Assembly: GCF_000400465.1 (NCBI RefSeq) | Contig: NW_008806286.1 | Location: 143,865 to 175,864 of the forward strand | Source of the DNA: Wallemia ichthyophaga EXF-994 | Taxonomy: Eukaryota; Fungi; Basidiomycota | Direction of reading: 5' to 3' | Length of the DNA stretch: 32,000 nucleotides | Made by a program: the position numbers and the translations under genes | In this document: piece by piece, positions 1-32,000 of the stretch | Position numbering within the stretch: the stretch's first letter is position 1 | Layout: each line of letters begins with the position of its first letter | The notes under the pieces: generated by a model | What the model was told of the DNA's origin: nothing | What the model saw: the letters and a program-made list of their open reading frames with translations, nothing else | Databases searched by the model: none

Positions 1-72
1 GTATTTGAATTTAATTCATGTATTTTATGTTTCTGTGTGGTCTTCTCGCACGATAATCACGACGGCCACGAT

Positions 73-403
73 ATGGTGAGTGGTGCACACAGGTACAGCC
101 ACAGCAATCACATGCTCACACCCGTACAGCCTACACCCGCAGACATCCGGCGGAGAAACGCGCAGTTCGAGCACAAGAACAAGACGGGGACGGGGAAAGC
201 AGCCAAGCCAGTGCGGGAGAATGTGGGTGATATTACAATTGGGAGACGGTGAGCTGAACAACTCGCAGTCTTCCACGTCTTTGTGGCTCGTAGCCTTTTT
301 CGTGCTGCTCTTAGGCGGCGGACGTGAGTAGCGTACACGTCACCGGGAAAGGCTATCTGACGCGCATGCAGTGGTGTTTGAGCTGCTGAGGCTCTTCTTC
401 TGA
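73..403 (+). CDS. YSY6: RAMP4/SERP1/Ysy6-family small ER tail-anchored protein (60 aa, 4 exons: 73-75, 130-222, 269-323, 372-403)
   Basis: Removing three introns (76-129, 223-268, 324-371; GTGAGT/GTGGGT donors, CAG acceptors) gives MPTPADIRRRNAQFEHKNKTGTGKAAKPVRENSSTSLWLVAFFVLLLGGGLVFELLRLFF: basic N-terminus (RRRNAQF) plus one C-terminal TM helix with GGG, as in Ysy6/RAMP4. Confidence 0.88.
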
Positions 404-499
404 TGGAAAGCACAGAGAAAAACACATATAAAGATATAAATATGTAAAGATATAAACCATCAAGATATAAATTCATTTTACACCCACAGCCAAACCATC

Positions 500-1744
500 T
501 TACTCCAGCTCATCAATCTCGATCGGGACTTCTTCTGCAGCGTATAGGTGCGACGACGGAGACCAGAGCTGGACAATGTTATCCTCACTCCCACTCATCA
601 GCGTGAACGGCAGAGTTTTCGACCAAGCTATGTCCGTGATAGCGTTAGTGTGGCCCCCATGCATAAACATGAGTTCTGGAGGACCGTCTTCGGCATCCTC
701 CGGTGTCTGCTCCTCGCCAATGCGGCTGATATCCCACATACACACCCTTCTGTCATTCGACGCAGATGCAAATACCGTCTCTGCGTGCGGCGACCACTCG
801 AGGTTGAGCACATCCTCACTATGTCCTTCAATAGTGTGTAGGCGTTTGCTGAGATTTCTCAGATCCCACAGAGCAATGGTCTTGTCTGCGGATCCAGTCA
901 CACAGAGGAAAGGCTGTGATGGGGAGAAGGCGACGCAGTTTATATCTGCATCGTGAGCTTTAACTTTCTGGTGTGGCTGAGTGGCATCGCGGGTGTCCCA
1001 AGTGAAGAGATGCTGGTCATCGGAGACGGATGCGAATACATTCTCGTGAGATGCGTGCCACGATATGTCTTCCACAGCTGCAGTGTGTCCGCGGTACGTG
1101 TTGAGTGGATCGAGAATGTTGCTCGCTGATTGGTAGTGCGATATGTCCCAATGGCGGACAGTGGTATCGGTGGAAGCGGAGAGAATGTGGTTGGGTTTGA
1201 GAGGCGACCATTCCATACCATATCCCTCCCCTTCATGGCCGCGGAGGACTATTTGTGGGTTGCAAACACCGTCTGGCTTCGGTTTGAGCTCGTGTCTGGT
1301 GCGATCGAAAACGTAAATCGGACCCATCACGGTGCGCGTCGCTATAAGATCAGGATTGAAAGGATTGTAACGCGCCCTATTAACTTCACCATCGTGGTTG
1401 ATGGACTGTACAATCTCAAGCTTATTCGACGCGCTATAACTGCCAATTTCGCCCTTGTCTTCTTCAAACTTGGCAGGATCTAAATCGTTGGATTGCTTTG
1501 GGAGTTTGATGTGTGCAATGTGAAGGAGGTTCTGCTCGATATTTGAGGTATTTGTACCGATAAGAAGTCTGTGTGTCGTGTAGGATTTATCGGGGCTGGA
1601 TTCGACATCAGGGAACCACTGGCATGTGAGTGTAGGCCATTCCAATGTATGCGATAAGACTAAATCATATAATAATGGCGCGTGTTTCTTCCATGTTTTG
1701 TACTCCTCGTTGATTGTCTTTGAATGTTCTTCGTCGGTGTCCAT
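500..1744 (-). CDS. RBBP4: Histone-binding WD40 protein of the RBBP4/7 (HAT2/MSI1) family, intronless
   Basis: INEEYKTWKK..P.LYDLV..H.LEWP.LT.QW N-terminus, HDGEVNRARY, WD repeats, EDAEDGPPELMFMHGGHT. Start taken at ATG 1744; an in-frame ATG also exists at 1780. HAT2 versus MSI1 orthology cannot be resolved by eye. Confidence 0.95.
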   Translation of the reverse strand: MDTDEEHSKTINEEYKTWKKHAPLLYDLVLSHTLEWPTLTCQWFPDVESSPDKSYTTHRLLIGTNTSNIEQNLLHIAHIKLPKQSNDLDPAKFEEDKGEIGSYSASNKLEIVQSINHDGEVNRARYNPFNPDLIATRTVMGPIYVFDRTRHELKPKPDGVCNPQIVLRGHEGEGYGMEWSPLKPNHILSASTDTTVRHWDISHYQSASNILDPLNTYRGHTAAVEDISWHASHENVFASVSDDQHLFTWDTRDATQPHQKVKAHDADINCVAFSPSQPFLCVTGSADKTIALWDLRNLSKRLHTIEGHSEDVLNLEWSPHAETVFASASNDRRVCMWDISRIGEEQTPEDAEDGPPELMFMHGGHTNAITDIAWSKTLPFTLMSGSEDNIVQLWSPSSHLYAAEEVPIEIDELE

Positions 1745-1878
1745 GATGGTGGTTTGGGGTTGAGGAGGGAATATTTTCATTTATATTTTATATTTATATT
1801 TATTATTCATATTCAAGTTCCTCTTAACAAACCACCATCATCTGTCTATAATTGTCTATCTAACTATCAATCAATCAA

Positions 1879-2613
1879 ATGACTTTATTAAATTCAAATA
1901 TTTCAAATACTTCAAATATCTGCCCCAAGTGAGTTTTATTTCTTTTGCTGTTCCACCTCTAACAATTCACAGCGACGGTAACCTGAGCTCAGCCGTCTCG
2001 ATGGGGCATCAACAAGGACAAGACGCTCAAAACCAGGCAAAAACTCAGTCACAAACTAAATGCCTTATCGATGGTACTATCACTCACTCTTACTCACCTT
2101 GCTCCTCCTGGCAACCCTGGGACGCTGGACCAAAGTATCGCTTTTGACGTCGGCAGGAGAGCTTCCACCCCCTCAGAACCACTCCTTTCACAAGACGTTG
2201 TTAATCTTGATAACATTCCGATATCTCCGCCACATTCTCCTATCTATTTCACAGACGTCATTGGAAATTTCCCAGATTTCCTCAATGTTACCCAGTATAG
2301 TGGTATTATCGAGGTGGATTTTGCTAATGGGGAGTTTTGGAGGGGTGTCCTAAGCTCAAACCCCAGTAACTCTCTTTTGATGGAAAAATTTTCATGGAAT
2401 TCAACTCAACACCTCAGAGAAGACCTTGTCGCTTTATTAGAATTGGGTCAAGTACTTGATACATCAAATCTCATCATTATTCTCCCAAAATACATTGAAA
2501 ATCTCACTCAGCTGATTCATTCTTTCTTTTACGTTGGTGGGTCTGTTATCGACCTGAGTAAAACAAATTGGAATTTGAAAGATGGTTATATAGGTGTAGT
2601 TATGCAAGTTTAG
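1879..2613 (+). CDS. OAZ1: Ornithine decarboxylase antizyme, expressed by +1 programmed frameshift (ORF1 exons 1879-1928 and 1973-2144; ORF2 2146-2613; ~229 aa)
   Basis: ORF1 (74 aa after removing intron 1929-1972) ends ...GPKYRF-stop at TTT TGA. The +1 frame continues DVGRRAS... and contains the antizyme core LREDLVALLELGQVLDTSNLIIILPK...IHSFFYVGGSVI. Confidence 0.9.
2139..2148 (+). other. Antizyme +1 ribosomal frameshift site CGC-UUU-UGA-C
   Basis: The ORF1 stop TGA (2145-2147) follows TTT. Skipping T2145 gives GAC (2146-2148), in frame with the antizyme domain. UUU-UGA is the shift site known from Agaricomycotina antizymes. Confidence 0.88.
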
Positions 2614-2630
2614 AATACATGATATTCATT

Positions 2631-3317
2631 CTAACCACCAAAACCTATAATCATGCTTAAGTATACCAAAAAACACTTTAAACGATCAAAATACTCACCA
2701 GTAAATCCCATTATTCTCGCCATCTCATCGTTACCTTGGTCGTCTTGTTGATCATTATCAATGGTATTTTGATTTTTACTCTTCTTGGCCTTTCTACTCG
2801 CACGTTTCTCCATCTTGCTATCAATCTCACCCTGTCTAATCTCACCAACACGTTTTCTAAAGTCATAATCCTTCTTCTGCGACGCTTCTTTGGTTTGTTC
2901 TTTTAACAAAGCAATTCTCGCTCTAACGTGATGAATAGTACTTCTCTCTGTATCAACTGTCTGACCAAGCTTACGTAGATGAGCTCTTGAGTTTATGTGA
3001 TCGAGGTAAGAAGCACTATCCTTATAAGTCCTTGAGCAAACCTCACAAAAGAAACCTGGCTGATTCTGACGGGTACCTTGAGCCACAACGACGGTTCTAT
3101 TAGTGTTTTTATCGAGTGCCAAATCTTTATCGCGTTGCTGGAGTTTGTGCGTTGGCTTTGGACCTTTTCGCTGCTCAAACGCTGTTCTAGAGAGAGGCTT
3201 CTGACCATTAGAAATACGCTGCTCGTTCTCCTTTGCAAAAGCGCGTGCTCGCTGTTCTTCCTCCTTCACCTTATCCCTGTAATGTTCAACGTCGTAATCT
3301 TTTCTAAATGAGCTCAT
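2631..3317 (-). CDS. SNU23: U4/U6.U5 tri-snRNP zinc-finger protein Snu23/ZMAT2 (intron 2645-2698)
   Basis: FRKDYD..HY N-terminus, matrin-type finger GFFCEVCSRTYKDSASYLDHINSRAH, C-terminal MARIMGFTGFGG after splicing. Confidence 0.92.
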   Translation of the reverse strand: MSSFRKDYDVEHYRDKVKEEEQRARAFAKENEQRISNGQKPLSRTAFEQRKGPKPTHKLQQRDKDLALDKNTNRTVVVAQGTRQNQPGFFCEVCSRTYKDSASYLDHINSRAHLRKLGQTVDTERSTIHHVRARIALLKEQTKEASQKKDYDFRKRVGEIRQGEIDSKMEKRASRKAKKSKNQNTIDNDQQDDQGNDEMARIMGFTGEYFDRLKCFLVYLSMIIGFGG

Positions 3318-3334
3318 CGTGTAGTTGAACGTCC

Positions 3335-6300
3335 ATGTCCAACGTCATTCTCAGTGATAGCAACACGAAAACTTTAAAAGAATGGTTGGATTTCAGTGGC
3401 GCATTTGGGGATATAGATTCCCCACTAATTGATTCTGTTCTCGTCAATGATACCCGTCAACTGAAATCAACGGTACACAACTCACACAACAATCTACCCA
3501 CCAGCAACCTAATAGACGCTGTAATAGCCAGGCTATTTAAACTCAACAGAAAACCCACAAATATTCTCGCTCTCGGTTATCGAATGGCCGATGAGAAGTC
3601 TGATAGACTAAAACTCGATAGCCTCAGACCGGGTATTTCTAATTTCTACATAAACTCGAACATTTCCTGGTTCTTATCTCCTCAATGGAAGTTTCTACAT
3701 GGCGTCATTGGCGATGATCACTTCTTTGACCTCTTAACTAGCACTTGCCTCTTTTTGAAACTTGAAAACGGTTGCCTGGCGCAGGTTGCTGGCACTCCCG
3801 TATTCTACGATAACAAGTACAAGCTCAATAAGCCAGCCCCAGCTAAACCTTCCCAAATTGCCATCGCCAGACACAGACTCTTCTACGGTCGACCGCTCTT
3901 CTATTCAACAACGAACAAGGTTTACGCTATTGGTCTGCCTACTACGCGTGAGTCTTGTGTGATTCAACATGAAATCACCTAACCATCCTCAAGACGTCCT
4001 CAACAGACTCGAAGGCAAGGTAAACAACTTCACCGCCTCTCCACCCCTCTACCTTATCGCACATATATTTCCACACCAGCACAAACTGCGTAGCATGTTT
4101 GACGCTGCAAATGGCATCACCATGTCTTACAACAGATTGATGCGCGATGCAGAGATTGAAGTAGGTGAAGATTTTCACAAGGTTACATCTCACACTTCAC
4201 TCCTTATAGGCCTCTAATCCACACACCCCCACGCGTCTCAAGCAAACTCAAGTCCTGTTCCAGCGCATGCTCACTCGTCATTTCAATTTGGATTACGTCT
4301 CTGTACTTAAACGTCACTGTGCGAGCAAGACTAGAGGGCGCAATATAGACATGACGCAGTACATGGATGATGATTTCGTTCACATGTCGGAGCATATCCA
4401 AACACAAAGTCAGTTAGACAAAGACACCACCCTCGCAACGCAAATGTCCAACCAGAGTGATGTAGTACCCATACCCTATCGCCCGGACATTAAAGCTCCG
4501 CCGTCTTTCCAGGATCTTCAATGTGGGCATGGCGAGGTGAAGGCATTCGCTAAGCATGTCTTGTCAGACATTATACCTGGGGAGTTGTTCGGTTCTACGC
4601 ACAACAAGTTGAGGATATTCGATAGTGTTGACGCCTTCATCAGTATGCGCAAGTACGAGACTCTCACGCTGCACGCTCTCGTCCAAGGACTGCAGGTGAA
4701 CGACTTCAAATGTTTCTATTCTGCTCATTACAAGCAGGAGAATGGGCGGAGTGAGAGGATTCCCCCAAGTGAGCAGACCAAGGTGACACAGGTTGTACTC
4801 GAGTGGATTTACTGGATATTCGAGGATCTTCTCATACCATTGTTGAAGGTGTGTACGAGGATTTATTATATAACCCCTCTCTCCCCCTCTCTCCCTTTCT
4901 CACTATTTCGCACCCTCGCTAACGAACCCTTTCACAGAACACATTCTACGTGTCGGACTCCTCCGCGGACAGGAAACGCACGTACTACTTCAGACACGAC
5001 GACTGGCTGCGCGCCACCGCGCCGCTTCTGGAGCAGCTCTCGAGTAGCATTTTTGAGCGAGCGAGTGAGGATCTGGTGAGTGACATCTGAATTTTATAAT
5101 CGTGTAGCACTGCTCACTACTCACCACTCTCCTCTCGCACTCGCGCAGACGCACAGCTACCGCACACTGCAACCATCCTATGTCCGTCTCATGCCGAAAG
5201 AAACGGGCGTGCGACCGATAGTGAATTTGCGCAAACAGAACTGGGTCGATGATGACCGGCTTGGTCACAAAGTCGGTTACAGGCGGGGTCTATCCATCAA
5301 CCATATCCTGCGATCGGCATTCGATGTGCTCTCGTACGAACGTCTGCGCCAGCCTAACGCTATGGGTGCTAGCCTCCTCGGCGCTCAAGAGGCATTTGAG
5401 AGACTGAAGGAGTACAAGAAGCGGATTATTGGTGGTGCTGGTGAAAGTACCCATCGGAAATTTTACCTCATAAAAGCTGATATACAGTGCTGTTTTGATA
5501 CAATCGATCAACAAAAACTGCTCAATATGCTCGATGAGATAATAAAGGATGATGACTATGTTATTCTGAAACATCACACTCTCGCTCGTCACAATGATAC
5601 GTATAAGCGCACTTTCAAGAGACAGGCTGTACCGGAGTATGAAGAGGAATCGTTCATAGACTACTCGAAGAAGCTGTCCGAAAAGCTGCGCAATACCATC
5701 ATTGCTGACCAGGTAGTCCATCCGCATATAGAAAAGAATGACTTATTGAAGCTGTTAAAGGAGCACATAATGGAAAATCTGATCAAAATTAACAACCGCA
5801 TCTATCGTCAAGCTACGGGTATCCCACAAGGTAGTATTTTATCCACTATACTGTGCAGTTTCTTCTACGGAATGCTTGAGCGGAATGAGATGGAATTCGT
5901 TCAGCAATCACCTTCAGCGTTGTTGTTGAGGTTTATAGATGATTTCCTGTTCATTACTACGGACAGAGAGGAAGCTCGTTACTTTCTTCAAGTATTGCGC
6001 AAAGGGTTCCCGCAATACGGTGCACATATCAGTGACCACAAGACACTGGTCAATTTTGATATCAGTTTCGACGGTGTCGAGACAATCAACCGGTGTCAGA
6101 GACCAGACGACTACTTTCCCTGGTGTGGGATACTCGTAAACTCGAAAACGCTCGACGTAAAAGCAGATTACGGCAAGACATTCGAAACGGATATACGTAA
6201 TTCTTTCTCAGTTGGTGATGGGTGCAGAATCGGTGAGACAGTTGTACAGAAACTGACGCAATCTTTCCAACAGCACGCACATGCACTCTATGCTGATTGC

Positions 6301-6726
6301 AATTTCAACTCGAGCGAGACGGTGAAGCGAAACCTATACGAAAATTACCTAGTGGCGGCTGTTAAGATGGGCGTGTTCTTGACTGACGTGTTGGACTGGA
6401 AGAGGGTGAATGTCGCGTATATTCAACGCGTCGTTGAAAATGTCGTACAGTTTGGCGTGCGATACACCCTCTTTAAAGCATCAACCAAGCAGGGCTCATA
6501 CTGTACTGTGCCGCCCAGACTTATCTACTGGCTCGGCTATAAGGCGTTTGAGAGGGTGCTCGTCAAGCTCATGTCTGATTCTTCCCTCAATAACGCCATC
6601 AGAGCAGCATCGAGGAAGCTGCTCAGAGGTGTCGGTGCTACTGTCAACAAAGGAATCTTCAAGAGGTACCGCACTAACAGAAACCTCAACAGCATCGTCA
6701 AACACTCTTTAAATCATCTTTACTAA
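3335..6726 (+). CDS. TERT: Telomerase reverse transcriptase (exons 3335-3947, 3994-4160, 4210-4848, 4938-5075, 5149-6726)
   Basis: TEN/GQ (NILALGYR; QWKFLHGVIGDD; QVAGTP), CP (LDYVSVLKRHC), QFP, T motif (WIFEDLLIPLLKNTFYVSD...YYFRHDDW), RT motifs 1/2 (VRLMPKETGVRPIVNL), A (KADIQCCFDTI), B' (GIPQGSILS), C (LLRFIDDFLFIT), E (FPWCG). All four introns restore frame. Confidence 0.97.
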
Positions 6727-6815
6727 CTTGATTGTTGATATTGATACAAAATACTTTTATTTGAAGATTATTCTGGAAACAGATAAAAAATTCATTTCAA
6801 AGACGTTGAAAGTAT

Positions 6816-8654
6816 TCAAGATTGTTCAGGTGTACAACTCCCTAGACAGCTGGTTAGTATGATTGCTCATGAAAACACCTTAGTACCCACAGATCCTGGC
6901 ATGATAATCGCCACTACCTGTAGCTAACAACTGACCGCGTGCTGAAAGGTCAATAGAGATGACAGAGTTTTTGTGACCCTGGAGCATTAGTTGAGTCTGA
7001 GCTGTATTAGGATCCCAAAATTGTACACCGCGATCTTTGGATCCAGATACTATATATTTACCGTCGGGCGACACAGCTACAGACAAAACGTAGTCTTTGT
7101 GACCGACGAGTGTGTTTATACAGACTGCATAACCAGTCTTTTCACCGTTGATTTCATTTTTCACTGGTGGTGGATTTCCGCCATTGATTGCGGAGGTGGT
7201 CCCACTTAAATCCCATATCTTCAAAGTACGATCCAACGAGCCGGAGATTAATGACTTGCCATCAGGAGAGAAGGCGACAGAATAGACAGAGTCTTTATGT
7301 CCTGTCAGTCTCTCCAACTGGTTGCCCGTCTTGACATCCCAAACACGAACCTTGGTGTCTAAGCTCCCAGCAGCAACCATGCGGTTGTCGGGGGAAATAG
7401 CAACAGAGGTGACACCAGAATCAATAGGACCAGTGTCACACATAATAATATCTTGAATATCAAATGTGTGTAAGCAAGTATTAGACTCAACATCCCACAA
7501 TCTCGCAGTTTTATCGCCAGAACCAGAAGCAATAAATTTACCATCGCTGGAGAAGTCTAGGGAGTAAATTTCCTGGTTGTGACCAGTGAAAAGGGATTTA
7601 ATCTTTTTCTTTTGAATATCCCAGACTCTAATTTGTTTATCTTCAGCGCCAGTTGCAAGGAATTTAGAGTCTGGAGAGAAACAGACGGAGCGAATGTATA
7701 AATCGCCTTTGATGGGGACGTTATCATCGACAAGAACAGAAACTTTGGCACCAGTTTTAGTGTCGTAAATTTGAGCAGTCTTGTTGCAACCAGTGGCTAA
7801 AAATTGACCATCTGTAGAGAATCTAACGCAGCAAACGACAGATTCGTGTACGAGGTTGTGTATCAAGGAAACGTCCATATTACGCTTAAGTTGAGGGTTG
7901 TAGATGGCTAACCAATCGCTACCGTCTTTTCTAAATTCGTTTGGGAATGAGTCGACGTCAGTGAAGTCAGTTTGGATTGAGTGGTTTATGGGTTTAAGAG
8001 AGTTTTGTGGGGGTTGTGGGGGGTGATCGGGGGGAGGTAGGTGATGTAGTGGTTGTGGTTGTTGCTGTGAATGCTGTTGTTGTTGTTGTTGGACAGAATG
8101 ACTTGGATAAGGTGATTGAGATCGTTTGATCGAGTGTAATTGAGTGTTTATAGGGAGTGGAGATTGAGAAGAGTGTTGAGGGTGCTGTTGGGGTTGTTGG
8201 GGTTGCTGCGGTTGTTGAAGTTGCTGCGGTTGCTGCTGTGGCTGCTGCTCACGCTGAAATTCTCGCTGTTGAAAGGGTTTCTGCTGATTAGAGAACAAAG
8301 AAGGTGGGGGAAGTTGATTTGATTTGTTTGGAGTTGGAGGTCTAGTTGAGTTATTCGAGTTTGATTGTCGATTATCCAATTCAAGTCTAAGTCTACTAAT
8401 CTCCTCTTGATAGCTATTCACGATATCCGTGTGTAAGTTTTTCAAGTCAAGAAATGATTGTTTGAGTGTGTTGATTTCGTTTATTTGAGCGGATACTAGT
8501 GATTCATTAGATTAGACTATTAAATCACTTGAAAACACCCACACTTATTCTCAAATTCATCTCTCTGCTCTTTAATCATAACACCATTTGAGGAAATGCT
8601 ATCAAACTCCTGCTTGACAATGTCCAGCAGCTCTGATAGCCTTGAATTAGACAT
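6816..8654 (-). CDS. TUP1: General transcriptional corepressor Tup1 (introns 8496-8542 and 6842-6890)
   Basis: Tup_N coiled coil ([14 protein letters not shown]...[12 protein letters not shown]), Q/P-rich linker, then the Tup1 WD40 propeller ([19 protein letters not shown]; [12 protein letters not shown]; GHKDYVLSV). Confidence 0.96.
8050..8280 (-). repeat. Low-complexity Gln/Pro-coding trinucleotide repeats in the Tup1 linker
   Basis: Runs of (tgt)n/(tgc)n on the + strand encode [25 protein letters not shown] and [13 protein letters not shown]. Boundaries approximate. Confidence 0.8.
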
Positions 8655-8829
8655 TGCATGTGATTGAGTCGTTGCATTCGTTGGTTGTAATTGACGGTGC
8701 TAAGTCTGTTAATTTAAATAGACAATTGAAATTTCCTAACTAACATTATAAATACTTGATGACATTAGGAATTTTTATTTTTACTGGCAATTTATGGTCG
8801 TTGGTTGTAAATTCCAAAGAGAGGCTCAA

Positions 8830-9636
8830 ATGGCTTCATCATCCAATCAATTATACTTGGCAAAGAATTACCTAAGTGGCCCTAAATCTGATGCGATACT
8901 TGAGAGGAATAACGTGAAGAAGAAGTCTAAGAAGAAGTCTAATAGCAATCCAACTAACCTAGTTATTCAAGAGGATGATGATGTTCTACAAGATAATGAT
9001 ATTGAGCAAGATGACGTTGTCAAAGTTGAATCACATTCTAACAAGTTTAAATCATTCTCTGGTAATACCCCTGTATCCACTCCCACTACAGATGATCATC
9101 CACACCCAGAAACCAGTAAAGGCGGTCTAAAATCAGCTAAACAAGTTAAAGCAGATAATAAAAGAGCTAAAGATAAAGAAGCTCTTGATTTCAAACTTGA
9201 AAATGATAAATTGAATAAAAACAACCAAACAATCCACAGAGACAGCTCTGGTAAAGTTATTGACTTGGATTCTCAACATAAACAACAGCAACAACAACAA
9301 GAAGAAGCTCAACGTAAAAAGCGTCAATGGGGAAAAGGTTTAGTTCAACGTGGTATCACTAATCATCCTCAAGATAATGAATCTGATGACATAAGAGATG
9401 TGCAAAGGTGGAACGATCCAGGTACTCAATTCATCTCTTCAAAGCCTAAAAATTATTCGAATAAGCCAGAATATAAAGGTCCACAACCACCACCTAATAG
9501 ATTCAATATTAAACCAGGTTTTAGATGGGATGGCGTTGACAGATCAAATGGCTTCGAATCAAAGCTATTCAAAGCAGAGAATAACAAGAATATTAAATTA
9601 TATAATCACAATAAATGGTCTGCAGAAGATATGTAA
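8830..9636 (+). CDS. BUD13: RES-complex splicing factor Bud13/Cwc26
   Basis: [10 protein letters not shown]-terminus; [54 protein letters not shown]. An upstream in-frame ATG exists at 8794. Confidence 0.95.
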
Positions 9637-9685
9637 TCTTATTTTATTCTTCTTTTTACTCTCTTTCAATTAGACGCGACATGAA

Positions 9686-12600
9686 ATGCAGAATATCGAA
9701 ACAGCAGCAGCAGACACAGATACAAACCTAATTAGATCAAACTCAGACGCTACAACTATCTCAGAATCTGATTTACTCAATGATCTTGTCGACGTTAAGC
9801 AAGAACCTTCTACACAACAAAGTCCCACCAAGCAGTTACACTCTCAATTACATTCTCCCAAGCTTGAATCTTTAACGCCATCAAATGAGCTACAGACGAT
9901 CCACTCGGTCCCAGGATATCAGCATCCAGAGACAATTGGTTTCAAGGCAGATTCAGTGCCAGAATCGGTACCAGAATCAAAGCATCTTCATTTAGAATAT
10001 CAGCAACTCCCTCAATCCCAACCTCAGCGACTAGAACCTCTGCTTCCAGAAACAGGGCAACCGTCACCACAGCAGACACAACTACAACAGCCAGAACCAA
10101 CTCAGCAAGCTTCTCAAAATGCCCCTCAACAAGCCCCTCAACAAACACCTCTACAGCTATCCCTTCCTCCTCCTCTCTATCCCCACAGAAGCCTTCGTCA
10201 GCGCAATGTCAAACAAAAGAATCCCTACTCCTACGAAAACGCGCGCTATCAACGTATATTAACAAAGAATGGTTGGGAAGATGCTTTGATCAAGGATAAA
10301 AATCAACTCATTCCCCAAGAAAACTCCAAGGATGACAACTTTGAGATTGATGGCTGGTTAGAAATGTCTGAAGCTGAAAAAAATAAGGCTTTAGAACGGA
10401 AGCAAAAGCGCAGTCTCAAAGCGCGTCACCAACAAAACATATTAAAGTCTTACGGTGGTCCTCTACCTTCATCCTCTTCTGATGACGAGATGAACATTTC
10501 CGCTCGACCCAATAAAAGACGCAATGTGTTATTCGACTCGAGTAGCGAGAGCAGTGATGCTAATTCGGCTGCTTCCGTAAGTAGATATCTTTGCAATTTG
10601 CATTAATTGACTAGACACTCCTAGGACGACTTGGATTTGAAGTACAATAAAAACAACAATAGCCACCTACAAAGCAATCAACACGATCACACAAACGAAC
10701 TAGACCAAGATGACGACATCCTCGACCCTCAACGTAAGGCTTTCCTCTTCAAATCCATGCCTGCCGTCTTCGCCAAGCGCGCGATAGCTGATCTAAGATT
10801 AATGCAACAGGAAAAAGCATCTGAGCGTGTAGTAGGTCGTTCTAAAAGATCACCTACAAAGACAACTTCACCAGCTACGCGCAACGCAAATGAAGATGAA
10901 GTGGATGACGATATGCGCCCGGGCAAGTCTAGAATTAGGATTGGTTCAGCCTCTCACCACAATCCTCTTGCATTGGGCGATGAGGAGAGTAATAGTGACA
11001 CCAACACTGACCCAGTCGTCGACACCACCAGCGACGATGATCATCTCGTAAGGATGCAGAACCAAAATGATGATATACGCAATTGGTTGGTGTCTGACAA
11101 TGAGGATTATAATGGTAATGGCTATGGTGATGGTACTACCCAAGTACAGGGTGTTGGTGGTGACTTGATCGATACGATGCTTACACGTGCTACCAAATCA
11201 ATTTACCCTCGCAAACCATTTAAACCGCATAAACCAAATCGATTATCGAACAAAAAGAGCAAAAAAGCCCAAACAACACTCACTACACCGATCAAGAAAA
11301 AGCGTCGTGTTGGCGATAAGATACCTTTCCTACCTACGGTTGGGAGAGATTTGGATGATGGATCTAGGGAAGGTTTCAAGTTCATGAGTAAAACAACGAA
11401 CAAACCACGTCGCAATTCCATACAACTAAGCCAAATTCCAAGGAAGACAAAAACAAGAACGAATGCCAACGTTAGTCATACCAGCATTAACCATAAAGTC
11501 AACAAGGCTATTACAATTGATAGTGACAATGACAATGACGATGACACAGAGGAGAAAGATATGGCTGCTATGTTTAAACCACCTGAACAACCGCACACTC
11601 AGGCTGAAGGGTGGGCAAAAATGTCAAAGTCATCCCTCGACTTCAATATGAAGCCTCTGCCATCGTATTGCCGCTTCAGTCCCGATACAGATATAGCCAA
11701 AGGATATTTCTACAATGTCGTAAATCCTTCACCCTCACCCGCAATTATACCATTTTATGGATTCAGCTTGAAGCTGACACCGGAGATGGATCAAACAGAA
11801 GTAACTTCTGTGTCGAGTCAGATATTCGAATTTGCGCATGATGAGCTATCTAACATGGAGTTTTTGAAAAAATTTAGAGAGGCGCTAATGTTCATTAATA
11901 TGTACGCAACTCTCCTGCTAAATACTGCAAGTGGTGACGATATAGATACTTTCGTTATATCCATTCTTAGTCATGTTGATGGATTAAACAACAAGATTAG
12001 TCATTTATCTCATGATGCTTATGTGAGTGATGATTTCATGCTTGAGATCAACTACTTTTCGGTCGAGTTTTTGTTCAGGATGGGCGAAATTGAAGTACTT
12101 GAAGCTGCATTGATCAAGTTGATTAAACAGCTGATGGATGTTGGGCTTTTCACAGCCAGAGCTACCTCTCAATTGCAGGATGGTGACAAAGTGAAAGAGC
12201 TTGATGACCGCACACTGGAATTGTGGGTAGTATGTATTACAATGTCAAGCAAAATCAAAGATGATGGAAATATATGGACTTACCTCAATCCAACAATCAA
12301 TAAACTATTGAAACAGAGCAAACACCACCCAATTATTGAATCGGAAGTTATTTGGTACACTACCTTTAGCGTATTGATCATGTCGCAGCTCTCTATTACT
12401 GGTCTAAGCGCATCATCGTCATCTCAAGCCCCAGAGAATTGGAGCATGATTCACTCAGCAATTGACAGAGTCAAGATTAATTTTGATTCCGATAGCTCAT
12501 CGTCTGTGAGAGCAATCACGCACCGCGACAAATATATCAGGGTCATCTTCTCGAGGTGCTTCATACTCTCCAACTCATTCGATTGGGCCTTGGACAATGA

Positions 12601-14064
12601 CGCCAACATATCGATCAAGCTGTTTGATATACTCAATAAGAGGAAGTTGAAAGATCTTCTGATTGAGAATGTACACGATTTCCCATCATTTGTTAGAGAA
12701 TACAACGATAGTCTCAACACCAAACTCGATAAAAGTGACACATCGTTTCATGTACTACTGAAAATGATCATGAAGTCAGTGATCAACATCAGACATAATG
12801 AACGACTCTCAATCAAGCATGTCAACAGATTTATATCGAGAGTATCCCCGACACGTAGTGTAGCGTTATCATCAAAGTCGGTTCAAGCGTCCAACGGTGA
12901 GTTATCAATCCTGATCAATCACTACAGTCTGGTTATAGTGCTGCTTCACGTTCAGCCTACTTCAGCCAAACCTCGACTCATCCAGGCGAAGAGCCTGTGT
13001 CATTTCCAGCATGTAGATTGGGGAAGCAGGAAGGTAATAGTGCGGGCAATGATGTATATACTCATTATATACAGACATCACGCACTTGATATACAAGGTG
13101 TAATGTCGTGGTTTGCGGAATGCATACACACGTTGTTGTCTGAACTGCATAATCTCGACCGTACGCTCGCGACCGTTGACGCGAATGATAACTATAAACG
13201 TAACGTCAATGTGAGGAATAGGAAGGAGGTTGTCGTCACGCTGCAGATGATACTCAGGTCGATTCAACACACTATCGTCACTCCGTCATTAGACAAATCC
13301 GTGACTGCGTACCCTGATGTAAAGCTGTTGCATGCTTGTGAGTGTTGTGTTTGCTGATCATTTAATCTAACGCTTCCAACCAGCTTGGACGAGAGATGTA
13401 CTGCAATCACCGCTAGCATTAACGCAGGATATCGGCACGGAAGCGATCAAGTGTGTCGAAACATTTCTAGACATGCGTCGTGCAGCGATGCCATATAGAT
13501 CAACTCAATATGCTCCTTTTCAGAACGACAACGAAGACGATGATGATGAGTTTGGCATGTTCGATTTCGATATCAATGACCCACATCTCAACAAACTGCT
13601 CGGCGCTGAGATCGAAGACGACCCCGTGCTGTCTCAAGACAAGGACGTCGCAAATATTATCAAATCCACAATATCTCCAGCTATTTATAAGTTGTTATCT
13701 GATATTCACATTGCTGGTGAAGACGGCCACTGTCCTGCTGCTCAGCGTCCGTTTTATGTCAGGAAACTTATTGACTGTTGGGCAAGTTGTGCTCAAGTGC
13801 TCGTACAGAACGAATTGGCGGTGGGTGTTTGCGCAGTTTTATCCATACAACTACTAACTTTGGCAGGACTGGTCGACATATATCATGTACGGCGCAGAGT
13901 CGTTTAGAAGAATCTCCGATGTCGATGGACGCAAGCACGTCGGTGAATGTTTCATGCAGAACATTAAATTGCTAGACCCAGCAGCTTATACTGTGAGCAA
14001 ACCCTTTACTAATTACAAAAGCTCACTCAAGCAACAGAAACTACTACCTATGTACAACAATTAG
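9686..14064 (+). CDS. MMS22: Mus7/MMS22-like genome-stability protein (~1400 aa; introns 10577-10624, 13338-13383, 13821-13866, 13993-14037)
   Basis: Long disordered N-terminus with RSLRQRN...NPYSYE...Y, then a helical region (ESEVIW...ENW...RDKYIR..FSRC; DFPSF..EY; DTSFH.LLK; LIDCW..CA.VLV; DP.AY) resembling fungal Mus7/MMS22 from memory. The splice model keeps frame; the last exon is less certain. Confidence 0.65.
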
Positions 14065-15172
14065 TGTATTAACTGTATCAACTGTATTTACTGTCAAAAT
14101 GTAACATATCATGCACCCGTAACTTATTATAGCCATCTGTCCACGCTTCAATATACTTTATGATGTTTTCTTTGCAAATCCGATATGTAGATCTTCATCT
14201 CATCTTTGATTGCATTTTATCGTTTAGTTATTTGCAGTCACTTCATTTCCTACAACTCTGCTCTACATCAATATTAATGATCTCAGTACGAGTTTCAAAG
14301 ACGACAGGAGGCTTGAAGGCGAGATTCAAGAGGTTTTAATCTTTCGATTTAATTAAAATAGCTCAAATCACGCTGCAAATGACCAAATAAGTGAGAAGAC
14401 GAATGCAAATATACCATATACTTGCAATTTGATGAATTTAGTAATACCATCAAATTTATTACACCTTCAGCATTACAAATACATCCTCATCTCAAGCCTC
14501 CGCTCAATATCCACGAACTTGGAATTCTGCTGTACCACCTATTTCATCCCAGATGGTGATTTACGAGTTTTGATAATCCGTGAACAAAATGTCGTGATAG
14601 GTAGCTCTGACTGAAAGAAATATGACTATGCCATATTTAGATATCTAGTGCTTCAAATCGCGCACTACACACTGATCGGAAGCAACGGTCCGAAAATGCT
14701 CTAGAGAACGCTATAGAATAAATAAGGAGAATTTGACACGCTCAATTGATGAAGCATAGTATTCTGACTATTATAGACTCACAATCACTCAAAAATGTCA
14801 ATTATTTGGTCCTATAAAGGCGATTTACGTTTCCCGATGTGTAGCGTCCACAGGACTCAACGGTGGCTCCAGGGAAAAATATTGTTATTTCGGATTATCA
14901 CAAGCCGATTAAGTGCAATTCATGGAGAGAAAAATGGGGGTCAGCCCAACTCTGAAACCCGTGGTTTGGCTTCACCTGGTGCAACTTCGAAGTTTCAAAT
15001 AATGGGGGAGTAAAGGCGTTCAAGGCTGCGTTGGAATCTTAGAAGCCAGACTAGTATGAAGGTGTATTTCTGGATCTCTAATCAATCTCCCTGCGACTTG
15101 CCACATATAGCTGGACGAGCACAGAGCGCTGCACAACGCTAGTCAGGAGAGAAACATGTAATTTTAGGAAAA

Positions 15173-16358
15173 CTACTCTAAAACGATATACTTTTGGAGA
15201 TGTTGCGGAATGGCATCAACCAATCCCTTAGATTCGAGCCACTTGCGGGAAAAGAGACGAGACTGGTATCTGTAAGCGCCATCACAGAGAATAGTGACGA
15301 TTTTACGTCTGGTTCCGTCCGCGTTTTTACCGAGATCTTTTCCGAGTTTGAAAGCAGCGGCTACGTTGAGAGCAGAAGAGGCACCGAGATAGATACCTTC
15401 TTCGTCCAACAATCTATACAACATAGCAATGGAATCAGCATCAGGGACTGTGAAACCACCATCAGCAATTTTGACGTCGTCTTTCATATTCTCAGTGATT
15501 CTACCTTGACCGATACCTTCAGTAATGGAGCCACCATCTCTGTCCATCTTCTGGCCATGGGATTGCACGTAGCTTGCTAAGACGGAACCTGGTGGATCAG
15601 CGATATAGCAGCCGATATCTTTATTCATAGACTTCAGGTAATTGGTAACGCCAGCAAAAGTACCACCAGTGCCTGTACTGCAAGTGAAAGCGTCAACGGT
15701 GCCATTAGTCTGCAACCAAATCTCAGGACCGGTGGTATGGAGGTGAATGGCGCGATTCCCGTCAGGATTATCGAACTGGTTTGTCCACACAGCATTCTCA
15801 ATGTCGTCAGCATGTCTCTTAGCTTGATGATTGTAGTTCTGTGGATTGTCGAAAGCGACGGCGGGGACAGGGTGAACTTCTGCACCAAGCATGCGTAGCA
15901 AATCAATTTTTTCAGCTGATTGCGTGTTTGGCATATAGATGACGCATTTGTAGCCGCGTGCTCGACAGAGGTGCGCAAGACCGATACCTGTGTTACCAGC
16001 AGTACCTTCGACGACAGTGCCGCGTGGTTTGAGCAGACCTTTCTCTTCGGCGTCGAGAACAAGACCGAGTGCCTGTGAGTGGATGGAGTGAGCGGTGAAG
16101 TGCAAGGGGGAGAGAACGGACAGCGCGATCTTTAACGGAGCCACCTGGGTTCATGAATTCAGCCTTACCGAGAATCTCAGCGTCAGATTCTTCGGAAAGG
16201 GAGTTTAAGCGTATGAGGGGAGTGTTACCGATAGCGCCGATGAAGCCATTCGTCGTGGCTGATTGTTGGTTCCTGTAATAAAATTCAGGGATCGCCTTAG
16301 AAGATAAACACCTGGAAGATCTGATTGATAAGTTTATAAGTCTCTTAGGGAACATCAT
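15173..16358 (-). CDS. Cysteine synthase (O-acetylserine thiol-lyase, PLP), probably mitochondrial (intron 16073-16121)
   Basis: [24 protein letters not shown] (PLP lysine), [33 protein letters not shown]. The Arg/Ser-rich N-terminus looks like a presequence. Confidence 0.95.
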
Positions 16359-16436
16359 GGTATCAGTGAAAAGAGAAGACAGCGATAAACGAAAAAATTC
16401 AAGTGAATGTGAATGTTACAAGTACATCAAGTACAT

Positions 16437-16861
16437 CTAAAGACGGTTACGTGACCACTTGCCTTCAGTACCAACTTGATCATTGTAGTTGAGGAGTTTC
16501 GCTGTGGGTGGAGTGAATTTAAGGGAGAAATCGGAGAGCTGTACAACGTACTGGTCTGGCCTGGCTTGATGTCCTGCCATGGGTGTGGCTGTATATGGCT
16601 TTAGAATTGGATGAAAATAATCAACCAGACAAACTAACGTTGTTTTTACGGTCCCAGACCTGGAATTTAGTTAGAATTGCCTTCTAATAGCCACAAAACA
16701 CTCACAACTTCTGGTCCTTGTGCTAATCTAGCCAAGTACCATCCAGCACCGCCGATCTTAGCGCAATCAGCTTGGTTCGATCCAGCAAAAACACAACTCA
16801 CGGCACCGCCAATGATGGCAATGATTGGATAAGTCTCTACTGGAACTGGTAATTTGCCCAT
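16437..16861 (-). CDS. NDUFA4: NDUFA4/MLRQ (COXFA4, B12D)-family mitochondrial membrane subunit, 77 aa, 5 exons (16861-16802, 16756-16706, 16659-16639, 16588-16552, 16501-16437)
   Basis: The spliced product MGKLPVPVETYPIIAIIGGAIGGAGWYLARLAQGPEVVWDRKNNPHPWQDIKPGQTTKLLNYNDQVGTEGKWSRNRL has the family pattern E.YP...G.AGWYL.RLA.GPEVVWDRKNNP.PW. Confidence 0.9.
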
Positions 16862-16912
16862 TTGCGCTGTGATGAAAGTCGGAAACCAAGAAACTTGTCA
16901 ACCCCCGCCATC

Positions 16913-18087
16913 ATGTTCACTTCTATTGAATTTGATAACTTTACTATTAAAATAATAGACCAGTTGAAATTACCTAATGAGCTGTCTTATTTGCAAATCA
17001 CTTCAATTGCTCAAGCCTGGCTGGCTATTAACAGGATGAATATTAGAGGCGCACCTGCATTAGCTTCTTTGGCCACTCTGTCTATAGCGCAGAAGGTGCA
17101 CAATACACAGTACGCAGACATACATGCACTTAAGGCAGATATCAAAGAAGCGTGCGACTACCTCTACACATCCAGACCCACCGCCGTCAACCTCGGCATT
17201 GCACTCGATCAAGTGAGGCAATCTGCCGAAATAGATGCGGACGACCTGAACACACTCAAGCAATCTATCATCGACCAATCTATCCTCATCTGGTCTGAGG
17301 ATGTTGAAAGAAACAAGAAAATGTCTGACAATGGCGCAAATTGGCTCATCAACCACTTAGAGTCGACAAACAAGATTGAAAAAGGTAGCAAACTATCCAT
17401 CCTTACTGTATGCAACACTGGCTCACTAGCTACCTCCGTAAGTTGTCTTTTGGGTGCAGTACTGGGTGCACGACTAACGATACCAATGATACACAGGGCT
17501 ATGGAACTGCTTTCGGCATGATCACACGTCTCCACGAGATGGGTAGACTAGAAAGAGCGTACTATGCCCAAACGACTCCTTACCACCAAGGTACTAGACT
17601 GACAGCTTTCGAATTCACCCAGCTGGGTATTCCAAGTTGTTTAGTTTGTGACACTGCTATCGGATCACTCATCTCCAACGGTCACGTGCACGCTGTGACT
17701 GTTGGTGCTGACAGAATAGCCTTGAATGGGGACACAGCCAACAAAATCGGGACTATGCAGTCTGCTCTATTCGCCAAGACATTCGATATTCCTTTCAGTG
17801 TCGTTGCCCCACGTGCTTCTGTCGACCGTAGCCTCCACGACGGGAAAGGTATCCCGATCGAATTGCGAGGGGCGAAAGAGGCAGTGACGGTGCGCGGGTT
17901 GGATACGGAAAGTGGTCACCAAGCAAGTGTGCGTATGGCTCCAAAAGAGGTCGGTGAAAGTGATCTGCATCAGGTTTATAACCCTGGTTTCGACGTCACT
18001 CCCGCTAATCTCATCTCCGCCGTCGTGTTAGAGACGGGTGTAGCTGTGAACCGTGGTGAGAATGTAGATGTTCAGTCGTTGCTATAG
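16913..18087 (+). CDS. MRI1: Methylthioribose-1-phosphate isomerase (intron 17438-17496)
   Basis: IIDQLKLP, MNIRGAPA, SRPTAVNL, LTVCNTGSLATSGYGTAFG, TTPYHQGTRLTAFE, GADRIALNGDTANKIGT, YNPGFDVTP. Confidence 0.96.
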
Positions 18088-18136
18088 ACAAGGATTTCAC
18101 ATTCTTTCTTTCAATTATATACTAGATTTACATTAT

Positions 18137-18949
18137 TTACACACGCACAGCCAACACAAACGCATCTGTGCCTTTCTCATTCGCGATTTGCTGATGGGTG
18201 GCTATGAGCTCCCCTCTGGCCTCATACTCCTGCAGCAATTTGTACACCTGGCGATTACCGAGTACATTTGGCGTCATGTTGTTCGGATCGAGGAACGACC
18301 GAGCGTCCTGGATAGTGTTATCGATCACAATCATCGCGCCTGTGAGACGCGTTAGTGGGGTGGGCAGCGACTTGCTCGCATGTCATCTCCCACCTTTACG
18401 TGTCCGCTTCACGGATTCTGCGAGGTAGTTGGGACTGTTGCTTTTATCCGCATCTATGAAAACGAAATCAAATGGAATATCATCTAAGCGTGAGATGGTT
18501 TCCAAAGCTGCCCCAACTCTTATATCGACCTTGGGCGCCACTTTTGCATACTCCACATTAGATCTGGCTACTTGGGCGAAATCAGAGCTGCATTCGCAGC
18601 TAATAAGCTCGCCGTTGTGCGAGAGTGCTCTTGCCAGCCAGATGGTGCTGTATCTGGGGTGGTAGGGATGTTAGCGGAGTCTTAGCTTTAGCGACAAGCC
18701 AAGAGCTCAGCTCACTCCATCTCACTCGCCAATCAAAATCATCACTCACCCACCAAGCGTTCCAACCTCTAGAATGCGTCTAGCGCCTATCAGCTTGGCT
18801 TGCATCATGATAAACTTGCCCTGCATTGCACTGACGCGGATGGGCGGCAAGCCATTCTGTGTACAGTTCTCGATCGCATGTCCGAGTCCGTCGTCCTCTC
18901 CAATCAAGAAGCGCTCCGCGTACTTGTCGACTTGCTCGTATATAGACAT
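18137..18949 (-). CDS. SAM-dependent O-methyltransferase (caffeoyl-CoA OMT/Methyltransf_3 type), paralog A (introns 18654-18749, 18340-18393)
   Basis: VSAMQGKF, RILEVGTLGGYSTIWLARAL, GAALETI, FDFVFIDADK, GAMIVIDN after splicing. Confidence 0.92.
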
Positions 18950-19147
18950 TTGAATCGGTAGGTATTGTGGATAGTGTAATGAAAGCTTAGAAGCGTTCCT
19001 GTGTGGCTATTTATCGGTTGGAAGATAACCAATCTCCGATATCCGAATTTCGGCCAGGTACACAAGCGCAGGTGTCGGAGGATGTTATAAATAGAATAGT
19101 GCGTTACAATTCATGTCTTTAAAATGATTTATGAGTTATAGTGTCAC

Positions 19148-19963
19148 TCAAAGGCGTACAGCAATAGCCAAACCGTCATGACCTTTACTTGAACATATTT
19201 GAATGTTGGTAGCCTCGATCAAGCCTTGGTCTTGGAGCTGCTGGAGGGCGGGATAGACAGCTCTAATGCCGATGCCGTAAGGATCCTGTGTATGTTCATC
19301 GAGGAGGATATTGTAGTTGCGAACAGTATTATCTACGTATATGACAGCTCCTGGGCGAGTCAGATCGATAGCCTTGCGGAGATATGCCGCGCTGTTCATC
19401 TTATCAGCATCTATAAACACCATATCGAAAGCACCCTGAAGCGTGTCGAGCGTTTCGAGTGCAGCGCCATGTTTTACTTCCACTCTGCAGCTTGGATTGG
19501 CGTACGCGATGTTCTCTCGCGAAAGCTGTGCAAATTTTTCATTTGACTCGAGCGAGATGAGCTCACCGTCGGCAGGAAGAGCCTTTGAGAGCCTATAGGA
19601 GTGCAATAGAGCATCCATTAGCTTGTGCGCTTCCCTCAATCTACAAACACCCCACTCACCAAATACTAGAATACCCGGCTAGGGTGCCTATTTCAAGCAC
19701 CCTCTTTGCCCTCATCATCTTAGCCTGTATCATGAGAAACTTGCCTTGGATGGCGCTGACGCTGATATCGGGAAGGCCATTATTGGCGGCGTTTTGCATG
19801 CACTTGTCGAGCGCTGCGTCTGGTTTGATGATGTGCTGTTCGGAGAAGTTGTCTACTTGGGTAAAAGCTTCAGTCTGGGGGGAATGTTGGGGAGTAGGTG
19901 TGTGGTGAGTCTGTGTCGAGACCAAATTACTGAAACACCCACTGGAATCATTGAAAGTGACAT
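19148..19963 (-). CDS. SAM-dependent O-methyltransferase (Methyltransf_3 type), paralog B (introns 19875-19942, 19593-19659)
   Basis: VSAIQGKF, RVLEIGTLAGYSSIWLSKAL, GAALETL, FDMVFIDADK, GAVIYVDN. Start at ATG 19963 with a 21-nt first exon; an alternative start at 20027 is discussed in findings. Confidence 0.9.
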
Positions 19964-20239
19964 GTTTATTGTCGCTGATTGAGAACAAGGATACCACGGC
20001 CAATATTCTAAAAGTCTTGGATACCATTCGACCTACTCCAAGTCATCACAATCCTGATTCAGAAGCGAGTGAAATTTTTAAATCCAACGATTCCAACGAC
20101 CCAAAAAACACACGATTTCTCTCACATGTATGAAAACAAATGGATAATATATCAGTATCAACTTTTCTCCACTATTAGTCATCATTCCTTGGAGTCATTC
20201 CAAAGTTTGGGCAAGGGTATTTGAAGATTTTTGAGTGAA

Positions 20240-21255
20240 CTACACACTCCAAAGCATACCCTTCCTGTCATAAAAACTGGCTGACATAATCAGTCCCTCT
20301 TTATTCCAATCGACACCATAAGCGAGGTTGTGATGTGTGTTGGTGTGCACGATAGCACTTGAGTGGAGATCCACAACATCGAATCCGCCATACATATTCG
20401 CCATGACTAGTTTGCTGTCATCAGTTTCATGATATTTGATACGCCAAATACCTCCACTCGTCTTGATACTACTGGTGGGTGTCTTGAGATTCCGTTTGTC
20501 GAAAATGCGCAACGTCTCATCGTAAGAGCCCACAGCGAGCTCATTTTGATTGTGTGGGGAGTTAGAGATGGTAGTTACGCCGCCATCGAATCTAATAAGA
20601 GTATAAGAGAGGATGATGCAGCTATATTGACAGAGACGTACTTCTTATTAGACGATACGGGTGCGTTTAATCCAACCCTAAGATCCCAAGCCTTGAAGAC
20701 ACAATCATCGGCACCTGTATAGAGGATATGGTTTGGAGAATAGTGATCCCACGCGGCAATCCACGTTTCGTAATCGTGTGCCTGCCAATCATGCACCAGC
20801 TGCTGTGTGGAAGTGTTTACGCTGATTGCACGACCATCTGACATGGAAACAGCGATCTGTGGATCAGTATCACAGCGCAAATTCGACCAATCGAGAGATA
20901 ATGCTAAGGAGGAGGAGTGCGGAGAGCAATCGATGGTGTATAGATTAGAAAGAGAACTTTCAGAGAATTTGTCGACAGATAGCACTCCTTCTGCATCAAC
21001 AAGACCTAGAAGCTGTTTCATCCACTTTATATCTAGCGTGCCTGGTGTTTGACGGCTATCCAAGTAATTAAATGTACGCTGAGTACAGTCATACACTAAA
21101 CACTGCCCTTTGCGCTGCTGATGGCTAATTTTCCCGTCTTTGTCGGTCTGTGTATCAACGAGCTCATAAGTCCCAACAGCGTAGACGTCGAGTAAGTCAT
21201 TGTATTCAACAGCACATGCTGTGTTTTGAAAATTAATTTCTGCGTGTGTTCGCAT
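20240..21255 (-). CDS. DPH7: Diphthine methyltransferase Dph7/Rrt2 (WD40; intron 20592-20641)
   Basis: TAC.VE, AVGTYEL, GTLDIKW, ALSLDWS, AHDYETWIAAWD, LYTGADD...WDLR, FDGGVT.I, LAVGSYDE, GGIWRIKY, LAYGVDW, SFYD. Confidence 0.92.
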
Positions 21256-21282
21256 CTTATTCTTGTACGCTGAACAAGTGAA

Positions 21283-23325
21283 ATGGATCCAATTAAGCAG
21301 GAATTGCTGAAATCTGGGAAAATCGACACAGTAAATTTGTGTACAGTGTTTTAATTAGATTAAGTCTAAGCAGCCACCTCAGTCTCGTATTCAGCACGTA
21401 CCGGAGCAGAGACTGAGCCACTTCAACTCAGGCTCAAATTACAAGTCAGCAAGGGATAAGCAGAAGGAGGCAGACGAGCAACGAAGACTTGAAGAGGATA
21501 CACAGACGCAGATGGCGTACAAAGAGTATTTGGACGCCTTTGATGACGTCAGGCAGTCTTCTTTTGTTAAATCTGGAAATGGCAGAGAATGTGGGTGTGG
21601 GGATTCTGTGTGATTGTGGCTTACGTTTCGGCAAGCTTATTCTCACCAACCCAAATCACACCCAGTTGAACTCAATTCTCAGGGGAAAATTAAAGGCAAG
21701 ACGCAAATGGACAGCTTTTTACAGGAGTTGAAGAGAGAACAGACTGGAAGAGGCAGCAGAAGTGATCCTGACTTTCATAGCGATGCAGATCCTCACTCTA
21801 CCAACCTCTACGTCGCTAACCTTCCAACTTGGATCGATGAACGAATTTTTGGTGAATACTTTGCTCAATTTGGTGCTATAGCTTCTGTGTGTGGCTTATG
21901 AAATTGGAAATACACCCCTGATTACCCAATCCAGGTCAAAATACTTTGGCCGCGACCAGAAGATCAGCATAAGCTGAAGCAACCTGGATACGCGGGATTT
22001 ATTAGCTTCATGACACGCCATGATGCTGAAACAGCTTTGAAACAGCTAGATGGCTCAGATTGGCAGGGTCATATGTTAAAAGTGGGTTTTGCATTGTTTG
22101 TACGTAGATCAAACCTCAAACTACAGATCAGGTTGATTGGGGAAAACGCGTGAGAATACCTTCAAGACCACTATACGAGAGTACTGCCAAACGTCCCGCT
22201 CCATCACGATCAAGATCGCCAAGCAGCTTCGATCAGCGTGAAAGTAAGCGCAGTCGTGTTGAAGAAGAGGCGCCTGGTGTTGACGGAAAGACTCTCAATT
22301 TCTTGCTTAGCGTTGTGTCATATGCCAAGTCACACGACAAAGGACCTTCAGCCTGCTTGGAAGAGCTGAAATGGCTCAGTGAAGAGTATGCTTTCTTGAA
22401 TAACGACAACGTAGGTTGTGTGTCATTAATTGATAACTTTAACACTTAATTTAAGGATACAAAATCCAGATTCGTGCTCAACCAACTAGATAACGATATA
22501 CCATTCGACGATAGCAAGCCAACTGCTGATTCGGAAAACGATCTCAGCGAACAAGAGCAAAGTGAGCATGAATCAATACAGAAACAGAAGCAAAATATTC
22601 TAGGTGGAGTCGCCAAGAAGAAATTGGAAAGAATGCTACGCCAAATCACACCGAAGCGCTCGTCTATAGGTAAGGTGATGGCATTTGCAATAGACCATTC
22701 AGAAGCCTACGAGGGTGTAGTGGGTGTAGTCATCAAGTCGCTCCTCAACGTGTCTACACCTGTTCCACGAAAGATTGCACGACTACATCTAGTTTCTGAC
22801 ATACTCGCCAATAGTGCGGTTAGCATTTCCGGTGCTTGGAAGTATAGGGATGAGATACAGCGGCAATTGCCCAAGGTATTCGATCATCTGGGACTCGTTA
22901 GATCCACCTTCCCAAGCAAATTGAGTCAGAATTTCTTCAAGGAGCGCATTGAAGTTGTTTTAACAGTGTGGGCCGAATTATTTATCTTCCCGCAGAATAT
23001 CCTCGATGATTATCTGATCAGATTGGAGGGAGTGGGCAGAAAACGTTTGGAATTGGATCGTAGCAGCACGCTAGTCAGTCGCAGCCAGAATCACAGCGAT
23101 AGCGCATCTAGCCATCCAATTACACCAGTCGTGGAGGAAGTGGAGAAACCAACTGGATTTAAGCCATTTATACAAGGAGCGGAGGAAGTAGAAGAGGATA
23201 TCGACGGTGCACCAATCGACGATATCGATGGTGAGCCTATGGAGGGAGATGGAGAGGACATTGACGGGGAGCCAATGGAGGACATTAATATTGACGGGCA
23301 ATCATTGCACACATATCAAGAATAA
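21283..23325 (+). CDS. U2SURP: U2 snRNP-associated SURP-motif protein (SR140/U2SURP homolog); introns 21331-21373, 21591-21665, 21887-21934, 22082-22131, 22411-22455
   Basis: AYKEYLDAFD...FVK, MDSFLQELKREQ, RRM (STNLYVANLP...FG.IASVKILWPR...GF.SF..R.DAE...DWGK), CID (KIARLHLVSDILANS...AWKYR), and C-terminal DIDG.P repeats. Confidence 0.88.
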
Positions 23326-23441
23326 CTAAATTGAATCATTTCCTTGTTTATAATACATTAACTTTCCATCTGCAATATCGTCAGCTCATGTTTCGTGTCT
23401 TGACCAAACCAAAATCCCAAAGAGCACTTGTACTTGTATTA

Positions 23442-23521
23442 TCAGAAAGCGATTGAATACATCGTTTTCCTCAAGAAAGATTAAGACTTAGCATGGAATA
23501 TAAATGTATGTGTATCATCAT
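23442..23521 (-). ncRNA. SNR53: Box C/D snoRNA, snR53-like (guide for 18S Am796, yeast numbering)
   Basis: ATGATGA (23521-23515) to CTGA (23445-23442), 80 nt. The 13-nt guide TATTCCATGCTAA (23500-23488) is complementary to conserved 18S UUAGCAUGGAAUA. With D' = CTTA, the -5 rule hits the A of UUAGC. C'-like ACGATGT; 3' end CGCTTTCTGA as I recall for yeast snR53. Confidence 0.87.
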
Positions 23522-23642
23522 ATCAAAAAATTTGTGCTCTTTTTTGCGACTTGGTGAGGCGTAAAACTCACAATCTGGATAATTGTTAGTAAATATATTA
23601 TATGCCACAAGAGCAAGGCCATTTAACAGCTTTTGATTCATT

Positions 23643-23720
23643 TCAGAAGTGCTGAGTTTGGAAGTGCGTGGTCAATCAGTCATCTATAGATCAGACTGGG
23701 GCGACAACAATGATCATCAT
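23643..23720 (-). ncRNA. SNR67: Box C/D snoRNA, snR67/SNORD31-like (guide for the LSU P-loop Gm2619 yeast = Gm2251 E. coli)
   Basis: ATGATGA (23720-23714), D' CTGA (23694-23691), C'-like TAGATGA, D CTGA (23646-23643), 78 nt, flanking ATTCA/TGAAT stem. Guide GTCGCCCCAGT pairs with LSU RCUGGGGCGGC; the -5 rule selects the second G of CUGGGGC. Confidence 0.9.
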
Positions 23721-23809
23721 TGAATTTGTATTGTGTACGATTGGCCTTACTCTTTTACCAAATTTACTCACTTTTGATTTCAATGTGAGGAAGAAGAAGA
23801 TTTACTATG

Positions 23810-23817
23810 CGTGACTG
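23810..23817 (-). promoter_or_regulatory. Homol-D-like box (CAGTCACG) upstream of the snoRNA host gene
   Basis: 7/8 match to CAGTCACA, about 40 nt upstream of the first donor and followed by a pyrimidine-rich tract (TCTTCTTCTTCCTC). Function is inferred. Confidence 0.4.
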
Positions 23818-23903
23818 ATATACACATCTGTTAACGCACATTAACGACACTTTAACGTGAAGTTTTTCACTCTTATACAAGTACACGTATTGTTACACAA
23901 GCT

Positions 23904-24913
23904 TTAGTGGTATTCGATGGTGTTGTATACTTTGCTAGCTCTGTAGCCTGTGGAGGGTGTGAGCAATCTCGGTATCACACAATCACCGAGAACGACCATC
24001 ACCCACCAAATGCTTTAACTCTGCTAGCATCGAATCTAGATCCATGTGAGTTGAGAAATCTTATCGCGAGATACCTTGTCGCCCTTCCTGGCTCTAAATC
24101 GATAGTCAGTTTTTGTGGTGGTGCGAATGCAACGGATTCAATGGGTTGAGCGTAGCTATTAAAGTATGCACATGGTGTTAGGTTAGTGGGGAATGGTAAA
24201 TCTGGAGGAGAAGGAGATTGAGGTGGAGAAATAAATTGATCCCTTTTTACTCTCTTTTGAGGTCTTGGTGAGGTGGAAGGGTCTTCTAAAAGTCTGGTAT
24301 GAGATTGACGTGGTGAAGAATGATAGTTTATTGGAGCGAATGAAGAAGAATGTGGTGGTGGTGTGGATGAAAATTTTTGATCAATACCCGGACCTAAAGG
24401 TTGCTTGAGTTGAGAACTATATCGTTCTAATAGGGGTAAAGATTGGCTGTGATAGACTGATAAATCGTCCAAAGAAATGTGATCTAAACTTGCGAAAATC
24501 AAGCCATCAGATTTATACGGAACGACTAATTCAAGTTTAGTGAGTAAGAAGCTGTCAGGAGGCTTATTATCGTTTAAAGTCATGATTATTGAATTTGGAG
24601 GATCAACGTCAAAGCGTATACGTATGTCTGGGAACAAAGGACCTTCACCATCGATAAAAACGCCTTGATTGTTATCAAGTACGTGTAAAGGAAGCTTTTC
24701 AATGTCTTGATGATTATCATTATAATCGTTATTATCATTATTTATCCTTCTCATTTGCCTAATTGATCTTCTCCTTTGTACAGCAGCTTCACCAGTTGCT
24801 AACAAATCTGAAGCAGCGGATCTCCATCCAGGTCCTAAAGGGGCAGAAGGTTGTCCATTTATTGTATCGCTTCTTCTGTATCTTCCTTGTATTGTTGAAA
24901 TGCTGCGTACCAT
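23904..24913 (-). CDS. Hypothetical protein (~317 aa; probable intron 23948-24006)
   Basis: 304-codon ORF from ATG 24913. A GTGGGT...GCTCAC...CAG intron extends it to FGYRASKVYNTIEYH-stop. No family recognised. Confidence 0.7.
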
Positions 24914-25104
24914 CCTCGTCGTTGGTGGGTAAAAGGGGTTTCTAGTCTACTTATAATTTATTTTATTTATTATGATTCAATTTTCATCTATTCACGACCA
25001 CGGTAATTTCAGGAATTTAGTTATCATCGGGTATCCGAAATTCACCGAGGATCCGCTGATAAAGGTCTCTTTCCCGGGTATTCACACTTCAGCAGTAAAC
25101 AACG

Positions 25105-26790
25105 ATGACCGTAGAAATAAAGAGTGAGTTTGAGTACTTCCACATAAGCCATTCTAATAAACAACAGACGACGTTTCCCGTGAGCTAATTTTCATTGAAA
25201 ACAATCAACTTCTCACGCTGCAATTTAGCACAGCACAAGGCAATTCTTAATGAAGGTGCTTTACAATTCCTTACAAAGTTACACCGTACTTTCAACAACA
25301 CTAGAAAGCAACTCCTTGACACACGTAAACAACGTCAAACTAACCTCGATAACGGTAAAATTCATCTTGACTTTTTACCTGAAACAGAGCACATACGTCA
25401 AAATAAAGCTTGGATCTGTGCACCACCTGCGCCTGGTTTAAAGGATCGTAGAGTTGAAATCACTGGTCCAACTGAGCGTAAAATGGTTATAAATGCTTTA
25501 AATTCAGGCTGCAAGACTTTCATGGCTGACTTTGAAGACTCAAATTCACCAACTTGGTTTAACATGATCGATGGCCAACTCAACCTTCATGACGCAATTC
25601 GTAAACAGATTGATTTCACCGATAACAAATCTGGAAAATCTTACAAGTTATCCCCAAATCCTGCTGTGTTGATAGTAAGACCACGCGGATGGCACCTTGA
25701 TGAAACCAGAATTCTAATTGACGGTGAACCTGTCTCAGGTGGTTTGTTCGACTTTGCAATGTACTTTTATCACAACGCTAAGGAGTACATTAATAGAGGT
25801 TACGGCCCTTATTTCTACCTCCCAAAATTGGAATCTCACCTTGAAGCTAGGCTTTGGAATGATATTTTCAACTTTGCTCAAGATAGTATTGATATTCCAA
25901 GAGGTACTATCAGAGCAACTGTCCTCATTGAAACAATCTACGCTGTCTTTGAAATGGATGAGATCTTATACGAATTAAGAAATCACTCTTCCGGCTTGAA
26001 TTGCGGTAGATGGGATTACATATTCTCTTTCATCAAAGCTCAACGCGCCAAAAAATCTTGTGTTTTACCAAACAGATCAGACGTAACAATGACAGTTCCA
26101 TTCATGGATGCTTATGTCAGATTACTCATTCAAACTTGTCATGGTCGTCAAGTTGCTGCAATGGGTGGTATGTCAGCTCAAATTCCAATAAAGAATGATG
26201 AGAAAGCAAATGATGCGGCTATGACTAAGGTTAAGAACGATAAAGCTAGAGAAGTTAATGCTGGTCATGATGGTACTTGGGTTGCACATCCCGCGTTAGT
26301 TAAGATTGCTTTGGATATCTTCAATGATAAGATGGTTGGACCAAATCAATATCACGTACGTCGTGAGGAAGTTAAGGTTAATGGAGGTGATCTATTAAAT
26401 ACTCAAGTACCTGGTGATATTAGTGAAAGTGGAGTACATGAGAATGCATCAGCAGGATTAGCATATTGTTCATCTTGGATTGAAGGCAATGGATGTGTAC
26501 CAATCAATAATCTAATGGAGGATGCTGCAACTGCTGAAATAGCAAGAGTTCAATTATGGTCATGGGTAAAGTACGCAGCCAAGACAAGCTCAGGTAAAGT
26601 GATTAATGCGAGTTACGTTGATCAAGTGCTTAAAGAGGAAGGAAAGAAGGTTAAAGGGGTAAAGGAAAGCAGCATTAACAAGGCAATTGAGTATTTGAAT
26701 GATCAAATCAAGTCAAATTGGCCATCAGACTTCTTAACTTCAGATTTATTAAATATCCTCGAATCTGGACAGAAGAAGGCGTCTCTTTGA
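25105..26790 (+). CDS. MLS1: Malate synthase A (exons 25105-25123, 25168-25179, 25229-26790)
   Basis: [96 protein letters not shown]. Confidence 0.97.
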
Positions 26791-26897
26791 GTTATTTGTT
26801 TGAGACATAGTGTATGTATTGTTAGTTATGATAAGATTATTTGTATTTTCTGATGAAATTTTTGAAATATTCTTGATAACAGACTACCAACGACAAG

Positions 26898-29677
26898 ATG
26901 AAGGGGAAAAAGGATTTCAAGGAGAAGAAAGGAAATAAAAAAACACAGCCAAAGGAAATTACAAAAAAATATAAAAAGGGAGATGAATTGAATGTATTTG
27001 AATTGTCAAATGATAAAGAAGATTCATCTAGACGTTCAAATCTAACAACGAAACTTGATAAGGATGAAGATTATGATCAGCGTGGATTAGATAATGACAG
27101 TGATGATGATAAGCTTAGGGATATAAAAATTGATCATTTAAAGGACACCGTCGTTAACGATAGCGATGATGAAGAAATTGATAGTGATGATGCTTTTGAA
27201 GGCAGTGATGATGAAAAGTACGCAGATTGGCATTTTACTGGCTCAAAACATCCAAATCGGTTGGATGATGGTGTCGATGGTGTCGATGGTGTCGACGAGG
27301 ACGATGAGGATGATGAGGAAATGGTCGATCTTGATACTATGCTTAACGATGATAATCAACTAGATCAAGATATCACAAAAGAAGATGTCGATGATAGCGA
27401 TGTTGAGTTTGAACAAGATGAACAAGGCGATTCAACCAAACTAACGCAACTCGTTGACTCATTAGATCCTTCTTCTAAGAAATCTACCACTAATGACTCT
27501 CCTACTTCCAAAGATGGCTTTGTCGCGGGTAAAAATTCAGAATTTAGAGTACCTACGGATGGTTAGTAATAGTTATATTCAAAATTCATCAACACTAACA
27601 ACTCACAGGTCCAGTTTCTTTGGATTCTCTTCTCGCTCCACTACCAACCAACATCGCTTCAACCATTAATCACCAAGTTAAACCTTTGAAACCTTCAGAA
27701 TCAAAAACTGCAAAGAGAGGCGCCCTCGCTGCTCCTTTAGCAACTTTTTACAAAGAACGTGCTGATCGTCAAGCCGGTCAAAAAGTTGTCAAAGACGATA
27801 TAAAGCAATGGGATGCATCTATGAAAGCTTTAGAGAACTCAAATACCCTTTCCTTTCCTCTACAAGGACCAGGTCAAGGTGGTGTAGTAGATGGTTCACA
27901 CTCAGGTAAAGATTTGGTTAGTGAATTTAAACCAGCCAATCCACTTGAATCATCAGTTGACCATCTCCTCAAATCTAACAACTTGTCCACACAAGTTAAT
28001 CCTTCTGATAGTCTCCCTCAGCAGGAACAATCAAAGTTATCTCAAGAACAAACTAAAGCTAAATTTCAAGCCTTGCGTCAGCAAAGACAACTCATGTACG
28101 AATCTGAGAAGAAAGCTGCAAGGATGAATAAGATCAAGAGCAAAACTTATAGAAGATTAAGGAGAAAGGAGAAGGAAGCTAACAAGCGTAAAGCTGCTGA
28201 AGCTGGTGTGCTTGATTCTGATGAAGAGAGAATGGGTGCGGAGAGAAATCGTGCACTTGAAAGAGCAACTCTCAGACACAAAGGTGGAAACAGCAAATGG
28301 GCGAAAGAGATGAAAGATCGTAGTGATGGTGACAAAGATACTCTCAATGAATTACATAGAATGGAAGAATTAGGTCAGAGAATTAGAGGCGAAAAGTTTG
28401 ACAATGACAATGATGATGATGAAAGTGATGATAGTATTGGTGATAATGACGACGATGACGCTGTTAAGCTCGCTGCACTCAACAAAATGAGATCCTTACA
28501 GCATAATGGTGATAATAGCGTCGAAGACAACTTTAAGGGTATTGCCGGTATGAAGTTCATGAGAGATGCTCAAGCTCGCGAAAACAAAGCTATGGAAGAT
28601 GAAGCTGAAGATTTTGCCAAAGAGATGAGAGGAGAAAAAGAAGAATCTGATGATAAGCTTAATATTGGTGGTAATCCTGGTAGATTCGTCGTTGGACCTG
28701 GAAAGAAAGCAAAGATTAGCGTCGATGACTCAGTGGAAGATAATGAGCCCACGTCTACAACGTCGTCGCACACCTTAGGTCGTGAAAAAGATAGTGATAC
28801 CAACCCAGTATCATTCGATAAGTTTAAAGAACAGTACGAGGATGTAAACAATGTCAGTGATGAAGATGAGAGCAATCCTTGGCTGAAAGGTGACAATGAA
28901 GGCACAAAGAGGGCTAAGAAGAAGAATATTGCAACGCTATCCAAGGACTCAAAGAAAGCTGACAAGAGTCAGGCTGAATTTAAAAAGCGCAAGAGAGCTA
29001 ATCAAGGCGGTAACGATGAAGAGGAGGTAGACATTGATCTTAATGCTACTATAACCAAAGAAGCGAAGAACAACAAAACAAACAAACCAAACAACCCAAA
29101 AAGCACTTCAAAGAAGCAAAAGAAGGGTAAAAAGAATGACAATGCCCAGGATGGGTTTGCATCAGAGTCAGACAGCGATGATGATATGGCTGGTGGTGGT
29201 GTACAAGCGTTCAAGCAGCGTGATTTGGTTGCCGAAGCATTTGCAGCTGATGATGTTGTAAAGGACTTTGAAGAAGAGAAGAAAATGGAAATTGAGGCAG
29301 AAGGACCACAACAAGTGGACACATCGCTTCCTGGATGGGGTAGCTGGTCTGGTAAGGGAGTGAAGAAGAACAAGGCAGCAGAAGAGAAGAAGCGTGCACG
29401 ATTCCTCAAGACAACGGAAGGTGTAGACGCAGATAAGAGAAAGGACGCGAACAAGACGAATGTAATAATAAGCGAGAAGACAGAGAAGAGGCCAATGAAT
29501 AAGTACTCAGTGAAGGATCTACCATATCCATTTACAAGCAGATCACAATACGAGTCAGCCATGTCTAATGCGATTGGACAAGAGTTCAACACGACGAGCG
29601 CACACAAGCGTGAAATAGCGCCAAAGATACAAACGAAGCCTGGACAAGTAATAAACCCAATTGTACGCAGATATTAG
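26898..29677 (+). CDS. UTP14: U3 snoRNP/SSU processome protein Utp14 (intron 27562-27608)
   Basis: Acidic N-terminus, ERADRQAG...W, KAARMNKIKSKTYRR, RALERATLRHK..SKWAK, MKFM, QRDLVAEAFA.DDV..DFEEEK, LPGWGSWSGKG, LPYPFTS..QYE, TKPG.VI.PI. Confidence 0.95.
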
Positions 29678-29801
29678 AAATTTATTTATTTAAATATTGT
29701 GTTTTATGTTGGCACTCATTGGGAGCGAGCGGAGAAGGCGGCATCTTGATTCGCTGCATTCATCAAGTAGAAATAGAAATATAAGATAGAAATAAAATAA
29801 A

Positions 29802-32000
29802 ATGCCACTGACAGCAGCTCAAATACAATCCCTACACGACTCACCAGATCCATTTCCTAGCCTCGGAGATGACAGCTCATCGAAGCCAGCGGCAGCGGCA
29901 ACGACTAAACCGATGCAGAAGGAAAATGTGGATCTAAACTCGGAGTCTGCATTTCCTAGTCTACCAACAGCCACGCCAAAGCAGCCTTCAGGTGCCTGGG
30001 CTAAGCCAGTAATACAAAGATCCATCTACCAATCCACATACACGATCCCACAGTCACAGCTTCTGAACGCTATAAGCAACCAGAAGTCAAGACAGTCACC
30101 AAAGACTATCTCTGAGCTCTTTAAGAGAGTTTCTAGTGCGTTTAATGTTAACGTAGACAGCTCAACGACTTCACAAACTAAGCAAACAACTTTCTTTGTA
30201 AAAGGACAGTCGCAGAAGTCTGTTAATGAGGCTATTGCTTATCTTACAAGCACCCTATCAACTAGAATTACTATCACCGTTGAAATTCCAAACTCTTCAA
30301 GAGCTCTACTCATTGGTCCAAAAGGTTAGCTTAGAATTGTTGAGGCGCAGGAATACGGTTATTAACACTTTTTAACAGGATCCACCCTTAAATCCATCAC
30401 TGACTCCACTAAAACTCGCATTCAAGTTCCTCCAAAACCGGCCTCGGAATCTTTACCAAAGACTTCAAATTCTGAGGATTCTGATCAAGACAGCGAAGAC
30501 GACTACTCCATCCCTATCACAATCGAAGGTTTAGAAGATTCTATTCAATTGGCCCAAGAGAAAGTTTACGATATCATTTCTCAAGTCATTAAGTCATACA
30601 CCAAGCGTTTCACTTCTATACCTTCTTCATTCTACCCTTTGATTGCTTTAAAATCAGCTCAAATAGAGCAACAATATGCAGTTACTATCACTATTCCCTC
30701 ACAAGCTAGATTGCGCGCTATTGCTCATCAAGCTATTGGTGAAGAATCCGATATTAATGAGAATGAACGCATCAAACAATCAGCTATCGTCATTAAGGGT
30801 GAAAAGTCTGCTGTAAAGGCTGCTATTCAATCTGTCGAGAGAGTCTACAACGATTGTCAACGTACAACCAAAACCATTTCCATCCCAATTCCCAAGCGTC
30901 AACATCGCACTTTGGTTGGTGTTATTGGTGACGAAATTTTAGAAAAGACTCAATGCATTGTCGAATTGCCAGCTGCTGATGATATTTCGGAGACGTGTAC
31001 TATCCGCGGTCCTCAACTGAAATTGCCTGCTGCTTTGCAATTAGTCATGGAAAAAGCTAGTACATTGGCCGTCGAAATTGTTGATTTGCTCTCAGTCCAC
31101 AGAGTCAAGACTGATTTAAACTATGGTGTCAACGTTTTAAGATACCTTCTGCGTGGTGGTAAATTAAACAAAATTGCTGATGCTTATCCAGGTGCAAAGA
31201 TTTATCCTCCAAGATCTGCATATATAGAGAAATCTCAAACTGTCATCATTGATATCGTCAGTTCAGATTCATCAGCTGCTATCAGTGCCAGAGAGCAGGT
31301 TGAGAAGTTGGTATTTACAATCCCACCATCAGCTGTCACGTCAGTAGAGATTGACCATCTCCTTCACCGCCACTTGTTCGGTAAGCAGGCTCGTCAACTC
31401 GAAGACACCAAGAAAATCACTCTTATGTTCCCACATGAATCTGAACAGCACGATGAGGTTGGTTTGATATATACCGGTGCTTCGGAATTAGGATTGGATG
31501 GCAAGGCATTAGACAACAAGATTGGTGAAATTGTTCAACATGGTGTTAACACTGTTCTTGATTTGGCAAAAGCTGCATCAAACATCACCATTCAAATCGT
31601 CAAAGTTGATCCAAAGTTCCACAAATCAATCGTCGGTCCAGGAGGTACGACACTCAATGCCATTATTGGTGAGGATAAATTGGTAGATGTTCAGCTCGGT
31701 ACAAGCAAACCAACAAACCGCAACAACTCAAAGAAGGAGATTAACGAGGATGAAATCTCGGTTCGTGGACAAAAGGAAGAAGTTGATAGGGTTGTTGGGG
31801 AGCTCAACAGAATTGCAGATGAAGCTGAGAACCACCATATCGTTTATGGTCATGAAACTGAAATATCTATTAACAGTCAATACGTGCCACACATTGTCGG
31901 CAAGAACGGATCCTCAATAACAAAGTTGAGAGAATCACTCGGCGTTCAAATTGACATTACCCAGCGTCAACCTAACGATAACTTGAAGAAATCACCACAA
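29802..32000 (+). CDS. SCP160: Vigilin/Scp160 multi-KH-domain RNA-binding protein, 3' partial (intron 30325-30378)
   Basis: N-terminal PFPSLG and SESAFPSL motifs, repeated KH GxxG loops (LLIGPKGSTLK; HRTLVG; HKSIVGPGGTTL; HIVGKNGSSI). The frame stays open from 30379 to the window end, so it is absent from the ORF track. Confidence 0.92.

Follow-up and report, generated by a model that had tools for sequence, protein, structure and literature searches.

An ornithine decarboxylase antizyme gene of Wallemia ichthyophaga with a predicted +1 frameshift at UUU-UGA and a genus-specific pre-shift peptide

The 32,000-nt stretch of the Wallemia ichthyophaga EXF-994 genome analyzed here (contig NW_008806286.1, positions 143,865 to 175,864 of the forward strand; hereafter the window) contains two overlapping reading frames at 1879-2613 on the + strand. 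The first, ORF1, stops at TTT TGA, and the second, ORF2, lies in the +1 frame and carries an ornithine decarboxylase (ODC) antizyme domain. W. ichthyophaga is a salt-loving fungus, an extreme halophile, and belongs to the subphylum Wallemiomycotina, outside the Agaricomycotina. The locus raises the question of how ORF2 is expressed, and whether the peptide encoded just before the ORF1 stop takes part in its expression. We conclude, with a probability of about 0.88, that the locus is the ODC antizyme gene of W. ichthyophaga and that it would be expressed by way of a +1 frameshift at UUU-UGA, the shift being predicted from the sequence.

Identity and layout of the gene

A preliminary description of this DNA had read ORF1 as stopping at TTT-TGA with the antizyme domain in the +1 frame, and had proposed an antizyme dependent on a +1 shift at this site. 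The first reading was confirmed, with the stop located at 2145-2147 and ORF2 matching the Pfam family ODC_AZ (PF02100) at 36.3 bits (E = 5.6e-9), above the curated cut-off of 24.2 bits; the second is supported by the domain, by the architecture and by conservation in four Wallemia species. A profile that included ORF2 also matched the solved antizyme structures 1zo0, 4zgy, 5bwa and 4zgz, with E-values of 2.5e-6 to 6e-5 for 1zo0 and 4zgy. Across 4.2 kb, the DNA was 99.5% identical to W. ichthyophaga assembly GCA_004918305.1. Two further loci, L001 and L002, were 98% identical to the window and carried no comparative information. When the full trans-frame product was compared with proteins by a word-indexed search, a single relative was returned, from a near-identical strain. 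The features of the locus are listed in Table 1.

Table 1. Positions of the antizyme gene features within the window.
Feature	Position	Strand	Description
Antizyme ORF1, exon 1	1879-1928	+	ATG + 16 codons + 2 nt; MTLLNSNISNTSNICP-N; same ATG and splice in EOR00181.1
5' stem-loop of spliced mRNA	1922-2007 (span includes intron)	+	GCCCCAA (1922-1928) joined to CGACGG...CCGUC...AUGGGGC (1973-2007)
44-nt intron, phase 2	1929-1972	+	GTGAGT...CTAAC...CAG; inside 5' arm of conserved stem-loop
Rest of ORF1, frame 0	1973-2147	+	Includes UGA stop, 2145-2147
Pre-shift peptide	2082-2144	+	THSYSPCSSWQPWDAGPKYRF; codons -21 to -1, 21 residues
WQP insertion, W. ichthyophaga-specific	2109-2117	+	TGG CAA CCC, 3 codons; lacking in three other Wallemia species
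Genus-invariant block WDAGPKYRF, candidate nascent-peptide stimulator	2118-2144	+	Last 7 nt before UUU (G UAU CGC) at module A position
Predicted +1 frameshift site UUU-UGA-C	2142-2148	+	P-site UUU; overlapping UUU re-pairable by tRNA-Phe; next codon GAC
ORF2, +1 frame	2146-2613	+	155 codons + TAG (2611-2613)
ODC antizyme domain (PF02100)	2314-2568	+	ORF2 residues 57-141; Pfam and PDB antizyme chains

Spliced ORF1 comprises 74 codons from ATG 1879, which is preceded by an in-frame stop, and ends CGC TTT TGA C. Read without splicing, the frame from ATG 1879 meets a TGA at 1930, and so this ATG joins ORF1 only once the 44-nt intron has been removed. The intron was absent from the preliminary description. 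The exon end CCCCAA, followed by GT, was identical in five Wallemia-type loci, and W. mellicola, W. hederae, Wallemia sp. L009 and the Wallemia-like relative L004 each have an intron there, of 44-52 nt. ORF1 was colinear with 35 Agaricomycete ORF1s; taken whole, the ORF1 of the window scored only 4.1 bits against the Agaricomycete profile, a score equalled by 9 of 500 shuffles.

ORF2 overlaps the ORF1 stop in the +1 frame and its own start is not conserved among the four Wallemia species; translation across the shift is predicted to yield a product of 229 aa. The arrangement of exon, intron, ORF1, TTT-TGA-C and ORF2 was common to W. ichthyophaga, W. mellicola, W. hederae and Wallemia sp. L009, and UUU-UGA-C was identical across all four. 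Other Wallemia ORF2 proteins shared 45-52% identity with that of the window in a nine-sequence alignment (44-54% by BLASTP), and because the layout is kept in four species despite this low protein identity, it is not due to chance.

The public records do not include the full product. NCBI records for W. ichthyophaga contain the 74-aa ORF1 product only, and EOR00181.1 (strain EXF-994) is identical to the ORF1 product of the window. For W. mellicola, XP_006959604.1 (NCBI/JGI, 223 aa) is the exact product of excising the equivalent 22 nt at the shift site. No trans-frame protein of 229 or 230 aa was found in a collection of approximately 15 billion proteins. In none of the public Wallemia genomes examined was the antizyme correctly annotated: it was missing altogether, reduced to ORF1, or modelled with a spurious 22-nt intron. 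The preliminary description had rightly forecast that standard annotation would probably call only a truncated ORF from ATG 2071; in contig P0001, which is 98% identical, a mechanical ORF caller gave exactly this ORF, 180 aa from the equivalent ATG.

The shift site and other routes to ORF2

UUU-UGA is listed as a shift site for Basidiomycota and several other phyla (PMC1874602). It is common to all Agaricomycete antizymes and has been tested experimentally there, and in C. cinerea +1 frameshifting that responds to polyamines is driven by UUU-UGA together with the nascent peptide encoded before it (PMC4505036). We infer that frameshifting also takes place at the Wallemia site and that polyamines affect it. 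In the proposed mechanism, the 44-nt intron would be spliced out, translation would initiate at AUG 1879, and ribosomes would translate the 74-codon ORF1. Once UUU occupies the P site and UGA-C the A site, some of the ribosomes would shift +1, either by re-pairing of the peptidyl-tRNA-Phe with the overlapping UUU or by skipping of the first U of UGA. GAC would then be decoded and translation would continue to the 229-aa antizyme, while non-shifting ribosomes would stop at the UGA and set free a 74-aa peptide. Homology with all antizymes tested so far suggests that shifting would rise with free polyamines, and the 229-aa product would be expected to bind ODC and direct it to the proteasome, closing a negative feedback loop. 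The likely stimulators would lie 5' of the site, namely nascent WDAGPKYRF in the exit tunnel and G-UAU-CGY at the module A position, and the Ser/aromatic-rich stretch upstream of WDAGPKYRF may add to the stimulation.

A frame break of this kind could also be a pseudogene lesion or an assembly error. Nothing specific suggested this, beyond the fact that a single-base indel would look alike in one sequence, and identical TTT TGA C was shared by three other species and by several assemblies of W. ichthyophaga that are independent of one another, with both ORFs intact and under purifying selection. We regard the probability of a lesion or error as negligible.

Ordinary splicing could instead join ORF1 to ORF2, as modelled in XP_006959604.1, in which case no recoding would occur. 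A 22-nt GT...AG pair at 2135-2156 (GTATCG...GGCAG) does restore the frame, and the public 223-aa model of W. mellicola uses the equivalent excision. Such an intron would be less than half the length of the gene's five real introns (44-52 nt), its donor GTATCG is non-consensus, and no fitting branch site accompanies it. The Y-R-F codons that it would remove are invariant with synonymous change only, as is typical of coding sequence. When all 20 frame-restoring GT-AG pairs were enumerated, the other 19 also had poor donors and removed conserved coding sequence. Furthermore, the homologous C. cinerea site shifts in reporters that lack a fungal splicing context (PMC4505036). These observations make splicing a very unlikely explanation, and a frameshift at UUU-UGA the preferred one.

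The remaining route to ORF2 would be independent initiation at AUG 2071, by leaky scanning or reinitiation, to yield a 180-aa protein; ORF1 would then encode a small protein of its own or act as an upstream ORF. ATG 2071 is in frame 25 codons before the shift site, and W. mellicola carries an ATG at a comparable place; in W. hederae and Wallemia sp. L009, half of the Wallemia species compared, no AUG occurs anywhere along the open part of the ORF2 frame that precedes the site. Moreover, the variable triplets upstream of the stop were all non-synonymous in the +1 frame and synonymous in frame 0, which indicated that no selection on protein sequence acts in the +1 frame there, and a shift is used by every characterised antizyme (PMC1874602). 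We therefore consider an independent start to be highly improbable, and retain the +1 shift as the route to ORF2.

The pre-shift peptide and RNA structures

The constraint on ORF1 was greatest at the shift site. Among the nine WDAGPKYRF codons of the four Wallemia species, read in frame 0, five were invariant, four varied synonymously only and none varied non-synonymously; when the same region was read in +1 or +2, all four variable triplets were non-synonymous. The synonymous-site argument draws on these four species only. The longest invariant run of the 230-aa protein among Wallemia, WDAGPKYRF-DV, spans the shift site, and mid-ORF1 was highly variable.

The preliminary description had given the mushroom peptide as roughly YYYSTTFSGGP.WRF, in agreement with the published YYYSTTFSGGP(G/E)WRF (PMC1874602), and had proposed that its counterpart in the window may be a new variant of the polyamine sensor. 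Of that counterpart, only the WQP insertion, which was present in every W. ichthyophaga-type locus examined (the window, L001 and L008), is new in this species; WDAGPKYRF is common to all four Wallemia species. The coding range had been given as 2085-2144, and the 21 residues in fact begin at 2082. Further corrections are that the organism belongs to the Wallemiomycotina, that the Agaricomycete 3' RNA stimulator is missing, and that the peptide did not stand out from shuffles in a match to the Agaricomycete profile. Against that profile, made from the last 22 residues of 35 ORF1s, the window scored 2.7 bits, which was not significant (11 of 500 shuffles as good), and the other Wallemia species scored 0.3-1.7 bits (11-96 of 500 shuffles as good Wallemia-wide). 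The relative L004, which has kept YYYSTT, scored 10.2 bits, with 0 of 500 shuffles as good. Homology of the Wallemia peptide to that of Agaricomycetes is supported by position and by this intermediate relative, not by motif similarity. A metagenome-wide DNA scan with CCNAARTAYCGNTTTTGACGTC yielded 11 loci, all of them chance matches without ORF context.

We lean slightly towards the view that WDAGPKYRF acts as a nascent-peptide stimulator of the shift. That the Wallemia pre-shift peptide is in addition a polyamine sensor is plausible, given that frame-0 purifying selection is concentrated at the shift site, and we put it forward tentatively, at somewhat less than even odds. The same selection would also be expected if the WDAGPKYRF residues matter only in the mature protein. 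The shift may occur with WDAGPKYRF having a role in the mature antizyme, or with stimulation mainly by module A as RNA within the mRNA exit channel, and not with a peptide sensor of polyamines. WDAGPKYRF shows no significant similarity to the Agaricomycete signal that has been tested, and at the module A position the window has G-UAU-CGC where Agaricomycetes have G-UGG-CGN, so that 5 of the 7 bases before UUU are shared with an element that acts at least partly as RNA (PMC4505036). The invariance of first and second codon positions is compatible with an RNA role, and the first ORF2 residues (DV.RR) are conserved too. On the other side, four third positions are free where the amino acids are fixed, the same signature that was used for the mushroom peptide signal; constraint peaks at the shift site and not in mid-ORF1; and ORF1 has no known role in the core function of the mature protein (PMC1874602). 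We give this explanation appreciable weight as a minority view, and continue with the peptide as the candidate stimulator.

A two-helix stem-loop, with an outer GCCCCA/UGGGGC helix and an inner helix, was found in the 5' part of the message in 41 of 41 sequences compared. In the window it forms only after splicing, with a minimum free energy of -18.3 kcal/mol for the 42-nt element (-20.7 kcal/mol including flanks). Compensatory changes were identified at four of its pairs, including an A-U to G-C change common to Wallemia and Dacryopinax. For the pair table, every sequence was folded individually and the folds were lined up on the gap-free 5' arm; the MAFFT stem-loop alignment (A4) was not used for pair counts because it misplaced the 3' arm of Wallemia by one column. 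The window element matches a conserved stem described earlier (PMC4505036), which measures approximately 14 bp and lies in the first half of ORF1.

Downstream of the shift site, Agaricomycetes have AAAU and then two adjacent hairpins approximately 19 nt past the site, with loop 2 reading UGUGANA (PMC4505036). Neither AAAU nor UGUGANA was present in the 110 nt from the shift site in any of the four Wallemia species. Single-sequence folds of these species compared with shuffles gave z-scores of -1.4 to +0.5, none of them significant for a 3' stimulatory structure, and consensus folding with alifold (+3 to +103 and -60 to +63 examined) gave -5.8 kcal/mol with a covariation term near 0, indicating no conserved 3' structure. 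The control transcript L010 (Sebacinales-like) did have the canonical 3' double hairpin element. An Rfam scan of 1700-2700 returned chance-level matches only, none of them related to antizyme; the vertebrate antizyme frameshift element was among the families that gave no match. A possible GGGACG/CGUCC pairing across the shift site was set aside, as it is weak, weaker still in W. ichthyophaga, and would be opened by the translating ribosome.

That Wallemia lacks the 3' double hairpin, which contributes to efficiency in other Basidiomycota, counts against the proposed reading of the gene and against a full Agaricomycete-type signal set. Yordanova et al. predicted a possible case in which a 5'-encoded peptide is essentially the sole stimulator (PMC4505036). 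That WDAGPKYRF and the upstream Ser/aromatic stretch together form a distinct, polyamine-responsive nascent-peptide stimulator that needs no 3' RNA structure is an unlikely extension of the stimulator reading. If it were true, WQP would be a natural register change by which this extreme halophile has retuned the sensor's set-point.

Comparison with known antizyme systems

An ORF1 of the Agaricomycete type, with the 5' stem-loop, UUU-UGA and an ending of ...GP.[WY]RF, reaches beyond the Agaricomycotina into the Wallemiomycotina, and YYYSTT is still carried by the Wallemia-like relative L004. On this evidence the element is probably older than could be concluded in the 2015 study (PMC4505036), from whose text and supplements Wallemia is absent. 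A literature search for Wallemia and antizyme found no paper. The Wallemia sequences represent putative natural variants of the sole known stimulatory polyamine-sensing nascent peptide, with other residues, a register change of 2-5 residues and no 3' helper, and so provide ready-made constructs for asking which peptide features the ribosome tunnel reads.

The closest known systems are the antizymes of Agaricomycetes and Dacrymycetes, of which that of C. cinerea has been tested (PMC4505036, PMC1874602). They have UUU-UGA-C and Asp as the first ORF2 codon, as in Wallemia. In both these antizymes and those of Wallemia, ORF1 is approximately 65-75 codons long and colinear from the N-terminal M..N.SN..(I/L)CP.N to its end, its first half contains the GCCCCA...AUGGGGC stem-loop with a covarying inner helix, it ends in GP-x-aromatic-R-F, and the pre-shift codons vary only synonymously. 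Where Agaricomycetes have YYYSTTFSGGP (codons -15 to -5), however, Wallemia has T[HY]x[YF]Sx[SC]S[GS]-WDAGP, to which W. ichthyophaga adds WQP. Because of the WDAGP replacement and the WQP insertion, the Ser/aromatic stretch of Wallemia is located 2 to 5 residues farther from the peptidyl-transferase centre. The triplet at the module A position is UAU in Wallemia and UGG in Agaricomycetes, and the 3' AAAU, double hairpin and UGUGANA loop are Agaricomycete features that Wallemia lacks. Unlike in Agaricomycetes, the stem-loop region of Wallemia is interrupted by an intron, and the conserved AUGGGGC is in frame in Wallemia but out of frame in mushrooms.

Tremellomycete antizymes (Cryptococcus neoformans and C. 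laurentii) are, like those of Wallemia, without the 3' double hairpin or the YYYSTT peptide according to the published papers. Cryptococcus uses GUU-UGA with SSFAGGGR(R/Q)W(V/F), whereas Wallemia uses UUU-UGA with ...GPKYRF. More distantly, mammalian antizyme 1 and the S. pombe antizyme share with Wallemia the overlapping ORFs, a +1 shift at the ORF1 UGA, predicted in Wallemia, and ODC_AZ in ORF2, and a GP...aromatic motif directly before the shift codon also occurs in human ORF1, which ends NLGPGPRWCS (PMC5009743). Their shift codon is UCC and not UUU, however, and their known stimulators are at the RNA level, the mammalian 3' stimulator being a pseudoknot.

S. cerevisiae OAZ1, the ORF1 of which has no sequence similarity to that of Wallemia, shifts +1 at UGA-C, as predicted for Wallemia, and its nascent peptide takes part in polyamine sensing. 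Its shift codon is GCG, though, and its shifting, which is intrinsically high, is inhibited and not stimulated by the peptide. Among these systems, the Wallemia antizyme is an expected member of a well-known group, with a genus-specific pre-shift peptide, and it leaves the present view intact, since antizyme recoding signals are already well known to differ between lineages.

Structure of the antizyme gene and its surroundings

The TTT-TGA end of ORF1 and the antizyme domain in the +1 frame, both claimed in the preliminary description, were correct. ORF2, the +1-frame ORF, scored 36.3 bits against Pfam ODC_AZ (PF02100; curated cut-off, 24.2), and a profile of ORF2 and its relatives matched the solved antizyme chains 1zo0, 4zgy, 5bwa and 4zgz (E 2.5e-6 to 6e-5). 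Read unspliced, the frame of ATG 1879 (+) reaches a TGA after 17 codons; removal of a 44-nt intron, which the preliminary description does not mention, is needed to join this ATG to the rest of ORF1. The spliced ORF1 has 74 codons (MTLLNSNISNTSNICPNDGNLSSAVSMGHQQGQDAQNQAKTQSQTKCLIDGTITHSYSPCSSWQPWDAGPKYRF). The 21 residues earlier quoted as the pre-shift peptide stand, and their coding span is 2082-2144 rather than 2085-2144. The locus holds a genuine, if poorly annotated, antizyme recoding gene.

Features of the antizyme locus and its divergent neighbour
Feature	Position	Strand	Description
RBBP4/CAF1C histone-binding WD40 protein	500-1780	-	divergent neighbour
Exon 1	1879-1928	+	joined to 1973 onward by splicing
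5' stem-loop	1922-1928 joined to 1973-2007	+	folds at -18.3 kcal/mol
Intron	1929-1972	+	44 nt, GTGAGT ... CTAAC ... CAG, textbook fungal type
ORF1 end	TGA at 2145-2147	+	CGC TTT TGA C
ORF2, +1 frame	2146 to TAG 2611-2613	+	155 codons, open throughout

Orthologous loci were found by way of ORF2-like proteins and the syntenic neighbour gene in W. mellicola (L003, L007), W. hederae (L005), a fourth Wallemia species (L009) and a more distant relative of Wallemia (L004, L024-L026); a Sebacinales-like transcript (L010) served as the canonical control. Over its first 4.2 kb, the window shares 99.5% identity with GCA_004918305.1, an assembly of W. ichthyophaga, and the 74-aa ORF1 product equals EOR00181.1 letter for letter. 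In the NCBI taxonomy, the genus Wallemia does not belong to Agaricomycotina and has a subphylum to itself, Wallemiomycotina. Across the four Wallemia species, exon 1 ends CCCCAA|GT, the intron (44-50 nt) has an identical position, ORF1 spans 68-74 codons ending TTT TGA C, and ORF2 lies in the +1 frame; identity to the ORF2 of the window is just 45-52% in the nine-sequence protein alignment A2 and 44-54% by BLASTP.

The genes are tightly packed. The divergent start codons of the antizyme and the RBBP4-like gene are separated by 98 bp (1781-1878; 22% GC, with TATATTT repeats), and 17 bp (2614-2630) separate the antizyme stop codon from that of a convergent zf-C2H2_jaz (Snu23/ZMAT2-like) gene, so the 3' UTRs of these two genes must overlap. 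The best relative of the RBBP4-like protein is from W. hederae (91% identity), in a 90% cluster with members from W. mellicola and W. ichthyophaga too. Adjoining the zf gene is a telomerase reverse transcriptase (TERT) gene (3335-6726) whose RBD, RT and C-terminal extension domains are spread over at least three ORFs, presumably because of introns. All four Wallemia species have RBBP4, antizyme and zf gene in this order; in W. ichthyophaga and W. hederae, whose loci extend far enough, TERT lies beyond the zf gene. Elsewhere in the window, two ORFs that overlap in different frames, 16862-17521 and 17410-18087, have Pfam IF-2B matches, to the N-terminal and the C-terminal half of the profile, and are most likely one intron-split gene. 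Members of the IF-2B family include eIF2B subunits and also methylthioribose-1-phosphate isomerase, an enzyme that recycles a polyamine-synthesis by-product.

Splicing, an independent start and the public annotation

A spliced or separately initiated ORF2 would make recoding unnecessary. In W. hederae and the fourth species, no AUG occurs in the part of the ORF2 frame that is open ahead of the stop, so ORF2 cannot have its own AUG start there. Enumeration of all GT...AG pairs that restore the frame without a new stop gave 20 candidate introns. Their donors were GTCTCG, GTCACA, GTACTA or GTATCG, none resembling the GT(G/A/T)AGT type of the gene's real introns, and each candidate would remove codons under frame-0 selection. 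The shortest, 22 nt (2135-2156), underlies the public gene model of W. mellicola CBS 633.66: cutting the equivalent 22 nt in W. mellicola gives exactly the 223-aa XP_006959604.1 / EIM20347.1. This intron was rejected as an annotation device rather than biology, as it has no branch site and the gene's genuine introns measure 44-52 nt.

The annotation of the Wallemia antizyme is wrong in every public genome examined. NCBI records for W. ichthyophaga carry the 74-aa ORF1 product alone, as an uncharacterised protein (L008:2098-2366 (-)), and the W. mellicola protein is the fake 22-nt-intron product across the shift site (L007:1605-2346 (-)). No gene model was found at the locus in the W. hederae assembly (L005:3277-4000) or the second W. 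mellicola assembly (L006:1633-2500), and the true 229/230-aa products were not in the protein collection searched. The forecast that standard annotation would call a truncated ORF was borne out on a 98%-identical contig, where an ORF caller gave a 180-aa ORF from the ATG corresponding to 2071 (P0001).

Conserved RNA, constraint at the shift site and a proposed mechanism

A conserved stem of about 14 bp in ORF1 has been described (Yordanova et al. 2015, PMC4505036). The corresponding GCCCCA...AUGGGGC element was found in 41/41 sequences compared. Because an exon-exon junction lies within its 5' arm, the stem-loop can form only after splicing, and the position of the interrupting intron is kept in five lineages. 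Four pairs showed compensatory changes, among them A-U to G-C, common to four Wallemia species and Dacryopinax, and the closing pair, G-C to C-G in W. mellicola. AUGGGGC (2001-2007, the 3' arm) is in frame with ORF1 in 5/5 Wallemia-type sequences (codon 27 here, ..S-M-G..), and its AUG offers a possible alternative start; in Agaricomycetes, in contrast, the same nucleotides are read in a different register, as G-D-G. The element is therefore conserved as RNA rather than as codons.

Constraint was also assessed in the last nine ORF1 codons, WDAGPKYRF (2118-2144). Across four Wallemia species, five of these codons are invariant and four vary, solely synonymously in frame 0; the same four triplets would all be non-synonymous in the +1 or +2 frame. 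In the aligned full trans-frame proteins mid-ORF1 is highly variable, and WDAGPKYRF|DV, spanning the shift site, is the longest invariant run, exceeding any within the antizyme domain. This pattern shows that constraint peaks at the recoding site and that translation of frame 0 continues right to the stop.

In antizymes, UGA-C is slow to terminate. At UUU-UGA-C, peptidyl-tRNA-Phe can move forward by one base and pair perfectly again (U UUU GAC). Given the concentration of frame-0 constraint, nascent WDAGPKYRF, possibly with the preceding stretch, may act inside the exit tunnel in the manner of the mushroom peptide, and nucleotides at the position of module A (the 7 nt directly 5' of UUU in Agaricomycete antizymes) may assist it. 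The 3' element conserved across Basidiomycota except Tremellomycetes, in which AAAU precedes a pair of neighbouring hairpins, the second with a conserved loop of 7 nt (PMC4505036), was absent from Wallemia, with no AAAU and no UGUGANA. Folding of the Wallemia 3' flank gave z-scores of -1.4 to +0.5 and an alifold energy of -5.8 kcal/mol with no covariation, an Rfam scan gave no match, and the canonical double hairpin was present in the control transcript. With such a structure missing, stimulation would depend entirely on the 5' signals.

Expression of the gene by +1 frameshifting is, on these data, highly probable (about 0.9). The odds slightly favor WDAGPKYRF as a nascent-peptide stimulator; that it senses polyamines specifically, by analogy with mushrooms, is a more tentative proposal. 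The main alternative to both is a role for the block as RNA or within the mature protein.

Comparison with the mushroom system

The more distant relative (L004:1276-2030; also L024, L025 and L026) is AT-rich, with an exon-1 end and intron position identical to those of Wallemia and, likewise, a downstream zf-C2H2_jaz neighbour. Its ORF1 ends ...GYNYYYSTTLDSNKEWLP and retains YYYSTT as in mushrooms. Its +1 site appears to be CCG-UAA-C, with a second, 50-nt intron shortly downstream; four independent metagenome assemblies agree on this junction, so it is not an assembly error. The 2007 survey gave CCG as a shift codon for Ascomycota only and quoted no shift site with a UAA stop (PMC1874602). In the spliced mRNA two adjoining 6-bp hairpins are possible 3' of the site (L004:1510-1625), GGGACU/AGUCCC and CCAACA/UGUUGG, of which the latter bridges the exon junction. 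The pair loosely resembles the basidiomycete double hairpin without its conserved motifs, with a z-score of just -0.9 in one lineage.

The mushroom pre-shift peptide, given correctly in the preliminary description, is YYYSTTFSGGP(G/E)WRF with a UUU-UGA site (Ivanov & Atkins 2007, PMC1874602). In C. cinerea, this peptide (codons -15 to -5) stimulates +1 frameshifting in a polyamine-dependent manner jointly with module A, and nothing similar to it was seen beyond Agaricomycetes and Dacrymycetes (PMC4505036). Wallemia is absent from the text and supplements of that study, and a literature search for Wallemia together with antizyme found nothing. The Wallemia sequences were compared with 35 ORF1 sequences from its supplement. 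An HMM of the last 22 Agaricomycete ORF1 residues, tested with 500 shuffles per peptide, did not separate Wallemia peptides from shuffles (0.3-2.7 bits; 11-96/500 as good) and recognised the L004 peptide (10.2 bits; 0/500). Against a profile of the whole ORF1, L004 and three of the Wallemia species outscored all 500 shuffles; the window, the most divergent, scored 4.1 bits, matched by 9/500.

ORF1 is colinear end to end in the two groups, sharing the order M..N.SN...(I/L)CP.N, stem-loop region, A(V/I)C, Ser/aromatic stretch and GP-x-(W/Y)-R-F. Where mushrooms have YYYSTTFSG--GPGWRF, the peptide of three Wallemia species reads T[HY]x[YF]Sx[SC]S[GS]WDAGPKYRF, and W. ichthyophaga has an additional WQP (2109-2117). 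At the module A position the window reads G-UAU-CGC, matching the mushroom module at 5/7 nucleotides. The pre-shift block may reasonably be viewed as a variant of the mushroom sensor, and this variant block is a property of the genus Wallemia, not of the window locus alone.

Follow-up and report, generated by a model that had tools for sequence, protein, structure and literature searches.

The minus strand of the window, by which we mean the whole 32,000-nucleotide stretch of Wallemia ichthyophaga EXF-994 DNA that was analysed, raises the question of whether two box C/D snoRNAs can be carried by two separate introns of one short gene when the exon between those introns is 3 nt long. An earlier note had proposed such a gene from the letters of the sequence. 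We consider it likely, at a probability of roughly 0.75, that the locus is a minimal UHG-like snoRNA host of ~0.5 kb, with two spliced introns and a 3-nt exon, lying between two protein-coding genes. The underlying layout of two snoRNAs in two introns is real, and is evident from the sequence anatomy, the complementarity of the guides, conservation and synteny.

Two predicted introns around a micro-exon

Positions are given on the minus strand unless stated otherwise. Intron 1 (23575..23771, 197 nt) has consensus splice signals, namely a 5' splice site (5'SS1) GTGAGT at 23771-23766, a branch site TACTAAC at 23591-23585 and a 3' splice site (3'SS1) CAG at 23577-23575. The internal micro-exon ATT (23572..23574, 3 nt) lies between this set and that of intron 2 (23370..23571, 202 nt), which comprises 5'SS2 GTGAGT at 23571-23566, branch site GCTGAC at 23385-23380 and 3'SS2 CAG at 23372-23370, signals that are kept as GTRAGT / CTRAC / YAG in all orthologs. 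These positions are base-exact, and every coordinate in the earlier note was reproduced on this strand. Exon 3 starts with ATGGAAAGTTAATG... (23326..23369) and runs into the 3' end of a convergent CID/SR140-like gene on the plus strand (stop codon 23325-23323).

A composite motif of branch site, YAG and, at most 10 nt later, GTRAGT occurs once in 64 kb (both strands of the window). Because block shuffles lead one to expect 0.26 such motifs per window, the chance of one landing in the 120-nt spacer between the snoRNAs is ~5e-4. A regular expression for the full two-intron/two-snoRNA architecture had its sole match at 23771.

Each snoRNA is enclosed by an external stem, formed in intron 1 by AAGAGTAAGGCCA and TGGCCTTGCTCTT (23754-23742 / 23621-23609) and in intron 2 by AAAGAGCAC and GTGCTCTTT (23542-23534 / 23427-23419). 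The 13-bp flank-to-flank helix of intron 1 was reached by 3 of 2000 shuffles. The MFE z-score was -2.65 for intron 1 and an unremarkable 0.10 for intron 2, and mononucleotide-shuffle z-scores of the ortholog introns ranged from -5.7 to +0.1; given these mixed values, whole-intron folding energy was set aside as evidence of structure and the flank-to-flank topology was used instead. In 10/10 introns (two from each of five loci), the MFE fold brought the two flanks together in a helix that encloses the snoRNA; this helix was reached by <2% of shuffles in 4/10, and several of the others were individually non-significant.

Upstream of 5'SS1 lies a region that would hold exon 1 and a putative promoter (23772..23903). 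Its promoter-like features are TGTATAA (23879-23873), three CGTTAA repeats 10-11 nt apart (23857-23831), a TATA-like / HomolD-like element TATATCAGTCACG (23822-23810) and a pyrimidine tract TCTTCTTCTTCCTC (23800-23787). All Wallemia loci have a CT-rich tract and, ~45-50 nt ahead of the 5'SS, a TATA-like element, and the CGTTAA trio is common to the window, L001, L003 and W. hederae L097; we read these conserved motifs as a putative promoter. The adjoining gene on the same strand (23904..24913) has a 304-aa ORF with no Pfam match, followed by a short intron (24006-23948) and a terminal exon (23947-23904, stop codon 23906-23904) that encodes ...GYRASKVYNTIEYH* and is conserved as protein in L001, L002, L003 and L097. 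This gene is 72% identical to that of W. hederae and 70% to that of W. mellicola. As the earlier note had held, the host exons appear non-coding and the locus likely unannotated: joined exon 1, ATT and exon 3 contained no ORF beyond a few codons, and the orthologous interval was empty of gene calls in the NCBI assemblies of W. mellicola and W. hederae. A search for the spliced junction among cDNA-derived contigs of the upstream gene returned genomic contigs or unspliced ORF calls only.

The snoRNAs and their predicted rRNA targets

Box C/D snoRNAs were recognised by a RUGAUGA close to the 5' terminus and a CUGA close to the 3' terminus, separated by 70-120 nt, with a terminal or external stem, and guides by an antisense stretch of at least 10 nt that ends beside D or D' and has its fifth base facing the target. 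Both snoRNAs have C and D boxes, stems and guides, which bears out the earlier note in calling them C/D snoRNAs. The rRNA segments used for all duplexes were those of S. cerevisiae, and not Wallemia's own sequence.

SnoRNA 1 (23641..23724) is a box C/D RNA with a terminal pairing AUUCA/UGAAU and the 13-bp external stem. It consists of a C box ATGATGA (23720-23714), D' guide TTGTTGTCGCCCCAGT (23710-23695), D' box CTGA (23694-23691), C' box AGATGA (23685-23680), accessory element CCAAACTC (23661-23654) and D box CTGA (23646-23643). The earlier note had called it snR67 and named Infernal against Rfam as a check. At the gathering threshold no Rfam family matched anywhere in the window, and permissive scans recovered snR67 (RF01177, clan CL00053), the sole match at E <0.05 in the whole window, at 38.6 bits (E 4.7e-6 for the region, 2e-4 for the window) vs a gathering score of 55 bits. 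The match is significant and sub-threshold, and we therefore use the term snR67/U31-type, which makes no claim of Rfam membership. The ortholog copies matched the same family at 30.6-36.6 bits. The Rfam consensus of snR67 and snoU31b has exactly the D' guide TTGTCGCCCCA, and likewise UUGUCGCCCCA followed by CUGA, so that family match and guide both support the assignment.

With the yeast rRNA, the guide and the 25S P-loop pair over 12 bp, one of them G-U, and the fifth base of the guide falls on the second G of GGGG; the duplex, at -25.1 kcal/mol, was equalled by 3 of 1000 shuffles. SnoRNA 1 is thus predicted to direct 2'-O-methylation of a 25S P-loop G equivalent to yeast Gm2619, and the target of the snR67 family is indeed the LSU P-loop G, yeast Gm2619 / human Gm4166 (PMC5824354, PMC3511168, PMC8307265). 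Yeast snR67 also guides Um2724 via its D box, whereas the Wallemia D-side element pairs poorly there (-9.2 kcal/mol, yeast rRNA) and was ruled out as a guide for that site. This agrees with the restriction of the Um2724 target to Saccharomycotina (PMC5824354), on account of which that guide does not define the family elsewhere. Since just 5 bp abut box D, a second methylation by this element was dismissed. The element pairs with GAGUUUGG, directly 5' of the D' target, and is read as an accessory pairing; each snoRNA would have such a second element pairing with rRNA just 5' of its target.

SnoRNA 2 (23439..23526) likewise has C and D boxes and is enclosed by a 9-bp external stem. Its parts are a C box ATGATGA (23521-23515), D' guide ATATTCCATGCTAAGT (23501-23486), degenerate D' box CTTA (23485-23482), C' box TGAGGA (23473-23468), accessory element ATGTATTCA (23462-23454) and D box CTGA (23445-23442). 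The D' guide can pair with 18S UUAGCAUGGAAUA, and its fifth base before D' then faces A796 of the S. cerevisiae 18S sequence used, which is 1800 nt long and has an A at position 796 in a UUAGC context. It forms 13 bp with positions 794-806 of this rRNA (target context UUA*GCAUGG), and the methylation is predicted on the A of 18S UUAGCAUGG, that is on A796, the target of snR53. Am796 of 18S rRNA, the predicted target of snoRNA 2, is the site assigned to the snR53 family (PMC5824354, PMC2780460, PMC8307265), and yeast pairs snR53 with 18S-Am796 and snR67 with 25S-Gm2619 (PMC8307265, PMC5824354). Rfam gave a different picture: snR53 (RF00338) did not match at E up to 10, snoR53Y (RF01279, clan CL00080) reached a non-significant 14.4 bits (E 2.5), and the matches obtained were generic C/D ones, for example snosnR61 at 22.3 bits. 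Of the identification of snoRNA 2 as snR53, the part that stands is the guide to A796, and it finds no significant family match in Rfam; we call this RNA snR53-type on the strength of that guide.

Across the six Wallemia loci, the guide of snoRNA 2, ATATTCCATGCTAA(G)T with CTTA after it, varies at a single base, a G to A change two bases before D' in L002 and W. mellicola L095, and the guide core CCATGCTA is present in L099 too. Pairwise identity of snoRNA 2 among four lineages is 88%, vs 54-64% in its flanks.

Conservation and alternative readings

We compared seven syntenic loci (the window, L001, L002, L003, L095 from W. mellicola, L097 from W. hederae, and L099), which include a 30%-GC relative. 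A Wallemia origin of the window is supported by its malate synthase, 84% identical to that of W. mellicola, and by the identities of the upstream gene given above. Landmarks were found by pattern in each sequence, a whole-locus MAFFT alignment having misaligned 5'SS1. None of the seven loci has lost either snoRNA or either set of splice signals, so that the claim of the earlier note, a separate 5'SS, branch site and 3'SS for each snoRNA, extends beyond the window, with a micro-exon of 3-8 nt. Introns are 187-234 nt long, the 5'SS-to-C-box distance is 48-52 nt (58-78 in L099), and the D-box-to-branch distance is 42-61 nt. The branch site lies 10-15 nt before the 3'SS in the six Wallemia loci and 15 and 23 nt before it in L099, an AT-rich locus with a CTAAT branch site in intron 1. 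At splice-signal positions of the six Wallemia loci, 4 of 28 columns vary, all within the degenerate consensus (R or Y). Identity is 87-88% in the snoRNAs and 54-64% in intron flanks and exons, with the host exons at 54-56% between lineages. Scanning metagenomes with the snR67 guide TTGTCGCCCCAGTCTGA gave 91 stretches. Most were chance matches in bacterial-looking DNA or U31-like snoRNAs with no Wallemia-type flanks; none of the 91 had an snR53 guide within 600 nt of the snR67 guide, and the scan added no fungal orthologs.

The internal exon measures 3, 4, 6, 6, 6, 8 and 8 nt over the seven loci and is not conserved in sequence. It reads TACATA in L001 and GATA in L099, and differs even between close relatives (TAAGCT in L002 vs TAATCT in W. 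mellicola; TTCTTATA in L003 vs ACCTTATA in W. hederae). In L001, L003, L097 and L099 it ends in TA, which makes a TAG with the first G of 5'SS2, and the 5'SS that follows is GTGAGT, or GTAAGT in L099. This TAG was rejected as an acceptor: its use would destroy 5'SS2, which exon 1 would not regenerate, and the first YAG of intron 1 is therefore the likely acceptor. In the window, 5'SS2 GTGAGT is complete both before and after removal of intron 1. The locus would work like recursive splicing and is not an instance of it, with an exon of 3 nt (4-8 nt in relatives) and no regeneration of 5'SS2.

The stop codon of the upstream gene is 132 nt from 5'SS1 on the same strand, and the introns with their snoRNAs might therefore lie in the 3' UTR of that gene rather than in an independent host. 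The order of upstream gene and snoRNAs is conserved in all relatives, and two snoRNA-bearing introns are known from the 3' UTR of Candida CPAR2_601470 (PMC5033589). We nevertheless regard this arrangement as unlikely. Conservation of TATA-like elements, the CGTTAA trio and the CT-rich tract over the interval from the stop codon to 5'SS1 suggests that the host has a promoter of its own. The W. mellicola spacer has grown to 241-243 nt, yet its TATA-like element is still ~50 nt ahead of the 5'SS. Introns so deep in a 3' UTR would also expose the mRNA to nonsense-mediated decay. It also seems distinctly improbable that the main event joins 5'SS1 (23771) to 3'SS2 (23370), with ATT skipped, both snoRNAs in one 402-nt lariat and the internal signals little used. 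Such skipping is known from N. crassa snoRNA clusters (PMC2780460), exon definition cannot recognise a 3-nt exon, and the internal sites may clash sterically. However, the internal branch site, YAG and GTRAGT persist in all seven loci while their surroundings and the exon diverge, which points to selection on the use of these signals. Trimming by exonucleases could not by itself free both snoRNAs from one lariat (the one-snoRNA-per-intron rule, PMC2780460), and 1-nt exons are present in the Candida spliced product by RNA-seq (PMC5033589).

We give very little credence to the idea that the splice motifs are vestigial and that an RNase III-type enzyme and exonucleases cut the snoRNAs from an unspliced dicistron, as in S. 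cerevisiae, where snR67-snR53 is expressed as an intron-less polycistron (10.1101/352906). The long stems in the snoRNA flanks could be taken in its favour, but they enclose each snoRNA rather than forming spacer hairpins. The six splice signals fit the consensus at canonical spacings in every relative, and intron loss by signal decay has been described for Saccharomycotina only (PMC3596301, PMC5033589).

For a minimal host with two spliced introns, we infer the following course from transcription start to splicing, its order and methylation. Pol II would transcribe a short non-coding precursor, from which the spliceosome would remove two canonical introns (197 and 202 nt) with one box C/D snoRNA each, to leave a predicted product ...ATCAAAA-ATT-ATGGAAAG... 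(junctions 23772/23574 and 23572/23369), with A23586 and A23381 as the predicted branch points. Because 3'SS1 and 5'SS2 are just 3 nt apart, the introns most likely leave in succession, by re-splicing, and not simultaneously; both splice sites would be intact whichever intron leaves first. Each lariat would then be debranched and trimmed by exonucleases down to the snoRNP, whose assembly may be aided by the external stems and by placement of the snoRNAs 52-61 nt upstream of the branch point. More tentatively, at somewhat less than even odds, the locus may represent a Wallemia-wide, near-minimal Pol II unit of ~0.5 kb with an exon 1 of perhaps 10-20 nt starting from the TOP-like tract, an exon of 3-8 nt, a functionless product of <~100 nt and obligatory ordered re-splicing. 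If true, this would offer a natural, genetically tractable model of an intron-defining spliceosome facing splice sites too close for joint occupancy.

Known snoRNA hosts and significance

The snR67-snR53 unit of yeast is processed by Rnt1 and exonucleases. It has no introns, unlike the Wallemia unit. Both families, their order and their D' targets are the same in S. cerevisiae and Wallemia (PMC8307265, 10.1101/352906), and the yeast cluster (10.1101/352906) bears out the order of snR67 then snR53 to which the earlier note had drawn attention.

Fungal snoRNA clusters whose internal exons are 1 nt, 0 nt or 'negative' in length are known from Candida, Debaryomyces and Neurospora (PMC5033589, PMC3596301, PMC2780460), with such exons backed by RNA-seq and RT-PCR (PMC5033589, PMC3596301). 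Their prior publication means that the novelty implied by the earlier note was overstated. Clusters II and III of the Candida CTG clade and Debaryomyces are snR57-55-61 and snR41-70-51 (Mitrovich 2010 via Donovan 2016, PMC5033589; Luo 2013, PMC3596301). Like the Wallemia locus, the Candida and Debaryomyces clusters have a non-coding polycistronic host with one C/D snoRNA per intron and an internal exon too short for exon definition, with stepwise or recursive removal, which in Wallemia is the probable course. The Wallemia locus differs in its cluster, snR67-snR53, and in its phylum, Basidiomycota (Wallemiomycetes). Its predicted exon of 3-8 nt leaves the splice sites complete and order-independent, without the shared or donated G of the nested Candida cases.

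The UHG-like clusters I-V of N. crassa (Liu 2009, PMC2780460) resemble the Wallemia unit in having intronic C/D snoRNAs and short-ORF hosts, and are conserved with five yeast polycistrons (PMC2780460). One of them, N. crassa CD11, is orthologous to snR53 and uses its D' box to guide Am793 of 18S (PMC2780460). The snR67-family CD_26 of N. crassa has switched its target (PMC5824354), whereas the Wallemia RNA appears to keep the ancestral Gm2619 guide. Vertebrate UHG and GAS5 share with Wallemia the non-coding exons, one snoRNA per intron and a fixed distance from the snoRNA to the branch point downstream, and the Wallemia pyrimidine tract near the presumed start resembles a vertebrate 5'TOP, consistent with a TOP-like start; their exons, unlike those of Wallemia, are tens to hundreds of nt long. 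Ratchet points of Drosophila and vertebrates, too, have a 5'SS right after a 3'SS, implying sequential splicing, but true recursive sites have a 0-nt exon and a regenerated 5'SS, whereas Wallemia leaves 3 nt and regenerates nothing.

The Wallemia locus does not reveal a new mechanism. To Wallemia genomes it contributes two rRNA-modification guides, neither of them annotated, together with the gene that hosts them; in one member of the genus, W. sebi, a partial loss of the snoRNA repertoire has been reported (PMC5824354). It also extends the linkage of snR67 with snR53, and their intronic organisation, into an early-diverging basidiomycete class, which lends support to a derived origin of the intron-less polycistron in yeast. 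Among fungal snoRNA hosts with dwindling exons, known at negative, 0 and 1 nt from Saccharomycotina, Wallemia is a lineage in which the exon has stayed at 3-8 nt over a long divergence.

Two predicted snoRNA introns around a three-nucleotide exon

Scripted motif location on the minus strand placed a 5′ splice site GTGAGT (23771-23766), a branch sequence TACTAAC (23591-23585) and a 3′ splice site CAG (23577-23575) in a first intron of 197 nt, followed by the micro-exon ATT (23574-23572, 3 nt) and a second intron of 202 nt with GTGAGT (23571-23566), GCTGAC (23385-23380) and CAG (23372-23370). Together with a reading of the minus strand, this reproduced exactly all coordinates claimed in the earlier note. 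GTRAGT occurs once per ~1.9 kb per strand in the window, and the composite of a branch sequence, then YAG, then GTRAGT at most 10 nt further on has its sole occurrence in the window at this locus, compared to 0.26 expected per window from block shuffles. The full two-intron, two-snoRNA pattern has a single match in the window, at 23771. We conclude that the feature is real and was correctly read; it is also unannotated, as proposed, and NCBI annotates no gene in this interval in either W. mellicola or W. hederae.

The first snoRNA (23724-23641, minus; C box ATGATGA, D′ box CTGA, C′ box AGATGA, D box CTGA) is the sole Rfam match at E <0.05 in the 32-kb window: snR67 (RF01177), with 38.6 bits and an E of 2e-4, a score that falls short of the gathering threshold of 55. 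The D′ guide, UUGUCGCCCCA, agrees in every letter with the snR67 and snoU31b consensus, and this identity and the sub-threshold match together bear out the proposed snR67-like character (snR67/U31 type). When the guide was paired with the 25S P-loop (a presumed S. cerevisiae sequence, not that of Wallemia), the fifth base before D′ fell on the second G of GGGG, and the duplex of -25.1 kcal/mol was equalled by 3 of 1000 shuffled guides. The snR67 target is 25S Gm2619, a site that E. coli and human also have (PMC8307265, PMC3511168, PMC5824354). No fit to the second yeast target, Um2724, was seen for the D-side element CCAAACUC (-9.2 kcal/mol, same presumed rRNA), the guide for which is restricted to Saccharomycotina (PMC5824354). 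The element pairs with GAGUUUGG, immediately 5′ of the D′ target in that rRNA, and we read this as a putative accessory pairing. Pairing of this kind was reportedly described by van Nues et al. in 2011. Within 23643-23661 (minus), the five bases adjoining box D are CACUU (CACCU in relatives), with a possible pairing to GGUG upstream of GAGUUUGG in 25S that would put the fifth base on a G ~14 nt 5′ of Gm2619; because a 2-nt mismatch follows only 5 bp, this element is probably not a methylation guide.

The second snoRNA (23526-23439, minus; C box ATGATGA, C′ box TGAGGA, D box CTGA, degenerate D′ box CTTA) had been named snR53. Rfam did not support the name, returning generic C/D matches only (snosnR61, 22.3 bits; snoR53Y, 14.4 bits, E 2.5); the D′ guide did. 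This guide, AUAUUCCAUGCUAA, can base-pair with 18S UUAGCAUGGAAUA, part of the published fungal 18S primer sequence TTAGCATGGAATAATRRAATAGGA, and the duplex of -19.0 kcal/mol was equalled by 1 of 1000 shuffles (presumed S. cerevisiae rRNA). In what we take to be the S. cerevisiae 18S sequence (1800 nt), UUAGC begins at 794, which sets the fifth base before D′ opposite A796. A796 is the snR53 target (PMC8307265, PMC5824354), and this 13-bp D′ guide is also that of the N. crassa ortholog CD11 (PMC2780460). Another conserved element, AUGUAUUCA, matches by complementarity the GAAUA(C/U)AU that lies directly 5′ of the target and is likewise read as a candidate accessory pairing. The guide core CCAUGCUAA (guide 23486-23501, minus) would also pair with U6 snRNA at its UUAGCAUGG segment; a dual 18S-A796/U6-A47 role has been proposed for CD11 (PMC2780460, PMC5824354).

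Conservation of the layout in Wallemia and a distant relative

Malate synthase of the window is 84% identical to that of W. mellicola (next named matches, 68%), and for the protein of the same-strand gene upstream of the host unit the identity is 72% with W. hederae and 70% with W. mellicola. These values place the window in a Wallemia species that lies outside the W. sebi/mellicola group. Seven syntenic loci were obtained via neighbouring proteins: L001, L002, L003, L095 and L096 (W. mellicola), L097 (W. hederae) and L099 (a distant relative of 30% GC). L096 was the same as L095 over the one stretch compared, and the other six were analysed separately. The two-intron, two-snoRNA layout was kept in all loci analysed, with intron 1 of 191-197 nt (234 in L099), intron 2 of 187-202 nt (223 in L099), 48-52 nt from 5′ splice site to C box (58-78 in L099), 42-61 nt from D box to branch A, and 10-15 nt from branch A to 3′ splice site (23 in intron 2 of L099). 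Rfam called snR67 in every ortholog (30.6-36.6 bits). Across 28 splice-signal positions in six Wallemia sequences only 4 columns varied, all inside the GTRAGT, CTRAC and YAG consensus, and identity was 87-88% in the snoRNAs compared to 54-64% in intron flanks and exons. The internal exon is ATT in the window, GATA (4 nt) in L099, TACATA, TAAGCT and TAATCT (6 nt each) in L001, L002 and L095, and TTCTTATA and ACCTTATA (8 nt each) in L003 and L097. Its sequence varies even within the closest pairs of loci; the exon acts as spacing rather than as informative sequence.

Overlapping alternative splice motifs occur at the micro-exon in L002 (4303-4311), L001 (5499-5506) and L003 (1361-1370). The final G of the L002 3′ splice site TAG doubles as the start of GTAAGC, and in L001, L003, L097 and L099 the exon-terminal TA and the first G of the next 5′ splice site form TAG. 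These motifs recall the "nested" Candida junctions with their shared G, except that here the donor would not be restored by exon 1.

Ten introns were folded, and in the minimum free energy structure of each the two flanks pair with one another and enclose the snoRNA (16-39 pairs). The longest flank helix, 13 bp in intron 1 of the window, was equalled by 3 of 2000 shuffles, and the 11-bp helix of the W. mellicola-type intron 2 by 6 and 15 of 2000; the remaining flank helices were individually not significant by this test. Because the stem arms differ in sequence among lineages, it is the structure that has been maintained. Splicing-coupled assembly of C/D snoRNPs is known to be aided by external stems of this kind and by a snoRNA position ~50-60 nt before the branch point, as reported by Darzacq and Kiss in 2000 and Hirose and Steitz in 2001. 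Comparable snoRNA-to-branch distances occur in N. crassa (PMC2780460).

The host transcript and competing readings

The upstream gene really ends beyond its ORF-list end at 23999: a 59-nt intron (24006-23948, minus; GTGGGT ... CACAG) precedes a terminal exon (23947-23904, minus) that encodes GYRASKVYNTIEYH with the stop codon TAA at 23906-23904 and is conserved in L001, L002, L003 and L097. Its protein has no Pfam match and close relatives only in Wallemia. The convergent CID/SR140-like gene (plus) ends at 23325; the two flanking stop codons are 578 nt apart, and the whole host unit therefore lies inside 578 nt. An ORF search in the joined host exons found none, in agreement with the earlier claim that they are non-coding.

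Between the upstream stop codon and the first 5′ splice site, the minus strand carries promoter-like elements: a TGTATAA motif, three CGTTAA repeats (23831-23857) spaced 10-11 nt, or one helical turn, a TATA-like TATATCAG (TATTTATCAG in relatives) ~45-50 nt before the splice site, and a CT-rich tract with a 14-nt pyrimidine run (within 23787-23822). The CGTTAA trio, a putative site that may bind a Myb-type factor (TTAACG on the opposite strand), is kept in the window, L001, L003 and W. hederae, with AT-rich sequence in its place in W. mellicola. In the region 23787-23822 (minus), TATATCAGTCACG includes the HomolD core CAGTCAC, used by fission-yeast ribosomal-protein and snoRNA promoters (PMC4138321); after it comes the pyrimidine run, which resembles the 5′TOP start of vertebrate snoRNA host genes. 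What the relatives have in common here is limited to the TATA-like part and the tract rich in C and T.

We favour, at a probability of roughly 75%, a short non-coding Pol II host transcript that is spliced twice and releases one snoRNA per lariat. The precursor would undergo two splicing reactions, probably successive because the first 3′ and second 5′ splice sites are only 3 nt apart; both sites would stay intact whichever came first, so no donated base would be needed. Each lariat would then yield one snoRNA through debranching and trimming. The promoter-like elements are largely conserved, suggesting that the host unit likely has its own promoter and hence a very short first exon. Placement of the same introns within the upstream gene's 3′ UTR has a precedent, CPAR2_601470 in Candida, and appears unlikely to us here. 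We consider it improbable that ATT is skipped to give a single 402-nt lariat, and splicing-independent processing of the S. cerevisiae kind would be a considerable surprise.

The gene order at 19148-29677 is O-methyltransferase, WD40 protein, RRM/CID (SR140-like), snoRNA host, unknown gene, malate synthase, acidic protein and UTP14. Compared among the window, L001, L002, L095, L097 and L099, it is kept wholly or partly at every fetched locus, L099 included, within contig extents. Several of these genes have ~50-60-nt introns that interrupt mechanical ORFs.

Relation to known snoRNA clusters

Some metagenome contigs matched by the snR67/U31 guide hold tandem arrays of U31-like C/D snoRNAs, with four copies ~122 nt apart in L052 (30-419) and three in L056 (194-1884); others (L012, L023, L039, L083) hold two distinct snoRNAs that share the guide and lie 1.6-2.4 kb from each other. 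None of the contigs found with the snR67/U31 guide has an snR53 guide within 600 nt.

The pairing of snR67 then snR53, given in the earlier note as a yeast dicistron, is indeed among the five C/D polycistrons of S. cerevisiae (10.1101/352906), with which the UHG-like intronic clusters I-V of N. crassa are conserved (PMC2780460). Luo et al. listed 61 instances of exon loss as well as juxtaposed introns that are spliced stepwise (PMC3596301), and RNA-seq of Candida clusters II and III by Donovan et al. revealed single-base exons, recursive (0 nt) splicing and nested splicing with negative exon size (PMC5033589). Given these published 1-nt, 0-nt and negative exons in fungal snoRNA clusters, a 3-nt exon is an expected variant. 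The earlier description "close to recursive splicing" fits in that the locus would work in a similar way; strictly speaking the splicing is not recursive, since the exon length is above 0 nt and no splice site has to be regenerated. New here are the lineage (Wallemiomycetes), the cluster (snR67-snR53) and a spacer that has been retained at 3-8 nt over the long term.
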